Shown: positions 1 to 64,000 of the stretch, piece after piece
How positions within the stretch are numbered: position 1 is the first letter of the stretch
How the letters are laid out: each line of letters starts with the position of its first letter
From: Desulfobacterales bacterium
Lineage (GTDB): Bacteria; Desulfobacterota; Desulfobacteria; Desulfobacterales; JAHEIW01
Assembly (NCBI GenBank): GCA_020348305.1
Contig: CP070746.1
Location: forward strand, 4,345,742-4,409,741
Direction: 5' to 3'
Length of the DNA: 64,000 bases
Position numbers and translations under genes: made by a program
Notes under the pieces: model-generated
Databases searched by the model: none
What the model was told of the DNA's origin: nothing
What the model saw: the letters and a program-made list of their open reading frames with translations, nothing else

Positions 1-3000
1 GTGAGTTTCAAATTCAATTGCTCCTGCGAAGGAACTTTCTTTTTATGACTGCGCTTCACCATTTTCTCCAATTCTATAGCAGCTGCGTGAAGGTCGATGG
101 CCGCCAGGTTTCCGGTTACGCCTTTTAGATTGTGGACCAAACTGTGCACTTGCTCCATATCTTTTGCATCCAGCGCCTTTTGGATTTTGCTGGCAACCTC
201 GGCATAGTTGGCAGCAAAATTCAGCAGGAGCTTTTTGTAAAGACGTCGGTTTCCCTGCAAACGCTGAAGTCCTGATGATAGATCAAATCCGGGTAGTGTC
301 TGTGGCAAAGAATCTTCATCCACAGTCTGCGGCACGGGTCTAGAAGGTTTTGCGAATGTTTCCGGAACAGCTTCTTCTGAGATGTCGGCTTCCGGCTGCC
401 GGATTTGTCCTCGATCATCAGCTGATCGAATCCATTTATGGAGCGTAGCAAATAATTGATTCGGATCGATGGGTTTTGTGACATGGTCATCCATTCCGGC
501 ATCCAGACTTACTTCACGATCTCCAGCCATGGCATGGGCGGTCATAGCGATGATCGGCAGGCCTCTGATTTTAGATTTTGGATCTCGGATTTCGGATTTT
601 GAATCGGAATCCTTTCCGATTTTATTCCGCATTCCGCCTTCCCAATTCCGAATTCTTTTTGTAGCCTCGTATCCATCCATCACCGGCATCTGAACATCCA
701 TGAGCACGGCGTCATATTCATTTTCCTTTACTGCGCTTAGCGCCTCCTGGCCGTCATTGGCCAGAGCAACGTCGATCCCTGCGCCTTCTAAAATCTCCTG
801 AGCGACCTGTTGGTTAATTTCATTATCCTCCACCAACAGTACTCGCGCACCCTGGAAATATGTCAACCTGTCTGCTTCCCGATCGCTTTCGCGAATTTGT
901 TGAGCATGCTTTGGCATTTCTTCCCCGAAGGCATTCATAATCGTATCTAAAAGTACCGAAGGACTCACGGGTTTGAGTAGAAAACCCTCCAACCCTGCAT
1001 GTTCCGCCTTTTGTATAATTTCCTCACGGCTGTAAGCCGTTACCAGAACAATGGCGGGAATCTTGTTTAGGCGTGGATGATTTTTGATGCGTTTAGATAC
1101 TTCAATGCCGTCCATTCCCGGCATCTTCCAGTCCATCATCACCAGATCAAAAGGCTCGCTATCGGAGGCTTTCTCAATCTCTTCCAGGCCCTCTTCCCCA
1201 GAAGCAGCCTGTGTGACCTTGAATGAAAAAGATTCTAACAAGTCCTGGAGAATCTGCCGAGACGTAGCATTGTCATCCACCACCAAAACGTTTAAGTTCC
1301 TCAAATCCGATCCCGGGATACGTCTTTTTTTCTCTTTTTCCTGTCCCTGCTCAAAGGTGGCAGTGAAGCTGAACGTGCTGCCCTGGCCGGGTTCGCTTTG
1401 CACCCAGATCTCGCCGGCCATCATTTCTACCAAACGTTTGCTGATTGTCAAACCGAGTCCGGTGCCACCGTATTTGCGGGTGGTGGAGGTGTCAGCTTGA
1501 GAAAACGCCTCAAAAAGGCCCTGCATCTGTTCCTGGGTAAGCCCTACTCCAGTATCACTGACCGAAAACTTCAATGTCACCCGGCTATTGATCTGGTTGA
1601 CCAGTTCGGTGGAGACTACGATTTCCCCGGATTCGGTAAACTTGACGGCATTATTGGCTAAGTTGATGAGAATCTGCCCCAGCCGCAAGGGATCGCCGAC
1701 CAGAAATCGGGGTACATTCTGAGCTGTGGAGAAAAGAACTTCGAGTTCTTCTTTTTCTTGGGCTTTTACGGTGATAAGATTTGCCAAGTTATCCAAAACA
1801 TCTTCTAGGTTGAAGTCGACTGCTTCCATATCCAGCTTGCCGGCTTCAATTTTAGAGAAGTCCAAGATGTCGTTGATGATGCCCAAAAGGGAGTTGGCAG
1901 AAGATTGGATTTTCGCCAAATAATCCCGCTGCTTGGGTGTAAGCTCCGTCTTCAGCGCCAGGTGTGTCATGCCGATCACGGCGTTCATGGGCGTGCGAAT
2001 CTCATGGCTCATATTGGCCAGAAAATCGCCTTTGGCCTTGTTGGCTTCGTCGGCGGCTTGTTTGGCTTGGACCAATTCTTCTTCCATGTATTTGCGTTCG
2101 GTGATATCCCTTAGTGACTCAATGGCTCCTGCAATTTCTCCTTTCGTGTCATAAAGCAAACCCGCTGTGGCAGAAAGGTACATGCCTCCATCTCCCAAAT
2201 GTGGATGATAGGATTCCGAAACTAGGATATCGTTTTCTTTTTTAACCGCAATATACTCTTTTTCATAGTCAGCATCCCACTCCCGGATCAAATCGATTAA
2301 CACCGGTCTTCTCTCACCATAGAAGGGCAGGGCATATTCATAGTTGCCTTTGCCTACCATATCTTTTGCGCTTATCCCGAGGAGTTTCTGCATGGCCTGG
2401 TTCCATGTCACGACCTTTCCGTTATTATCAACCACCCAAGTGGGATCCGGCAGAAAATTAATAATTTGAGCCAGACGTCGTTGAGAGTTTTTTAATTCTA
2501 TGGTGCGTTCTTCAACGAGCTCTTCCAGATGGTCTCGATGTTTCCTCACTTCTTTCTCTGATGCTTTCAGGGCGCTTTCCGATTTATGCAATGTGCTGAT
2601 CATCTCGTTAAAGGACGTTGCCAGTTGCCCGATCTCGTCGCCGGATTGAATTTCTATCCTTTGATCCAGATTCTCCGTACGCGTGATAAGGTCGGTTCCT
2701 TCATTCAGTTTCGTGAGCGGTTTGATTACAAAATTTTGTAAACCGAGAAGTGTCAGCCCACTTAGCAGCAAAAGCGCCAGAACCAGCGCCAATATAATTT
2801 TGGCAACAAATCCCCAAATCACACGATCAATTTCTGTCTTCGGCATGATGACAGCCAGTTTCCACCGCTGGGCCGGAGATGTATAAAAAAACGCGTACCG
2901 CTTTTCTGAGTTATTTTCGAAGATTGAATATCCCTCTTTCTGCCTGAAGACCTCGCGGTACAGTGTTGCATCTTCAGCTTTCAAGCTTTTAAACATTGCA

Positions 3001-3701
3001 GATTTATCACGGCTCACGAGTATGGTTCCGTTTTCATCCACGAGACTGATAAAACCGTTATAATCCATTTCGATATCGGAAATATATTCCATCAACTCTG
3101 CCAGGGTAATGTAAACCCCGATGACGCCGTAAATATGCTGCTCATCATCAACCAGTGCTTTCACAAATCCTACGCTCACGTCGGTTGTCGTTACCGAGCG
3201 AAACGGCGGTGTGCGCATAATTTTTCCTGGATTTTCTTTGCCCAAAATATACCAGGGTCTCTTTCTAGGGTCATAGCGGGTTGGTTTAGCTCTTTTGTGA
3301 GATCTTACAAACCCTCCGTTTTCGCGTCCCATAGATACGGAATGGACAAATGGATGGGTAGTGCGGTAATTATTGAATACCGTGATGATCTTTTGCTCCA
3401 GATCACCAATAGCGTATTGAAAGGTTTTTTCATCCGCATTCAAGAAGTTGGTAAAATTTGCATCGTTTTTGGATCGAACGAAATCGTTTTGGGCAAGTGT
3501 TTCTAAATCATGCTCCATATTCTTAAAAAAACTGGTCAACCCAAAATCAATGTGCTCGAGCTGCTTATGATAATTTGCCGAAATCGTTTTAATAATAACT
3601 GCTCGCGTTGCCGATGAGAGCAGACCTCCCAAAATAACCAGAATACACAAACTAACACCTACATAAAGGAATAATATTTTATGCTTAAGTTTAAAATTCA
3701 T
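1..3701 (-). CDS. hybrid sensor histidine kinase/response regulator (TM-Cache-like-TM-HAMP-PAS-HisKA-HATPase-REC-REC-HPt); C-terminus runs off the window
   Basis: Uninterrupted minus-strand frame from the ATG at 3699-3701 to base 1. It is absent from the ORF track because there is no stop in the window. My own translation shows MNFKLKHKILFLYVGVSLCILVILGG (TM), HAMP (GDEIGQLATSFNEMI), PAS (FLPDPTWVVDNNGKVVTWNQAM), H-box (FLANMSHEIRTPMNAVIGM), G2 box (GGTGLGLTISKRLVEMMAG), two REC domains (VLVVDDN...DLVMMDWKMPGMDG; VLLVEDNEINQ...DAVLMDVQMPVMDG) and an HPt (HSLVHNLKGVTGNLA). Confidence 0.9.
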   Translation of the reverse strand, partial: MNFKLKHKILFLYVGVSLCILVILGGLLSSATRAVIIKTISANYHKQLEHIDFGLTSFFKNMEHDLETLAQNDFVRSKNDANFTNFLNADEKTFQYAIGDLEQKIITVFNNYRTTHPFVHSVSMGRENGGFVRSHKRAKPTRYDPRKRPWYILGKENPGKIMRTPPFRSVTTTDVSVGFVKALVDDEQHIYGVIGVYITLAELMEYISDIEMDYNGFISLVDENGTILVSRDKSAMFKSLKAEDATLYREVFRQKEGYSIFENNSEKRYAFFYTSPAQRWKLAVIMPKTEIDRVIWGFVAKIILALVLALLLLSGLTLLGLQNFVIKPLTKLNEGTDLITRTENLDQRIEIQSGDEIGQLATSFNEMISTLHKSESALKASEKEVRKHRDHLEELVEERTIELKNSQRRLAQIINFLPDPTWVVDNNGKVVTWNQAMQKLLGISAKDMVGKGNYEYALPFYGERRPVLIDLIREWDADYEKEYIAVKKENDILVSESYHPHLGDGGMYLSATAGLLYDTKGEIAGAIESLRDITERKYMEEELVQAKQAADEANKAKGDFLANMSHEIRTPMNAVIGMTHLALKTELTPKQRDYLAKIQSSANSLLGIINDILDFSKIEAGKLDMEAVDFNLEDVLDNLANLITVKAQEKEELEVLFSTAQNVPRFLVGDPLRLGQILINLANNAVKFTESGEIVVSTELVNQINSRVTLKFSVSDTGVGLTQEQMQGLFEAFSQADTSTTRKYGGTGLGLTISKRLVEMMAGEIWVQSEPGQGSTFSFTATFEQGQEKEKKRRIPGSDLRNLNVLVVDDNATSRQILQDLLESFSFKVTQAASGEEGLEEIEKASDSEPFDLVMMDWKMPGMDGIEVSKRIKNHPRLNKIPAIVLVTAYSREEIIQKAEHAGLEGFLLKPVSPSVLLDTIMNAFGEEMPKHAQQIRESDREADRLTYFQGARVLLVEDNEINQQVAQEILEGAGIDVALANDGQEALSAVKENEYDAVLMDVQMPVMDGYEATKRIRNWEGGMRNKIGKDSDSKSEIRDPKSKIRGLPIIAMTAHAMAGDREVSLDAGMDDHVTKPIDPNQLFATLHKWIRSADDRGQIRQPEADISEEAVPETFAKPSRPVPQTVDEDSLPQTLPGFDLSSGLQRLQGNRRLYKKLLLNFAANYAEVASKIQKALDAKDMEQVHSLVHNLKGVTGNLAAIDLHAAAIELEKMVKRSHKKKVPSQEQLNLKL
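567..655. repeat. heptad-phased repeat element (GATnnnn x5, central 8-bp hairpin, nATTCCG x4) inside the kinase CDS
   Basis: The + strand reads gatttta|gattttg|gatctcg|gatttcg|gattttg|aatcgga|atccttt|ccgattt|tattccg|cattccg|ccttccc|aattccg in one 7-nt phase. There is a perfect hairpin aatcggaa-tcct-ttccgatt at 602-621. It shares the 14-mer gcggaatgcggaat (reverse complement) with 9334-9380. Confidence 0.8.
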
Positions 3702-3861
3702 TGAGTTGCTCCTGTAGCAAAATTATAATTCTCACCTTTGTAGCTTCAGGATAGATAGAATCTGTAAACTGGTTTCAAAGCCTTTAGATCTTGTTCGAGG
3801 GTCGCGCCGTATTTTGGCGGGGCAACACAGTCATCGGGCCGGCTGAGCACCACATATATTC

Positions 3862-3896
3862 AAAAAAATGCAAAGTCCCGCACTTGATAGCGGGGA
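3862..3896 (-). terminator. possible weak intrinsic terminator after the STAS gene
   Basis: The minus strand reads CCCGC-uaucaagu-GCGGG followed by cuuugcaUUUUUUU. The stem is only 5 bp and the U-tract is offset. Confidence 0.3.
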
Positions 3897-3918
3897 GATG
3901 TGGATTTTGGAACAAGAA

Positions 3919-4284
3919 TTAACGTGCGGCCTTTTGCATCGCGTCAAGATAATTATCTAATTCTTTTATACTGGCAAAGACCCGCATAGACGGCAAAGCT
4001 TTTAGAACATCAAATACTTTTTTGATTTGTGGCTGAAGTTTCATGAAGACGACCTTGCCATCGCATTTTTTCATGTGCTTTCTTGACTTCAATAATACCC
4101 GCACGCCCATGCTGTTGATATAATCTAAAAATTCCATGTCAAAAATAATGACATTCGGCTTTTCCTTTAACACTGAATCTACTTTTTCTTCCAAAATTGT
4201 ATAGGTTCTCGTATCAACTGATCCGATCGGAGAAATAGTGATAATTCCCGGTCTTGTTTGAGTTGATGTAACTTTAAGCGACAT
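3919..4284 (-). CDS. STAS-domain protein (anti-sigma-factor antagonist, SpoIIAA-like)
   Basis: 121 aa. It shows the typical STAS pattern: ITISPIGSVDTRTYTILEEKV...VIIFDMEFLDYINSMGVRVLL...VVFMKLQPQIKKVFDV. Confidence 0.8.
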   Translation of the reverse strand: MSLKVTSTQTRPGIITISPIGSVDTRTYTILEEKVDSVLKEKPNVIIFDMEFLDYINSMGVRVLLKSRKHMKKCDGKVVFMKLQPQIKKVFDVLKALPSMRVFASIKELDNYLDAMQKAAR

Positions 4285-4368
4285 ATCTCCTCCTTTGTTG
4301 AATCTATTTGCAGGTCGATAATTTTTTATCTGCCTTCACTTTGCGCAAATTCAATATGAACCAATTTA

Positions 4369-4920
4369 CTATTCTAAGCCAAACCATTTTTTAAAAAGTG
4401 ACTTCAAGGAACTGTGCTTTGCGATTTCATGGCCGATGAGGGATCGTGGAGCCAAATTCTCGGGCCACCAATCTACGGCATCAAAAGAAAAGGGAAGTAT
4501 GCTCTCCAGCGCCGGTATTAGCTTTTTTTCAATCAAAACGTTTTCGCGCTCCTCCAAGGATCGAAAATAGATATTCACCTCTTCAACATACCAGTCTCGG
4601 ATATGCGCTAATGAGTCCAAGGAAACTTTAACGATTTTTTCAAAACTCTTGCCCAGTTTCGGTCGAATGGATTCATCGGTGAGGGTTTTGAATATTTCAT
4701 TAAGCTTATATTTTAAGCTTTCATCTCCTTCGGTATCAATGATAAATGTGAGCGTCAGATGGCCACCACCGTAAGGCCGATGGAATGTTGAGATTTTAAT
4801 GACCCCATCTTTGCTGATATCATGATTCTCCCGTTGAAGAAGAAAGCTGACAAATGCAGTCATTTTTTCATGTGCTTTTATGGAGAGATAGCTTCTTTTG
4901 GGGTCAAATTCTTTTGTCAT
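4369..4920 (-). CDS. hypothetical protein (183 aa), no family recognised
   Basis: Clean ORF co-directional with the flanking genes, with coding-like composition. I recognise no motif. Confidence 0.6.
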   Translation of the reverse strand: MTKEFDPKRSYLSIKAHEKMTAFVSFLLQRENHDISKDGVIKISTFHRPYGGGHLTLTFIIDTEGDESLKYKLNEIFKTLTDESIRPKLGKSFEKIVKVSLDSLAHIRDWYVEEVNIYFRSLEERENVLIEKKLIPALESILPFSFDAVDWWPENLAPRSLIGHEIAKHSSLKSLFKKWFGLE

Positions 4921-5019
4921 AATGCATATCTCCTATAATTCAGTAAACTAAAGCGAACATTAGTCGACGTCTTTTTATAACAGAGATAATGAGCCCTTTC
5001 AATCTTTTATCTTTGTATT

Positions 5020-5916
5020 TCAAACACCTACTCCTGCTTGATCGGTATCGGGCAAATCAAAAGTGAGCCGCTCGAATTCTGCAATTACCTGAGCACCTAA
5101 TAGCAGGATGATGACCGCAACTTCGATGCTGAGCAGAGCCACCACCGCGGTAGCCAGTGATCCATAGATCACATTTACCAGAGAAAGTCTTGAGTAATAC
5201 CAGACCAGTATGTGGCGTATGATTTCCCATAACACCGTTGCGGTGAAACCGCCGATAATGGCGTGACGAATGGAGATGTGTCCCACTGGCATCACCATGT
5301 ACAAAGACGTGAGCATAATCACCATACCCAACATTCCCGACAAATACAGCACAAATCTGGATGAGCCTGCCAGGCTCAAATCCCAGCCAAAAATTATTAC
5401 ATGCTTATCTGCCAGCGCATCTAATGCTCCGGCGACCAGGGTAACCAGTAACAATCCAAATCCCATCAGAAATATATACGCGTACGGGATGATGGCGGAG
5501 ATGAGAAAATGCCGACGATGTTTTTTTGCCCGGTGGGAAAAAATAACTGCCATTGCACTTTCAAGCACGGTGAACGCCATTGAGCTGAAGAACATCATAA
5601 ACAGGATACCGAATACGCCAACCAATTGTCGACGGGCCAGAAATCCCCACACCTGGCCGGCCACTCTTTCAGCATGTCCGGGAATTACCAGTTTTAAATG
5701 GCTAAGTATGGTGGTATACAGTTGTTCCTCTTCGATAAAATGCGAAAACCCAACCAAGATGAGTGCAAACATGGGTACAATGGATAGCAACGTGTAATAG
5801 GCCACGGCACCTGATAATAACAGACCCTGGTTGCGCTTGAAATTGCGAAGCACACTTAGAATGAAACGACTAGGTTGACGCAGGATAAAATTTTCAATTT
5901 TTTTATCGCTTCCCAT
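5020..5916 (-). CDS. YihY/BrkB (virulence factor BrkB / former ribonuclease BN) family membrane protein
   Basis: 298 aa and polytopic. N-terminal signature NFKRNQGLLLSGAVAYYTLLSIVPMFALIL. Confidence 0.8.
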   Translation of the reverse strand: MGSDKKIENFILRQPSRFILSVLRNFKRNQGLLLSGAVAYYTLLSIVPMFALILVGFSHFIEEEQLYTTILSHLKLVIPGHAERVAGQVWGFLARRQLVGVFGILFMMFFSSMAFTVLESAMAVIFSHRAKKHRRHFLISAIIPYAYIFLMGFGLLLVTLVAGALDALADKHVIIFGWDLSLAGSSRFVLYLSGMLGMVIMLTSLYMVMPVGHISIRHAIIGGFTATVLWEIIRHILVWYYSRLSLVNVIYGSLATAVVALLSIEVAVIILLLGAQVIAEFERLTFDLPDTDQAGVGV

Positions 5917-5955
5917 AAGCTTAGTGCTTCGATTCGCAGTTACTGTGAGGTATTT

Positions 5956-6510
5956 TTACTTGTTTTCTAACTTTATATTCTGGAGTGCGGCAAGCTTACT
6001 GCGCAAAGGTGTTTGAGCACAACCACAACTCCCTTCGTTCAAATTAGCGCCGCATATTGAACATAGCCCCTTACAACTTTCCTGACACAATGGCTGCAAC
6101 GGTAAAGCCATGACAATCTGTTCCTGGATTCCGTCCAACAAATTGATTTCTTCGCCGCTGAAGTAAATGAGCCCCATATCATTGGCGCTAAGCTCTATTT
6201 CTTTCTCACCAAACTCTTCTGTGTCAGCGGGAGATTCGCGTGAATAAGTAAGGGCAAAGCGAGACGCTAACCGAGTTTCAAAATCGTTTAGACAACGGCT
6301 ACATGCAAGGCGCATAGATGTTTCGATATTTCCTTCTACTTCAACAATATCACCGACTCGTATGGCTCGCAAGCGGGTCTTGATTGGAGCAGCGAATTCA
6401 CATTCATTTTTCTTGATCATATTCGTCAGAACAGGAAAAATGTCCGGCCTTTCTTCAAATTCAAGCCAAAGCGCCTTGTCTTTTAGTTGATCGATTTGGA
6501 TGTGCATCAT
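5956..6510 (-). CDS. DUF177/YceD-family protein (large-subunit rRNA accumulation protein)
   Basis: 184 aa. Paired Cys motifs typical of the family: CSRCLNDF ... CQESCKGLCSICGANLNEGSCGC. Confidence 0.8.
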   Translation of the reverse strand: MMHIQIDQLKDKALWLEFEERPDIFPVLTNMIKKNECEFAAPIKTRLRAIRVGDIVEVEGNIETSMRLACSRCLNDFETRLASRFALTYSRESPADTEEFGEKEIELSANDMGLIYFSGEEINLLDGIQEQIVMALPLQPLCQESCKGLCSICGANLNEGSCGCAQTPLRSKLAALQNIKLENK

Positions 6511-6637
6511 AATTTTTAGCCCCGATGGTTTTGATATGGGGCGATGAACCTACGGAAAATACTTTTTTGCTTTTAAAATAAATCTATTTTCATGATAAAA
6601 CAAATTTTTGTTTGAATCTATGATTTTTCATTCAAAA

Positions 6638-6666
6638 TTGTGTAATTATTCCAGCTTTGCTATAAT
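6638..6666 (+). promoter_or_regulatory. putative sigma70 promoter (TTGTGT-17-TATAAT) placing the TSS at or next to the ykgJ-like ATG (leaderless?)
   Basis: Perfect TATAAT at 6661-6666, with TTGTGT at 6638-6643 after a 17-nt spacer. The ATG at 6673 lies only 6 nt after the -10 box, and no Shine-Dalgarno sequence is visible. Confidence 0.3.
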
Positions 6667-6672
6667 TTTAGC

Positions 6673-7404
6673 ATGCATCCAGATAGGATAAGAAAACCCA
6701 TACCATCAAAGCTGTCAGCAGGCACTCAGAAACGAAAACCAATTACAGCCTGTATTCGTTGCGGTACGTGCTGCCAAAAAGGAGGCCCTTCCTTTCACCA
6801 TGCGGACAAAAACCTGATTGAAAAGGGCATAATTCATTCTCGCCATCTTTACACAATACGCAGGGGGCAACTTGCATATGATAATGTTAGAGACTGTCTG
6901 ATGCCCGTTGATTCGGATATCATTAAAATTAAGGGGAAAAAGGATTCGTGGGCGTGTATCTTTTTTGAGGAAGACGAAAAGGCTTGCCGGATTTATGCGA
7001 ATCGACCGCTGGAGTGCAGAGTACTTAAATGCTGGGACACACGAGAAATAGAAAAAATTTACGCTGAAAATCGGCTGACTCGCAAGGATCTGATATCCGA
7101 GGTCAAAGGACTTTGGGATCTGATTAAAGACCATCAGGGCCGTTGTGATCATGAAAAGATCCACAAATGGGTGAAAGCGCTGGACAGCGCCATAAAAAAG
7201 GAAGCCCGGAAAGAACTCATTGAACTTATCCAATATGATACGGAAATTCGAAAACTGGTTGTTTCCAAAGCAGGGTTGGATGCTGAGATGCTGGATTTTT
7301 TGTTTGGCCGGCCGCTTATTGAAACAATTGAGAATTATGGGCTGAATGTTGAGCAAAGCGGCAAGAAAATTAGCTTAATGTCGACTTCTCGGCGGAAAAA
7401 ATAA
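6673..7404 (+). CDS. YkgJ-family cysteine-cluster (Fe/Zn-chelating) protein
   Basis: 243 aa. CxxCxxCC motif CIRCGTCCQKGGP and second cluster ACIFF...ACRIYANRPLECRVLKC. Confidence 0.75.
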   Translation: MHPDRIRKPIPSKLSAGTQKRKPITACIRCGTCCQKGGPSFHHADKNLIEKGIIHSRHLYTIRRGQLAYDNVRDCLMPVDSDIIKIKGKKDSWACIFFEEDEKACRIYANRPLECRVLKCWDTREIEKIYAENRLTRKDLISEVKGLWDLIKDHQGRCDHEKIHKWVKALDSAIKKEARKELIELIQYDTEIRKLVVSKAGLDAEMLDFLFGRPLIETIENYGLNVEQSGKKISLMSTSRRKK

Positions 7405-7464
7405 CCTCAAATTTGTGCAGAATCAAAAGGCTTCCCATTCATTCCTTGCAGGCTGATTCCTTGG

Positions 7465-8595
7465 TTATAGCTGCGATAATTGTTCTTCGTCTATCTGTTC
7501 GATTTCTTCCTGCTCCGAGTTAGAAGTGGCTTGAGGTTCCGCTTCTTTTTCGCTTGACGTTGCTTCGGATGAAACGTCGCCCCAAATGTATTTTCCGTAT
7601 TTAAGGTAGCCCAGAACATTGTTCAAACGAGGATCACTATCGGGGTCTACCGGTTGGACATTTCCATGGATCAGCGGCTGAAGATAGTGAGCCAATTCTC
7701 TGCAACCGCCACCGGTTAAAATGATCGTATCGATATCCCAATCATCAGCCCATAGGCGGTCAATGTCGTTTGCAATTGTACCGGCTAGCTGCGAATAGAC
7801 CTGGTCCCTGATTTTTGTAAAGGTAAATCCGTGTCCCTTCATCTTGATGGAACCCATCTCAGCTGCTTTATACAGACGGTAAAGCTCAACGTTTACCCCG
7901 CATTTTTCACGCAGTTTGTTTGATATGACGCCAAACCCCTTAGAAATTCCCGTGTCTATGGTTCTACTTCCGCGATCAATATAGCGCAAATGATCTAAAA
8001 TGGTAAAATCAGTGGTTCGAAAACCAATATCAACCACACCGATCTTTTGATTGGCTAGTTCGTCATTGACAATTTTGCCGTTGTCATCCATTAGGACGTT
8101 TAATACTGTGCCTAAAGGTTGCGGCAGCATGCGGACTTTGTTGATATATATTTCTTTCGTGTTTTGCTGACCATCGAAAGAGTGATAGGTTACCCTGTGA
8201 TGGCCGGTCATGATATCATTAAATCGCGCGTAATTTTGTTTGAAAAAGCCGATTGGCAGCCCAGACACAACATTAAGGGGAACATTTATCTTTCCACCAT
8301 TTTTGAAAAACATTCCGGCCACAGTTAGCGCTAAAATTCTGACGAAATCCGTGATCAATCGCTCCTGGTCAAGCGTAAAATTGAGAACACTGGATTGTTG
8401 TTCGGCTAAGTCGCCGATAAAATAAGATTTACCATCAATGGTCACGTGAAGATGATCGAGAGAAGAATTTTCGCCAAAATCGGTCCAAAATTGAATATCA
8501 TTTGCATCGCCAAAAATAGATTTGAAAATTACGGTTTCTTTTCCATTGGTTGCTTTTGTAAATCCAAAACCGATGTCGATGCCCAGGATATGCAT
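7465..8595 (-). CDS. ParM/StbA-family actin-like ATPase with acidic C-terminal tail
   Basis: 376 aa. Actin-fold phosphate/adenosine motifs ILGIDIGFGFTKA, VVDIGFRTTDFTI, IILTGGG. The tail SSEKEAEPQATSNSEQEEIEQIDEEQLSQL is acidic. Confidence 0.75.
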   Translation of the reverse strand: MHILGIDIGFGFTKATNGKETVIFKSIFGDANDIQFWTDFGENSSLDHLHVTIDGKSYFIGDLAEQQSSVLNFTLDQERLITDFVRILALTVAGMFFKNGGKINVPLNVVSGLPIGFFKQNYARFNDIMTGHHRVTYHSFDGQQNTKEIYINKVRMLPQPLGTVLNVLMDDNGKIVNDELANQKIGVVDIGFRTTDFTILDHLRYIDRGSRTIDTGISKGFGVISNKLREKCGVNVELYRLYKAAEMGSIKMKGHGFTFTKIRDQVYSQLAGTIANDIDRLWADDWDIDTIILTGGGCRELAHYLQPLIHGNVQPVDPDSDPRLNNVLGYLKYGKYIWGDVSSEATSSEKEAEPQATSNSEQEEIEQIDEEQLSQL

Positions 8596-8770
8596 TTTTT
8601 CCTCCAGTTGAAGAACAGGCGATCTAAGAATATAATTTATATCTTATTACCGTTTAAACGTTAAAAAAAAACAATATCCGCTAAATACTACCATAGCAGG
8701 TTTCATATGGTCAAATACTTTTCATAAAGACACATAAGTTATCTTAACATAGGTAAGGTTATACTTGAGA

Positions 8771-9403
8771 TTACACAATCGTCCATTCAATCTTGAAATC
8801 GTTTTGAACGATGGAAGCAATATGGTCATAAAAAAAGTAGTGTTCGAGTTGCCATAATTTATTCATGTAATCGATCTCCAAATGATGATCGTCGATAATT
8901 CGATGAATTCGACATTTCAAAAGATCTTTAATGCCGGTTATGGAGGCTTTCAGAACCGCTTCTTTTGAGGTCCAGTAACGGAAAAATATTGCAAAATCCT
9001 TTTTCGATTGATCGGCAAGGGCCCATTCCGATTCGCCGGCGGTTTTTTTGAAAAGGCCCAGGGAACAGGGTTGGATTTTCTCGATATCGATGCCGATGGG
9101 TTCCGGAGCTACCACGCCGCCTACATATTCGGTTTTATGGGTTATGGCCCAATAGATATCATCAGAAGGCAGAGGGGCACCACTTTCATTTTTATTTAAT
9201 TCACCTAGTGAAATACAACTTTTTTTTGCGGATAATTTAAGCGCTTTTCTGGCATATCGGCCGAGAAAGGTGACCCGGTCTCGAGGTCTGAAATCCGTAA
9301 CATTTTTAGGTACCGATAGGATGACAGGGTTGAGAATTCGATTGCGGAATGCGGAATGCGGAATGCGGATTGAATCCGATGTCATGCGACCTCCGCGGGG
9401 CAT
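8771..9403 (-). CDS. 4'-phosphopantetheinyl transferase (Sfp-type); start uncertain (9403 or 9385)
   Basis: Motifs PIGIDIE and WTSKEAVLKA. The first ~25 codons run through the GGAATGC tandem repeat. Confidence 0.75.
   Translation of the reverse strand: MPRGGRMTSDSIRIPHSAFRNRILNPVILSVPKNVTDFRPRDRVTFLGRYARKALKLSAKKSCISLGELNKNESGAPLPSDDIYWAITHKTEYVGGVVAPEPIGIDIEKIQPCSLGLFKKTAGESEWALADQSKKDFAIFFRYWTSKEAVLKASITGIKDLLKCRIHRIIDDHHLEIDYMNKLWQLEHYFFYDHIASIVQNDFKIEWTIV
9334..9380. repeat. tandem heptamer repeat (AATGCGG x3 plus degenerate flanks) ending in a small hairpin
   Basis: gaattcg|attgcgg|aatgcgg|aatgcgg|aatgcgg|attgaat|ccgatgt; hairpin cggatt-ga-atccg. Same word family as 567-655. Confidence 0.8.
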
Positions 9404-9416
9404 GCAGATTTATTGT

Positions 9417-10331
9417 TTACAAATCTGGTAATTCTGTTTTCAAATTTCTAACATTTTGTTCTCTGAATCTCAGTGCTTCTTCATATATTTTTTTTTTGGG
9501 CAGATGATACTTTTTTGCCAGATGCCTGGCAATCTCTGAAACCTTTTCCTCGTTTGATTCTAGAGTTGATCTGATCTCTTTTCGCACTTCTTCCCAAGAA
9601 ATACTTTTTTTTTCTTTTCTTCCGCTTACCAAAAGGGTGCATTCACCTTTGATTTCCGATCGCTTTTTTAACTTTTCAATTATTTCTGACAGCAATCCTC
9701 TCACAAATTCTTCATGAAGCTTTGTCATTTCCCTGGCTAAGACGCCATTTCGATCACCCATAGTGGCAATGATTTCCTTTAAAAGCGAGAGAATTCGTTT
9801 AGGAGATTCGTAAAAAATGATCGTGCGCTGTTCGGTGGCAACCTCATTGAGTTGTTTCAGACGCTTTGCTTTTCTCTTAGAAAGAAAACCGGCAAAAACA
9901 AATGTATCTGTCGGAAAGCCTGCGACGCTGAGCGCAGCGGTGGCTGCGGACACGCCGGGAATGGGAACGAGTTTTATATTTTTGATTATGGCTGACTCGA
10001 TTAAGCGGTATCCGGGATCTGAAACAGAGGGTGTACCGGCATTAGAGACCAGGGCAATGGACACTCCGCTTTTTAATTTATTTATCAGTTTCGGTGTCCG
10101 TTTGTCTTCATTGTGTTCATGATAAGAGATCAAGCTGCATTTTATGTTGTGCCGTGTTAAAAATCTTCGGGTTTTTCGGGTATCTTCAGCAGCAATCAGG
10201 TCTACTTCGCGCAAAACATTGAGAGCTCTTAATGTGATGTCATCTTTGTTGCCGATCGGCGTGGCTACAACGTAAAGTTTGCCAACTTTATGACGACCTT
10301 CAGATTCATTCGTAGGCAAGTTCGAAGGCAT
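9417..10331 (-). CDS. rsmI: 16S rRNA (cytidine1402-2'-O)-methyltransferase
   Basis: LYVVATPIGNKDDITLRALNVLREVDLIAAEDTRKTRRFL is the RsmI N-terminal signature. Tetrapyrrole-methylase fold length. Confidence 0.9.
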   Translation of the reverse strand: MPSNLPTNESEGRHKVGKLYVVATPIGNKDDITLRALNVLREVDLIAAEDTRKTRRFLTRHNIKCSLISYHEHNEDKRTPKLINKLKSGVSIALVSNAGTPSVSDPGYRLIESAIIKNIKLVPIPGVSAATAALSVAGFPTDTFVFAGFLSKRKAKRLKQLNEVATEQRTIIFYESPKRILSLLKEIIATMGDRNGVLAREMTKLHEEFVRGLLSEIIEKLKKRSEIKGECTLLVSGRKEKKSISWEEVRKEIRSTLESNEEKVSEIARHLAKKYHLPKKKIYEEALRFREQNVRNLKTELPDL

Positions 10332-10677
10332 TTTTTATAATCTCTATTTTTGATTTATCGCGAGTTGCCGTGATTGTCACTACATCAAACCTTGCTTTGG
10401 CATTGCTGCGATCATTGGTTTTCAGGTAGTAAAGGGCGACCTTTGAAATTTTGCGTTGCTTTGCAGGGGTAACAGCCCCCTTTGGATTTCCGAATTGCCA
10501 TGATCGTCTGGATTTTACTTCAACAAAAACAATCGTATCCTTATCTTTGGCGATGATATCGATTTCACCCAATTTTGTCCGGTAATTCTTTTCAAGAATT
10601 TTATAGCCCTTTTTTTTGAGATACCGGACTGCAATGGATTCACCCTTCTCGCCGAATATTTGTCTTTGATTTAACAT
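10306..10677 (-). CDS. YraN-family (UPF0102) endonuclease-like protein
   Basis: 123 aa. GEKGESIAVRYLKKKGYKILEKNYRTKLGEIDIIAKDKDTIVFVEVKSR. It overlaps the rsmI start by 26 nt. Confidence 0.85.
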   Translation of the reverse strand: MLNQRQIFGEKGESIAVRYLKKKGYKILEKNYRTKLGEIDIIAKDKDTIVFVEVKSRRSWQFGNPKGAVTPAKQRKISKVALYYLKTNDRSNAKARFDVVTITATRDKSKIEIIKNAFELAYE

Positions 10678-10784
10678 GATGAATAGATCAGAATTTAAAA
10701 CTTTATTTGGGCCTTAAGGCAGAGTTATCTGATGATTGAATATTTAAGGAATTCTATCATCTTCAATTGAAAATCGTCAATTCG

Positions 10785-11390
10785 TTAAAGGTATTCTTTT
10801 ACTCCTTTAAAACTTCGCCGATGGATAAGAGAACAGCCGAATTTACGGATCGCTTCTTTGTGGGCTTTAGTCGGATATCCCTTGTGTTGGGGAAAGCAGA
10901 ATTGGGGATAATAAAGGTGATAACTTTCCATTAGCCTGTCCCGGGTGACTTTGGCAATTATAGATGCTGCGGAGATAGAGACACTCAGACTGTCTCCTTT
11001 GGCGATCGGTTTTTGGGGAAGTTGCGATGAAATGCGAAAGGTGCCGTCGATGAGAAGACAATCCGGTTTAGGATTAAGGTTATCCACCGCGATCGCCATT
11101 GCAAGCAGCGAGGCTTGAAGAATATTGATTCGATCAATCTCTACAGGGTCAACAATGCCAATTCCAATTGCGACGGCGTGCGCATATATTTTATCGTATA
11201 GCCGAGCACGTTTCTTTGCAGAGAGTTTCTTTGAATCCATCACGCCTGAAAGTGCAAAAGTAGATGGCAGGATAACTGCTGCAGAAACAACAGGGCCAGC
11301 CAAGGGACCCCGGCCGGCCTCGTCGATTCCAGCAATATCTCTATAGCCATTTTCTGTGGCTTCTTTTTCGAAAAACCACATATCTTTCAT
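10785..11390 (-). CDS. rnhB: ribonuclease HII
   Basis: IAGIDEAGRGPLAGPVVSAAV and the GDSLSVSISAASIIAKVTRD motifs. Confidence 0.9.
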   Translation of the reverse strand: MKDMWFFEKEATENGYRDIAGIDEAGRGPLAGPVVSAAVILPSTFALSGVMDSKKLSAKKRARLYDKIYAHAVAIGIGIVDPVEIDRINILQASLLAMAIAVDNLNPKPDCLLIDGTFRISSQLPQKPIAKGDSLSVSISAASIIAKVTRDRLMESYHLYYPQFCFPQHKGYPTKAHKEAIRKFGCSLIHRRSFKGVKEYL

Positions 11391-11563
11391 CAGAAGTCAG
11401 ATAACAGATGCCGGAGGGTGGAAGACAGATGTCAGCTCACAGATATCAGAGTTCAGATGACAGAATGAATAAAACGAAATTATGGTGCCTGCTTTCTGCC
11501 GCCTGTCTGCTGTTGTCTGATCTCTGTTTTCTGACTTCTAACTTCTGTCCTCTGTTATTTCGA
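11391..11563. repeat. 173-nt heptad-phased hairpin element filling the whole rplS-rnhB intergenic region (CAGnnnn arm / CTGnnnn arm)
   Basis: Split from 11391 in 7-nt steps, 9 of heptads 1-11 start with CAG, heptads 12-14 form the loop, and 9 of heptads 15-24 start with CTG (one CTA). The arm ends are complementary at 16 of 18 positions (cagaagtcagataacaga / tctgttttctgacttcta). Confidence 0.85.
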
Positions 11564-11911
11564 TTAATTAAGTCGCCGTTCTTTAATCCTTGCAGCTTTA
11601 CCGCGCAGTTTGCGCAGGTAGTAGATTTTTGCGCGGCGGACCCGACCGCGTGAAACCACCTCAACTTTGCTGATTACGGGAGAATGAAGCGGGAAGATAC
11701 GTTCGACACCAATACCGTAAGAAACTTTTCGAACTGTAAAGGTGGCATTGACGGTACCCTTGCGCTTGCTAATGACAACTCCCTGAAAAACCTGGATGCG
11801 TTCTTTTTCCCCTTCCTTTATTTTGACGTGGACTTTGACGGTATCACCTGGTCCGAAATCCGGTAGATCAAGTCGCATATTTTCCCTATCGATTTGCTTT
11901 AACTTTTCCAT
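11564..11911 (-). CDS. rplS: 50S ribosomal protein L19
   Basis: 115 aa; [29 protein letters not shown]...[19 protein letters not shown] Shine-Dalgarno sequence upstream. Confidence 0.95.
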
Positions 11912-11925
11912 AACTCCTCCAGTCG

Positions 11926-12011
11926 TTCATCCGAATTATTTGTTAGTTATTCGTTATACGGCTATTTGTAACAGGGTGTTTGGTTATCAATTAACCAATA
12001 ACGAATAACCC
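11926..12011. repeat. heptad-phased hairpin element (TTAnnnn / TAAnnnn) between the SPOUT gene and rplS
   Basis: Perfect 12-bp inverted repeat gttattcgttat (11946-11957) / ataacgaataac (11998-12009). Nested hairpin tggtta-tcaat-taacca. Phase: ttatttg|ttagtta|ttcgtta ... taaccaa|taacgaa|taaccct. Confidence 0.8.
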
Positions 12012-12016
12012 TTTTT

Positions 12017-12577
12017 TTAATTTCTTGGGCCCAATAATCTATCCAAAATTATTGCCGCAGCAGATCGAACCGAGAGGTGATTGTAGTTTGTATTGCCTGC
12101 CACGGGCTCTAGTATGTAGTCAGCCTCTGTAATTGTTTCTTCGGTCAGGCCCCAACCCGTTCCAAAAACCAGCAAATGCGGCTTTCCGTCGCCCAACCGG
12201 CCGCGAAGTTTTTCAGAGCTGATACGTGACGGATATTTTTTTGCGCAGGTTACAACCGTTTTCGGGCAGGTTTTTTCGATGCTCCTTATATGGTTTGAAA
12301 CCTCAGCGAATGATTCCTTTATCTGTATCAGCTCCAATGCACTGCGTCTTGTTGGATTATAACGGGCCCCCGCGCCGCTTGTCCAATGGTCTATAATTCG
12401 CTTGGCAATTGCTATTTGATCCGCCAGCGGTGTTACCACATAAAAGGCTTTTACACCGTAAGTCTTTGCTGCCCGCGATATATCATGTAAGTCTAAATTG
12501 GTGACGGCCGATGCAATTATATCTCCGCTTTTGTTAATTACCGGATAATGGATCAGCGCCAGGTAAATTTTGGGCAT
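12017..12577 (-). CDS. predicted SPOUT-class RNA methyltransferase (family typically encoded between trmD and rplS)
   Basis: 186 aa. I recognised the family from memory of the uncharacterised methyltransferase gene found between trmD and rplS in Thermotoga and other lineages (IYLALIHYPV.NK.G......TNLDLHDI.R). No search was run. Confidence 0.6.
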   Translation of the reverse strand: MPKIYLALIHYPVINKSGDIIASAVTNLDLHDISRAAKTYGVKAFYVVTPLADQIAIAKRIIDHWTSGAGARYNPTRRSALELIQIKESFAEVSNHIRSIEKTCPKTVVTCAKKYPSRISSEKLRGRLGDGKPHLLVFGTGWGLTEETITEADYILEPVAGNTNYNHLSVRSAAAIILDRLLGPRN

Positions 12578-12598
12578 GAAATTCTATTTTTTAATTTA

Positions 12599-12673
12599 CC
12601 GCAGAGGCCACAGAGGGCACAGAGTAATATTTTTAATTATTTTCTCTGTGTTCTCAGTGCTCTCTGTGGTGAA
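12599..12673. repeat. 9-nt-period hairpin element (CACAGAGGn x3 / CTCTGTGnn x3) overlapping the trmD stop
   Basis: ccgcagagg|ccacagagg|gcacagag - AT-rich loop - ctctgtgtt|ctcagtgct|ctctgtggt. The trmD TGA stop (12654-12656) lies in the 3' arm. Confidence 0.8.
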
Positions 12674-13418
12674 GATTTAAGAGCTTTTCGATTTCGCGAT
12701 ACCACTTTTTTAAGATTTCAATTTCCTGCTCGCCCAGTTTTTTTTTCTGTAAAAGATCCGGTCTTTTTAAAAGGGTTCGCATCACGGATGAGCCAAGCCG
12801 CCATTGTTCTATTTCCTGGTGATGGCCTGACAACAATACCTCGGGGACTTCCTCGCCTTCAAAATTCCGCGGTCGTGTGTAGTGATCATGTTCCAGCAGG
12901 CCGTCTGAAAATGAATCCTTTTTCGCCGAATCCTCTCCGCCCAGGATGCCAGGGATCAAACGGGTTACGGCCTCAATCACCACCATAGCAGCCAATTCGC
13001 CGCCGGTGAGCACATAATCGCCGATGGATATTTCGTAATCGATAAACTCGTGGCTAATCCGCCCATCAACACCTTCATAACGACCGCAAACCAGAATCAG
13101 CTCCTCCCAGCTGGCCAATTGTTGAGCCGTGTGTTGATTGAATTTGCGTCCCTGGGGCGTCAGTAAAATCGATTTTGCAAATGGCGCTCTTCTTTTAGCC
13201 GCGCGAATACCCGCGGCCAATGGTTCGGGTTTCATGACCATACCGCTGCCACCGCCGTACGGTCTATCATCGGTCATCTGGTGCCGACCGCTTGCATAAT
13301 CTCTGATATTTATTGTTGAGGTAACTATCTTTTCTTGATCGATTGCCCGGCGGATGATTCCATGTGCCCAGAATGCATCAAACATTTCCGGGAAAATTGT
13401 CAGCACAATGAAATTCAT
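12654..13418 (-). CDS. trmD: tRNA (guanine37-N1)-methyltransferase
   Basis: MNFIVLTIFPEMFDAFWAHGIIRRAI..., DDRPYGGGSGMVM, ISIGDYVLTGGELAAMV. I chose the ATG at 13418 (254 aa) over the track start at 13514, which would overlap rimM by 65 nt. Confidence 0.9.
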   Translation of the reverse strand: MNFIVLTIFPEMFDAFWAHGIIRRAIDQEKIVTSTINIRDYASGRHQMTDDRPYGGGSGMVMKPEPLAAGIRAAKRRAPFAKSILLTPQGRKFNQHTAQQLASWEELILVCGRYEGVDGRISHEFIDYEISIGDYVLTGGELAAMVVIEAVTRLIPGILGGEDSAKKDSFSDGLLEHDHYTRPRNFEGEEVPEVLLSGHHQEIEQWRLGSSVMRTLLKRPDLLQKKKLGEQEIEILKKWYREIEKLLNLHHREH

Positions 13419-13449
13419 TAACCGATTCGTCACCTTCTTTATTCCAGCT

Positions 13450-13974
13450 TTATTCCAACCCCTCAGGTAATTCAACCCGCATGCGTTTCTTTTCAAGATC
13501 AATCGCTTGAACAACCGACTCGAGTGCCGGAATCAAAATCTCATCCTCGCCTTTTTTTACGACATAGACGTCATTGCTTCCGGTTTGGAGGATTGAATCC
13601 AGACGCCCGAGATAGTTGTTGTCGGTTGTAAACACCTCCAGTCCGATAAGATCATACCAGTAATATGATCCGTCATCCAGCTCAGGCAGTTGCGCCTTTT
13701 CAATAAACAGCTCGGAACCGATCAGCGCTTGTGCCTGAATGCGAGTCGTTACCCCTTTTAATGAAAGAAGATCAACTTTGGAGTGGGGTTTGGCCCAGTT
13801 GATTTCGTAGACGTTTTTCAGTCCGGAAGAAGTTGAGATAAGAATTTCGCTGCCGGGTTGGAAAACAGTTAGCGATTCAGCATACGAACGGATCTTGCAG
13901 TTTCCCTTTACACCGTGGGCACCAACAATCTTACCGATAAGGATTAAGCCCTTTTTCGCCGAGGAACTATTCAA
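13450..13974 (-). CDS. rimM: 16S rRNA processing protein RimM
   Basis: 174 aa; [22 protein letters not shown] and the PRC-barrel C-terminus. Canonical position upstream of trmD. Confidence 0.9.
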
Positions 13975-14197
13975 TAATTTCTAGAACCGTACGTTTCTTT
14001 AATTTAGCAGATGCTGCGCTTAATATGGTGCGCATAGCTCGAGCGGTTCTGCCCTGTTTCCCGATTACCTTTCCTAAATCCTCTTTAGCCACTTTAAGTT
14101 CCAAGACCGAGGTCTGACCCCCCTCAACCTCAGTAACTTTGACCTCTTCCGGACGATCCACCAGTGCTTGAGCGATGTAACTGATCAGTTCTTTCAT
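13967..14197 (-). CDS. KH-domain RNA-binding protein (UPF0109/YlqC-like)
   Basis: 76 aa; [18 protein letters not shown] (GxxG KH motif). Canonical position between rpsP and rimM. Confidence 0.85.
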
Positions 14198-14343
14198 AGT
14201 TCCATCTCCTTTGTTGGCGGTTGAGAGTCAGGGGTAATGTATGGACGAAACCTGAAATGGTTTTTTAATCTCGGATCATGTTCGATAGCTCCGCCAAATT
14301 TAGGCGGCACTATCCGACATTAGATCGGGTTATGAAGCCGCTT

Positions 14344-14598
14344 CTATGATTTTGCAGCAAAAAAACCCTCCCTTTTCAAAAGGCTTTTAACCGTATCTGT
14401 CGGGGCAGCCCCCTTGTCCATCCAGTATCGGATGCGTTCCTCTTCCATGGTGACTTTTGCCGGATCGTACTTCGGATCATACGTGCCGACCTTCTCCAGG
14501 AATCTACCGTCCCTTGGGCTTTCACTGTCGGCTACAACGATTCGATAAAATGGTCTTTTTTTCGCTCCGTGTCTGGCTAGTCTGATTTTAACGGCCAT
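14344..14598 (-). CDS. rpsP: 30S ribosomal protein S16
   Basis: [42 protein letters not shown]. Confidence 0.95.
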
Positions 14599-14609
14599 AT
14601 CTACTTCTC

Positions 14610-15941
14610 CTAAAACGGCAGCATTCCCCGGGGCATCCCGCGCATGCCGCCTTTGTTGATTTTTTTGATCATTTTCAACACTTGCGAATAATTTTTTAAT
14701 ATCCGATTGACATCCTGTACCTGGGTGCCGCTTCCCTTGGCGATTCTTCGGCGGCGACTCCCATTTATAATGGTATGCTGGCGCCGTTCCTGAGCTGTCA
14801 TGGAATTGATAATCGCTTCGATTTTAATGAATTCTCTTTCGTCCACCTCGAGATTTTTCAGTTGCTTAACTTGCCCCATCCCCGGAATCATTTTGATTAA
14901 ATCGGTCAGCGATCCCATTTTGCGAACCTGGACCAACTGATCGCGAAAATCCTCAAGGGTAAACTCGCTTTTGCGAAGCTTCTTTTCAAGTTCGGCTGCT
15001 CTTTTTTCATCGACAACTTCCTGGGCTTTTTCAATTAAGGTAAGGACATCTCCCATGCCCAGAATATTTGAAGCCAGCCGATCCGGATGAAACGGCTCCA
15101 GCGCATTGAGCTTTTCTCCAACCCCGATGAACTTGATTGGCTTGCCGGTAATGGATTTGATGGAAAGTGCGGCACCCCCGCGAGCATCGCCATCCATCTT
15201 GGTGAGAATCACTCCACCAATATCGAGTTCTTCATTAAAAGACTTGGCAATGTTTACCGCATCCTGACCGGTCATCGCATCGGCGACCAGCATAATATCC
15301 GAAGGATTCAGCGCATCTTTAATGAAGCGGAGTTCGTTCATCAATTCTTCATCAATGTGCAAACGGCCGGCTGTGTCGAGCAGCAGGGTATCACATCCTT
15401 CTTGATGTGCGGCTGCCAGCGCATCCCGGCATATTTGGACCGGGTCCTCATCCACGCTGGATGGATATACCGGCACTTCGATCTGTTCGCCGAGTTTCTG
15501 AAGCTGATCAATCGCTGCGGGCCGATACACATCGGCCGGAACCAGATACGGATGCCTTCCTTTTTTTCTCAAAAAAATGGCAAGCTTTCCTGCTGTGGTG
15601 GTCTTTCCGGACCCCTGCAAGCCCACCAGCATCACCGATATCGGTGTTGGACCCGAAAGGTTCAATGCCTGATGACGGGAACCCATAAGTTTGGTCAGCT
15701 CTTCGTTGACGATTTTAACCACCTGTTGGCCGGGAGTCAAACTGCCCATAACCTCCCGACCCATCGTCCGCTCTTTGATATCGGCAATGAAGTTTTTGAC
15801 AACCCGATAATGGACATCGGCCTCGAGAAGGGCCATGCGAACTTCCTTTAATCCGGCCTCGATGTTCTTCTCGGTGAGTTTGCCGTGTCCTTTAAGTTTT
15901 TTAAAAACGGTGTTGAGTTTATCGCTTAAACTTTCAAACAT
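14610..15941 (-). CDS. ffh: signal recognition particle protein Ffh
   Basis: 443 aa; P-loop [35 protein letters not shown], and a Met-rich M domain. Confidence 0.95.
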
Positions 15942-16150
15942 AGCAAAATGGGCTTTGTTTTAATAAATTATTGAAAATATAATTTAAAGGGTGTTATGTC
16001 AAGTAAATTGTACAGTAGATTGGAATATTGGAGCACTGTTAAGCAGAGTTCGTTGAGAAATATTTTGTGCTGCAAATACCGACTAATAAAATCCCAAATT
16101 CCAAGCACCAAATTATATATATTAAGCTATGGTTGAAGGCCGTTTTTGAT

Positions 16151-17203
16151 ATGTTGACTGAACGTAAGAAAAAAAACATCCTCGATATTTCCCGCGATCA
16201 ACTACTCGCCTGGCTGGACAATCAGGGGATTGAATCCTATCGCGCTGATCAAATTTTAAAATGGATCTATCTTCGCCAGTCAGATACCTTTGAGGGAATG
16301 ACGGATTTGAGCAAACAGATCCGGCAATTATTGTCACAGCATTTTACCATCCTTCGGCTTGATATCGTTCGAATTGAAACCAGCAAAGACGGTTCACAAA
16401 AGTATTTATTCCGACTTAAAGACAATAAGCACATAGAATCTGTACTGATACCCGAAAGAGATCATTATACGCTATGTATATCCAGCCAGGTGGGATGTAT
16501 CCAAGATTGTCGATTTTGCCTGACGGCCATCGGCGGTTTTGAGCGAAATTTGACCGCCGCTGAGATTATTGCGCAGGTGCGGGATGTTAAAAACCTTTGT
16601 GATGATGCCAACCGCTTGAGCAATATCGTATTCATGGGGATGGGCGAACCCTTGGCAAACTATAAAAATCTGGTCAGCGCCATAAAGGTCATCACAGACA
16701 GTGATGCCGGACTGAGCTTTTCCAATCGGAAAGTCACGGTCTCTACAGCCGGTCTGATACCAAAACTTTCGGCCTTGGGTGATGACACCAAAGTTAATCT
16801 GGCGATTTCTTTGAATGCCACCGACAACAAAACCCGCAACAAATTGATGCCTTTAAATCGGAAATACCCGCTTGAACTGCTGCTGGAAGCCTGTCGCAAT
16901 TATCCTCTGGCTCCCGGGCGCCGGATCACCTTTGAGTATATTCTTATAAAAGGCATCAATGATTCGGAAGACGATGCCCGCCGGCTGGCCAAACTGTTGC
17001 GGCCCATTAAGGCCAAAATCAATCTAATACCTTTTAACACTCACGAAGGCTGTGAATATGAGCGCCCGGAGGAAACGGTGATCAATCGATTTCAGGAGAT
17101 TTTGATCCATAAAAACTATACTGTCATCATCCGTCACAGCAAGGGGCAGGATATTTCGGCTGCTTGTGGGCAGTTGAAGGCAAGATTAGGTATTGGGAAT
17201 TAG
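16151..17203 (+). CDS. rlmN: 23S rRNA/tRNA (adenine-C2)-methyltransferase, radical SAM
   Basis: CxxxCxxC motif GCIQDCRFC, GMGEPLAN, and C-terminal SAACGQL. I preferred the ATG at 16151 over the GTG at 16067. Confidence 0.9.
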   Translation: MLTERKKKNILDISRDQLLAWLDNQGIESYRADQILKWIYLRQSDTFEGMTDLSKQIRQLLSQHFTILRLDIVRIETSKDGSQKYLFRLKDNKHIESVLIPERDHYTLCISSQVGCIQDCRFCLTAIGGFERNLTAAEIIAQVRDVKNLCDDANRLSNIVFMGMGEPLANYKNLVSAIKVITDSDAGLSFSNRKVTVSTAGLIPKLSALGDDTKVNLAISLNATDNKTRNKLMPLNRKYPLELLLEACRNYPLAPGRRITFEYILIKGINDSEDDARRLAKLLRPIKAKINLIPFNTHEGCEYERPEETVINRFQEILIHKNYTVIIRHSKGQDISAACGQLKARLGIGN

Positions 17204-17211
17204 ATAGATGG

Positions 17212-17253
17212 CAGAAGTCAGATCTCAGCGTCCAGAGGGCAAAAAACCGAGAG
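17212..17253. repeat. half-copy of the CAG-heptad element immediately after the rlmN stop
   Basis: cagaagt|cagatct|cagcgtc|cagaggg|caaaaaa|ccgagag. The first 12 nt (cagaagtcagat) are identical to the start of the 11391 element. There is no complementary CTG arm. Confidence 0.6.
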
Positions 17254-17348
17254 AGACTATCACTAAAAGAACGGATGCCACATCCGCACGGATCAGCGGT
17301 TTCATGTTACTTTAAGATATCCAACCCAAAAATCTTTTTTGGGTCTCA

Positions 17349-19244
17349 TCAATCTTCATCTAAATGTGATGTTTGAGCCTCAAACGGAATGGTCAATCGA
17401 TAGACCCCGTATTCCAGTTCGGCTTTGACAATTGCTCCCCCTTTTTCGAAAACTTTCATCATGGCCTTATTGGAAGCCAGCACGTCAGCGGTAAATCCCT
17501 GTAGGCCCCGATCTTTGGCCAACCGGATCAGCATTTTATAGAGATGAGTCGCCAGCCCGAGACCCTGGTATTGTTCGTCCACGATAAAGGCGACATCCGC
17601 AACGGGACGATCTTGCAATTTAACAAATCTGGCTTCTGCAATAATATGCCCCTGTCCGGCTTCTCCCACCAACCCCACGATGGACATGATTTGGCTGAAG
17701 TCCACATTCACGTATTCCTGCATTTTAGCATGCGGCATGGTTTTTATGGGAGAAAAATATCGATAATAAACCGCTTCATCGGAAAAGCGGTAAAACAGAC
17801 GGCGCATTTCCTCTTCGTCCGATGGTTTAATTGCGCGGAAACGAACCGTTATATCTCCTTTAAAGGTATATTGTGATCTGATTTCAGCCGGATACAGATG
17901 GGCGGATCCCGCAAGAAAAATTTGGTCCGGATAAAGAATTTTTTCCGCCTTTGCCGAATCCAAAAGTTGCTTGCGATCATCCGGATGGGCGATTTCGATC
18001 AACGCCTGGGCGCGTTCACGAATCGTGCGTCCACTTAAGGTTGCAATGCCGTATTCGGTGATAATCATATCCACCGATTCCCGGATACTGAACTGATTGG
18101 GAAAATCTTCCACGGAAAGTCGAATGTTGGGTTCCTGGTTGCGGTTGCGGCTGGGCAGGGCAAATATGGTAAGTCCTCCAGGCGACAACCCGGCACCGTG
18201 AAAATGATCCATAATGTCTCCGGGCCCGGAGGTTACATTTCCTTTGCCAAAGTGCAATGCGGCGCGCCCGGAAAGATCTACCTTACGTACCGGCAGCAGG
18301 GCGACGTATTTCGGGTTTAAGCCGATCTGAGCCGGATTGAATACTTTATGGATGCCTTGAAATTCAACCAACGGGTTCCGGTTCAGCCAGGCCATGAGTT
18401 CCGGTGTCCCAAATGCATAGGAGACCAAAGATTTACCGCGAAAAATTTCCTTATTTCGATTCGTAACAGCACCGCTTTTGATCACATCCATCAAGGCATC
18501 GGTAATGAAGGGCGTGTGTACCCCCAGGTTGTGTTTGTGAACCAGGTGTTTACTCAATGCTTCAAAAAGGGGGCCCAGAGAGAACATAATACAGCTGCCA
18601 TCTTCGATCACGGAGGCGACATTGGCCGCCACCCGATCGAACACCTCATCCACCGGCCAACGATTGAAATATATGGGTTTTTCCGTAGAACGAACTAGAT
18701 AATCAAAATCAGACATCGGTACAAAGGTATCGCCGAAGGTCATCGGGATATCCGGATTGATCTCTCCGACCACCAGCGAGGCTGTTTCCATGGCTTCCCG
18801 AGTGACATCCACGGCAACTCCGAGACTGCAGTAGCCGGCCTCATTGGGAGGGGTGATTTGAATAAACGCGACATCAATGGGTATTCGACCCGTTTTAACG
18901 AGACGTGGAATTTTGGAAAAGCTGCTCGGAATCAGATCCACCCGGCCGGCTGTTATCGCTTCGCTGGCTACCCACCCCGAAAAGAACGTCTTTAGCCGAT
19001 AGGTATTTGTATCGAGTGCTTTAAGGGATATGGCATCGCCGAGGCTGACCAGCTGGATCAGTTCCAGATCCCTTAGATTACTCGCTTTCGAGGCCATCAA
19101 ATGCTTGACTAACGTCCGGGGTTCGCCCACCCCGGTGCCCAAGAAAATGCTCATTCCCGGCTCTATATTCTCAAAAACCTTATCAGGAGTTACCACCCGA
19201 TTTTGCCAATCTGCTTTAGCCGCATGTTTCATAGCGTTCCTCAA
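17349..19244 (-). CDS. acetyl-CoA hydrolase/transferase-family domain fused to a Pat-like GNAT acetyltransferase
   Basis: 631 aa. The N-terminal ~460 aa resemble acetyl-CoA hydrolase/CoA-transferase. The C-terminus IKPSDEEEMRRLFYRFSDEAVYYRYF...VDEQYQGLGLATHLYKMLIRLAKDRG is a GNAT of the protein-lysine acetyltransferase (Pat) type. Confidence 0.7.
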   Translation of the reverse strand: MRNAMKHAAKADWQNRVVTPDKVFENIEPGMSIFLGTGVGEPRTLVKHLMASKASNLRDLELIQLVSLGDAISLKALDTNTYRLKTFFSGWVASEAITAGRVDLIPSSFSKIPRLVKTGRIPIDVAFIQITPPNEAGYCSLGVAVDVTREAMETASLVVGEINPDIPMTFGDTFVPMSDFDYLVRSTEKPIYFNRWPVDEVFDRVAANVASVIEDGSCIMFSLGPLFEALSKHLVHKHNLGVHTPFITDALMDVIKSGAVTNRNKEIFRGKSLVSYAFGTPELMAWLNRNPLVEFQGIHKVFNPAQIGLNPKYVALLPVRKVDLSGRAALHFGKGNVTSGPGDIMDHFHGAGLSPGGLTIFALPSRNRNQEPNIRLSVEDFPNQFSIRESVDMIITEYGIATLSGRTIRERAQALIEIAHPDDRKQLLDSAKAEKILYPDQIFLAGSAHLYPAEIRSQYTFKGDITVRFRAIKPSDEEEMRRLFYRFSDEAVYYRYFSPIKTMPHAKMQEYVNVDFSQIMSIVGLVGEAGQGHIIAEARFVKLQDRPVADVAFIVDEQYQGLGLATHLYKMLIRLAKDRGLQGFTADVLASNKAMMKVFEKGGAIVKAELEYGVYRLTIPFEAQTSHLDED

Positions 19245-19340
19245 ATGATGGTTATGTTGACTACAACTTCAAGTTGAAACTATTCTAAAAGGCTGCTATT
19301 CATATTCTAAAACGTTATCAACTTTTAATAAGGTATACAA

Positions 19341-20147
19341 ATGAAATTGTTACATGCATTAGAGCAAGGTTTGCTCAAATTGAGCGACGGTTTTTATGCC
19401 ATTTGGCCACAACCGTTACCGGACAAGAAACTTCTAAAAAATTGTAAAATCATCTCGCACCGAGGTGAGCATGATAACCAGACCGTGGTTGAAAACACGC
19501 TCTCTGCCTTTGATAGATCGCAGGCAAACAATGTGTGGGGCATCGAATTAGATCTCCGCTGGACCAAGGATCTTCAACCGGTGATCATTCACGACCCCGA
19601 TCTTTTAAGAGTTTTTGGTTTAAACTTAAAGGTTTGTGAGGTTACCCTGTCGGAATTAAAATCAACATGCTCACTGGTGCCTTCTCTTAAGGAAGTGATC
19701 CAAAGATATGGCAAAAGAATACATTTGATGCTCGAAATAAAGGAAGAAGTGTATCCCGATCCTGTTTATCAAAATCAGGTGCTCACGGATATGTTTTCTT
19801 CTCTCATTCCACAAGATGACTTTCACATCCTCACCCTCAGCCCGAAAATGTTCCAAGTCATTAACTTCGTACCGAAATCGACGTTTATTCCGATTGCACG
19901 GTTGAATTTTTTAAAATTAAGTAAATTGGCGAGGAAAGAGAACTACGGCAGTTTTGCAGGACACTACTTTCTTTTAACAAAAACGATCCTTAAAAAACAT
20001 CACGCATTGCATCAAAATGTGGGCACCGGTTATATCGGCTCGAAGAATTGTTTGTTTCGTGAACTGAACCGGGGTATCGAGTGGATTTTTTCCAATAATG
20101 CGGCAGGGCTACAAAAAATTGTTCATCATCTGCTGGAATCCCATTAA
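19341..20147 (+). CDS. glycerophosphodiester phosphodiesterase family protein
   Basis: IISHRGEHDN..ENTLSAF and GIELDLRWTKDLQPVIIHD motifs. Confidence 0.8.
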   Translation: MKLLHALEQGLLKLSDGFYAIWPQPLPDKKLLKNCKIISHRGEHDNQTVVENTLSAFDRSQANNVWGIELDLRWTKDLQPVIIHDPDLLRVFGLNLKVCEVTLSELKSTCSLVPSLKEVIQRYGKRIHLMLEIKEEVYPDPVYQNQVLTDMFSSLIPQDDFHILTLSPKMFQVINFVPKSTFIPIARLNFLKLSKLARKENYGSFAGHYFLLTKTILKKHHALHQNVGTGYIGSKNCLFRELNRGIEWIFSNNAAGLQKIVHHLLESH

Positions 20148-20189
20148 AGCAACAATTCATTTATCATTTAATCAGCATATTTGGCAAAT

Positions 20190-22607
20190 TTACTCGGGAG
20201 ATATCTGGGTTTCAAGGTTTTTAGCCTTTTCTTTCAAAAGAAAATGATAGATTAGGTCACAGTAACGATCCAATTCTACCATACCTTTACCTGATACGGC
20301 ATAACGCCAGAAGCCGTAAAGTTTTGTCAGGATGATCATGCGCTGGCTGTATGATTTCCAATTGAAATTTTTTCGAACTCTTTTGATTCCATTCTTAGAT
20401 ATGGTTTGCCAAAAATTCTCATCCTTCTGGCATCGGTCAACAAAATCTTCCAGACTTTCTGCGATCAGATCGGGCTTACTGGTATTCATCAAAAAACCAC
20501 TGACGCCATACTCAATGATCTCTAGTGGACCACCGAATTTAGGTGCAAAGGTGGGAAGCCCGGAGGCCATGGCTTCGATGATCGTCAGTCCAAAGGCTTC
20601 GAACAACGCCGGCTGGACAAACATACCTTTGTGATCGGCAATGATCCGGTATACCTCACCGGTGTCGAGTTTATTGATGCTGGGTAGCCAGCGCAATTTG
20701 CCATGCAGATTGAAACTTTCAATGAGATCGTAGGCTTTAATGATTTCCTTACGCTCTTCAGAATCACTTGAATCTTCAAGATGAATGGTGCCCGCGGCAA
20801 AAATGAGGTTGCAAAAATTCTGAAGTTTTTTGCTCATACCAAAAGCCTGAACCAGGCCGGTGATGTTCTTGATCCTGTCGAATCGGGCCATTGTAAAAAT
20901 GGGCATTTTGTCCGGATGGTCCAAGCTGCCATAAATGTCCGCTGACGCTTCGTGAAACAGCCGGTTTTCCCATTGCTGCCATTTTGTCTCTATCCGCTTT
21001 TCTTTCTGGTAATAGGGAAAATACAACTCCTCGTCGACACCGGGCGGGATGACATTAAATTTGGGCGCAAACAGATTGACGCCGTTTACAACCTGGTAAA
21101 GTCGCGGCATCGTGAAGAACTGGTACGATTCGTATTGCCCCATGGTGTATTCGGTACCGATAATTTCCTGTAATGTGCTGGTGATAATGAAGTCCGACTT
21201 GTTCATTGAAAAAATATCCGCTGTATACTGAAGCGAGAAATGGTAATCTTTTTCATTATCCTGCCAGTGCAAGTCGGAAAACGCATATTTTGTTTTTTCA
21301 AGCGCATGCGCAATGGTGCACTGAATGACGTCAAATTTATCAGAAAGCAGAGAGGCTACAAGGTTTCCATCTGAATAGTTGCCTATAATCAAATCCGGGC
21401 GCCCCTGAAATTCACTTAGCAGTTCTCTTGAGGCATCCTCTGCAAAAGTTTCCAGATAAGGCCAGATTTTAAAACGCGAAATCCAATGCTTGACGATATT
21501 ATAGTGATTGTCTCTGAAAGGCACTCTCAGAATACAGCCGTTATCGGTTTGGGAAATTTTTTCCTTGCGCTGATCGCAGGTTGTGTCTTCAGCTTCAGGT
21601 ATTAATCGGGTTACAACAACAATCTTGGGTTTGACCTCTAATCCGGTCAGTCGAATTTCTTTTGTTAAATGCTTTTCAAGGGCTCGCACTTGATCAATGA
21701 TATAAATAACCTGTCCCCCGGTATCCGGTTTGCCCAGCGCATTGGTTTGCCCGAACCAGCCGTGGGGAGAAATGATAGCAATCTTCGAGATCAGCGGCAT
21801 GGGGACCCGCGATATAAACCGTTCCAACAGTTTATCGGTAGGTTCATGGATTAGGTCAAGCAGTGTCTGGAGCGTTTCTGAGGTTCGCGCCACGGTGTCT
21901 CCCCAGCCAACTTCGAATCCCTCTTTTTTCATGCTGGTTTCAACGCTGCGAAACGGAGCATTGGGGTTTTTGCGTTTTAACCATTCCAGCATTTTTTCAA
22001 GCTTATGGTAAAACGTATTTAGATCTTTGATTAGCGAGTCATTGACAAGCAACTGTCGACCATTGTGCTGATGCAGTTTAATAAACTCAAACAGCTTTGT
22101 ATTCCACTCATCGGGGCGGCTAAATATATTACTGCACATATAGCGATTGAGGAAACGAATTCCATTGCCGACGGTTCGGGTATCTCGAATCGATGGTGAA
22201 AAATCATAAAACGGCATAAAATCGATATGCAAGTGGTTATTGTCCGTTTTCCTCTGCAAAGCATGAAAATCTCTCAGATCCAAATAGTCCGACAGCGAAA
22301 TCTCTTCCATATATTCTCCATCCTGCCGAATGCGATAAAATCGATATTTTGCCATTGCATAACGGTAAAGCATCACCAGGTGTTCATCATTGATGAAGAG
22401 CTCTTGTGCCTTTTTTAAAAAATTGAAAAGTGCTGAGTCCTGCCGGAATCTGTTGTTCTTCTTATGCTGACCACAGTATTGGTGGAATAGCAGGATAATG
22501 CCGTTTCTAAGACAGATTTGGGGCGATTGATTTGCAGCAAACACCACAAATTCTTTAAAGTCTTTCCGTTCCTTTCTCGTAAATATCGAGTCCAGTAAAT
22601 TTTCCAT
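20190..22607 (-). CDS. sucrose synthase
   Basis: Signature ISPHGWFGQTNALGKPDTGGQVIYIIDQVRALE and FVQPALFEAFGLTIIEAMASGLPTFA. The ATG at 22607 gives 805 aa and avoids the overlap with the upstream gene. Confidence 0.85.
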   Translation of the reverse strand: MENLLDSIFTRKERKDFKEFVVFAANQSPQICLRNGIILLFHQYCGQHKKNNRFRQDSALFNFLKKAQELFINDEHLVMLYRYAMAKYRFYRIRQDGEYMEEISLSDYLDLRDFHALQRKTDNNHLHIDFMPFYDFSPSIRDTRTVGNGIRFLNRYMCSNIFSRPDEWNTKLFEFIKLHQHNGRQLLVNDSLIKDLNTFYHKLEKMLEWLKRKNPNAPFRSVETSMKKEGFEVGWGDTVARTSETLQTLLDLIHEPTDKLLERFISRVPMPLISKIAIISPHGWFGQTNALGKPDTGGQVIYIIDQVRALEKHLTKEIRLTGLEVKPKIVVVTRLIPEAEDTTCDQRKEKISQTDNGCILRVPFRDNHYNIVKHWISRFKIWPYLETFAEDASRELLSEFQGRPDLIIGNYSDGNLVASLLSDKFDVIQCTIAHALEKTKYAFSDLHWQDNEKDYHFSLQYTADIFSMNKSDFIITSTLQEIIGTEYTMGQYESYQFFTMPRLYQVVNGVNLFAPKFNVIPPGVDEELYFPYYQKEKRIETKWQQWENRLFHEASADIYGSLDHPDKMPIFTMARFDRIKNITGLVQAFGMSKKLQNFCNLIFAAGTIHLEDSSDSEERKEIIKAYDLIESFNLHGKLRWLPSINKLDTGEVYRIIADHKGMFVQPALFEAFGLTIIEAMASGLPTFAPKFGGPLEIIEYGVSGFLMNTSKPDLIAESLEDFVDRCQKDENFWQTISKNGIKRVRKNFNWKSYSQRMIILTKLYGFWRYAVSGKGMVELDRYCDLIYHFLLKEKAKNLETQISPE

Positions 22608-22623
22608 GTTCAATTCTTCAGTT

Positions 22624-24825
22624 CTAGCTGGCTTTTTCAATAAACTTATATCGATTGATGCCTTCAAGTATTCCGCCTGAGTACTCCTGCTTGGCAAAAT
22701 AGACATCTCGATTGCCCTTTAGTTTTTTAAGCTCGGGGCTGTAATTGCCCACGACTACCCCCAGCGGTTCGCCACGCAGCATTTCTTCATCATTTCCGGA
22801 GTCTCCACAGACAAGAAAGTTTCGCAGGGGAATTTCCCACTTATAACTCAAATAGCGGATTGCCTTGCCCTTGGATGCCCGAAAAGGAAGGATATCCAGA
22901 TATCTGTCCTGGGAATAGATCAAATTGTAGCGGCATTTATTTCTGAGCAAACGCTCATGAATCATCGCCAAGCGGTCCTTGTTCGGTTTTATTTCATAGC
23001 TGATTTTAAAACGCCTCTGCGCTTCGGCCCTCTGGCATTTCAGAAACGCAAGGTTCTTAAGCAGTTTGACAATTTTGTCACGATTCCACTTCGCCGATAT
23101 GTGGGTTTCCCAGCCGCGTCCGTAATGTAGGTTTTTCCCGTAATAAATCTCCGAACCCACTGAGGTGATGATGACATCCGGCATGGGCACACGGTGTTTT
23201 TTTAAATATTCGGTCGCCGATTCAATGGTACGGCCTGTTGCCAACCCGAATCCGATATGTTTGCGGTTTTCCTGCAGCAGGTTGAGGAGCTCCTTCAAGT
23301 TCTCATTGTTACCACCGATTAAGGTGTCGTCGATATTGGCAACAATGAAATAGTTGAGCCTTGCCAAACGACGGCCAATGGCATCGGACGGCATAGCTAC
23401 TTTCATCTTCGCTTCACCCAACTCAGCGGAAGTTTGACTGATTTCTCCCATGTATAGTGTGGCATGACTCTCCCAGGTATAGTGTTTACGGATATTCATC
23501 GTGCCATCTTTTGAAAATTGCTTCCATTTTTCACTATCGGTGATGATTTGTTTAATGGCATTTGCAATGGCAACAGTGTCTGTAGTATCAACCAAAATGC
23601 CGCATTGACAGTTTTTAACGATATCCCGGGGGCCCCCGTCGTCAGGTGCCACGACCGGTAGCCCACAGGCGGCGGCCTCGATCAAGGTGATACCGAAAGG
23701 TTCCGTCAAGGCGGAATTGACAAAAACGCCTTTCTTTTCAGCGGCGATACGATAAAGCTCCGGCACTTCATGTTCGAAATCATGCTTTTTGGGAATGGCA
23801 ATTTTGCCATATAAATCATACTTATCCATGAGCAGGAGGATTTCGGTGAGGACATCGCGTTCGTTGTCTTCCATTGCAGTGATATCCTTGCGAATGCCTG
23901 CAAAAACAGCAAGGTTGGCCATCGACTGCAATTCAAGATCTTCGCCGTATGCTTTAATCAACCCAGCAATGTTTTTGCGCTTGTCTGGACGGCAAAGAGA
24001 CAAAATCAACGGGCGGTCGGGATACATGAAGAATCGATTTAACTCTTCCAGCATCGACGCCCGGGCATACATTTCAATTTCTTCTTTGGCTGTTTCCGGC
24101 AACATGTCGTGATAGAACGGATAAAATTTTTCAATATCCAGCCCGGGTGGTATGACACGAAACTTCGGTATGTCTCTGTTATGATATTGTCCGTATTGAT
24201 CATTGACTTCCTGGTTGGTGCTGGTAATTATCAAATCGGCCTTTTTTAGGACTTCTTCTTCCATTTGAATCCGGTAATCAATTTTATATTTTTTATTAAT
24301 GTCTTCTTCTTGCATGCCTTCATTGAGCAGTCGTTCCAATTTCGAGCGACCCAGAGAGTGGCCGGTGTAAACAAACGGGATGCCAAAGATTTCCGACAGC
24401 TGCATCGCGACATAACCGCCATCTGGATAATGGCCATGAACGATGTCTGCGATGGCATCCTTACGCTTGATGTATTTGATGGTTTTATCCACGTATTCAT
24501 CAAGATGCGGCCACAACAGCTCTTTGCGCATGTACTTCCTTCCCCCACACTGGATGCGGACGATGAAAAATTTGTCGTTGATCTTTTCTATGGGTTGGGC
24601 GTAATCTTCGGATACGACTTTGTCGACAATCAGGCGGGTAAATAATTCCACCCGTTTGACATTTTCACATTGACTGAGCGCATGGCCCAATTCAACAACA
24701 TATTTGATCTGCCCGCCCGTGTCGGCATCGCGGCCCAATTCCATGTTCTCTGATCGAAGCAGGCCATGCACACTAAACATTTGAATATGATATTTATGAG
24801 ATGGCATTTTTACAATAATTTTCAT
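22624..24825 (-). CDS. sucrose-phosphate synthase (glycosyltransferase domain + C-terminal SPP-like domain)
   Basis: HGLLRSENMELGRDADTGGQIKYVVELGHAL and EPFGITLIEAAACGLPVVA, plus a C-terminal HAD-like domain (VANIDDTLIGG ... VCGDSGNDEEML). Confidence 0.85.
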   Translation of the reverse strand: MKIIVKMPSHKYHIQMFSVHGLLRSENMELGRDADTGGQIKYVVELGHALSQCENVKRVELFTRLIVDKVVSEDYAQPIEKINDKFFIVRIQCGGRKYMRKELLWPHLDEYVDKTIKYIKRKDAIADIVHGHYPDGGYVAMQLSEIFGIPFVYTGHSLGRSKLERLLNEGMQEEDINKKYKIDYRIQMEEEVLKKADLIITSTNQEVNDQYGQYHNRDIPKFRVIPPGLDIEKFYPFYHDMLPETAKEEIEMYARASMLEELNRFFMYPDRPLILSLCRPDKRKNIAGLIKAYGEDLELQSMANLAVFAGIRKDITAMEDNERDVLTEILLLMDKYDLYGKIAIPKKHDFEHEVPELYRIAAEKKGVFVNSALTEPFGITLIEAAACGLPVVAPDDGGPRDIVKNCQCGILVDTTDTVAIANAIKQIITDSEKWKQFSKDGTMNIRKHYTWESHATLYMGEISQTSAELGEAKMKVAMPSDAIGRRLARLNYFIVANIDDTLIGGNNENLKELLNLLQENRKHIGFGLATGRTIESATEYLKKHRVPMPDVIITSVGSEIYYGKNLHYGRGWETHISAKWNRDKIVKLLKNLAFLKCQRAEAQRRFKISYEIKPNKDRLAMIHERLLRNKCRYNLIYSQDRYLDILPFRASKGKAIRYLSYKWEIPLRNFLVCGDSGNDEEMLRGEPLGVVVGNYSPELKKLKGNRDVYFAKQEYSGGILEGINRYKFIEKAS

Positions 24826-24831
24826 TAAGCA

Positions 24832-25704
24832 TTAGGCTGATTTGATTTGTTCCACGGCTTCTGCGATCAAGGTACCCGTCGCAGGAATAAAATAGGCGAG
24901 TCCCTCTAACACTCCGGCAGAATAGTTGCCATTCATGCCCAAAAAATTTCCCCGGGGTAAGTACAGACGATTCGTCATACATTTTTTTGAGAGGGCATCC
25001 AGCACTTGTTTGCGAACGTCTCCCGCGGCGTTCTTTACCAGAATCGCCTGTAAACCACTGGTTAATACATCCAGATCGTTGCCGCTGTCGCCTGCAAATA
25101 CGGTATGTTCTTCAGGAAATTGCTCCTTCTGCATAAGGAATCGTATGGCGTGCAGCTTATTTGCCCGCGCAGGAATAATATCCAGCAAACCGATTTTGCC
25201 GATTTCATCAACACTCCAAATGATGCTGACACGCACACCCGGTTTCGCCAAGCAACCGCGAATATTTATAACCAAGGCCTGATAATCAACATTTTGATCT
25301 GTGTAATAGCTTAATTTATACCGGCTCTGTTTTTCAGGTTCTTGCAGCTGTATTTCTTTTATGTCCCCCAGCAACAGGGTGAGTTCCTCCCTATCCAGGC
25401 TCTTCCAATCTTGACCGATCTCAGCACTCCAGTCATCCGACAACTGCCAGTTGCCGTTTATGATTCGGTACAATGTCGTTCCGACATCGCCGATGGCATA
25501 GTCCGGTACAGGCAGACAAAATTCCTCAATCGCATCGAGGATAAGTTTCTTGTCACGTCCGCTGACATATGCCAGAAAAATATCCGGGTGTTCGGCAAGC
25601 CGGCGAAGTAAGGGACGGGCTAGCGGTGATTCTTTCTGAATTCCATTCGGAATAATGGTTCGGTCCAGGTCGCAGCCTAGCAGTATTTTTTGTGTCTCGT
25701 CCAC
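24832..25704 (-). CDS. HAD-IIB phosphatase, probable sucrose-6F-phosphate phosphohydrolase
   Basis: Canonical DxDxT (GCDLDRTIIPNG) and FAGDSGNDLDVL. GTG start. Sits directly upstream of the SPS gene. Confidence 0.6.
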   Translation of the reverse strand: MDETQKILLGCDLDRTIIPNGIQKESPLARPLLRRLAEHPDIFLAYVSGRDKKLILDAIEEFCLPVPDYAIGDVGTTLYRIINGNWQLSDDWSAEIGQDWKSLDREELTLLLGDIKEIQLQEPEKQSRYKLSYYTDQNVDYQALVINIRGCLAKPGVRVSIIWSVDEIGKIGLLDIIPARANKLHAIRFLMQKEQFPEEHTVFAGDSGNDLDVLTSGLQAILVKNAAGDVRKQVLDALSKKCMTNRLYLPRGNFLGMNGNYSAGVLEGLAYFIPATGTLIAEAVEQIKSA

Positions 25705-25940
25705 TCAATTCATCTTTAATGCTGGGATTCACCCCAGATTTGATTATCGATTTAATTTTAATAAACGCTTTAGATTTAATACCCGGCGTTACTCAAAAGA
25801 GATTTTTTGGTATAAAACAACCAACGTTTTAATAACAACTATAACATACAGTATCGGTTCGTCAAATCTAGAAGATAACAACAATCCGTACCCAAAATGC
25901 CTGAATCGGAAAATTTTTCATGTTTTGGCTAACATTCTTG

Positions 25941-26795
25941 TTAACCCTTTATTGCGCCGGCAACAATTCCCCTAACGAAGTGGCGTTGCAGAGATAGGAA
26001 GACCACCAGCGGAAGCGCCATGGAAACAAATGCCGCTGCCGTCAGCAGTTCCCAGTTTTGTCCCTGGTTGGTCACGAGGTTGGCCAGCGTGAGGGTAACC
26101 GGTACCACTTTCGGTGTGGCCCCCAAATAAATCAAGGCCACGAGAAAATCATTCCAGACCCAAAGAAACTGGAAGATAAAAACCGATGCCAGCGCTGGAA
26201 CGGAAAGGGGTATCACGATCCCATAAAAAATCTTTATTGGCGAGGCCCCATCGATCGAAGCCGACTCCAGTAGTTCTGTAGGGACTCTGGAGATGAAGGC
26301 ATAAAGTAAATACGTGGTCAAGGGCAAGCCGTAGCCGGTATGCGCCAACCAGATTCCCGGGAACGTTCCGGATAATCCCAACCAGCGGTAAATCGGCAAA
26401 ATCGGAATAAATGTCATTTGCAGGGGAACAACCATCAAACCGATCACAAGCAGAAATAGGATTTTACGGCCGGCAAACTTCATCCAGGCAAAACCGAAGG
26501 CAACCATTGCTCCCATAAAGGTAGATATTAGGGTTGCAGGAACACTGATGGTCAAACTGTTGCAAAACGAGCGCCCCAAACCCTGCTTGGAAATGACTTG
26601 CATATAGTTTTTGAAGGTATACTGGTCCACGTTGAACAGATCGGCAAATACCGTCCACCAGCCTGAGCCGAATATATTTTCCGGAGACCTGAACGAGGTC
26701 ACCAACAGGCCCAGCGTTGGTACCAACCATACCGCCGTAAAGGCAAGCACTATCAAATGCAATGGTATTCGTAATATGAATCGCTTGAAACGCAT
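25941..26795 (-). CDS. carbohydrate ABC transporter permease (MalG-like)
   Basis: 284 aa, six TM helices, EAA loop ESASIDGASPIKIFYGIVIP. Confidence 0.85.
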   Translation of the reverse strand: MRFKRFILRIPLHLIVLAFTAVWLVPTLGLLVTSFRSPENIFGSGWWTVFADLFNVDQYTFKNYMQVISKQGLGRSFCNSLTISVPATLISTFMGAMVAFGFAWMKFAGRKILFLLVIGLMVVPLQMTFIPILPIYRWLGLSGTFPGIWLAHTGYGLPLTTYLLYAFISRVPTELLESASIDGASPIKIFYGIVIPLSVPALASVFIFQFLWVWNDFLVALIYLGATPKVVPVTLTLANLVTNQGQNWELLTAAAFVSMALPLVVFLSLQRHFVRGIVAGAIKG

Positions 26796-26797
26796 CG

Positions 26798-27691
26798 TTA
26801 CCTCGCCTCTTGGCGGGTGAATCTACGGATATTGAAAATCATAATCGGGGTAATCAGCAACAAGAGAACGACAGCAATAGCGCTTGCTCTGCCGTAATTG
26901 AAGAAATTAAACATTTCTTTGTACATCCGGTTGGCAATTACTTCGGTATCATAAGCGCCATTGGTCATGACGAATACAATGTCAAAAATTTTTAGTACCT
27001 GAACGATCATGGTTGTTGCAACGACGGCAATCGTCTTTGTCATCAGCGGTAAAATGACCCCCCAAAAAATATGCCACTCGTTAGCCCCGTCTGTCCGGGC
27101 TGCTTCAATGAGATCTCTTGGGATGTTCTTGTATGCCGCAGAGAAGATCACCATGCAGAACCCGGTCCAGATCCAAATGCCAACCACGATGAGAGCTAGA
27201 TTGTTAACCCATGGGCGTTCGATCAACCAGCCGACCGGCTCTCTGCCGAAAGCAACCATTAAGGCATTGAGCACCCCAATTTGTGATAGATTAACGGGTC
27301 GATAGGCGAAAACAAATTTCCAGATGACCGATGCGCCGACCATCGAAATGGCAGCCGGGATGAAAATGATCGATTTTACAATTTTCTCATAGCGGACCCG
27401 ATCCAATAATACTGCCAGCAACAGACCAAATGTAACCGTGCATAAGGTAAAAACAACGGTCCACAAAGCGTTGTTTCGCAGAGCGGCAAGCATAGCGGGG
27501 CTGTTAAAAACAAACTCCCAGTTGGCCAATCCAACAAAATCTAACGTTGAAGCGAATATTTGGGTTCCCTTACCGTAAAATGAGCGTACTATGGTCATCA
27601 GGGTGGGATAGGTCAGAAAAAAAAGGATGAGAATAAGCGCTGGACCAACGAACAGCCAGGGGATCCACCGTTTGGTATGTAACACGCTCAC
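26798..27691 (-). CDS. carbohydrate ABC transporter permease (MalF-like)
   Basis: 297 aa, EAA loop EAARTDGANEWHIFWGVILP. Confidence 0.85.
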   Translation of the reverse strand: MSVLHTKRWIPWLFVGPALILILFFLTYPTLMTIVRSFYGKGTQIFASTLDFVGLANWEFVFNSPAMLAALRNNALWTVVFTLCTVTFGLLLAVLLDRVRYEKIVKSIIFIPAAISMVGASVIWKFVFAYRPVNLSQIGVLNALMVAFGREPVGWLIERPWVNNLALIVVGIWIWTGFCMVIFSAAYKNIPRDLIEAARTDGANEWHIFWGVILPLMTKTIAVVATTMIVQVLKIFDIVFVMTNGAYDTEVIANRMYKEMFNFFNYGRASAIAVVLLLLITPIMIFNIRRFTRQEAR

Positions 27692-27789
27692 CTCGTCAGA
27701 AATTATACCGGTGCTATGCGTTTATAGTTTTATATGCAATCGCCCTTGTGGCGATCAGACTCTGTTCAAGTCAAACTGCCGTTCTCAAT

Positions 27790-29061
27790 TCATTTGCTGG
27801 AATAGGCGTCTTTGGCACTGTCTTCTATGGTCTCCAGTACCCTTTTCAGCGGAATGCCGCTGACAAAGTCGAGAACACCCGACCAGAATGAACCGGTACC
27901 GACCGCCCCGGGCATCGTATCCGAAGCATCGTATCTGGAGATGGTCGCATTTGACAAGATATGCCAGGCTTTGCGAGTGATGGGGTTGGTGAACAGGGCG
28001 GGATTGGTGTTTTTGTTGGAGGGCAGCTCGCCTAATTCTTTGACCCATATTTCTTGGGCCTCCTTGGATATTAGAAATTTGGCAAACTCGATAACCTCCG
28101 GTCGTCGGGTAAAACAGTTTACCACATCACCGCCCACCAAAATAGGCACTCGCTGCGCCGCAGACTGATCGATCGGTGGGAAAGGAAAGATGTCATAATC
28201 CTTGCCGGCCACCAGGCCGGGATTTTGCTTGCGAATGAACCCTTGTATGAAGGTCGCTTGACGGTGCATGAACGCCCGGGGAGGTTGGGTGAACAGGGCT
28301 GAGGGCGAGTCCCCAAAATTGGTCGTCAAAGCACCTGTCGGTCCTCCTAGAACATAGGTTGGATTTAAAACGATCTGACCGAAGTATTCAAAAGCCCGCT
28401 GAACTGCTGGGTGGGTCCAAGGAATTTGGTGATTGACCCATTGGTCGTAGATTTGTGGACCGGCGCTACGCAGCATGATATCTTCAATCCAATCGGTTCC
28501 AGGCCAGCCGCTGGCGGCCCCTGATTCGAGCCCGATGGTCCATGGTGTTCCCCCGTCTACCACGATTTTATTGCTGAGTGTAAGCATCGCATCCCATGAT
28601 CTCGGCGGCCGATATCCTCTGCGCTCGAATTTGCGTTTGTTGTACCAGACCAGGCTTTTGATACTCGGAAAAACAAAAAGGCCGAATAGTTTTCCATTGA
28701 CATATCCAAGCGGTTTTAGAGCATCCAAAATCCCAGAGGGATCTATCAGCCCCTCAAAACATACGATCTGATTGGTTTTGGCCCACTCTGCCTGTAGTCC
28801 AAGCCAAGGGTGCGGTGTCAGATCTGGCGGGTTACCCGCCGCCAGCCGGGTTGCTAAATAGGCCGGGCGGTCACGCCCGACGACCTCTACAATGACTTCG
28901 ATCTCGGGATGCTTGCCCATGTATACCTTGACAATTTTTTCGAAAGCTTCCCCCTGTTGGGCGGGCCAGCCATGCACCACGTTAACTTTAGCTGCAAAGA
29001 CATACGTGGCAAAAAAGATAGGAAAGTTTATGACCACGATAAATACTATCAATTTTTTCAA
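27790..29061 (-). CDS. ABC transporter extracellular solute-binding protein (sugar type)
   Basis: 423 aa with signal peptide MKKLIVFIVVINFPIFFATYVFA. Family-1 SBP-like, co-oriented with the two permeases. Confidence 0.8.
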   Translation of the reverse strand: MKKLIVFIVVINFPIFFATYVFAAKVNVVHGWPAQQGEAFEKIVKVYMGKHPEIEVIVEVVGRDRPAYLATRLAAGNPPDLTPHPWLGLQAEWAKTNQIVCFEGLIDPSGILDALKPLGYVNGKLFGLFVFPSIKSLVWYNKRKFERRGYRPPRSWDAMLTLSNKIVVDGGTPWTIGLESGAASGWPGTDWIEDIMLRSAGPQIYDQWVNHQIPWTHPAVQRAFEYFGQIVLNPTYVLGGPTGALTTNFGDSPSALFTQPPRAFMHRQATFIQGFIRKQNPGLVAGKDYDIFPFPPIDQSAAQRVPILVGGDVVNCFTRRPEVIEFAKFLISKEAQEIWVKELGELPSNKNTNPALFTNPITRKAWHILSNATISRYDASDTMPGAVGTGSFWSGVLDFVSGIPLKRVLETIEDSAKDAYSSK

Positions 29062-29116
29062 AATGTTAAGTCGCCTATTGATCTATTTGGTTGTTGTTAC
29101 GTAAGGTACCGTTGCC

Positions 29117-29278
29117 CTATTCTTGAGTTTTGTGAGTCCGCAGCATCTCCACAATGGCCCAATAAACCTTTTGAGAAGCCGCATCCAGTGGCGTTAAGCC
29201 ATCTTCGTTTTTGGCATCGACATCGGCGCACTTGGCAATCTTTTCAACCAACGCTGCTTTTTTGTTGCTTTCTGCCAT
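29117..29278 (-). CDS. possible 53-aa single-ankyrin-repeat protein
   Basis: DVDAKNEDGLTPLDAASQKVYWAIVEMLRTH resembles one ANK repeat. I trimmed it to the ATG at 29278 to avoid overlapping the MFS gene. No clear Shine-Dalgarno sequence. Confidence 0.35.
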   Translation of the reverse strand: MAESNKKAALVEKIAKCADVDAKNEDGLTPLDAASQKVYWAIVEMLRTHKTQE

Positions 29279-29300
29279 GGTTCTAATCAAGTAATCGTTT

Positions 29301-30638
29301 TCATTCCGTCGCCAGTAAAGCTGCTTGTTCTTTGCCTTTTTCTTCATCAACAAAATAAAAAAGAATCGCACCCAGCAGAAATAGAATTAGAATTGATGCG
29401 ATACTCCAGCGAGAGGCCAACTGTCCCACGGCGGAAACCTGTTCGGGTGTGGGGGCAGGCGGCATGAGAATTCGTTTGACAGTGAGACCGACAATTCCCA
29501 TCAGGGCCGGTCCGATAATAACGGCAAATTTGCCCAGCATGTTATAAAACCCATAGTATTCGGCTGCCTGGTTTTTGGGAATCAAGCGCGAATAATATGA
29601 CCGGCTCAGTGCCTGGATGCCTCCTTGTACAAGACCGATGACAATCGCCAATATATAAAATTCCGTTTTTTGTGTCATCATTGTACCCCAAATGGTGACG
29701 CCCATATAAATGGCGATCGCCAAAAAAATAGATTTGCGAACACTCCATTTCTCGCCAAGTTTTCCAAACACCAGAGCAGCAGGAAATCCGACGAATTGTA
29801 CAATTAACAGCGCCACAATCAAGTCATTGGATTGAAACCCCAGAGAAAGTCCGTAATCCACCGCCATGCGGATGATGGTATCCACCCCGTCAATATAAAG
29901 CCAATAGGCTAGTAAAAAAACAAATACAACTTTCAAATGACGGACCTTTTTAAATGTTTCAATTAACTGCCGGAAACCCGCATGAATAAAGCTTTTACCA
30001 CTTTCTTTTAGCGGGACAAATTTTTCTTCCGGCACCCAAAATATGGTGAAGATGGTAAACAAGCCCCACCACAAAGCCACGGAAATAAAGGCAATACGAA
30101 CGGCAGCAGCCGCATCGGGCAGTCCGAATTTTTGCGGCATCAAGGTCATGAGCACATTGATCAGAAACAGCAGGCCGCCGCCGAGATATCCCATGGAGAA
30201 ACCTAAACCGGAAACATAGTCGATTTTATCTTCACCGGCGACACTGGGAAGAAGCGAATCATAAAACACATTGGCACCCGAAAAGCCGATGATGCCCATC
30301 GCATAAATGAAAATCGCCCAGACCCATTGACCTTTCTGAACCAAAAACAATGCTGCTGTCATAAGTACACCCAGGTAGGCAAAAAAGATCAGAAATTTTT
30401 TCTTGGCCGAGCCTTTATCGGCGATGGCGCCCAGAATGGGAGCCATCAAAGCTACCAATAAACTGGCAATAGAGTTGCCGAAGCCCAGTTGTGCGGTGCT
30501 CACGTTGACATCGACACCATGGCTCCAGTACTGTTTGAAAAAAATTGGGAAAAATCCCGCCATGACGGTTGTTGCAAAAGCAGAGTTTGCCCAGTCATAC
30601 ATCACCCATCCCCAAACTGCCTTCTTCTTGGCTTCCAA
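29301..30638 (-). CDS. MFS transporter, UMF1/Atg22-like family
   Basis: 445 aa; N-terminal WGWVMYDWANSAFATTVMAGFFPIFF is typical of this family. About 12 TM helices. Confidence 0.75.
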   Translation of the reverse strand: MEAKKKAVWGWVMYDWANSAFATTVMAGFFPIFFKQYWSHGVDVNVSTAQLGFGNSIASLLVALMAPILGAIADKGSAKKKFLIFFAYLGVLMTAALFLVQKGQWVWAIFIYAMGIIGFSGANVFYDSLLPSVAGEDKIDYVSGLGFSMGYLGGGLLFLINVLMTLMPQKFGLPDAAAAVRIAFISVALWWGLFTIFTIFWVPEEKFVPLKESGKSFIHAGFRQLIETFKKVRHLKVVFVFLLAYWLYIDGVDTIIRMAVDYGLSLGFQSNDLIVALLIVQFVGFPAALVFGKLGEKWSVRKSIFLAIAIYMGVTIWGTMMTQKTEFYILAIVIGLVQGGIQALSRSYYSRLIPKNQAAEYYGFYNMLGKFAVIIGPALMGIVGLTVKRILMPPAPTPEQVSAVGQLASRWSIASILILFLLGAILFYFVDEEKGKEQAALLATE

Positions 30639-30773
30639 AGCGCTACCTCCCTTATCATTTATGCATTTGCCAGGTTTATAATTTTCGCCTTACAGACGAA
30701 CAGCTTTGGCTTGTTTGGCATTTTGAATATCGAAAATTATTTAATATTTAAAATCGAGAAGCCCCCATCTTTG

Positions 30774-31385
30774 CTACCGTCCAACCGGCACAAAATAAGT
30801 TGGCTCCTCATTTGGCGGTAGATTGGCAATCTTTTTGACTTCATTATCACGAAAGGCCCCTATGGCCACCGTGCCCAGGCCGAGGGCTATTGCCTGTAAA
30901 CAAACATTTTGGGCCGCGTGGCCGATTTCCATAAAGACATAACGGTATCCTCTTTCGCCATATTTGCGGGTGATGCGCTCATAAACTGCGCAAAACAATA
31001 ATACGGTTGGTGCTCTTGAAAGCGAACCTTGATGAAGTGCTGCCCGACTAAGTTCAGCACGTTTATCTCCGGTAACGGTTTGAACCAGTGAATGATCATG
31101 ATATTTGTATTTGTAAATTCCCTCAGAAAGGTCATTTACTTTGCCGGCCACCAGATACACTTCCAGTGGATAAAGTGCTCCGGCCGACGGTGCGGTTCGA
31201 TAGCCTCTTGGTGCGGTGATGCCCTGAGCCGCCCATAAAAGCTGGGAAACTTCAGCCAGGGTCAAAGGCTCATTTTTATACTTTCTAACAGAACGGCGGG
31301 AGAACAAGGCATGTTCGACAGATACGGAACCGTCATATCTCGGTTCAGGAAGGCGTATGGTTTCCTGCGCGTTTGGACTGGACAT
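30774..31385 (-). CDS. SagB/ThcOx-type nitroreductase-fold dehydrogenase
   Basis: RRSVRKY, LLWAAQGIT, RTAPSAGALYPLEVY. I preferred the ATG at 31385 (AGGA upstream) over the TTG at 31439. Confidence 0.75.
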   Translation of the reverse strand: MSSPNAQETIRLPEPRYDGSVSVEHALFSRRSVRKYKNEPLTLAEVSQLLWAAQGITAPRGYRTAPSAGALYPLEVYLVAGKVNDLSEGIYKYKYHDHSLVQTVTGDKRAELSRAALHQGSLSRAPTVLLFCAVYERITRKYGERGYRYVFMEIGHAAQNVCLQAIALGLGTVAIGAFRDNEVKKIANLPPNEEPTYFVPVGR

Positions 31386-31470
31386 ATACTTGTTCCTTCC
31401 GTTAAGGTGGAAGGGATAGACGCAACCCCACAAACGCAAAATTAAGAAGCAGATTCAATTAAAAGGTGTA

Positions 31471-31631
31471 TAGAATATCGAATACCCGCCCGTTTCGCCT
31501 TGCTCGCATGGCGGGCGTGGTGGCGGGCGGGTCGAACAAGGAATTTCGAACAGCAGAAGTTATTTTAAGCATTCAGATAATCTTTTTTACCTCGATATTC
31601 TGCGGTTCCTTGTTCTGCAGTCCTGCGGTTC
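31471..31631. repeat. composite repeat: interleaved inverted repeats, a 14-nt-period low-complexity stretch and a GC-rich hairpin
   Basis: gaatatcga (31473-81) / tcgatattc (31592-600). gaacaaggaa (31534-43) / ttccttgttc (31606-15). cccgcccg (31485-92) / cgggcggg (31524-31). tcgaacaaggaatt|tcgaacagcagaag has a 14-nt period. Confidence 0.7.
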
Positions 31632-31685
31632 AAAATAAACTACACACATTAGCGGGTAGCGGTTTAATTTTATTACCATCCGGTT

Positions 31686-34600
31686 CTAGTGTTTGCTATT
31701 GACATCCATGATGCGCTGATGAAGCCGCTCCGCCCGCAAACAGAAGGTTTCTAATTTAGCATCGATGAGCTGCGGAAATGGAGAGCCGTCACTTTCAATT
31801 GCTAAAAAGGGCAATTTATCAATATCGCTAAGTACTGCTCGAAGCTGCTTGTCTCTCGGCTCGGCAGTCATTTTTGCTGTGCTATTCATGGTTTCGTTAA
31901 GAATGGCTTCTGATAGCCGGTTGGGCATGCATCCAAATGGACCGATCGCAATAACACCGCAAGAATGGGAGACAACTTCGGTCATCGAACCGCCTACGGT
32001 CAGGATGGCTTCCCCCGGCAGATTTCGAGATATGTATGGTGAGGCTGTATTGATGATTTTATTTATGTCAAGGGCTTCGTTATGAACCAATCCAGAATCG
32101 GCCAGAATCGATTTGATTCTTTTTTCATAACGCGCCTGAAACTTATTGCGGATTTTGAATTTTATCTTTTCAAGGGGTGTCATGCCATCGGGATTCAAGC
32201 CCTTATCGACCATGTAATTACAGTACAAGACCCATTCGGCTATTGGTGAACACACAGTGGCAAAACCTTTTTGCGCTAATCGTTCGGTCAAATACTGACG
32301 CGAGAGCGCATCGCGGCGCACAAATATCTCTCCGGTCAACGTGATGGTGGGTACGGTTATCGGTGGGCGTTTCAACGGAATGCTCCGAAAACGCTCAGCA
32401 CTTTGCGATAATTGATACTCTAAGCTATCGTAATCGCCCTGTTCCAATTCGTTTAGAATTTTTGCCCATTCCTCTTTGAAAATCGTCATGGCCGAAATGG
32501 TGTCTGTTGAGTTTGCCAAAAGCATTGAGCGAGTATCTTCGATCACATCCGATACGATGACCGCCCACCAGCCTCTGCGGTCGAAATCATCATCCATACC
32601 CACATATGAATTTTCGGATGACAGTAAAAACATGGCCACATCCGGTATTTCAAGGCGTTTTACCAGATCTTCCATGAAGATATAATACTGGCCGAAGCGA
32701 CAGGGTCCAGAACCGGTTGCGAAGAAATAGACCAACACTTCATCATCCCGTTTACCGTTGTGGATGTAGCTGAGAAGGGTGCCGGTAGTCAGAATTAATG
32801 GCAAACATTCCTTGCAAGACGTATTGGCACGACCCAGTTTTAATACGGCTTCGTCTGATTCTTGATGCGCTTTTGCATGGTAACCGAATCCCTTTAAAAC
32901 AGCAGCAAATGCTTCAGAACTATACCTGCCCATGGACGGCAGTAAAACGGTGACCCGCGGGTCGGTCAGAGGCAGCATTTCGCCTTTTGAATTAACGACC
33001 TTTACCGTTCCGTTATCCAGAACCATACGGGCGGGTACAAATGAGCGTTTTTTTTGGACGATTTCTTTTCTGGCAACCAATTGCCGGTATGCATGGACGA
33101 TATCCAGAAAGGCTTCCACCCGTGTTTCCAAACCGGCATCGGCTGTGTGGCTATCCAGTTCCAGTGTTAAAGAGGGTTTGCGGTCCATGATTTCTCGAAA
33201 ATATCCGACCACAAAAGAATCCGGTCCGCAGGAGAAATTGGTGATATAGGTCCCGAACAACTGGGGATGGCGCTGAACCAATCGGCTGGCTTTCATGATC
33301 AATTGTCCCATTCCCCAGTACATGTGTCGCTTTGAATGCTCTGCATCAAATTCAAGAAAATCAAATGGTATCACCAGGATGCCTCTGGAGGCAAACTTGT
33401 GGGGTATCCCCATATGGGCTTCTTCCACAAAGCCGTTGTATGGCCGGGAGAAAAGTATTACGGCAAATTTATCAGGATCTGCTTCAAGTCCCGCCATGGC
33501 TTTGCGGCCGGTTGCTTTGATTTCCGCAAAGCAGGCCATTTGCTGTTTTAATGCATTATCAAAAGCCCGCCTGGCAGCCTTGCGGCTTACGCCCATTTTA
33601 AGGGCGGTTTTAACCATTGGATCTCTGGCATCCTTTAGTCCGGAGGATAGATCGATGAGGGGGGTTAAAAGCGTGGTGCCTTTTTGGGTGAGTTGATCCA
33701 ATTTTTTGCGGAAAGTTGTTCGAAGATAATATGTTTCCCCTTGCACCAAAGGACACACCTGGGATTGGGAACTCGAATTGGTATCGTTATCTCCCGGAAC
33801 AGCTTTAAAATGCGGTAGAAAAATATAATCCGCTGGAATTTCCGATTCCAGCAAGCTGTAGAAAAATCCATGGGCTAGTTCCGCCGGATAACAGAACGCG
33901 GCATTGCGTTGGTCAATACCTTCCTGAGAAGGCCCATCGGGTAGCACAACCTCATATCCCAGTTCGCTGAAGAATGTGGAATACAGCGGATAATAGGTAT
34001 TTACCAAAAAGCTTCGGTTCAACGCGACGGTTCCTTTGCGCTTTTTTCCAATTTCCTGGGGCGGCTTGGCACCATACTTGTGAAAGATAAGACGCTGTCG
34101 GTGTCGTACCATGTCGAGCTTTTCCACATCATATTTGACGTTATGGCGCAAATTGTAATAGCGGTTGCAGGCGCCACCGAATGGATATCTTTTACCCTCC
34201 ACCTCAATCATTGCAATTTCACAGCGACGATCACATTTTTCTTTGCCCCCCTTGCAGATAAAGGATCTTCCGTATATTACCTCCCGGTTCACCAGTGTTT
34301 GAAGATCAAAATGGTTTTCGGTCATCAGACCGGTGTCAATTCGTTTTTTGACTTCCAATGCGACACCGAAAGCTCCCATCAAACCGGGCTCCGGAGGCAC
34401 GATAATCGGTTTGCCCACCAAAGAGGCCATGGCCAGCGGAACAGCGTTGTTATAACAGACGCCGCCCTGCATAAATACTTTTTCGCCAACCGGGCGGTTG
34501 CCTTTGACGCGGTTGGAGTAGTTCATACAAATCGAATACACCAGTCCGGCGACAATATCTTCGTGTTGAACGCCTTCATGGATGGCATTTTTGATATCCG

Positions 34601-36074
34601 ATGCGATAAAAGCGGCGCACTGATCGTTAAAATTGGGCGGGGTTTCCCCTTTCATTGCAATTTCCGCGATTTGTTCCATTTGAACGCCTAAGGTTTCAAA
34701 TGCACTCTCCTCCAGAAACGATCCGGTTCCTGCCGAGCAGGCCTCGTTCATGGCGTAATCAGAAGGGACCGCGTTGGTAATATAGGTGTATTTTGCGTCC
34801 TGACCGCCAATTTCGAATATCGTATCGACTTTGGAATCAAAATATACGGCCGCGGTCGCATGGGCGATGATCTCGTTGATGACCCCATCGGTTAAGGCAT
34901 GCAGACCGGCGATCTGGCGGCCGGAGCCGCAAACCCCAAGTCCAACGATGGATATATCCGAGGGACTGACATGCTTTTGCACCTGTTCGAGAATCGAACG
35001 GTAGCATTGCCTGGAAGCACCTACCGGATCGCTGCTGGTACGCAGATACACAGAGGCCAGCATGGCATTGTCAGCCTTTCGCATCAACACGGCTTTGGTG
35101 GTGGTCGAGCCGACATCCAGACCCAACAGGCACACGTCTCCGGATTGGATGTTTCCCCATGCGATGGTTTTGAACTCCACCTTGTCTGCAAAATCTTTTA
35201 AAGCTGGCAGACTATCAAATGAGGTCGCTTCTTTTACGAATAAATTGGATAGGCCCGGAAAAGGGGCAGTATCGTGTTCCAAGGCCCAAAGCGCTGACCC
35301 CAGCGCTTCAAAATAGGGGGCTTCTTGAGGAACGATCAATCCAGGAATCTCCTGTTGCAGATATTCGATCATCATCCGATTGCGGGCGGTGCCACCCGTG
35401 ATCATGATGTGGTGTCGATCTATTTTTTTGAGAAGTTCCAAGATCTTGTTGGCCATCATTTTGCAAAGACCGGCAGTGACCTGTGATTTGGGAGCACCTT
35501 TATTGGTGGCGTGGGTACAGTCGGATTTGCAGAAAACCGAGCATCGCCCGGAGACATGATGCGGCGTTTCCACTACCGCCCATTGGGCAGCCTCTTCCAG
35601 CGATACATTCATCCGGCGTAACTGCTGGAGGAAAAATTCGCCGGTTCCAGAAGCGCACTTGTTGCCGGTAATGACATTCGATATACGGCCGGTGCGGTCC
35701 AACGCGTATACCATAAAGGTTTCACCGCCGGCGGAGACAACGGCTGGGCAGTCTACTTTCGAAGGTTTGATAAATTGGTAAGCATATTCCACGGCTTCTG
35801 GCTCGGCGATTGAGGTCAAATTGACAAATTTGCGAAATTTTCGACCTGTGGCAGCAATTTTATCAAATCTATTTAAATCGAGCTGCTTAAAAGCGGAAAG
35901 CAGCGTTCGTTTGGGATCTCCTTCGTGGGGATGAAGAGAAAATTCGATCACGCGCGGCGTTGCAGTTTGGTCAGCAGTGATTTGATTATCCTCGCTCAGG
36001 TCCTGCTCCAATTGAACAATAGACACCGTGGATGCGCCCAAACACAGACCTAAAGAACTCAGTTTATCAACCAT
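31686..36074 (-). CDS. giant fusion: two BcrAD/BadFG-type (2-hydroxyacyl-CoA dehydratase activase-like) ATPase domains + ~850-aa DUF2229-like region
   Basis: 1462 aa. ATPase 1 has GNKCASGTGEFF, GRCSVFCKSD and ITGGTARN. ATPase 2 has LGLDVGSTTTKAV, NEACSAGTGSFLE, DQCAAFIASD and MQGGVCYN. The C-terminal region has CKGGKEKCDRRCE, NFSCGPDSF, GSGPCRFGQY and AIGPFGCMPN. Confidence 0.8.
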   Translation of the reverse strand: MVDKLSSLGLCLGASTVSIVQLEQDLSEDNQITADQTATPRVIEFSLHPHEGDPKRTLLSAFKQLDLNRFDKIAATGRKFRKFVNLTSIAEPEAVEYAYQFIKPSKVDCPAVVSAGGETFMVYALDRTGRISNVITGNKCASGTGEFFLQQLRRMNVSLEEAAQWAVVETPHHVSGRCSVFCKSDCTHATNKGAPKSQVTAGLCKMMANKILELLKKIDRHHIMITGGTARNRMMIEYLQQEIPGLIVPQEAPYFEALGSALWALEHDTAPFPGLSNLFVKEATSFDSLPALKDFADKVEFKTIAWGNIQSGDVCLLGLDVGSTTTKAVLMRKADNAMLASVYLRTSSDPVGASRQCYRSILEQVQKHVSPSDISIVGLGVCGSGRQIAGLHALTDGVINEIIAHATAAVYFDSKVDTIFEIGGQDAKYTYITNAVPSDYAMNEACSAGTGSFLEESAFETLGVQMEQIAEIAMKGETPPNFNDQCAAFIASDIKNAIHEGVQHEDIVAGLVYSICMNYSNRVKGNRPVGEKVFMQGGVCYNNAVPLAMASLVGKPIIVPPEPGLMGAFGVALEVKKRIDTGLMTENHFDLQTLVNREVIYGRSFICKGGKEKCDRRCEIAMIEVEGKRYPFGGACNRYYNLRHNVKYDVEKLDMVRHRQRLIFHKYGAKPPQEIGKKRKGTVALNRSFLVNTYYPLYSTFFSELGYEVVLPDGPSQEGIDQRNAAFCYPAELAHGFFYSLLESEIPADYIFLPHFKAVPGDNDTNSSSQSQVCPLVQGETYYLRTTFRKKLDQLTQKGTTLLTPLIDLSSGLKDARDPMVKTALKMGVSRKAARRAFDNALKQQMACFAEIKATGRKAMAGLEADPDKFAVILFSRPYNGFVEEAHMGIPHKFASRGILVIPFDFLEFDAEHSKRHMYWGMGQLIMKASRLVQRHPQLFGTYITNFSCGPDSFVVGYFREIMDRKPSLTLELDSHTADAGLETRVEAFLDIVHAYRQLVARKEIVQKKRSFVPARMVLDNGTVKVVNSKGEMLPLTDPRVTVLLPSMGRYSSEAFAAVLKGFGYHAKAHQESDEAVLKLGRANTSCKECLPLILTTGTLLSYIHNGKRDDEVLVYFFATGSGPCRFGQYYIFMEDLVKRLEIPDVAMFLLSSENSYVGMDDDFDRRGWWAVIVSDVIEDTRSMLLANSTDTISAMTIFKEEWAKILNELEQGDYDSLEYQLSQSAERFRSIPLKRPPITVPTITLTGEIFVRRDALSRQYLTERLAQKGFATVCSPIAEWVLYCNYMVDKGLNPDGMTPLEKIKFKIRNKFQARYEKRIKSILADSGLVHNEALDINKIINTASPYISRNLPGEAILTVGGSMTEVVSHSCGVIAIGPFGCMPNRLSEAILNETMNSTAKMTAEPRDKQLRAVLSDIDKLPFLAIESDGSPFPQLIDAKLETFCLRAERLHQRIMDVNSKH

Positions 36075-36388
36075 CGGTTACTCCTCAATTCAGTCTTCGT
36101 TTGAATCCTTCACGTGTAATCTGATCACCTCATGATTGGCAAAATGATAAAGCCTAGCCTTGTCTTTTGGTATCTATATTTCTGAGGAGGCCATCGGCGT
36201 ATTAAATGCAGATTATTGAATGGATATCAATTGAGTCTTGATATTATTTGAACCCCTAGTTTGAGATTTTTTCTCGTTTTTTACACTCGCAATAACCTTC
36301 TGGATACATCCCTTTCTTAATCGTAATTGTTTTTAATACTTTAATTTTGCCTAACATGCAAGGCTATTGTTTATTGATCAAAAAAAAC

Positions 36389-36425
36389 TTGACATTTAAA
36401 CGAACGTTTAATACGAGCGTTTAAT
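36389..36425 (+). promoter_or_regulatory. -35-like TTGACA followed by a palindromic candidate TetR operator
   Basis: TTGACA at 36389-94. Palindrome TTAAACG-AA-CGTTTAA at 36396-36411. CGTTTAAT is repeated at 36405-12 and 36418-25. The site lies about 20 nt upstream of the tetR-like ATG. Confidence 0.4.
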
Positions 36426-36445
36426 TCAATATAGAGGTAATACGC

Positions 36446-37117
36446 ATGATCCACGATCAAAAAACGCTTAAAAACAGAAAAAACGAAATGACCCGGGAGC
36501 GGATTTTAGATGAAGCTGAAATTCTGTTTGCCCGCAAAGGGTATCACGCCGTCAGTGTAAGGGAAATCACCCATGCAGCCAGCTGTAACTTGGCGGCGGT
36601 CAATTACCATTTCGGCAACAAGCAAAAACTGTATCTGGAGGTGTTCCGATCGCGCTGGTTGCCCAGAGCCAGTCGCGTTCATAAATGCTTCAGGGAATCC
36701 TTAGCGGCAAACGAAACCCCATCACCCAATGCTGTTGTGCAATCCCTGGCACAGGCATTTTTAGAAGGCCCGATGACCGATCAAGAACGTAAACGTCATC
36801 ATCAATTAATTTCGGGTGAATTGTCGCAACCGACCGAAGCCTTTGAACTTGTGGCGGACCAGGTTTTGCGGCCCTTATTCAATAACTTGTTGGATGATCT
36901 GCGTACCGTTATGCCGGACGAAATAGAGGAAGAACAACTGGCGCTAAATGCCTTTAGTATCCTTGCCATGGTACTGTACTTTAATCTGGCCCGACCCTTT
37001 ATTTCCAGATTCACCGGATACACTTATGACGAAACATTCAAGGCGCGCTTGGTCGATCATATCGTCGAATTTTCTTTAAATGGATTAGGTGCGAACAACA
37101 AGGAGAACAACAAGTGA
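36446..37117 (+). CDS. TetR/AcrR-family transcriptional regulator
   Basis: HTH region RILDEAEILFARKGYHAVSVREITHAASCNLAAVNYHFGNKQKLY. GAGG Shine-Dalgarno sequence 8 nt upstream. Confidence 0.9.
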   Translation: MIHDQKTLKNRKNEMTRERILDEAEILFARKGYHAVSVREITHAASCNLAAVNYHFGNKQKLYLEVFRSRWLPRASRVHKCFRESLAANETPSPNAVVQSLAQAFLEGPMTDQERKRHHQLISGELSQPTEAFELVADQVLRPLFNNLLDDLRTVMPDEIEEEQLALNAFSILAMVLYFNLARPFISRFTGYTYDETFKARLVDHIVEFSLNGLGANNKENNK

Positions 37118-38574
37118 TACACAGACTTTTTGGTTGCATGCTGACACTCGTGACTTATTTTTTTTTATATGGATGTGTGAACCTCGGGCCCGATTATAGT
37201 CAACCGGATTTAGGAATAAAAACACCTGATACCTTCGAGTGGGCTCCTGAAGATGCCCCGACGCTGGAGGTCGAGAATCGCTGGTGGGTGGTTTTCGGCG
37301 ATCGCGAACTCAATCAGCTGGTCGATGAGGTCCTTAAAAACAACTGGGATATCAAACTGGCGACAGCGCGCGTTCTGGAAGCCCGGGCCCAGTATATACG
37401 GGTTAGAGCCGATCGTTTTCCCAGTGTGAACGCTTCTGGGTTAAGGGATCGCAGACAGATAGACGGTGGTGATTTCAGGGACAACTTTACTGTAGATACC
37501 TATGAACTGGTAGCACCGGCATCCTTCGAGGTGGATCTTTGGAGTCGTCTGGCTAAAGCCTCCAAAGCAGCTTGGGAAGATATCCTGCAGGAAGAAGAAA
37601 ACCGGCGTACAGTAGCCCAGTCTATCGTCGCCGAGACGATTACGCTGTATCTTCAAATGGAAACGTTTGAGCGTAGGCTACAAATTGCAGAGCAAAGCAT
37701 CGAGGCGTTTCGGCGGAGTCTGCAATTCGTAGAAACACGTTATAAACGAGGCTTGGTTTCGGCATTGGATGTTCGGCAGGCCAGTCGTGTATTGGCCGGG
37801 GCAGAAGCTCTGGTTCCACAACTGGAGCAGGATCTCGGAATTATTCAACAGCAACTGGGCGTTTTGTTGGGTCGTTATCCTGAAACCCAGGCACCGCGCC
37901 GGCAACCGGAAGACTACTACAAGCGTCTGGAACCGGTACCGCCGGGGCTACCTTCGGAGTTGCTGCAACGAAGGCCGGATATCAGAGCCGCCGAGGCTCG
38001 CCTGCGATCTTTAAATGAGCTGGTCGGCGTGGCCAAAGCGAATCGGTTTCCGTCAATTTCCCTAACCGGTAGCTATGGTTGGACCAGCGATGACCTAAAT
38101 AATCTTTTACGCTCAGAAAATGTCATCTGGAACTGGACCGTCGGAATAGTTCAACCTGTATTTGATGCCGGGCGACTCAAAGCTGGTCAGCGGGCGGCCG
38201 AAGCCAGATATCAACAGGGGGTTGCCGATTATGTCCAAACCGTGCTTGATGCGTTTGCCGAAGTTGAAGGTGCGCTTTTGACCCGGGAACGACAGCTAGA
38301 GCGCCGCGAGCGAGAACTCAGATTTTTAATGGAGGCCAGGGAAACGCAGCGTGTTGCTCAAAACCGATATATACGAGGTCTAGTGCAGTATCTAGATGTA
38401 CTGGATGCCCAAATTACACGCTTTCAAGCGGAAGACAGTCTGGTACTTGTTGACTTGGCGATTTTAAACAATAGAGTGACACTTCATCGGGCCCTTGGGG
38501 GAGGTTGGGCTCAGCCGGAACCGGTTGCGACCAAAGATGATGGTGTTTTTTTTAATTTTGAAGCTAACCCCTAG
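37114..38574 (+). CDS. RND efflux outer-membrane factor lipoprotein (NodT family)
   Basis: 486 aa. Lipobox FFLYGC. Two TolC-like repeats. The GTG start overlaps the tetR stop (GTGA), with AAGGAG 8 nt upstream. Confidence 0.85.
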   Translation: MIHRLFGCMLTLVTYFFLYGCVNLGPDYSQPDLGIKTPDTFEWAPEDAPTLEVENRWWVVFGDRELNQLVDEVLKNNWDIKLATARVLEARAQYIRVRADRFPSVNASGLRDRRQIDGGDFRDNFTVDTYELVAPASFEVDLWSRLAKASKAAWEDILQEEENRRTVAQSIVAETITLYLQMETFERRLQIAEQSIEAFRRSLQFVETRYKRGLVSALDVRQASRVLAGAEALVPQLEQDLGIIQQQLGVLLGRYPETQAPRRQPEDYYKRLEPVPPGLPSELLQRRPDIRAAEARLRSLNELVGVAKANRFPSISLTGSYGWTSDDLNNLLRSENVIWNWTVGIVQPVFDAGRLKAGQRAAEARYQQGVADYVQTVLDAFAEVEGALLTRERQLERRERELRFLMEARETQRVAQNRYIRGLVQYLDVLDAQITRFQAEDSLVLVDLAILNNRVTLHRALGGGWAQPEPVATKDDGVFFNFEANP

Positions 38575-38593
38575 AAATAAAGACTAGCCATTT

Positions 38594-39781
38594 ATGAGTA
38601 AGACCAAAAGACGAATCATACATATTGTCGTTACCATGATAATCGTAGGCCTTGGCGCTTTAGGTTTTCTTGTGTTGACGGCCAGCAAACCACAACTTAA
38701 GCGCACCAAACCACCGGCACCGAAACCAACCGTTCGGGTGATGAAGGTTAAAACCGGACCGCAGGCGGTTATCATTAAAGGCGAAGGCACCGTCAGACCT
38801 TTACGCGAAATCCAACTGGTACCCCAAGTCAGTGGTAAAATCATTTATATTTCACCATCGCTGGTTGATGGCGGGGCGTTTAAAAAAGGGGATATTTTGC
38901 TGCGCATTAATCCGGTGGATTATCAATTAGCCGTCACATTAGCTCAGGCTAGAGTCATAGATTCAGTAAGTAAATTAAAGATCGCCGAGGAGGAGGCCGC
39001 TGCAGCGCAGGAAGAATGGCGATTGTTTTACCAAGATAAAGAAACTAAAGACATTGACCCGCCACCTTTGGTAGCCAAAGAACCCCAACTGGCGGCTGCC
39101 AGAGCCAAGTTGGCTGCCGATCGAGCCGATCTTCAAAAAGCCAAATTGAATCTCGCACGGACTGAAATCAAAACCCCCTTCAACGGCCGGGTCGGCGCCG
39201 AAAACGTCGATATCGGCCAATACGTTAGTCCCACGCAAAACTTGGCAACGCTTTTTTCCACAGAGGCTGCTCAAATTATTGTACCCTTTGAAGACGAAAG
39301 CCTTTATTGGTTTCACGTACCGGGATTTACGCCGGGTGACGGACCGGGCGCTGCGGTTAAGGTTCGCACACGGTTTGCGGGCAGAGAATCCGAATGGAAA
39401 GGTAGAGTGGTGCGGGCTCAAGGCAAACTGGATGAGCGGACCCGGATGGTCGATGTAGTGATTCTGGTTGAAAAACCATATGCCACAAGGCCGCCGTTGG
39501 CTGCCGGACTCTTCGTGACCGTAGAGATACAAGGTCGAACTATAGAAAGTGCTGCGGTTATCCCTCGATCTGCTCTCAGGGAAAATGATACGGTTTGGGT
39601 GGTGGATGAAAGCGGAAAACTTAGCTTTCGCAAAATCGAGGTCGCCAGACTGACGACTGCCTCCGCCATCCTTAAAGGCGGACTTTATAGTGGGGAGATG
39701 GTAGTTACCTCGGCCCTCAAAGCCGTTACCGATGGAATGCGAGTTCGTATTGCGAAGATCAACGAGGTAAATGATTCATGA
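38594..39781 (+). CDS. RND efflux periplasmic adaptor (membrane fusion protein)
   Basis: 395 aa. N-terminal TM, a coiled-coil hairpin (AQARVIDSVSKLKIAEEEAAAAQ...LAADRADLQKAKLNLARTEI), and a beta-barrel C-terminus. Confidence 0.85.
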   Translation: MSKTKRRIIHIVVTMIIVGLGALGFLVLTASKPQLKRTKPPAPKPTVRVMKVKTGPQAVIIKGEGTVRPLREIQLVPQVSGKIIYISPSLVDGGAFKKGDILLRINPVDYQLAVTLAQARVIDSVSKLKIAEEEAAAAQEEWRLFYQDKETKDIDPPPLVAKEPQLAAARAKLAADRADLQKAKLNLARTEIKTPFNGRVGAENVDIGQYVSPTQNLATLFSTEAAQIIVPFEDESLYWFHVPGFTPGDGPGAAVKVRTRFAGRESEWKGRVVRAQGKLDERTRMVDVVILVEKPYATRPPLAAGLFVTVEIQGRTIESAAVIPRSALRENDTVWVVDESGKLSFRKIEVARLTTASAILKGGLYSGEMVVTSALKAVTDGMRVRIAKINEVNDS

Positions 39782-42700
39782 AAACTGCTATCTCCTGGTT
39801 TGCCGAAAATCATGTCGCCGCCAATCTGCTGATGATGTTTTTGTTGCTGGGAGGGGCCATTACCGGACTCACCATGAAAGTTGAGGTCTTTCCCGAAACC
39901 GAGCTGGATATTATTACGGTGTCCACGGAGTATCCCGGTGCATCACCCGCAGAGGTCGAGGAGGCCATACTCCGCCGAATTGAGGAAAAAGTTGCCGGTC
40001 TGGCCGGTATCAAACGCATTGACTCCAATGCCCAGGAAGGATCCGGTAGGGTGACCATTGAGGTCATCAAGGACTGGGATTTAAAAAAATTGTTGGAGGA
40101 AGTCAAGGCGGAGGTCGACCGCATTACGACGTTGCCCGATGAGGCTGAAAAACCGGAAGTGAGGGAGGTAACCCGCAGAAGCCGAGTCATTAATGTTGCC
40201 ATTTTCGGCGATGCCGATGAATCCACCATCAAGCATCTGGCTGAAAAAATAAAAGATGATCTTATCAATCTGCCCGGGATTACTGTCGCTGAACTCCGAG
40301 GGCTACGAAAGGTAGAGGTTTCGATTGAGATTTCCGAAGAAACCTTACGGCGTTATGGCCTCACCTTAGGCCAGGTGGCAGAGGCCGTGCGCAAAGGAAG
40401 TCTGGATCTGCCGGCCGGCAGAATTAAGACATCCAGCGGTGAAATCCTGATCCGAACCAAGGGTCGCCGCTATTATGCAGATGACTACCGAGACCTGGCT
40501 GTACTTACCCGCGCAGATGGAACTAAAGTCACATTGGGGCAAATCGCCCAGTTGAATGATGGCTTCGAAGACGTTGACTTTGCCGCACGCTTTCAGGGCA
40601 AACCTGCTGCCATGATTCATGTGTATCGGGTTGCGGATCAAAACGCTTTAACCGTTGCCAAAACTGTCAAGCGCTATATAGAGGAAATCCGGCCCGGTTT
40701 GCCGGAGGGTCTTGATATCAAATTTTATTCAGATCGATCCAGAATTTTGAAAAGCCGTCTGGAATTGCTTTTGAAAAACCTGGCCATCGGTCTGGTGTTG
40801 GTCATCATACTTTTAGGCTTTTTTTTGAACCTGCGCTTGGCGTTTTGGGTAACGCTTGGAATACCCATTTCCTTTGCGGCCTGTCTGGCCGTTTTGCCTC
40901 GTTTTGATGTTTCCATCAACATGATCTCGTTGTTCGCCTTTATTATGGTGTTGGGTATTGTTGTGGACGACGCTATTATTATCGGAGAAAATATTTACCG
41001 CAAGCAAGAAGAGGGTTTCAGCTCCCTTAAAGCTGCAGTGGAGGGTGCTTTGGAGGTTGGCCGTCCCGTCATCTTTGCCGTCTTAACCACCATTGTTGCT
41101 TTCTGGCCGCTGCTTTTAGCATCCGGCATCATGGGTAAAATAATGCGCAACATCCCCATCATTGTCATATTAGTATTGGCGGGCTCTCTGGTGGAGTCGC
41201 TATTTATTCTGCCCGCTCACCTGGAGCGAAGCGCCCATAAGGCGGCGCAGAAAAGCTCAGGTCCACCAAAAGAAAAACGCTCGGCGCGTTGGCTAAAATG
41301 GGTGATAAACGGCCCTTATTTCCGTTTCGTCGAATTTTGTGTCTGTTGGCGTTATGCCACCTTGGCATTTAGCATTGTTTTGTTACTGCTCAGCTACGGC
41401 GTCTGGCAAGCCGGATGGATAAAATTTACGCTTTTCCAGAAAGTTGAGGGCGATACCATGCGCTGCTATGTGACCATGCCGGTGGGAACTCCTGTTGAAC
41501 GGACCCAAGAGGCCATTACGTATATCGAGCGGGCCGCTTTGGACGTTTTGGAAGAAGCTAATCAACAGCGCCCTGAGAGTGCCCCATCGCTGCTGGAATA
41601 CAGCCTGGTGTCAATCGGGGCTCATTTTGGCCGGGGAGCGACCCGGGGCACCGGCGGTCATTTGGCCCAGATTTGGGTGCAGCTGTTGGAAAGTGAAGAA
41701 CGAGATATGAGCACGGCCAACCTGACGCGAAAATGGCGCAAAAAGGTCGGCCAGATCCCTGATGCGGAGTCCATCACTTTTAGAAGTGAAATTCACAGCG
41801 CCGGCAATCCCATTGAGGTTCACCTCTCGCTGGACGATCATGATCAACTTCTGGCTGCGGGTGATGCACTTAAGACGGAATTAAGAGGAATTCCGGGTGT
41901 ATTTGATATTAGCGACAGTTTTTTGCCCGGCAAACGAGAAATGCAACTGAAATTGAAACCCGCAGCCCGCAGTTTAGGATTGAGCTTGGATGACCTGGCG
42001 CGACAGGTTCGCCATGCGTTTTACGGCGCTGAGGCCTTGCGCTTGCAACGCGATAAAGATGAAATCAAGATCATGGTCCGTTATCCCGAGACGGAGCGCA
42101 AGTCCCTGGGATATGTGGAATACATGCGAATTCGAACTCCCGGCGGCTATGAGGTACCTTTCAGCCAAGTGGCCCAGGTCAAGATGGAACAAGGCTATGC
42201 GACCATCGAACGCGCCCAGCGCTTAAGGGTGATTAAAGTTACAGCGGATGTGAATGAGAATGTGACCAATGCCAACGAAGTGCGAATTGCTCTGGTAAAT
42301 AACTTCCTGCCGCAACTGAAAAGTCTTTATCCCGGTTTACGTTACACGATTGAAGGTGAAGGCAAAGAGCAGCAAGAGTCTCTTGCGGATGTGATGAAAG
42401 GTTTTATTCTTGCCCTTTTCGGCATTTATGCGCTGCTGGCCATTCCCTTCCGGTCTTTCGCCCAACCCTTTATCGTTATGTTGGCCATTCCTTTTGGTAT
42501 TACCGGTGCTTTGGCCGGTCATTTGCTTATGGGTTTTAATATCAGCTTGTTGAGTCTTTTTGGAATGGTCGGTCTGGCCGGAGTGGTAGTTAATGATTCC
42601 CTGGTGCTAATCTATGCTGCCAATCGCGTGCGCAGACAGGGGGCTAGCGCCCATGATGCCGTGATAAAAGCCGGCCGTTTGCGCTTTCGAGCGATTCTGC

Positions 42701-42918
42701 TCACTTCACTGACAACATTTGCCGGTCTTACGCCGATGTTGCTGGAGCGCAGTGTTCAGGCGCAATTTTTAATCCCCATGGCTATCAGCCTTGGATTTGG
42801 CGTGCTTTTTGGTACGTTTGTCACTCTTCTGCTTATTCCTTGTGGCTACCTCATTCTGGAAGACATTCTCAACATCGTTGCTGGTTCGAAGACCAAAATG
42901 ATTTCAAATCAGTACTAG
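39778..42918 (+). CDS. RND efflux permease (AcrB/AcrD/AcrF family)
   Basis: 1046 aa, 12-TM architecture; GIVVDDAIIIGENI and GLAGVVVNDSLVLI motifs. ATGA overlap with the adaptor gene. Confidence 0.9.
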   Translation: MKTAISWFAENHVAANLLMMFLLLGGAITGLTMKVEVFPETELDIITVSTEYPGASPAEVEEAILRRIEEKVAGLAGIKRIDSNAQEGSGRVTIEVIKDWDLKKLLEEVKAEVDRITTLPDEAEKPEVREVTRRSRVINVAIFGDADESTIKHLAEKIKDDLINLPGITVAELRGLRKVEVSIEISEETLRRYGLTLGQVAEAVRKGSLDLPAGRIKTSSGEILIRTKGRRYYADDYRDLAVLTRADGTKVTLGQIAQLNDGFEDVDFAARFQGKPAAMIHVYRVADQNALTVAKTVKRYIEEIRPGLPEGLDIKFYSDRSRILKSRLELLLKNLAIGLVLVIILLGFFLNLRLAFWVTLGIPISFAACLAVLPRFDVSINMISLFAFIMVLGIVVDDAIIIGENIYRKQEEGFSSLKAAVEGALEVGRPVIFAVLTTIVAFWPLLLASGIMGKIMRNIPIIVILVLAGSLVESLFILPAHLERSAHKAAQKSSGPPKEKRSARWLKWVINGPYFRFVEFCVCWRYATLAFSIVLLLLSYGVWQAGWIKFTLFQKVEGDTMRCYVTMPVGTPVERTQEAITYIERAALDVLEEANQQRPESAPSLLEYSLVSIGAHFGRGATRGTGGHLAQIWVQLLESEERDMSTANLTRKWRKKVGQIPDAESITFRSEIHSAGNPIEVHLSLDDHDQLLAAGDALKTELRGIPGVFDISDSFLPGKREMQLKLKPAARSLGLSLDDLARQVRHAFYGAEALRLQRDKDEIKIMVRYPETERKSLGYVEYMRIRTPGGYEVPFSQVAQVKMEQGYATIERAQRLRVIKVTADVNENVTNANEVRIALVNNFLPQLKSLYPGLRYTIEGEGKEQQESLADVMKGFILALFGIYALLAIPFRSFAQPFIVMLAIPFGITGALAGHLLMGFNISLLSLFGMVGLAGVVVNDSLVLIYAANRVRRQGASAHDAVIKAGRLRFRAILLTSLTTFAGLTPMLLERSVQAQFLIPMAISLGFGVLFGTFVTLLLIPCGYLILEDILNIVAGSKTKMISNQY

Positions 42919-44408
42919 TGTGCACCGGCGGGCTTAACGCTGCTTTCTCTGGCTGCGACTTCCGGATGAATGCGCCAGGTAATCAGCGGTGAGAGCGAAT
43001 AGCAAATCATATACAATAAACCGATATGACCAAGATACGGCGTGAACACCGAAAAAATAAGCAACAGCAACGTCCCGCGGGCGAACCACGGATGCCGGCT
43101 CATAAAGCGACCCAGATGCAAATAACGGATTGGATAAAGATTCATCAGAATCGCTGTAAAGATCATCAATGCGAAGCTGAAAATTCCCCAGAATCGTGCC
43201 CATTCCGAAGCTTCACTGATGGATTGACCAACAATAATTAACGGCGACAATACCAAAATCGCGGCTGCCGGAACAGGCAGGCCTTTAAAAAAGCCCGGGA
43301 TCGGTGATTTGTCGATGGTAAAATACACCAGTCGGCTAAATCCCAACAGCGCATAGAACCAGGCAACCCAACCGAAAGGAAGCTTTAGGATGACCGGATC
43401 CAAAAATGTTGAAAGTGTAATATAGAAAATCCATGCCGGAGCAATACAAAAACTGACTGCATCAGAGATATCATCAAGTATCCCTCCCAGATTAATTGAC
43501 CGTTGACGATCGCTTTCGCTTGGCAATGGTTCGGTTAGACCCAGCCGGCGGGCGACGGCGCCATCTAGTTTATCAAACAGTGCTGCACCGATCATAAAAA
43601 GAAAGGCCTCCCGCAAACGTCCCTGATAGGCAAAGAACACCGCCAACAATCCCATCATGGCGTTCATCACCGTTAATGCATTGGGAAAGAACGCTAAAAT
43701 GCGTCGTCGCAATCGCTCATTCCCCAAACAAAGTTCGTCTAGACATAACGATCCGTATTTGCGGCAGAACATTGCGATGGATCCGAAGTTGATGATTAAA
43801 AAGATAATTTCGATAACAAACAACCCGCGCAGAGGTAAATTACCTAACCAAGAAATCCAAAAGTAAATCTTGGAGGGAGGTCCTTCCGGAACATAAAACG
43901 CATAAGCAAAGAGCAGCGCTCCGACTGGGGCGGCGACAACGGTTCTTAGCCGACTTAATTCACTGTCTTCGAGTTCTTGTTCATTACGAATCGCAAATCC
44001 GCGCATAAAATGAGCAAAATTATCTCGAATCAGAACCGTCACAGCCATAAGAAGCACAAGAATGGCATGCAGCAATTCCGCTCTGTTGGGATCAGTGGAT
44101 ATGAAATGTAAGCGCCACATGGTGCCCACGGCGACAAGCGGGAAGATAATGGAATATACGATCTTATCCATGATACGGTCGGCGAGATGGGCTAGGTTGG
44201 GCTGCGGATGAAAGCGAGCGGCAAACCAGCCGTCGACCAGATCAAAACTCATGGAGAAAAACAAAAAAACCACACCCAAAGTATATAGAATCGGACTGCG
44301 GAGCCACATTACGCCAATAGCGCATATCATGCCGGCAAAGACCAGCGGAGGACGTCCATACACGAGGAGTGCGGTAAATTTTTGTGGAATATATTGTTTG
44401 TCGGACAT
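42915..44408 (-). CDS. tandem (duplicated) CDP-alcohol phosphatidyltransferase-family membrane protein
   Basis: 497 aa with two family motifs: N-half DLVDGWFAARFHPQPNLAHLADRIMD, C-half DKLDGAVARRLG...(20 aa)...GGILDDISD. Its stop overlaps the RND stop within CTAG (42915-42918). Confidence 0.7.
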   Translation of the reverse strand: MSDKQYIPQKFTALLVYGRPPLVFAGMICAIGVMWLRSPILYTLGVVFLFFSMSFDLVDGWFAARFHPQPNLAHLADRIMDKIVYSIIFPLVAVGTMWRLHFISTDPNRAELLHAILVLLMAVTVLIRDNFAHFMRGFAIRNEQELEDSELSRLRTVVAAPVGALLFAYAFYVPEGPPSKIYFWISWLGNLPLRGLFVIEIIFLIINFGSIAMFCRKYGSLCLDELCLGNERLRRRILAFFPNALTVMNAMMGLLAVFFAYQGRLREAFLFMIGAALFDKLDGAVARRLGLTEPLPSESDRQRSINLGGILDDISDAVSFCIAPAWIFYITLSTFLDPVILKLPFGWVAWFYALLGFSRLVYFTIDKSPIPGFFKGLPVPAAAILVLSPLIIVGQSISEASEWARFWGIFSFALMIFTAILMNLYPIRYLHLGRFMSRHPWFARGTLLLLIFSVFTPYLGHIGLLYMICYSLSPLITWRIHPEVAARESSVKPAGAH

Positions 44409-44716
44409 GCGTTTATGTTTAAGATAAATGAAAGGAAATTATTTTCGAACGCAGACAAGATCATTTTGAATTGAATTCAGGCCTTCATTGCATCATAAAG
44501 AAAATCTCATATTGTGTCAAGCAATGGGTGCCTTTGAGCCTTTAAGCGCTCTTTTTTGCTGGGGCAATGTTATCATTTTTTTTGGTTTCCCCAAACTTTT
44601 GCGGAAATAAATGAGATGCTTTGATTTATTGCTAACTTTTTGATAATGCAATCCAAACTTGCACGCTTGAGTAACGACTCGGAATTCCTGCAACCAGATA
44701 AGAATATAACATCTTC

Positions 44717-46051
44717 ATGTCACCATCCTTATATAAAAAAGTCGGCATTGCCTCGATTATCATGATGGGCTCGATCTTCTTCAGCCGTCTTTTTGGTTTC
44801 GTCCGCTTGATGGTCATTGCCTATGTAGGCGGCCGGGGCGCAGATGTAGACGCCTATCAGGTGGCCTTTGTTATTCCAGAAATATTAAATCACATCGTCG
44901 CCAGCGGATTTTTGTCCATCACGTTTATTCCGATTTTTTCCCGCTATCTTGTCGAAAACCAAGAAGAACAAGGATGGAAGGTCTTCTCGATTGTATTAAC
45001 CGGATTTGGAACGCTTCTATTATTATTTATTGTGATTTCAGAAGCTTTTGCTCCTGAACTCGTTGCCATTATTGCGCGTGGTCGACCTGATTTGAATTTT
45101 AGAGAACAGGCCATTACGATGACACGGATTATCATACCCGCCCAGTTTTTCTTTTTTTCAGGTGGACTGTTTATGGCGGTGCAGTTTGCCAAGGAAAAAT
45201 TTCTTATTCCTGCCTTTGCACCGCTTATCTATAATCTGGGAATCATTGGTGGCGGGATTCTTTTAAGTCCCTGGATTGGCATGCAAGGCTTTTCATGGGG
45301 CGTGCTGACCGGGGCGCTAGTTGGCAATTTCGCGCTGCAATGGTGGGGTGCCAAGAAAGTGGGAATGAAATTTTCACTGACGTTTAATTTTAAGCACCCG
45401 GATCTGAAAACCTATACAAAGCTGACGCTACCGCTGATTTTCGGCCTGACCATGTTTTTTTCCATGGAGATATTTATGAAATTTTTCGGGTCCTATTTGC
45501 CTCCGGGAAGTATTGCCGATTTAGAATATAGTTTCAGAACCATGCTTTTATTGGTCGCCTTTTTTGGGCAAGCCGCAGGCGTGGCTTCATATCCGTTCAT
45601 GGCTCGATTGGTCGCTGAAAAAAAAATGCAGGAAATGAATCAATTGCTCAACAATACCCTAAAATATTTATCTTTGGTTATTCCTTTTTCGGTTTTGATG
45701 ATGGTGCTTCGTAACGAGCTCATATTAATACTGCTTCAGAGAGGCAATTTCGATGCCGAGGCGACCGGCCATGCTGCCGGGGTGTTAACCTATTTTTTAA
45801 TCGGTGCTTTTGCCATTGCGGCCAACACGATTATACCCAGAGCGTATTATGCGATGCAGGATACCCTTTTTCCGGCTATTTACGGAACTATTGCGGTCAT
45901 TTTGAGTGTTCCTTTTTATCTGCTCGGTCTGAAAATGATGGGTGCCAGAGGAGTTGCCCTGGCTGTTTCACTTTCGGCCATTTTGCAGGTATTTTTTTTA
46001 TATGCACTCTGGAATAAACGCAGCCAAAACAAGAGAAGCAAAGAGGTATAG
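44717..46051 (+). CDS. murJ: lipid II flippase MurJ (MviN), TM1-12 portion, ending at an in-frame TAG
   Basis: SRLFGFVRLMVIAYVGGRGADVDAYQVAFVIPEILNHI is the MurJ N-terminal signature. At 444 aa it is 60-80 aa shorter than usual. Confidence 0.8.
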   Translation: MSPSLYKKVGIASIIMMGSIFFSRLFGFVRLMVIAYVGGRGADVDAYQVAFVIPEILNHIVASGFLSITFIPIFSRYLVENQEEQGWKVFSIVLTGFGTLLLLFIVISEAFAPELVAIIARGRPDLNFREQAITMTRIIIPAQFFFFSGGLFMAVQFAKEKFLIPAFAPLIYNLGIIGGGILLSPWIGMQGFSWGVLTGALVGNFALQWWGAKKVGMKFSLTFNFKHPDLKTYTKLTLPLIFGLTMFFSMEIFMKFFGSYLPPGSIADLEYSFRTMLLLVAFFGQAAGVASYPFMARLVAEKKMQEMNQLLNNTLKYLSLVIPFSVLMMVLRNELILILLQRGNFDAEATGHAAGVLTYFLIGAFAIAANTIIPRAYYAMQDTLFPAIYGTIAVILSVPFYLLGLKMMGARGVALAVSLSAILQVFFLYALWNKRSQNKRSKEV

Positions 46052-46060
46052 TGGTTTTAT

Positions 46061-46285
46061 TTGAAAATTATGGCCCTCAGTGCTCTGGTGGGAATTGTTT
46101 TGGTATGGTTTAAAAGACAAGTACTTCCTTGGATTGATGCAACAACATTTAGCGGAAGTTTGATGATCGCCCTCGGAACGGGTGTTCTGTTTATGATCGT
46201 TTTATTAGCCGTCGGCTATGGATTGAAGATTAAAGAAATCAATGAGTTGGTAAATAGATTAAGAGAAAAATTAAGGTTCTCTTAG
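46061..46285 (+). CDS. MurJ C-terminal (TM13-14-like) fragment in the same frame as the preceding ORF
   Basis: Same frame as 44717..46051 and separated only by the TAG at 46049-51 plus 3 sense codons. It encodes two hydrophobic helices. The combined length is ~523 aa, which is normal for MurJ. Confidence 0.5.
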   Translation: MKIMALSALVGIVLVWFKRQVLPWIDATTFSGSLMIALGTGVLFMIVLLAVGYGLKIKEINELVNRLREKLRFS

Positions 46286-46356
46286 CGATATTCAGTATCC
46301 ATCAGATAATAAAGCATATAAAAAGGGGTGTTTGTCAAGAAACGGTTGGAAATGCG

Positions 46357-47346
46357 TTACCACCGGATCAGGGCACTGCCCCAGGTTAATCCACCGCCGA
46401 ATACCGGCAAACAGATTAGATCGTTGGCTTGAATACTGCCATCCCGCACGGCTTCGTCCAAGGATATGGCGCATGAAGCGGATGAGATATTGCCGTATTT
46501 TTGCAGTGTTAAGTAGAACCGTTCAAAAGGAATCTTTAATGATTTGGCGATATTTTGGAACATCCGAATATTGGCCTGATGGGGAATAAACCAATTGATA
46601 TTTTTCACGTCAACATCGTTAAATTCTGCCGCTTCCTTGATGGACTCGATAAATCGCCGAACAGCAACGCGAAAACTGAGGTTGGCTTCAATCATATTCA
46701 GGTAGTGCAAGCCCTTCTCCACGCTTTCATGGGAGATCGGTGTGGTTTTGGAGCCTCCACCAGGCATTAAGAGATCCTGGCCATTGGCGCCATCGGTGTG
46801 CAAATGTGTAGATAAGATTTCATGACCGTCGTTGCCAAGGGTTAAAACGGCAGCGCCTGCGCCATCGCCCCAAAGAATGCAGGTGTTGCGATCCTTCCAG
46901 TTGACCGTGCGTGACATCACTTCGGCCGCGACAACTAACACATGTTTGAAGGTCTTGTTTTTTAGATATTGCTCGGCCACATTTAATCCGAAAATAAAAC
47001 CGGAGCAGGCCGCCGTGACATCAAATGTCACTGCATGTGGGGAATCCAATTTGGCTTGCAGCCAATTGGCAGCCGAAGGACAACAGGTGTCCGGAGTGAT
47101 GGTGGCCACGATAATTAAATCTATATCTTTAACTGTTAGGCCAGCCATCTCAAAGGCTTTAAGGCTGGCTTCATATCCCAGATCAGAGGTTGCCATTTCC
47201 GGCTCAGCAATTCTTCTTTCGTTCACACCCGTTCGCTGTATAATCCACTCGTTGGTTGTGTCTAATCCCATATTCTCTAAATCGAAATTCGTTAAAATCT
47301 TTGGCGGCAAATATGAACCGGTTCCTAAAATCCTAATAGACTCCAT
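46357..47346 (-). CDS. fabH: 3-oxoacyl-[ACP] synthase III
   Basis: 329 aa; active-site AACSGFIFGL, HQAN, GGGLTWGS. Confidence 0.9.
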   Translation of the reverse strand: MESIRILGTGSYLPPKILTNFDLENMGLDTTNEWIIQRTGVNERRIAEPEMATSDLGYEASLKAFEMAGLTVKDIDLIIVATITPDTCCPSAANWLQAKLDSPHAVTFDVTAACSGFIFGLNVAEQYLKNKTFKHVLVVAAEVMSRTVNWKDRNTCILWGDGAGAAVLTLGNDGHEILSTHLHTDGANGQDLLMPGGGSKTTPISHESVEKGLHYLNMIEANLSFRVAVRRFIESIKEAAEFNDVDVKNINWFIPHQANIRMFQNIAKSLKIPFERFYLTLQKYGNISSASCAISLDEAVRDGSIQANDLICLPVFGGGLTWGSALIRW

Positions 47347-47507
47347 TTTCTAGCATCTCCACTCAATGAACGCTTTCAACAATTTGGAAATTCTGCAGTT
47401 CGAACTCTCACATTTAATATAGGTATCGTATTTAGATATAGCGGTCAACCATTTGGGTAATTAATTTTTCTACGCCCTCTTGCCCCTCTTCCTCCTGAAT
47501 ATCTTCT

Positions 47508-47542
47508 ATAAGAAGAAAAGGCGGCTCAATTTTGCCGCCTTG
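47508..47542 (-). terminator. intrinsic terminator after the AsmA-like gene
   Basis: The minus strand reads AAGGCGGC-aaaauuga-GCCGCCUU followed by UUCUUCUU. The 8-bp GC-rich stem lies ~40 nt after the stop. Confidence 0.6.
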
Positions 47543-47580
47543 ATAAGCATTTGACGAATAACTCCCAATAATTATTGATA

Positions 47581-50500
47581 CTACTCCTCTTGCTTTTCGT
47601 TTTTCGGTTTCTCATCGGGCAGCAGGGGTTGAATGATTGTTATCGGTAGTTTCAGTGTTCTTTCCATTATCCCAAGAATGCCGGAGCCCACCGCTGTGGG
47701 AGACAGAGGGATGACGACCGGATCATCTAAATCTCCTTTTGCTCTAAAGGGTATTGAGATAATTTTGCCTCCGAGAACTCCGCTTACCAACGGAATATGC
47801 TTTACAATTCGATCCACGGTCTTAAAGGGGGCTACCAGAATAATTAGATCAATCTTATTGTCCACAAGATCAATGTCACCTTCACAGGCAATTCCCATTG
47901 AAGCGCCATCAATCGCGCATTTCTGCATGACAAGCTTTTTGCCTTTAAAATCGGCTTTAATTTCCATGGTGTGATAAGCAAAACCTTCTCCAACCAGATC
48001 GGGTGCTTTGCCTCTGTAAATTTCGGTTATGTTTAGAACCGCAAATAGCTTTGACAACAATCCAAAACGATAAATTCGACCGTTATCCGCTGAGAAATCC
48101 AAATCTCCCGAAAAAAACCGAGTCGTTGCTTCAGGCTTTGCTTGTGCCATTATTTCACCGCCAAGGTTGAACTTACCTGAGGCCGAAGCCTTTTGGCTCC
48201 ATAAACATGAAAGCGTTGATTCCAATTGCTTATTCTGGGATTTTGGCACGATGTAAAATTCCACGCTGTGATCAGAGACTTTAATAGTCCCGTTGATGGT
48301 TACGCCACATAGATCTGCTTTTTCTATGGCAACCATTACTTCATGCGGCGTAAGCTTCACATCTACGTGTACGGGTTGAAAGATATAGCTGTTATATTTA
48401 AATTTTTCGGATTTAATCTTAAGCATCGCCCGGACGGCGGCTTCTTCAGTGATCTTGCTGGAGATATCTTTTTTGTCTTTTGCATAATCGAGAATTTTTT
48501 CAACTCGGACCCAATCGACACTATCGAGGGAAATGTTCAAATCGATCACAGTGTTGGTGGTTGAAAAGATTATATCTCCAATAAGGAGCAAATGGCTTTC
48601 TCCCCAAGTCAAAGGCATTGATGCCAATTTGATGCAATTATGCGGAACTCCTGAATAATCTCTTTCGGTTAGAATAAATTTTCCACTCGTCAACGTTATG
48701 GGGCTTTCAAGAAAATCGGATTTCACCATTATGTTTTGCATATCCCCCGTTGAAGCAAAACGCCAATTTGCGGGACGTCCGATGGGTCCTTTCATTTCAA
48801 AGTCATGCAAAAGGATGGTGCCCTGAGCCGTTGAAATGTGTTGGAATGTTTTTTGAAATTTTTCAAATGCCGATAGCCAGGGCCAGATTTCATCCAGAAA
48901 GATTGATGTGGATTTGGAGGTGGCTTCAACAGATGCGCCTTGGCCCCAATCGATTTTGGTGAAAAGTTTATGAAAGGTTGATTTTCCTAGCCGACCATGA
49001 AAGTTACTCAGGCTCATGCGTGTGTTTTGATAGGAAATCTGGCCGCTGTCGATTCGGATCGGTCCTGGAAAAAATTTAGAATTTAACACCGATGTATCGA
49101 AATTACCATCTAAATTGAACTGGCGTTTCTTACGACTCAAGATTGGTCCTTTCAACGTCAGCGTTTTAAATGCCAAGGTGCCTTTGATCGGTTTAAGTTT
49201 TTCGAGGCGGTCAAAATTGGCAAATGTTGACCGCCAAGAGTTAAGCTCATCCAGGAAAATTATTGTCGGCCCTGACATGATCGTTACACTGTTGGCCTTA
49301 CCCCAATCGAATTTGGCTGTTGATCCCGAAAATGACGATTTTCCGATTCCCACATCAAAATTACTTAACCCGATATGGCGTCCATCAAAGAAAAATGGCC
49401 CCCCCTCCATCTTCAATGGAAACGGAATTCTTCGATAGATGGCGTTTAAATGGACCTCGGAAGCTTCCACCTTTACGTCTGTCTCTTTCGTGTCTATGCC
49501 TAGGACCAAATTGCCTATGGCCGTTCCGTTGACCTTTTCAATAAAGGCAAGCTCGCTTAGAAAATCGTCATCTTCAACCACACGTTCAAGTACCGGTGGC
49601 AGTTGGGATAAGTCGGCCTGTATCTTGATATCCAGATGAAAGGGAGTTAGATTCTCGTTGAGGCCTAATGTTAATTTTCCATTTTGTCCATATGATTTGC
49701 CTGAACGAGCTTTCAGATTATGTCCTTTCAGCATACCATTTGAAATACGCACGGTTCCTTCAACCTGGTCGAGATCCAGATGTGCTGGGGGGATAAAAAT
49801 TTTTCCTTGGCGCATTCGTGCCCAAATAACCATGTTTTCTGGGTCAACTAAATCAGGAAGCCTATGCCCCTGTGATTTTAAGGTGATCAGCGGGATGCTT
49901 CCTCCCTGAATGATATCGAAAACATCTTTGACGATGCCGGTTTTGCCGCTCACTTCTAAAACCAAATTCCTGATTGCGTCTAGATTTATTTTTCGGCCTT
50001 CCAGGTCAAGGGTGATCTGTGGTTGATCTTGATCGATGAATAACGTTCCCGACCATTTCATTCTCGGATCATTCAAGCTCAACTCTTCAAATCTAACGCT
50101 CGCCGTATTTTTTTTTGTCTGTATGGCAGTTTTGATCGTATTGTCTTTAATCACCAGCTCTTTTGTGCCATGGGTTAAGATTAGATATGGAACGGATCCT
50201 TCCATATTTGCGTGAAACCAGGCGGGTCCGTCCGTTTCAAAATCAATGATCAGATTTGCCAGCGCATCTGTAAGCTTCAACGTTGAATTCGGGAAAAGAT
50301 ATTTAGATAATGTTTGCGGCCGAAATCTGGCTAATCGGATTTTTCCGCTACTTTGAAAGTCTTGGGCATCCAGCCACCCGTCGATGGTGATACTTTGCCA
50401 AAGATTTGAGGTGCACTTGAGGTTAAATTCGGTTCTGTTCGAGGGTCGTTTATAAATGGCCTGAATATTTTGAAACCCAAAGATGCGTTTTTCTTCACGC

Positions 50501-50997
50501 AATAGCGTAAGCGACCCATTTTTCAGCATCACGCTTAAGCCCGGCGCGTTAAATGCTGGAAAGGAAAGGATAAGCTCGTGAACCTCTTCTAAAACAGCTG
50601 TAAACGGGAGCCCAGTAAATATGGAGAAACGTTCAGAAAGCCTGATGGTATATTGCGGTTCTAGGGCACTCAATTTTGCCAATTGGAAGCTCCCACGAAT
50701 CAACGGCAAAACTTTGGGATAGATTTGCAGCGCAGTCATTTTTCCCGTAATCTGATTGGGTAAAGAAAACGTGACGTTATGAATGAGGGCATGGGGACGA
50801 GGAAAAAAAGAAAGATCAATATGGGTAAAATCAATTTTGCCATCTATATCTTCTGAAAACTTTTGCTCGATTATATCTTGGACCGTTTCCAAATTAATCA
50901 GTCTGGGCGCAAGAAGAGTAATAATCAAAAGCAGAGCCACGAGAATGCCTGTAATCCCAACGATCCAACGAAATATTTTCATGGGGTTTTTCATCAA
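47581..50997 (-). CDS. AsmA/YhdP-like large envelope protein (predicted intermembrane lipid-transfer family)
   Basis: 1138 aa. N-terminal anchor IFRWIVGITGILVALLLIITLLAPRLIN. Long beta-rich body. AsmA-like C-terminus GDIDLVDNKIDLIILVAPFKTVDRIV...IPFRAKGDLDDPVV. Confidence 0.6.
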   Translation of the reverse strand: MMKNPMKIFRWIVGITGILVALLLIITLLAPRLINLETVQDIIEQKFSEDIDGKIDFTHIDLSFFPRPHALIHNVTFSLPNQITGKMTALQIYPKVLPLIRGSFQLAKLSALEPQYTIRLSERFSIFTGLPFTAVLEEVHELILSFPAFNAPGLSVMLKNGSLTLLREEKRIFGFQNIQAIYKRPSNRTEFNLKCTSNLWQSITIDGWLDAQDFQSSGKIRLARFRPQTLSKYLFPNSTLKLTDALANLIIDFETDGPAWFHANMEGSVPYLILTHGTKELVIKDNTIKTAIQTKKNTASVRFEELSLNDPRMKWSGTLFIDQDQPQITLDLEGRKINLDAIRNLVLEVSGKTGIVKDVFDIIQGGSIPLITLKSQGHRLPDLVDPENMVIWARMRQGKIFIPPAHLDLDQVEGTVRISNGMLKGHNLKARSGKSYGQNGKLTLGLNENLTPFHLDIKIQADLSQLPPVLERVVEDDDFLSELAFIEKVNGTAIGNLVLGIDTKETDVKVEASEVHLNAIYRRIPFPLKMEGGPFFFDGRHIGLSNFDVGIGKSSFSGSTAKFDWGKANSVTIMSGPTIIFLDELNSWRSTFANFDRLEKLKPIKGTLAFKTLTLKGPILSRKKRQFNLDGNFDTSVLNSKFFPGPIRIDSGQISYQNTRMSLSNFHGRLGKSTFHKLFTKIDWGQGASVEATSKSTSIFLDEIWPWLSAFEKFQKTFQHISTAQGTILLHDFEMKGPIGRPANWRFASTGDMQNIMVKSDFLESPITLTSGKFILTERDYSGVPHNCIKLASMPLTWGESHLLLIGDIIFSTTNTVIDLNISLDSVDWVRVEKILDYAKDKKDISSKITEEAAVRAMLKIKSEKFKYNSYIFQPVHVDVKLTPHEVMVAIEKADLCGVTINGTIKVSDHSVEFYIVPKSQNKQLESTLSCLWSQKASASGKFNLGGEIMAQAKPEATTRFFSGDLDFSADNGRIYRFGLLSKLFAVLNITEIYRGKAPDLVGEGFAYHTMEIKADFKGKKLVMQKCAIDGASMGIACEGDIDLVDNKIDLIILVAPFKTVDRIVKHIPLVSGVLGGKIISIPFRAKGDLDDPVVIPLSPTAVGSGILGIMERTLKLPITIIQPLLPDEKPKNEKQEE

Positions 50998-51269
50998 AAT
51001 TCTTCCTTTAACGTTTGAACATGCACTCCAATCACATCCCTTTTTTTATCGACTTGCTGACAGAGAGATGGTGTTTGTATAGGAAGCCTTTCTTGACAGG
51101 GGCAGGTCGCATAATTACTTTACCCTACAATATTGTATGCAGGTCAATTCAAATACCTAAAATTAATGCCTTTTATCTGCAGCGTCAAAGCTCAGAAAAA
51201 TCTATATTTATTTTATAGAATTATTTGTTGCAAGGCAAATGAATATGAGAACAACGGAGATTGAAAGAA

Positions 51270-52298
51270 ATGAAGGCGATGGTGTTGACTCACATTTGCA
51301 ATCTCAACAAAAATAAAAATCCGCTGGAATTGGTTGAAATGCCGGTTCCTGAGCCAGAAGATCATGAAGTTTTAGTTCGGGTATCAACCTGTGGCGTATG
51401 CCATACCGAGTTGGATGAAATCGAGGGCCGCACCCTCCCGCCTCATTTTCCAGTTGTATTAGGTCATCAAGTGGTTGGAAAGGTTGAAAAGTTAGGTCGC
51501 AAGGCCAGAAGATTCAAGATTGGCGATAGGGTGGGCATCGCCTGGATTTATTCAGCCTGCGGCAAATGCTCATTTTGTAAAAGCGAAAACGAGAACCTTT
51601 GCGAACAATTTCAAGCCACCGGCCGAGATGCTCACGGAGGATATGCAGAATATACAATAGTATTAGAGGATTTTGCCCATTTTATTCCTGAAAAATTTAC
51701 TGATTCCCAGACCGCTCCGTTATTGTGTGCCGGAGCTATCGGTTACCGGTCTCTGCGATTGACCGGAATGAAGGATGGTCAAAATTTAGGATTGACCGGA
51801 TTTGGTGCCTCGGCACATTTAGTATTAAAAATAGCAAGACACAAATTTCCCAATTCGAAGGTCTTTGTATTTGCCAGAAGCAAAAAGGAACGCGATTTTG
51901 CCCTCGATCTTGGTGCGTTTTGGGCCGGAGATACCGAAAACCGATCCTCCCAACAGCTGGATTGCATAATTGATACCACGCCGGCTTGGAAGCCGGTGGT
52001 GGAAGCGTTGGCCAATTTAAACAGCGGGGGGCGATTGATTATCAACGCAATACGCAAAGAAGAATTTGACAAGGATTACCTGCTCAATTTAGATTATCCG
52101 GCCCATTTGTGGTTGGAAAAAGAGATTAAAAGTGTTGCAAATGTGGCTCGAAGAGACGTCAGTGAATTTTTACAACTTGCTTCCGAAATTCCGATCGTTC
52201 CGGAGGTGCAGGAATTTGCATTGGAAGAGGCCAATCAGGCGTTAGTTGAGCTAAAGGAACGAAAAATTAGAGGGGCTAAGGTATTAAAAATTTATTGA
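51270..52298 (+). CDS. zinc-dependent alcohol dehydrogenase family oxidoreductase
   Basis: MKAMVL..., CGVCHTELDEIEG, structural-Zn Cys cluster CGKCSFCKSENENLC, and Rossmann motif GLTGFGASAH. Confidence 0.85.
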   Translation: MKAMVLTHICNLNKNKNPLELVEMPVPEPEDHEVLVRVSTCGVCHTELDEIEGRTLPPHFPVVLGHQVVGKVEKLGRKARRFKIGDRVGIAWIYSACGKCSFCKSENENLCEQFQATGRDAHGGYAEYTIVLEDFAHFIPEKFTDSQTAPLLCAGAIGYRSLRLTGMKDGQNLGLTGFGASAHLVLKIARHKFPNSKVFVFARSKKERDFALDLGAFWAGDTENRSSQQLDCIIDTTPAWKPVVEALANLNSGGRLIINAIRKEEFDKDYLLNLDYPAHLWLEKEIKSVANVARRDVSEFLQLASEIPIVPEVQEFALEEANQALVELKERKIRGAKVLKIY

Positions 52299-52362
52299 AC
52301 TAAAGAAATTAAATGATTATGGTATAAGCAAATTTAATCATTAGCAAGAGGAGGAATCCGGC

Positions 52363-52875
52363 ATGTACAATAAGACGGTCATGGATCATTTTCGGAATCC
52401 GAGAAATGTTGGGGTGATTGAAGACGCTGACGGAATTGGTGAAGTGGGAAATCCTTTATGCGGTGATATGATGACGATCTACTTAAGAATTGGTGAAGAG
52501 CGCATCGAAGATATAAAATTTCAGACTTTTGGATGCGGATCGGCTATTGCGGTTTCCAGTATGCTGACAGAAATTGCCAAAGGCAAAAGCATTGAAGACG
52601 CTAAAAAAATAACCAATAAAGATGTCGCCGAGGCCTTAGAAGGTTTGCCAAAAAATAAACTTCACTGCTCCAACTTAGGGGCAGATGCCCTGCAGATGGC
52701 CATAAAAAATTATGAAGATAAAAAAGCGGGAATAACTCGGCCTGAACCGAAGCGTAAAGATGAACACGAGCATTCACACGGAGATAAATGTTATTGCCCC
52801 TATTGTGATATTGAGCTTTCCGAAGATGCGACCTTTTGTGATGCATGTCAGTCGAGTCTTGAGGAAGAGCACTAA
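52363..52875 (+). CDS. IscU/NifU-N-type Fe-S scaffold with C-terminal zinc-ribbon-like extension
   Basis: Three scaffold cysteines in context (NPLCGDMM, FGCGSAIA, LHCSNLG). Extra tail CYCPYCDIELSEDATFCDACQ. Confidence 0.85.
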   Translation: MYNKTVMDHFRNPRNVGVIEDADGIGEVGNPLCGDMMTIYLRIGEERIEDIKFQTFGCGSAIAVSSMLTEIAKGKSIEDAKKITNKDVAEALEGLPKNKLHCSNLGADALQMAIKNYEDKKAGITRPEPKRKDEHEHSHGDKCYCPYCDIELSEDATFCDACQSSLEEEH

Positions 52876-52901
52876 AGCGGATCGCAGGAAAGGTATCGAG
52901 C

Positions 52902-54077
52902 ATGAAAATTATTAATCTGGATCACATTTCATCCAAGCCGCTTCTTTCAGAAGCTAAAAAAGCGATGATTGCCGCAATAGAAAAGGATTATCATAACCCA
53001 TCGAGTCAACATAAATCCGGCGAGGAGGCTGCTGAAGTGTTAGACAATGCACGAGAATCGGTAGCTCAACTTATCAACTGCGCGACGCCTAAAGAGATTG
53101 TCTTTACATCAGGAGGCACTGAATCGGTAAATCATGCCATCAAAGGCGTGGCCATGGCCAACGCTGAAAAAGGCAAACACATCGTGACCTCCAATATTGA
53201 ACACAATGCCGTCATCCGCAGTCTGCGAAGGCTGAAAACCGCCGGATTTAAAGTAACCTCACTTTCAGTGGACGCCGGCGGCCGGGTCAATCCCCAAGAA
53301 GTTGCCGATGCCATTACGGATGAAACCGTACTTGTATCGATTATGCACAGCAACAATGAAACCGGAACCATTCAACCCATTGAAGACATCGCTAAAATTG
53401 CTCGAGAAAAAAAGGTGATTTTCCATACGGATGCCGTGGATTCGGTGGGTGTCGTACCCATCGATGTGCAAGCCTTAGGCGTTGATTTGCTTAGTTTTGC
53501 ATCCAACACGTTTTATGGTCCAACCGGAGTCGGTGGCCTCTACATACGTCGCGGAACCCGTGTTTTTCCACTCTTGGATGGCGGTATTCAGGAAAATAAT
53601 AAGCGCGCCGGTACTGAAAATTTAATTGGTATTATCGGAATGGGCAAAGCCGCCGAGCTTGCCGAGCGAGATTTAAAACCACGCTTAAACCATCTGAAGA
53701 ACCTTAAAAGTAAACTGCTCGCCGAACTGCCCAACTATATCGATGAATATATCCTTAATACCCATCCCGAATTCAGCTTGCCTAATTTGGTGTCCTTATC
53801 CATCAAGTATATAGAAGGCGAAAGTGTAATGCTAATGCTGGATGATGACGACATCGCGGTATCAACACGATCTGCCTGCGCCACAGGTTCCCTGCGCGCG
53901 TCTCATGTTTTGCTTTCATTGGGACTCAGTCATGCCGATGCCCAAGGAACCTTAGTCATTTCATTCGGTATTGATACCACCGAAGAAGACATACTTGCCT
54001 TTTTAAGTTCCTTGAAGAGCGTCGTAACTACGTTGCGCGATATCTCACCTTTATATTCAAAAGCCCGGCTCACTTAA
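52902..54077 (+). CDS. NifS/IscS-like class-V aminotransferase-fold protein lacking the PLP-binding lysine
   Basis: GGTESVNHAIKG, HSNNETGTIQPI, HTDAVDSVG and the catalytic-loop Cys (STRSACATGSL) are present. The canonical S-x-H-K-x-YGPKG reads SFASNTFYGPTG, with codons AAC ACG at 53505-53510. Confidence 0.8.
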   Translation: MKIINLDHISSKPLLSEAKKAMIAAIEKDYHNPSSQHKSGEEAAEVLDNARESVAQLINCATPKEIVFTSGGTESVNHAIKGVAMANAEKGKHIVTSNIEHNAVIRSLRRLKTAGFKVTSLSVDAGGRVNPQEVADAITDETVLVSIMHSNNETGTIQPIEDIAKIAREKKVIFHTDAVDSVGVVPIDVQALGVDLLSFASNTFYGPTGVGGLYIRRGTRVFPLLDGGIQENNKRAGTENLIGIIGMGKAAELAERDLKPRLNHLKNLKSKLLAELPNYIDEYILNTHPEFSLPNLVSLSIKYIEGESVMLMLDDDDIAVSTRSACATGSLRASHVLLSLGLSHADAQGTLVISFGIDTTEEDILAFLSSLKSVVTTLRDISPLYSKARLT

Positions 54078-54256
54078 GATTTCGTCGATTTCGCGGGTTT
54101 GTATATTCTTGTAATAATGTTGCGATTGACTTTGTGTCTTAATTGAAGGGCGTTGGAGGGTCTTTTGCTCGTTAAGATATAGAAGGTGAAAAACGAGTAA
54201 AGAAGCGTGGCTAATGAACGGCAATCATATTAACTTTTGCGATGATTTTGGTGTTT

Positions 54257-54604
54257 TTATTTTTTAAGTGCCACGGTTCTGTCACCGAAGTCCTGGGCGG
54301 GTTTTTGGCCCCCCTTTTTTTTATGGCTAATTATCAGTGAATGCTTTCCGATATGGACAACCACATTATCATTTAGTACGGCCCTGGCAACGCGTTTGTC
54401 ATTGATAAAGGTTCCGTTGGTACTGTTGAGATCTTCGATCAGATATGCTCCATCTTGCCTGATGATTTTTGCGTGCTGTTTGGAAACTCCTAAATTATCA
54501 ATATGTATGTCATTGGTGGGATTTCTGCCGATGGTTATCTCCGCTTTGTCGGTTTCAATCGTTTTGATTTCTGAATCTTTAAACTTCAATAATATTTTTA
54601 ACAT
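54257..54604 (-). CDS. FHA-domain protein
   Basis: 115 aa; ITIGRNPTNDIHIDNLGVSKQHAKIIRQDGAYLIEDLNSTNGTFINDKRV. Confidence 0.9.
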   Translation of the reverse strand: MLKILLKFKDSEIKTIETDKAEITIGRNPTNDIHIDNLGVSKQHAKIIRQDGAYLIEDLNSTNGTFINDKRVARAVLNDNVVVHIGKHSLIISHKKKGGQKPAQDFGDRTVALKK

Positions 54605-54764
54605 GATGACCTCCAGATTATTGGAACAATTCGGATATCAGAAACATCCTATCTTTATTGCAAATTCTTTATTACTAAAAATTCTATCAGCATCTTTCGA
54701 CAATGGCAAGGAAATAAAAATTTAATAAATAATTTTAGATACTTATATTATTAGACCAGAATCT

Positions 54765-57299
54765 CTAAGCCAGCTGTTCTTGGCATGGGTGTAGTTGTTT
54801 CGCGACTTGAGCAGCGGTTTTAAAGCGTTTGCTAATCCCTTTGGCCAACAATTTATCGACGATTTGCGAACAGCATTCCGGAGTTTTGGGTGCAATTTCG
54901 GCCAGCGAGACATGAGCGGTATTGGCGATCGCATACATCAGGGAGGTAATGTTTTCGCCCTGGAACGGCTTTTTTCCGCTTAAAAGTTCGTAGAATACAA
55001 CACCCAACGAAAAGAGATCCGATTGACCGTCGACCTTCTTTCCCGCAACTTGCTCGGGAGACATATAGTTCGGAGTCCCGAATATAACCCCGGTTTGGGT
55101 TTTGGTTGATGAAGACATTACCCGTGCGATCCCAAAGTCGGCGACTTTAACTTGATCATCATCCTGGAGAATAATATTGGCGGGTTTGATGTCGCGATGC
55201 ACCACACCTTGGTTGTGGGCATAATCAAGGGCTTGGGCCACCGAGTCGATCACATGCAGAACGCGTTTGAAGGAGAGCAATTTTCCTTTTTGGCAATAGT
55301 GGCTTAGGTCTTTTCCTTTGAGCAGTTCCATGGCGATGTAAGCCATGTCGTGATCCTCTCCGACGTCATAAATCGTAACAATATTCGGATGAGACAACTT
55401 GCCGGCCGCTTCTGCTTCCCGGAAAAACTGAGATTTTACCTCGTCCAATTCGGCCGGCTCTATAGCAGCATAAGTTAGGGTTTTGATGGCCACCTCACGA
55501 TTGATGCTTGGATCTTTGCCAAGGTAAACGATGCCCATCGCGCCTTGTCCGAGTTCCTTAATAATTTCATACCGCCCGAGGGTGGGTTTGGTGGTCGACT
55601 TATCAAGTAGAAGAGGTTCATTTTTAGAAGTAAAACCGGTCGGTAGAACCGCCGTTTCCTCAATTATTTTAAGGTTTGTTATCCTTTCTTGAATATCTTT
55701 AAACCTCCCGGCTTTCGCGATATGTCGATAGACAGCCAGTGCTTTGTTGAACATTCGTTTACGCTCAAAATCCAGTCCTAAATTATACAACAGCTCCTTT
55801 ACGGAAGTGTCTTCAATCGGACATTTTAGGAATTTTTCAAAGGCCATATCGAGCATCCCCTGACTTTGCAGAGATAAGCCTAAGGACTTGTTTAATTCAG
55901 CTTGTTCTTTTTGTTTTTCTGAAGATAGTCGGTTATGTCTAGTAAGACCAAATCCAACTAATGAAAGAAGAATGGGAGCTGTTATGTAAAGCCAGTATCC
56001 ATATGCTAAAAAAAGCAGGCTGGTAATGACAACCCAGGTGATTAAAAATATCCCGAGTATCAGCATCCCGATCCGTAAGTTTACCTTCGGTATGACCAAG
56101 ACGAGAAAAAGCGTGAAATAAAGCAGTAAGAGAACTTCCAGGGCAATTGCCCAAGTGGGTCGGGATATATGCTTGTGGTTGATGAGATTTTCAATGGCAA
56201 TTGCGGCGATCTCGATTTCTGACAGGTTGGAATGAAGCGTTGTTTTATAACGGGGAGACATCCCACTGGCGGTTACGCCAATTAATACGATCTTATTTTT
56301 AAATGCGTGTCCCGCAATGTTCCCATTGAGCACATCAGTAAAGGAGAATCTTCGGATGCTCTCCTGCTGTTTATCATAATCAATGAACATTCGATAATAA
56401 CTGTCGGTGGGAATATGCAAATGCCTGAGTTTCAGTCCGTTGTCACTCGGTTGGAGATTTTTGAGACGAATACCGAAATACTTTCTGCTCACCTGCAGTG
56501 CAAAGGACGGAAAGTCTCGGTCCTGGTAGTGAATGATTAGCGGTATTTTGCGGACGATATTGTCATCATCCGCAATCAGATTTATGTGGCCCAGGGCACC
56601 GGCCTTGGTCGATAACTCGCCGAAAGGTTGGATCACGCGTTCGGCGGTAATGGATTTATTTCTAAATTTTTCCGATAGTATCCCCGATGAATTTGCCGAA
56701 CCTTCCTGGTTGTCGAGGTTCGCATGCAAATCAACGGAATTCATGCGAAGCCATCCGGAAACTTTCATTGTCGCTTCACTTTCAGCGGTGTCGATGACAA
56801 ATCGTAAGGGTAAAACGACGTTTCGGGCAGACTTAATGGCAGCCAGCAGTTGGTTGTCGTTATTCAGTTTTCTTTGTACTTGCGCGAGTGTATTATCGAT
56901 TTTAAGGAGCGCTTTCTTTTTCGCCGCCAATGGCTTTTTCCAAAGTGATTCTCTGATCTTTTTAATTTCTTCAAAACCATCATTGAACTCTTTGGCGGGA
57001 TATAACAGATTAATACCGAGGGTATGGGTGCCATAATGGGAGAGTTGCCGAATCATATCAGCGATATATGAGCGGGGCCAGGGCCAACTACCGATATTTT
57101 TTATGCTTTTATCATCTATGGCCACAATAACCACTGGCTTGGCGGCTTGTTTTTGCCGTAGACGGGCCATTATGTCATATACCTTATACTCCAGGGATTG
57201 CAGTGGATAGATGTCAAACAGCAACCCACCCAGAAGTATTAAGGCTAGCAGAATGAATAATGTTCTGCTAGAATAAAAAACCTTTTTAATCATTTGCAT
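54765..57299 (-). CDS. CHASE2-domain transmembrane Ser/Thr protein kinase
   Basis: 844 aa. N-terminal CHASE2 (VVIVAIDDKSIKNIGSWPWPRSYIA), TM helices, a TPR-like linker, and a Hanks kinase (LGQGAMGIVYLGKD, HRDIKPANIIL, DFGIA, SPEQ). Confidence 0.85.
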   Translation of the reverse strand: MQMIKKVFYSSRTLFILLALILLGGLLFDIYPLQSLEYKVYDIMARLRQKQAAKPVVIVAIDDKSIKNIGSWPWPRSYIADMIRQLSHYGTHTLGINLLYPAKEFNDGFEEIKKIRESLWKKPLAAKKKALLKIDNTLAQVQRKLNNDNQLLAAIKSARNVVLPLRFVIDTAESEATMKVSGWLRMNSVDLHANLDNQEGSANSSGILSEKFRNKSITAERVIQPFGELSTKAGALGHINLIADDDNIVRKIPLIIHYQDRDFPSFALQVSRKYFGIRLKNLQPSDNGLKLRHLHIPTDSYYRMFIDYDKQQESIRRFSFTDVLNGNIAGHAFKNKIVLIGVTASGMSPRYKTTLHSNLSEIEIAAIAIENLINHKHISRPTWAIALEVLLLLYFTLFLVLVIPKVNLRIGMLILGIFLITWVVITSLLFLAYGYWLYITAPILLSLVGFGLTRHNRLSSEKQKEQAELNKSLGLSLQSQGMLDMAFEKFLKCPIEDTSVKELLYNLGLDFERKRMFNKALAVYRHIAKAGRFKDIQERITNLKIIEETAVLPTGFTSKNEPLLLDKSTTKPTLGRYEIIKELGQGAMGIVYLGKDPSINREVAIKTLTYAAIEPAELDEVKSQFFREAEAAGKLSHPNIVTIYDVGEDHDMAYIAMELLKGKDLSHYCQKGKLLSFKRVLHVIDSVAQALDYAHNQGVVHRDIKPANIILQDDDQVKVADFGIARVMSSSTKTQTGVIFGTPNYMSPEQVAGKKVDGQSDLFSLGVVFYELLSGKKPFQGENITSLMYAIANTAHVSLAEIAPKTPECCSQIVDKLLAKGISKRFKTAAQVAKQLHPCQEQLA

Positions 57300-57327
57300 T
57301 TATTTGCTTTTTGGTTCTTTATTCATT

Positions 57328-57373
57328 TTCAAATAAAAAACCGAACCACCTTTTCCCAAGGCAACCCGGTTTT
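57328..57373 (-). terminator. terminator-like hairpin + U-tract inside the kinase leader (possible attenuator)
   Basis: The minus strand reads AAAACCGGGUUGCC-uugggaaaa-GGUGGUUCGGUUUU followed by UUAUUU (several G-U pairs). It lies ~30 nt upstream of the kinase ATG and downstream of the predicted promoter. Confidence 0.4.
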
Positions 57374-57516
57374 CTCCTCCCCTTTGGCCGTGGCCGTCCT
57401 TCTGCTGGAAGCAGTAAAATCCTTCGGCTTTCCAGTTCCTGATTTTTCCGGATTTTGCGTAATCTGATTTTATAATAAATTGATAAACTGTTATTGTGTG
57501 GTGATGAATTAAAGTA

Positions 57517-57545
57517 AATATAAAATAAAATCGAAAAATTGTCAA
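57517..57545 (-). promoter_or_regulatory. putative sigma70 promoter TTGACA-17-TATATT abutting the GspB-like stop codon
   Basis: The minus strand reads TAA-TTGACA-atttttcgattttattt-TATATT. The -35 box is at 57540-45 and the -10 box at 57517-22. Confidence 0.45.
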
Positions 57546-58391
57546 TTATTGCTTTAAACTGAATTCCAGCCGCCAAGAGTTCGTTCCATCGTTTACGACC
57601 ACATCTTCCTGGCGGATTTCGGTTATGGAATACCCATCGACTGTCTCTCCCTCATGGACAATGCGATTGTTGATTACCGCCAGTCGCTGGGAGGAATCAT
57701 TAGACCATGCGATGGCTTGCAATAATAACTGGGAATCGGTGATCCGAGGCAAAGAGGCCTGGCTATTTTGGGCATCAGATTCTTTTCTTTTTTGGGCGAA
57801 AGATCTTGAAGGTTTTAATGGAACTTTTGGTGAAACGGTTAAGCCGGGATGCTGATTTGGTTGTTTTGCTATTTTTCGATTCGCTAGTGGGCTGGCCTTT
57901 TTTGAGGTCGAGGAATTTACAGATCCTTTCAGGGGACTTGACTGGTTTAAAGATTTTTGGCCGGGCAATGATCGCTGCGAACTGATTTTCATCGACTTTT
58001 TTTGAAAAGACGGCTTGCCGTATGGTTTACCGGGTAGGGGTGAACTTCTTTGAGGGGCTGCATCTGATTTCGGTGGCGCTTTTTTTATTTTAGCATCGTT
58101 AACGTGCTTTTTTTGTTTTGATGATATGCTTTGTTGGTGGGAGACGGAAGTGGGTTTGCTGGGAAAAAGTTTGGCAATGATTGCATGACGGTGGCTAATG
58201 GCAAGCCATCCGATCACCAACATTATTATAATGACACCACCGGTGGATAACAGTTTATTGTATAGCCACGTTTTTTTAATCCGCGAATTGACGGCTTTTT
58301 TCTTATTTATTGGTCTTGGCCAAGGGGGGGCGTCTTCCTGCCGCGGAGCGATTTTTTCAATCTTTTTTAAGGCCCTTAATATTGAACTCAA
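57546..58391 (-). CDS. GspB/ExeB-like protein (N-terminal MSSILRALKKIE motif, TM, Ser/Pro/Lys-rich linker, conserved C-terminal domain)
   Basis: 281 aa with a TTG start and GAGGAA upstream. The N-terminus is typical of GspB-family partners of ExeA. C-terminal LQAIAWSNDSSQRLAVINNRIVHEGETVDGYSITEIRQEDVVV. Confidence 0.6.
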   Translation of the reverse strand: MSSILRALKKIEKIAPRQEDAPPWPRPINKKKAVNSRIKKTWLYNKLLSTGGVIIIMLVIGWLAISHRHAIIAKLFPSKPTSVSHQQSISSKQKKHVNDAKIKKAPPKSDAAPQRSSPLPGKPYGKPSFQKKSMKISSQRSLPGQKSLNQSSPLKGSVNSSTSKKASPLANRKIAKQPNQHPGLTVSPKVPLKPSRSFAQKRKESDAQNSQASLPRITDSQLLLQAIAWSNDSSQRLAVINNRIVHEGETVDGYSITEIRQEDVVVNDGTNSWRLEFSLKQ

Positions 58392-58496
58392 AATTCAAAA
58401 TTCCTCTTCACGGTATTACCCGCAGGGATCATCCAAATCGTTTGGATCGCGTCACTTGCCTGTCAGGCGTTCATGCGTATCTGGTGCAACATTGAA

Positions 58497-60221
58497 TTAT
58501 TGTCTGATCACCTGGGGCATTTCGAAAGACTTCTTTTCTCGGTAAAGAATGATCTTGGTTAAAGGACCTACAAATCCGTCGACTGGAACACCATATTTGG
58601 CTTGAATGTTTTCGATTGCCGTCTGGGTTGCGTCATCATAGTCAGCATTGATTTCAAAATTTGTAAATCCAATATCCTGCAGTAACAGTTTCAACGTGAT
58701 AACGGAATCTTTATACGAATGTGTCGGTATGGTACCCAAAATCGAAAGAAAGTTTTTCCAGGGTATATAGGCCACTCCCGTCCAGTAGAATTCTATTTCA
58801 TTCAGATCCGTTACCACAAGGGAGTCCTCCCCCGCTCCGCCCAACTCAACATGATTACCTTCAATTTTGCTCAACGTGAGATAGCCCGGAGACGGACTGC
58901 CTGGTGGATAAAACTCAAGGATGGCGGGCAAATTCAGGCTCATTAACAAGTTCATATCCGATTCGACCCGATGGATTGTAAGTCCCCTCGGATTGGCCGA
59001 AAGTTGGAAAAAGGATTGATCATCGTCAATACTTACGAGATAGGATATGTCATCAATGTTTACATTCCAAAGATCCATTGCAAATTTGAAAGCAAAATAT
59101 CTGGAGGCTTGTACATTCATATTTTTCAGATAATCTGCCAGCTCAACAGTGGTTATCTGTGTCAATGGATTTTTTGAGACCGAAGCTTCAAGGGGTTTGG
59201 AAAAGCTTTGAATTTTAGGTGATGTGTTTGCGGTTTGGATTTCCGATTCCAATGATTGAATGATTTCAGTTTTCTGGGGACCCCCTGATTTGAGAAGCTT
59301 GTGAATTCTATTCATCAGCGGTTGGTGATAGATCGCTACCAACAGGGCAACGGCCAAAAGAGATATCAGCACAAGTCCTTTTCTCCCATCGGCGAACCCA
59401 TAGTTTCGGGTCCTACCGGGGCCGGATAATTCCCGGATAGATGCCTTTAAAATATTGCCTGTGATTTTATGCTGATTCAGCACAAAACCGGTCAGAAGCG
59501 CACGGTCGCAGACTATATTAATCAAGCGCGGAATTCCTTTGGAATATTTGAAAATGTGGTAATACGCCAGTTGATCAAATTTGATCCCCTTTCGCTGGGC
59601 CGCAATATTAATGCGGTATTGAATATATTCTTTAGTCTCCCTGAAGCTCAAGGGTGTCAGATGATAACTTAATGTAATGCGTTGACCGATCTGCCTGAGT
59701 TCATAAGAATCCAGCATCTCTGCCAGTTCGGGCTGGCCGACGAGAATAATCTGCAGAAGTTTATCTTTGTTGGTTTCCAGGTTTGAAAGTAGTCTGAGTT
59801 GCTCAAGGACATTTTGGGAAAGGTTTTGCGCCTCATCAATCAGCAGGATAACTTTATTGCCCTTGGCCCTGTTTCGCATCAAAAATGTGTTCAGGGTATC
59901 AATGAGCTCTTTGGTCGTTTCACTGTCGGATTTGATGCCGAATTCATCGTTGATGCTCATCAACAATTGTTTCGGCCCTAATTTGGGATTAAAAATATAG
60001 GCGGCTTTTGTCCTGCTATTCAGGCTCTCAAGAAATGTCCGGCACAAAGTGGTTTTGCCTGTTCCCACCTCACCGGTAATTTGGACGAAACCGTCTCCTT
60101 GAGAAATCGCATAGTTCAAATGTGCGAGGGCCTCTTCGTGGCATTTGCTTAAGAAGAAATACTCAGGGTTTGGAACCAGTTTGAAGGGCTTTTCTTTAAA
60201 TCCAAAGAAATTATTATACAT
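58497..60221 (-). CDS. exeA: ExeA/GspA-family AAA ATPase with TM and C-terminal peptidoglycan-binding domain
   Basis: 574 aa; FGFKEKPFKLVPNPEYFF, Walker A GEVGTGKTTLCR, Walker B LLIDEAQNL, a TM helix, and C-terminal QTAIENIQAKYGVPVDGFVGPLT (PG-binding repeat). Confidence 0.8.
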   Translation of the reverse strand: MYNNFFGFKEKPFKLVPNPEYFFLSKCHEEALAHLNYAISQGDGFVQITGEVGTGKTTLCRTFLESLNSRTKAAYIFNPKLGPKQLLMSINDEFGIKSDSETTKELIDTLNTFLMRNRAKGNKVILLIDEAQNLSQNVLEQLRLLSNLETNKDKLLQIILVGQPELAEMLDSYELRQIGQRITLSYHLTPLSFRETKEYIQYRINIAAQRKGIKFDQLAYYHIFKYSKGIPRLINIVCDRALLTGFVLNQHKITGNILKASIRELSGPGRTRNYGFADGRKGLVLISLLAVALLVAIYHQPLMNRIHKLLKSGGPQKTEIIQSLESEIQTANTSPKIQSFSKPLEASVSKNPLTQITTVELADYLKNMNVQASRYFAFKFAMDLWNVNIDDISYLVSIDDDQSFFQLSANPRGLTIHRVESDMNLLMSLNLPAILEFYPPGSPSPGYLTLSKIEGNHVELGGAGEDSLVVTDLNEIEFYWTGVAYIPWKNFLSILGTIPTHSYKDSVITLKLLLQDIGFTNFEINADYDDATQTAIENIQAKYGVPVDGFVGPLTKIILYREKKSFEMPQVIRQ

Positions 60222-60685
60222 CAGATAAATCCTTGACCGGGCACTATGTTCATCATGGCATACGCCAATTCATACACCCGTCTCTCCCGATTAATTTTAG
60301 CGGCATTGTTAAAAACCAGCGCTGAATCTTTTTAATGATGTCTTTCGGGGTTATATGGATATCGCAATCGGATCAAGAAAGCCTGGCTAATCGAAGAAGT
60401 CTTGAATGATCTATGACGAATATTTAATACGCCTTAAACAGTCCTTTTGCAAATAAAATCTTAATTATCTAATAACATTCTAAAAAATTAGAAGTTACGT
60501 GTCAAGGGATGAATGCCCTCAACGACTTGATAGGGCTTGAAAAATTACATATGTCCTGTAAACAAAAGAGCGGGGGTCTTTATTAGATCTCGGCAGATAA
60601 TTTGTCGCCAACGTTGGCAAATATCGGTCTACCCCGCCGGTTGTTCACATCCAGTATGGACGATTATTCGCTCATTTAGAAATAG

Positions 60686-61777
60686 TTACTGGTTGTCCAA
60701 GTAATGGGTTAAACTGCTATATCTTTCGGTTTTGGATTTTTGAGACACGCGCAGGCATTCTGCATAAAATTGCTTTAAATTACCGTCTTTTTTTTGCATC
60801 ATTTTGCGAAACGCCGGAACGAAATCCTGATAGGTTAACACGCTGACCAATTTTGCATTATTTAGCTCCTGGCGAAACCAGGAATCATAACGTGATGCCC
60901 CATTCCATTCGTTTTTTAACGTCTCATAATCCCGTTTTAACTGGTTAAATAGTACTACTTTTTGCCCCTTTTTTTCTGGTGTTTGTAGATTGCTTTGGTA
61001 AAGGGATTCAAGCTGGCGACGGTAGTTCATGATCAGATCGACAAACTGGCGATGTCGTTGGTATTTAACTATGAAAAGATTATAGGTCTCAGGATCGCCC
61101 TTGGTAATCAGCCAGCGCCGCATGCCTTCCTGTTCGACAGCAGTCGCAAAGCTTTCATTAAACGCCGTATCATCTGGTATATAGAGAATTTGGTGGGCGA
61201 GTTCATGGAAAATTAAAGATGCCGATTCAGTCTCGGATAGATACATGATCGTGCTTAATACGGGATCGTCGAACCAACCCAAGGTGGAATATGCGATGGC
61301 GCCGCCGACATAGACGTCATAATTTCTTTTTTTTAAGCCGTTGGCATATCGATGTGCCGCTTCTTCTGAAAAATAACCCCGGTATGCGACACATCCTACG
61401 ACCGGATAACACCAGGTTTTTGGAGTCAGTGAGAATTCCGGCGCTGCAAATACATTCCATACCACATAAGGGCGGTTAAGATCTACATAGCTCAGATAAT
61501 GATTTTCGACCGGAAGATGAAGTTTGTTTTGGGCAAATTCACGTATTTCAAGCACCAACGACAAGCGGTTTTTAAGATTTTCGGGCGTCAGGGGATCATC
61601 AAGCAGTTCTGAAATAGGTTGTCTATTCATCATAATGTTTAATTGCCCATCAATCGCTTGACTGTAATAAGAAACAGACTGGCAACCGCAAAGAACTAAC
61701 ACAAAATATAAATTCAATAATAAAACTCGATTTCTCATTGGCGTCTCCGTGTTGCCTGAATTAGAGGTGATGGACAT
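60686..61777 (-). CDS. putative zinc aminopeptidase lipoprotein (DUF2265-like)
   Basis: 363 aa; lipobox VLVLCGC and HExxH (FHELAHQ). The overall pattern matches the predicted aminopeptidase family as I remember it. Confidence 0.6.
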   Translation of the reverse strand: MSITSNSGNTETPMRNRVLLLNLYFVLVLCGCQSVSYYSQAIDGQLNIMMNRQPISELLDDPLTPENLKNRLSLVLEIREFAQNKLHLPVENHYLSYVDLNRPYVVWNVFAAPEFSLTPKTWCYPVVGCVAYRGYFSEEAAHRYANGLKKRNYDVYVGGAIAYSTLGWFDDPVLSTIMYLSETESASLIFHELAHQILYIPDDTAFNESFATAVEQEGMRRWLITKGDPETYNLFIVKYQRHRQFVDLIMNYRRQLESLYQSNLQTPEKKGQKVVLFNQLKRDYETLKNEWNGASRYDSWFRQELNNAKLVSVLTYQDFVPAFRKMMQKKDGNLKQFYAECLRVSQKSKTERYSSLTHYLDNQ

Positions 61778-62075
61778 CCAAGGGCGGGTCTCCCTAAAAC
61801 CGTAACATTAACTAGATTTTTTAACCTGTCAATTCCTATCCTAATCGTTTGAATTTATCTATTGCAAGTTTGAATTAAACTAGTGTATGGTGCTTATATT
61901 TTTAAAATATTATCTTGTATTTTAGCGTTTGCCCGTCAAGTTTTACAAGATATCACAACCATTTAATTGTCATTTTCTTCAGATCAAAACGATTTTCTCA
62001 ATTAAGATAAGTAGTTATTTGTTTTTTGGAATCATCTATTCGAATGCATCGATCACCGTCTGAAGCCAGCCAAAT

Positions 62076-62741
62076 ATGAAAATCGCTAATCCGACTGATC
62101 ATGAATCTCTGGTTATCCGTATTAAAAAGATTGCCAAAACCTATTTTGGCGGGGCCCGTGGGAGTCACGATTGGGAGCATACATTGCGGGTCTGTCGGTT
62201 ATGTGAACGTATTGGTCCGGTTGAGGGTGCGGATATGCAGGTATTGCTCATCGCCGCCTATTTACATGATATTGGTCGAACTGATCAGGATACCTCCAAC
62301 GGTGCCATCTGCCATGGCGAAAAAGGGGCTCGCATGGCTGAGCCGATCGTCGATCAACTGCCCCTTTCTGATACCCAAAAACAAAACATTCTGCATTGCA
62401 TAAAATCCCACCGCTTTCGGAGTAATGGGGAGCCGAAAACACCGGAGGCCAGGGTATTGTTTGATGCAGACAAGCTTGATGCCATTGGGGCAGTCGGTGT
62501 GGCCAGAGCTTATCTTTTTGCCGGTGAGATCGGCGCTTGTCTTCATAATCCCGATATAGACGTCGAAAAGGCGATACCTTACTCAAAGGATGATACCGGT
62601 TTCAGAGAATTTAAGGTGAAGCTTTGCAAAATTAATGATCGGATATTGACACGGGAGGGCCGCAAACTGGCCCGCGAACGGCACGCATTTATGGAGCACT
62701 TTTTTAACCGTTTTTTAGAAGAGTATGAAGGAAAGAGGTAG
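62076..62741 (+). CDS. HD-domain metal-dependent phosphohydrolase
   Basis: 221 aa; HDWEHTLRV ... AAYLHDIGR ... DADKLDAIG. Confidence 0.8.
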   Translation: MKIANPTDHESLVIRIKKIAKTYFGGARGSHDWEHTLRVCRLCERIGPVEGADMQVLLIAAYLHDIGRTDQDTSNGAICHGEKGARMAEPIVDQLPLSDTQKQNILHCIKSHRFRSNGEPKTPEARVLFDADKLDAIGAVGVARAYLFAGEIGACLHNPDIDVEKAIPYSKDDTGFREFKVKLCKINDRILTREGRKLARERHAFMEHFFNRFLEEYEGKR

Positions 62742-62746
62742 GTATT

Positions 62747-63424
62747 ATGAGTATCAACATTGTGGAAAAGATAGACGGTCTAGTAAAAGTTCGACATGTC
62801 CTTGTGAGCGTTTCGGATAAAAGGGGGCTGGATACGTTTATCCCCGAGCTAGTGGGTCTTAACCCCGAAATTAAACTTTTTTCTACCGGAGGTACCTTCA
62901 ACGCCATCCATGAGATCCTCGGTGAATCCGCCGCTCAACATTTAACCCAGGTATCAGATTTCACCGGTCAACCCGAGACCCAGGGAGGTTTGGTAAAAAC
63001 ACTTGATTTTAAAATTTATCTTGGGCTTCTTACCGAGACCTATAACGATGCCCACCAAGCAGACCTGAAAAGGACCAACAGTGTGCCGATCGACATGGTG
63101 GTTGTCAATCTGTATCCGTTTAAAGAGACCATTTCACAGCCGGATGTCACGGTTGAAAACGCCAGAGGCAACATTGATATTGGTGGTCCGTGTATGATCA
63201 GAGCCTCAGCCAAAAATTTTATCCGGGTAGCCTCGGTGGTTGATCCGACTGACTATGAAAAAATTATTACTGAGTTAAAGCAACACAACGGGGCTATTTC
63301 TTTGGACCTACGTTTCCATTTGGCCCAAAAGGCCTTCGAGCATACCGCTATATATGATCGAACCATTGCAGACTTTTTGATGTCTAAATCATCCGAAGAT
63401 GCAAAAAGCTGTTATAATTTTTAG
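62747..63424 (+). CDS. purH: stand-alone IMP cyclohydrolase (MGS-like N-terminal domain of PurH)
   Basis: 225 aa; VLVSVSDKRGLDTFIPEL...LFSTGGTFNAI...TQGGLVKTLDFKIYLGLL...IDMVVVNLYPF. Confidence 0.8.
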   Translation: MSINIVEKIDGLVKVRHVLVSVSDKRGLDTFIPELVGLNPEIKLFSTGGTFNAIHEILGESAAQHLTQVSDFTGQPETQGGLVKTLDFKIYLGLLTETYNDAHQADLKRTNSVPIDMVVVNLYPFKETISQPDVTVENARGNIDIGGPCMIRASAKNFIRVASVVDPTDYEKIITELKQHNGAISLDLRFHLAQKAFEHTAIYDRTIADFLMSKSSEDAKSCYNF

Positions 63425-63463
63425 ACTTTTAATATGTTTGGAAACCACAGAAGGAGATAAACC

Positions 63464-64000
63464 ATGGCCGAAGATTTAAAAAAAATGTACCGCACCATCA
63501 TGGATGACCATTTTCCACCGCAAATGGAGATCAGCTTTGTTGACGGTGATACGCGTCAGACGCTTTTTTATGAAAAGGTGGTTTGGACGATTGACAACGT
63601 CCTGAAAGGCCTGCGGTATGGTGAAAATCCGGGTCAGGAAGCCGCCCTTTACCGATTGGTGAATGGAAATCTAGTCCTGGGGGAGACCGAAACCATCCAG
63701 CCGGGTCAGTATTTGGTCTCGGATGTCGAATTATTGCAATCCGGCAAGCATCCGGGAAAGACCAATTTGACGGATGCCGACAATTCACTCAATATTTTGC
63801 GATATTTTACGGATAGGCCATCAGTGGTTATTGTTAAGCACAATAATCCGTGTGGTGTTGCGCGTTCTGATACATTGGTGGATGCCTATGTTAAAGCCAA
63901 CATGGCGGACCGAGTGGCGGCATTTGGCGGCTGTATTGCCGTTAACCGTTCGGTGGACAAGGACACGGCCGAAGCGATTACCCAACAATACGCCGAGGTG
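63464..64000 (+). CDS. purH: stand-alone AICAR formyltransferase domain of PurH (partial, runs off window)
   Basis: The ATG at 63464 is preceded by AAGGAG. LRYGENPGQEAALY, SDVELLQSGKHPGKTNLTDADNSLNIL, IVKHNNPCGVA. The frame stays open to base 64000. Confidence 0.8.
   Translation, partial: MAEDLKKMYRTIMDDHFPPQMEISFVDGDTRQTLFYEKVVWTIDNVLKGLRYGENPGQEAALYRLVNGNLVLGETETIQPGQYLVSDVELLQSGKHPGKTNLTDADNSLNILRYFTDRPSVVIVKHNNPCGVARSDTLVDAYVKANMADRVAAFGGCIAVNRSVDKDTAEAITQQYAEV

Follow-up and report, generated by a model that had tools for sequence, protein, structure and literature searches.

Opposed CAG-type heptamer arrays between rplS and rnhB of a Desulfobacterales genome, very probably a degenerate copy of a widespread but uncharacterised repeat type

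We analysed a window of 64 kb (the whole stretch of DNA examined) from a Desulfobacterales bacterium, in which the spacer between rplS and rnhB, exactly 173 nt at 11391-11563, carries a two-armed array of 7-nt units. Both flanking genes are encoded on the minus strand, and the element adjoins the rplS stop codon on one side and the rnhB ATG on the other. The features referred to below, in window coordinates, are these:

10785-11390, minus strand: rnhB, RNase HII, 201 aa, from the open reading frame, with its ATG at 11390-11388
11391-11467, minus strand: rnhB-side arm; on the plus strand 11 heptads, nine of which start with CAG
11468-11488, no strand: central non-periodic segment of 21 nt, the loop region of the fold, in three heptads (AATAAAA, CGAAATT, ATGGTGC)
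11489-11563, minus strand: rplS-side arm, from the heptad cut, the position counts and the strongest lag-7 signal of the window
11564-11911, minus strand: rplS, ribosomal protein L19, 115 aa, from the open reading frame list, with its TAA stop at 11566-11564
12598-12670, minus strand: sister element in the trmD to Methyltrn_RNA_4 spacer, of the same architecture with a 9-nt unit
17212-17239, plus strand: solitary one-arm array of the same family (CAGAAGT, CAGATCT, CAGCGTC, CAGAGGG)

The identical RplS protein at loci L081 and L082 is annotated as Pfam Ribosomal_L19, tblastn with RplS found 562 relatives and placed the host as Desulfobacterales-like, and the N-terminus of RnhB aligned by eye with its orthologues at loci L002, L005 and L006. 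Cutting the spacer from 11391 reproduced the layout given by an earlier sequence-only reading, which had also placed the element directly against both genes: CAG opens nine of 11 heptads (the exceptions being CGGAGGG and TGGAAGA), three loop heptads follow, and then CTG opens nine of ten heptads and CTA the other. Across the 21 arm heptads, positions 1-4 were strongly conserved (C 19/21, A 19/21, G 21/21, A 17/21) and positions 5-7 were variable, such that the consensus CAG-R-A-K-T was matched at 7/7 positions in two units, 6/7 in four and 5/7 in nine. On the plus strand the rplS-side arm consists of ten heptads (nine CTG, one CTA; 11489-11558) and a terminal TTCGA, while the mRNA (minus) strand carries it as the purine-rich 5′ arm (CAGAGGA, CAGAAGT, TAGAAGT, CAGAAAA, CAGAGAT, CAGACAA, CAGCAGA, CAGGCGG, CAGAAAG, CAGGCAC). 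The rnhB-side arm is the pyrimidine-rich 3′ arm of the mRNA (closing with ATCTGTT, ATCTGAC, TTCTG) and meets the rnhB ATG directly as cTGATG. The two-arm pattern matched the element on both strands, and in each case the CAG arm precedes the CTG arm in the 5′ to 3′ direction. Its 7-nt unit, two opposed arrays and absence of spacers separate it from CRISPR, with 25-40-nt direct repeats and unique spacers, and the spacer element is not a coding repeat, both as first read. ATG was seen by eye inside four of nine CAG units of one arm and none of ten units of the other. Sense-strand selection against start codons was rejected for the wider class described below (2.04 vs. 1.67 starts per 100 nt, no sense/antisense difference).

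The periodicity exceeded dinucleotide-shuffled expectation. In-phase CAG and CTG starts totalled 18, compared to 3.8 ± 1.0 (maximum 8) in 5000 dinucleotide-preserving shuffles of each half, and lag-7 identity of the spacer was 0.554 vs. 0.297 ± 0.035 (z = 7.3), the highest lag-7 autocorrelation of the window. The two-arm pattern was matched in 0 of 100 window shuffles. The repeat array is not an assembly artefact, because two independent Logan assemblies carry the same 173 nt, one identically and one with a single SNP. Element length was constant across three strains; an exact-protein look-up with RplS returned two short contigs only, and look-ups with RsmI and RnhB for further strains returned no records.

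We assessed folding and pairing register on both strands. The mRNA strand folded at −50.1 kcal/mol (z = −2.6) and the opposite strand at −57 kcal/mol (z = −2.7). The spacer had been described as one continuous hairpin, but no unique register was found, with arms equally complementary (0.56-0.62) at each in-phase offset of −19, −12, −5, +2, +9 and +16. Pairing at 16 of 18 outer-arm positions had also been claimed, compared to which we found 13 of 18 with a 1-nt bulge, or 11 Watson-Crick pairs and one G-U pair when ungapped. The order of heptad variants was not mirrored between arms among 175 elements (mean z = 0.09; p ≤ 0.05 in 2.3%), and therefore no specific pairing register is indicated. A generic inverted-repeat finder missed the element because its arms lack any 8-nt exact complementary seed. 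A true palindrome or inverted duplication was ruled out by the register scan together with the mirror-order test.

As first noted, rnhB is left without a Shine-Dalgarno sequence (anti-SD duplex −1.5 kcal/mol vs. a window median of −4.75). Shine-Dalgarno sequences are also missing for several neighbouring genes and in short orthologous spacers. A long stem-loop immediately after a highly expressed ribosomal protein gene would suit an intrinsic bidirectional terminator that closes the trmD-rplS operon ahead of rnhB, as would the purine-5′/pyrimidine-3′ polarity, which resembles the A-tract, stem and T-tract of such terminators, and the T-rich units such as TTTTCTG that are common in the class. 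We consider this explanation very unlikely, since no T-run follows the stem, the 3′ arm goes straight into the ATG, a scan of 11391-11563 found no terminator-like site on either strand, and just 12.7% of class elements had five or more T within 8 nt past the arm. Nor did the minus strand show a promoter-like site for rnhB within the spacer or beyond it, so that full termination would silence the gene. With the T-tract missing, here and in the class, an intrinsic terminator of canonical form was rejected.

Comparison of the same junction in relatives, a check that the sequence-only reading had proposed, showed that the element is missing in about 20 related Desulfobacterales MAGs, and that the junction in most relatives is just 15-60 nt long. 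Among 80 genome loci, no homologous element was available to align at orthologous junctions, and covariation analysis of the locus is therefore impossible. The element is lineage-specific and, because it is absent from relatives, dispensable at the rplS-rnhB junction. The roughly 20 orthologous junctions without it and the one-arm copy at 17212 would support its insertion at this site.

The sequence-only reading hinged on period-7 enrichment beyond the spacer, and this was present: the lag-7 scan found three strong arrays in 64 kb and none in 20 shuffles, while missing a weaker solitary array. Period 7 was the sole enriched non-coding periodicity, both in the window and in relatives. The array at 17212-17239 begins 8 nt past the stop codon of a plus-strand gene (16067-17203) and is identical at 22 of 28 positions to the main element's outer 28 nt (11391-11418), and a further related array lies in frame within a coding region, inside a receiver domain. 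The sister element occupies the next-but-one spacer of the rplS operon, with units CAGAGGCCA CAGAGGGCA CAGAGTAAT, a loop, and TTCTCTGTG TTCTCAGTG CTCTCTGTG, and folds into a beaded hairpin (−31 kcal/mol, z = −7.1). Long hairpins were found in all three consecutive operon spacers (z = −7.1, −4.2 and −2.6). A pair of GGATTTC/ATTCCGC type at 563-655 is closer to the Xanthomonas (GGGANTN)n family than the main element is.

We then considered the wider class using a single two-arm pattern scan, which recovered at least 120 metagenome loci and at least 93 IMG/VR loci. The commonest units of the 120 metagenome elements include CAGAAGT (present twice in the window), CAGAGGA, CAGAAAA, CAGAGAT, CAGAAAG and CAGATGA of the window element, and the same CAG(A) core occurred on contigs of 31-72% GC. 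Arms had a mode of 4-5 units and reached 35, compared to interrupted arms of 11 and 10 units in the window element, with 0-34 nt between arms and a weak correlation between arm lengths (rho = 0.26). Elements typically lay 1-20 nt from both flanking ORFs, which were co-directional in 43 cases, convergent in 9 and divergent in 7, and complementary flanks of at least 6 nt outside the arrays were found in 15% vs. 4.5% by chance. A fixed single phase does not extend to the class, with relative arm phase evenly spread over 0-6 in 120 analogues, and the common phase of the window's arms is a coincidence of loop length. Polarity was CAG→CTG at 93 loci and CTG→CAG at 5, and this strong polarity is an addition to the earlier description of the element. 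Solitary arrays beside start codons were CTG-type on the coding strand at a ratio of 25:3, counted over loci selected for paired elements and possibly including pairs with a degenerate partner arm, which points to a constraint on the transcript.

Near-identical dispersed copies, loop included, occurred at loci L275 and L260, recurring four times in one phage-like contig. Such dispersed copies, partial copies within the same genome, lineage-specific presence or absence and an array in frame in coding sequence are features expected of a MITE-like non-autonomous mobile element, the arms of which would be terminal inverted repeats of transposase-binding heptads inserted between rplS and rnhB; such termini would also fix the polarity as [X][rc X], with [rc X][X] never arising. 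However, the longest direct repeats in the flanks of 200 elements averaged 3.6 nt compared to 3.5 nt for mismatched flank pairs, giving no target-site duplications, and the internal segment is not conserved over gaps of 0-34 nt, neither arm mirrors the other, the element has no sharp boundaries and there is no accompanying transposase. We regard mobility of this kind as quite improbable, as the target-site duplications and mirror-image terminal repeats that mark MITEs or terminal-inverted-repeat transposons were both absent.

The closest described system was found in Geobacter metallireducens, where eight opposite-strand pairs of arrays, each of ~5 heptanucleotides with consensus MTYCTGA, are listed as "class 3 predicted global regulator binding sites" (Gmet_I301-I308 A/B), possibly for IHF/HU, and occupy the junctions of neighbouring genes, among them proB/proA and moaA/mosC (Aklujkar et al. 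2009, BMC Microbiol 9:109, PMC2700814). MTYCTGA is the reverse complement of CAGRAKT, and the Geobacter units include CAGAATT, CAGGAGT and CAGAAGT. The Geobacter arrays are likewise paired on opposite strands with variable spacing, their A(−)/B(+) arrangement corresponding to CAG→CTG on the plus strand, and sit where the 3′ end of one gene meets the 5′ end of its neighbour, also within operons (proB/proA). Each of their arms holds ~5 well-conserved units, with AATTCTG-ACTCCTG as a recurrent core, whereas the arms of the window element run to 10-11 units, of which 2 of 21 fit the full consensus and 17 of 21 keep the position-4 A of CAGA. The window's host belongs to a different order from Geobacter, and the likeness is one of unit sequence and layout. 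Geobacter class 1 octamers (GTTGCTYN x2) had no match in the window.

In Xanthomonas, (GGGANTN)n arrays occur at about 186 sites per genome, 70-75 of them as convergent pairs able to form stem-loops; they lie near ORF ends, are transcribed, and most commonly have 4 units (Rehm et al. 2015, PLoS One, PMC4692102). Heterogeneous heptamers with a conserved core and variable positions, arranged in convergent pairs, are shared with the window element, but the Xanthomonas core is G-rich (GGGAATC) and forms G-quadruplexes, unlike the CAGA core of the window. Both systems precede the suggestion that two-arm heptamer hairpins had not been described, and the novelty claimed for the element does not hold, as it matches the catalogued Geobacter class 3 (unit MTYCTGA).

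TAACTGA direct repeats of Beggiatoaceae, Cyanobacteria and Bacteroidetes, for which a post-transcriptional role has been proposed, lie within a few nt of start codons on the coding strand and in ribosomal protein operons, with downstream genes usually lacking a Shine-Dalgarno sequence (MacGregor 2015, PMC4679880). The window element resembles them in its CTGA-containing heptamers and in a last CTG that overlaps the ATG of a gene without a Shine-Dalgarno sequence, but TAACTGA repeats have exact units in direct arrays of 2-6 copies, with just one "indirect" repeat noted and no two-arm layout, and are predicted to be unstructured. TAACTGA itself is absent from the window element, the nearest unit being TATCTGA, once, in the 3′ arm. 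The STRR heptamers of cyanobacteria were reportedly described by Mazel and colleagues in 1990; these intergenic arrays of tandem heptanucleotides are numerous in each genome, where several unit families occur together. Their likeness to the window element as a heptamer array, drawn in the sequence-only reading, stands, but the two-arm layout is not unique to this element given the Geobacter and Xanthomonas precedents. STRR units (CCCCAGT, TTGGTCA, CAACAGT) form mostly direct arrays that are not defined by convergent pairing, and none of the three is among the window's 21 units. REP/BIME and RNase III-type hairpins are intercistronic stem-loops that lend stability to the upstream cistron and allow neighbouring genes to be expressed independently, and REPs are true palindromes of ~35 nt with conserved sequence and an associated RAYT transposase. 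As intercistronic stem-loops in polycistronic mRNA, REP/BIME elements are works-like analogues only, and REPs lack the 7-nt periodicity of the window element.

No Rfam family was matched in the window at gathering score; at E ≤ 10 the spacer had weak chance-level matches only, and miRNA-like sub-threshold matches fell on the neighbouring 9-mer hairpin. STRR arrays are also mentioned in a passage of Rehm et al. 2015 (PMC4692102). A literature search for literal unit strings such as CAGAAGTCAGAAGT returned eukaryotic microsatellite and primer matches only, and Huang & Mrazek 2014 makes no mention of heptamers.

A 3-4-nt core at fixed 7-nt spacing with variable spacers is the signature of triplet-reading oligomers, and the 4-5-unit size and convergent-only orientation are typical of oriented protein sites. 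Both would be expected of a binding-site array for a multimeric protein taking one core per 7 nt, either a DNA global regulator or nucleoid protein, as put forward by Aklujkar et al., or a HutP-like RNA reader. The omega repressor of pSM19035 binds 7-bp heptad arrays in an orientation-sensitive manner, while HutP is, to our knowledge, confined to Bacillus and its relatives, which counts against it in a class spanning contigs of 31-72% GC. The annotation of the Geobacter arrays as putative global-regulator sites, possibly for IHF/HU (PMC2700814), is consistent with protein sites, as is the hut terminator RNA, which HutP contacts at XAG motifs (U498, U505, U512), with three motifs in each of two sites (Gopinath et al. 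2008, PMC2425495). We treat HutP as a works-like analogue only: it shares 7-nt-spaced XAG triplets, two blocks with a linker, a terminator hairpin and a hexameric reader, but its blocks hold three motifs apiece, both being XAG on a single strand instead of forming complementary arms, and it is Bacillus-specific. On RNA, XAG motifs would be in one arm only of the window element, arm phase and spacing are unconstrained, against one continuous protein assembly, and the candidate binder is purely hypothetical, such that we judge protein sites improbable.

We are confident that the element is a lineage-specific, degenerate copy of a catalogued but uncharacterised repeat type, namely opposed arrays of CAGR-type heptamers, and hold with equal confidence that the type has the consensus CAG-A-(A/G)-G-(T/A), with the purine-rich CAG arm 5′ and the pyrimidine-rich CTG arm 3′ on either strand. 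The same kind of element is widespread in bacteria and phages, and the rplS-rnhB copy does not represent a new repeat type. The 7-nt units may have been multiplied by replication slippage independently in each arm, and such independent growth would explain why arms share a unit consensus without mirrored order.

Slippage could also have acted neutrally, with a heptamer simple-sequence repeat expanded by the polymerase in a tolerant spacer and now decaying, its hairpin accidental and functionless. The absence of the element from the orthologous junction in relatives, the degeneracy of units (2/21 with the full consensus), the lack of mirrored order or covariation, the toleration of arrays in frame within a receiver domain, and the constant length in three strains, as for a degenerate repeat past slipping, are all consistent with such a by-product, and period 7 as the only enriched non-coding periodicity fits the over-representation and slippage of heptameric repeats attributed to Mrazek 2007 in a passage of PMC4692102. 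Neutral slippage does not, however, predict the 93:5 polarity, the same CAG(A) core across 31-72% GC, the retention of positions 1-4 with 5-7 free, the preferred arm of 4-5 units (about five in Geobacter), or the four near-identical copies, loops included, in one phage-like contig, and we consider it rather unlikely.

A role for the opposed arrays between cistrons of the trmD-rplS-rnhB mRNA is proposed tentatively. The element would be transcribed within this message, and its arms could pair in any of several 7-nt registers, with G-U pairs aiding the stem, given the purine-rich make-up of one arm and the pyrimidine-rich make-up of the other. The product would be a long, imperfect and "slippery" stem-loop of about −50 kcal/mol, which would loop out the 173 nt, bring the rplS stop and rnhB start side by side at its base, and bury the rnhB start with its lack of a Shine-Dalgarno sequence. 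As an intercistronic insulator, the stem may shield or set the 3′ end of the abundant L19 transcript, and may keep RNase HII synthesis low by making it depend on ribosomes that open the base of the stem when terminating at rplS. The −50.1 kcal/mol fold, the hairpins in three operon spacers, the placement and flank complementarity of class elements, their weakly correlated arm lengths, the 93:5 polarity, the 25:3 orientation of solitary arrays beside start codons and the lack of a Shine-Dalgarno sequence for rnhB argue for a role as RNA. Against it, the fold is just modestly better than shuffles (z = −2.6), relatives do without the element at this junction, neither covariation nor mirrored order was found as a sign of selected base pairs (register scan; 175 elements), and the in-frame coding array and the one-arm array after a stop codon need no hairpin. 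We put the account as a whole, comprising identity, origin and role, at a little below even odds (roughly 0.45).

More speculatively, and with low probability, a conserved cellular component may shape or read convergent CAGRRGT/ACYYCTG arrays across bacteria and phages. This idea stems from the recurrence of a 3-4-nt core at 7-nt spacing over 31-72% GC, with 4-5 units and an 18:1 gene-oriented polarity, and the component might be a multimeric protein reading a single triplet every 7 nt, the ribosome or RNase machinery working on a "slippery" hairpin that tolerates several registers, or the replisome.

As a single locus, the rplS-rnhB element is of little weight, being a dispensable, degenerate insertion in the trmD operon of one lineage. 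The class may matter more: hundreds of metagenome and phage-contig loci share its architecture, core and strict polarity, while the descriptions found amount to a supplementary figure of a 2009 genome paper and the analogous G-rich Xanthomonas family, and annotation pipelines and Rfam currently miss such elements. They bear on the over-representation of 7-nt repeats, compared to other lengths, in bacterial genomes. If they tune how strongly neighbouring cistrons are expressed relative to each other, or share a binding factor, they would constitute a widespread regulatory device with a reach comparable to that of REP elements. If a conserved component does shape or read them, they would be a general, unrecognised form of intercistronic punctuation, with the rplS-rnhB element as one working example.

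The spacer between rplS and rnhB consists of two heptameric arrays facing each other across a loop, and it fills the gap from the rplS stop codon to rnhB, adjoining both genes as first described.

Features of the rplS-rnhB junction
10785-11390, minus strand: rnhB
11391-11563: rplS-rnhB spacer, exactly 173 nt (CAG arm 11391-11467, loop 11468-11488, CTG arm 11489-11563)
11564-11911, minus strand: rplS, with its TAA stop at 11566-11564

The sequence-only reading had cut this spacer into heptads, and its pattern was reproduced: counted from base 1, 9 of 11 heptads start with CAG (all but CGGAGGG and TGGAAGA), three without periodicity follow, and then 9 of 10 start with CTG and one with CTA before a terminal TTCGA. 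With both arms read in the CAG register, positions 1 to 4 were C in 19, A in 19, G in 21 and A in 17 of 21 heptads, while positions 5-7 were variable. In-phase CAG and CTG words numbered 18, compared to 3.8 ± 1.0 (maximum 8) when each half was shuffled 5000 times with dinucleotides preserved, and lag-7 identity was 0.554 compared to 0.297 ± 0.035 (z = 7.3), the top lag-7 signal of the 64-kb window. The two-arm pattern fitted the element on both strands and none of 100 window shuffles. One independent Logan assembly contains the identical 173 nt and a second differs by a single SNP, so the element is not an assembly artefact; it is real, striking and was correctly observed.

We assessed how widely convergent two-arm CAG/CTG heptamer arrays occur by scanning metagenome contigs and then IMG/VR with the pattern CAGA-N3-(CAG-N4)x3, gap 4-34, (CTG-N4)x4. 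Matches numbered at least 120 loci in metagenomes and 93 stretches in IMG/VR, with fewer than one expected by chance given 25 specified bases. Among the matches listed, contig GC ranged from 31% to 72%, free positions gave the consensus CAG-A-(A/G)-G-(T/A), and the commonest units were CAGAAGT, CAGAAGA, CAGAGGT, CAGAGGA and CAGGAGT, to which several units of the rplS-rnhB element belong. Arms in these matches most often had 4-5 units, with weakly correlated lengths (ρ = 0.26) and widely variable gaps between them, and the elements were mainly intergenic, often 1-20 nt away from the ORF on either side; the context was co-directional in 43 cases, convergent in 9 and divergent in 7. Two phage-like IMG/VR contigs (GC 0.62-0.63) each carry four elements of the form (CAGAATG)4-GAAAGACTTTTGA-(ATTCTGC)3, near-identical including the loop (L275: 139-190, 4757-4814, 7264-7322, 13818-13876; L260: 5418-5476, 6780-6838, 7442-7499, 9943-10001). 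Most fit snugly, within ~10 nt, between co-directional ORFs, and each set looks like either one element copied to dispersed sites or punctuation repeated along transcripts.

The class has a pronounced polarity: the reversed, CTG-first pattern matched 5 IMG/VR stretches against the 93, and neighbouring array pairs in the collected loci were CAG>CTG in 268 cases and CTG>CAG in 7. Because the CAG>CTG architecture is invariant under reverse complement, the purine-rich arm is 5' and the pyrimidine-rich arm 3' in every transcript from either strand. CAG-type sequence lies after stop codons and CTG-type sequence before start codons, and solitary arrays beside start codons were CTG-type on the coding strand by 25:3, in loci chosen for pairs and thus not fully independent. 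Control cores in IMG/VR gave 4 (ACC/GGT), 26 (GGA/TCC) and 21 (GAC/GTC) matches. Many in the latter two sets represent further unit families with the same two-arm architecture; such families include GGAATGC/GCATTCC (the unit at window position 9343), GACAATT and GGGAATN.

Pairing between the arms was looser than first described. Complementarity of the outer arms, claimed at 16 of 18 positions, reached at best 13 of 18 when a 1-nt bulge was allowed; ungapped, there were 11 Watson-Crick pairs and one G-U pair. Each arm was 56-62% identical to the reverse complement of the other at in-phase offsets (−19, −12, −5, +2, +9, +16) and 9-33% identical at every remaining offset, indicating that the arms are complementary solely via their common unit consensus. 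A long imperfect hairpin is indeed predicted (−50.1 kcal/mol on the mRNA strand, z = −2.6), but the equal in-phase offsets leave it slippery, with no unique pairing register. The single phase also holds here over 25 heptads, but relative arm phase is even over 0-6 among the class matches listed, which makes it a 1-in-7 coincidence of loop length. rnhB lacks a Shine-Dalgarno sequence, as claimed (−1.5 kcal/mol compared to a window median of −4.75); so do several genes of the same operon and short orthologous junctions in relatives, and the lack is not special to the element.

Unit variants showed no mirrored order between arms in 175 heterogeneous elements (mean z 0.09; 2.3% with p ≤ 0.05), which rules out inverted duplication as their origin. 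The two arms of a class element draw on one unit family as independent arrays, and selection on specific base pairs appears absent. Origin as a MITE-like element is improbable; target-site duplications were not found at class elements. Complementarity runs past the arrays more often than expected by chance. Intrinsic termination is very unlikely, with no T-run at the rplS-rnhB element and no T-tract found after the 3' arm in the class.

Other repeats and hairpins in the window
563-655, in minus-strand gene 1-3701: two-arm heptamer element, TCGGATT/GGATTTC units, then ATTCCGC/ATTCCGA units
9343-9369: (TGCGGAA)x4, perfect units
11946-12009: 27-nt imperfect inverted repeat (GTTATTCGTTAT… / …ATAACGAATAAC), Methyltrn_RNA_4-rplS spacer
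12598-12670: 9-nt-period sister element in the spacer downstream of trmD, three copies of CAGAGGNCA, an AT-rich loop and three TTCTCTGTG-like units
17212-17239: one-arm array, CAGAAGT CAGATCT CAGCGTC CAGAGGG

Period-7 enrichment beyond the element itself, which the original claim implied, was borne out by three strong lag-7 arrays in the 64-kb window, compared to none in 20 shuffles. Desulfobacterales relatives had 3 in 110 kb and other genomes 5 in 370 kb. None of these three sets contained strong arrays of period 5, 8, 10 or 11, and period-6 and period-9 arrays in the same count were nearly confined to other genomes, where we take them to be coding repeats. The 563-655 element lies in frame in a hybrid histidine kinase (Cache-HAMP-PAS-HisKA-HATPase-REC-REC-Hpt), where it extends a loop of the second receiver domain, between 'ATKRIR' and 'LPIIAMTAH' (…NWEGGMRNKIGKDSDSKSEIRDPKSKIRG…), and IMG/VR contig L316 has the same left-arm/right-arm unit combination. 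The 9343-9369 array sits between the rsmI stop (9417) and the main part of an ORF for 4'-phosphopantetheinyl transferase, within either the annotated N-terminus or the 5' leader of that ORF. Several IMG/VR contigs (e.g., L307, L310, L323) have two-arm hairpins built from its unit. The 17212-17239 array begins 8 nt past the stop codon ending gene 16067-17203 and has no complementary arm. It agrees with the outermost 28 nt of the rplS-rnhB element at 22 of 28 positions, and further on, at ~17318-17340, there is an ordinary terminator hairpin with a T-run.

Predicted hairpins formed at 12598-12670 (beaded, −31 kcal/mol, z = −7.1) and at 11946-12009 (−26 kcal/mol, z = −4.2), the latter directly upstream of a strong rplS Shine-Dalgarno sequence (GGAGGAG), such that all three consecutive operon spacers from trmD to rnhB are predicted long hairpins. 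In Rfam, the 12598-12670 element matched only plant miRNA precursors below threshold, which we take to be chance. The rnhB-yraN spacer (10751-10780, minus strand) holds a good sigma-70-like promoter match (TTGACG-18-TAGAAT, upstream TG, 10/12), so genes after rnhB may own a separate promoter.

RplS, with a best match of 85% identity in a Desulfosarcinaceae MAG, places the source of the window among Desulfobacterales-like bacteria. The rplS-rnhB spacer is 15-60 nt in most of ~20 related MAGs and none of them has a heptad hairpin there; the element is an insertion or expansion specific to its lineage. In one MAG locus (L004, 3349-3500), a different, unrelated ~150-nt hairpin insertion (GTGTTGACCACAAATGG…CCATTTCTGGTTCAACAC) replaces the short spacer right after rplS, and the junction seems to take hairpin insertions repeatedly. 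Period-7 arrays also occur <1 kb from rplS in other deltaproteobacterial and Gemmatimonadales MAGs (L072, 2886-2956 and 4002-4064; L025, 3972-4070; L005, 3978-4048), one being two-arm and immediately upstream of rplS; their units (GTTTCAA/GAAAC, GTAAGGA, TGGTCGT/TATCAGC, GGGAGAA) all differ from the CAG unit.

Tentatively, the element may act as an intercistronic stem-loop affecting the L19 3' end and RNase HII level. Each arm would grow independently by 7-nt slippage, and the purine-rich and pyrimidine-rich arms would pair within the mRNA in any register, helped by G-U pairs, with which most combinations of a purine and a pyrimidine can pair. Looping out 173 nt would bring the rplS stop and rnhB start to the stem base, where the stem could shield the L19 mRNA at its 3' end or define that end and, by covering the rnhB start, keep RNase HII low and dependent on translational coupling. 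The absence of covariation counts against a structural role. A neutral by-product of slippage is a slightly less likely reading, which explains poorly the polarity, the conserved core and the preferred arm size; heptameric repeats are generally over-represented, for which polymerase slippage is the explanation attributed to Mrazek 2007 (cited in PMC4692102). By analogy, an array bound by a protein, as DNA or as RNA, would have a precedent in HutP, which recognizes XAG every 7 nt, but we consider it unlikely. IHF/HU-type binding was the guess of Aklujkar et al. for comparable Geobacter sites (PMC2700814).

Those sites undercut the claim of novelty, as the repeat is already catalogued in kind. 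The 'class 3 predicted global regulator binding sites' of Geobacter metallireducens comprise eight pairs (Gmet_I301-308 A/B) of ~5 tandem heptanucleotides (consensus MTYCTGA) on opposite strands with variable spacing, located between adjacent genes such as moaA/mosC, cbiG/cobQ and proB/proA (Aklujkar et al. 2009, PMC2700814). Their units AATTCTG, ACTCCTG and ACTTCTG are reverse complements of CAGAATT, CAGGAGT and CAGAAGT, and the A(−)/B(+) arrangement makes their polarity CAG→CTG too. Geobacter class 2, made of paired sites with three TCTCCGTS[Y] units in tandem (PMC2700814), resembles the 12598-12670 hairpin (TCTCTGTG/TCTCAGTG), whose units fit at 7/8 positions. Analogous heterogeneous (GGGANTN)n heptamers in Xanthomonas form 70-75 convergent, stem-loop-capable pairs (Rehm et al. 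2015, PMC4692102), are mostly of four units and are transcribed, and TAACTGA direct repeats adjoin start codons lacking Shine-Dalgarno sequences, including in ribosomal protein operons (MacGregor 2015, PMC4679880). Rfam has no family for the element, and our literature search found no description for Desulfobacterales. We identify the element, with a probability of about 90%, as a new, degenerate representative of a repeat type that is known but obscure, and not as a new class. What is new is that the class extends far past Geobacter, to at least 120 metagenome and 93 IMG/VR loci, with an 18:1 polarity, unmirrored arms and several unit families sharing one architecture.
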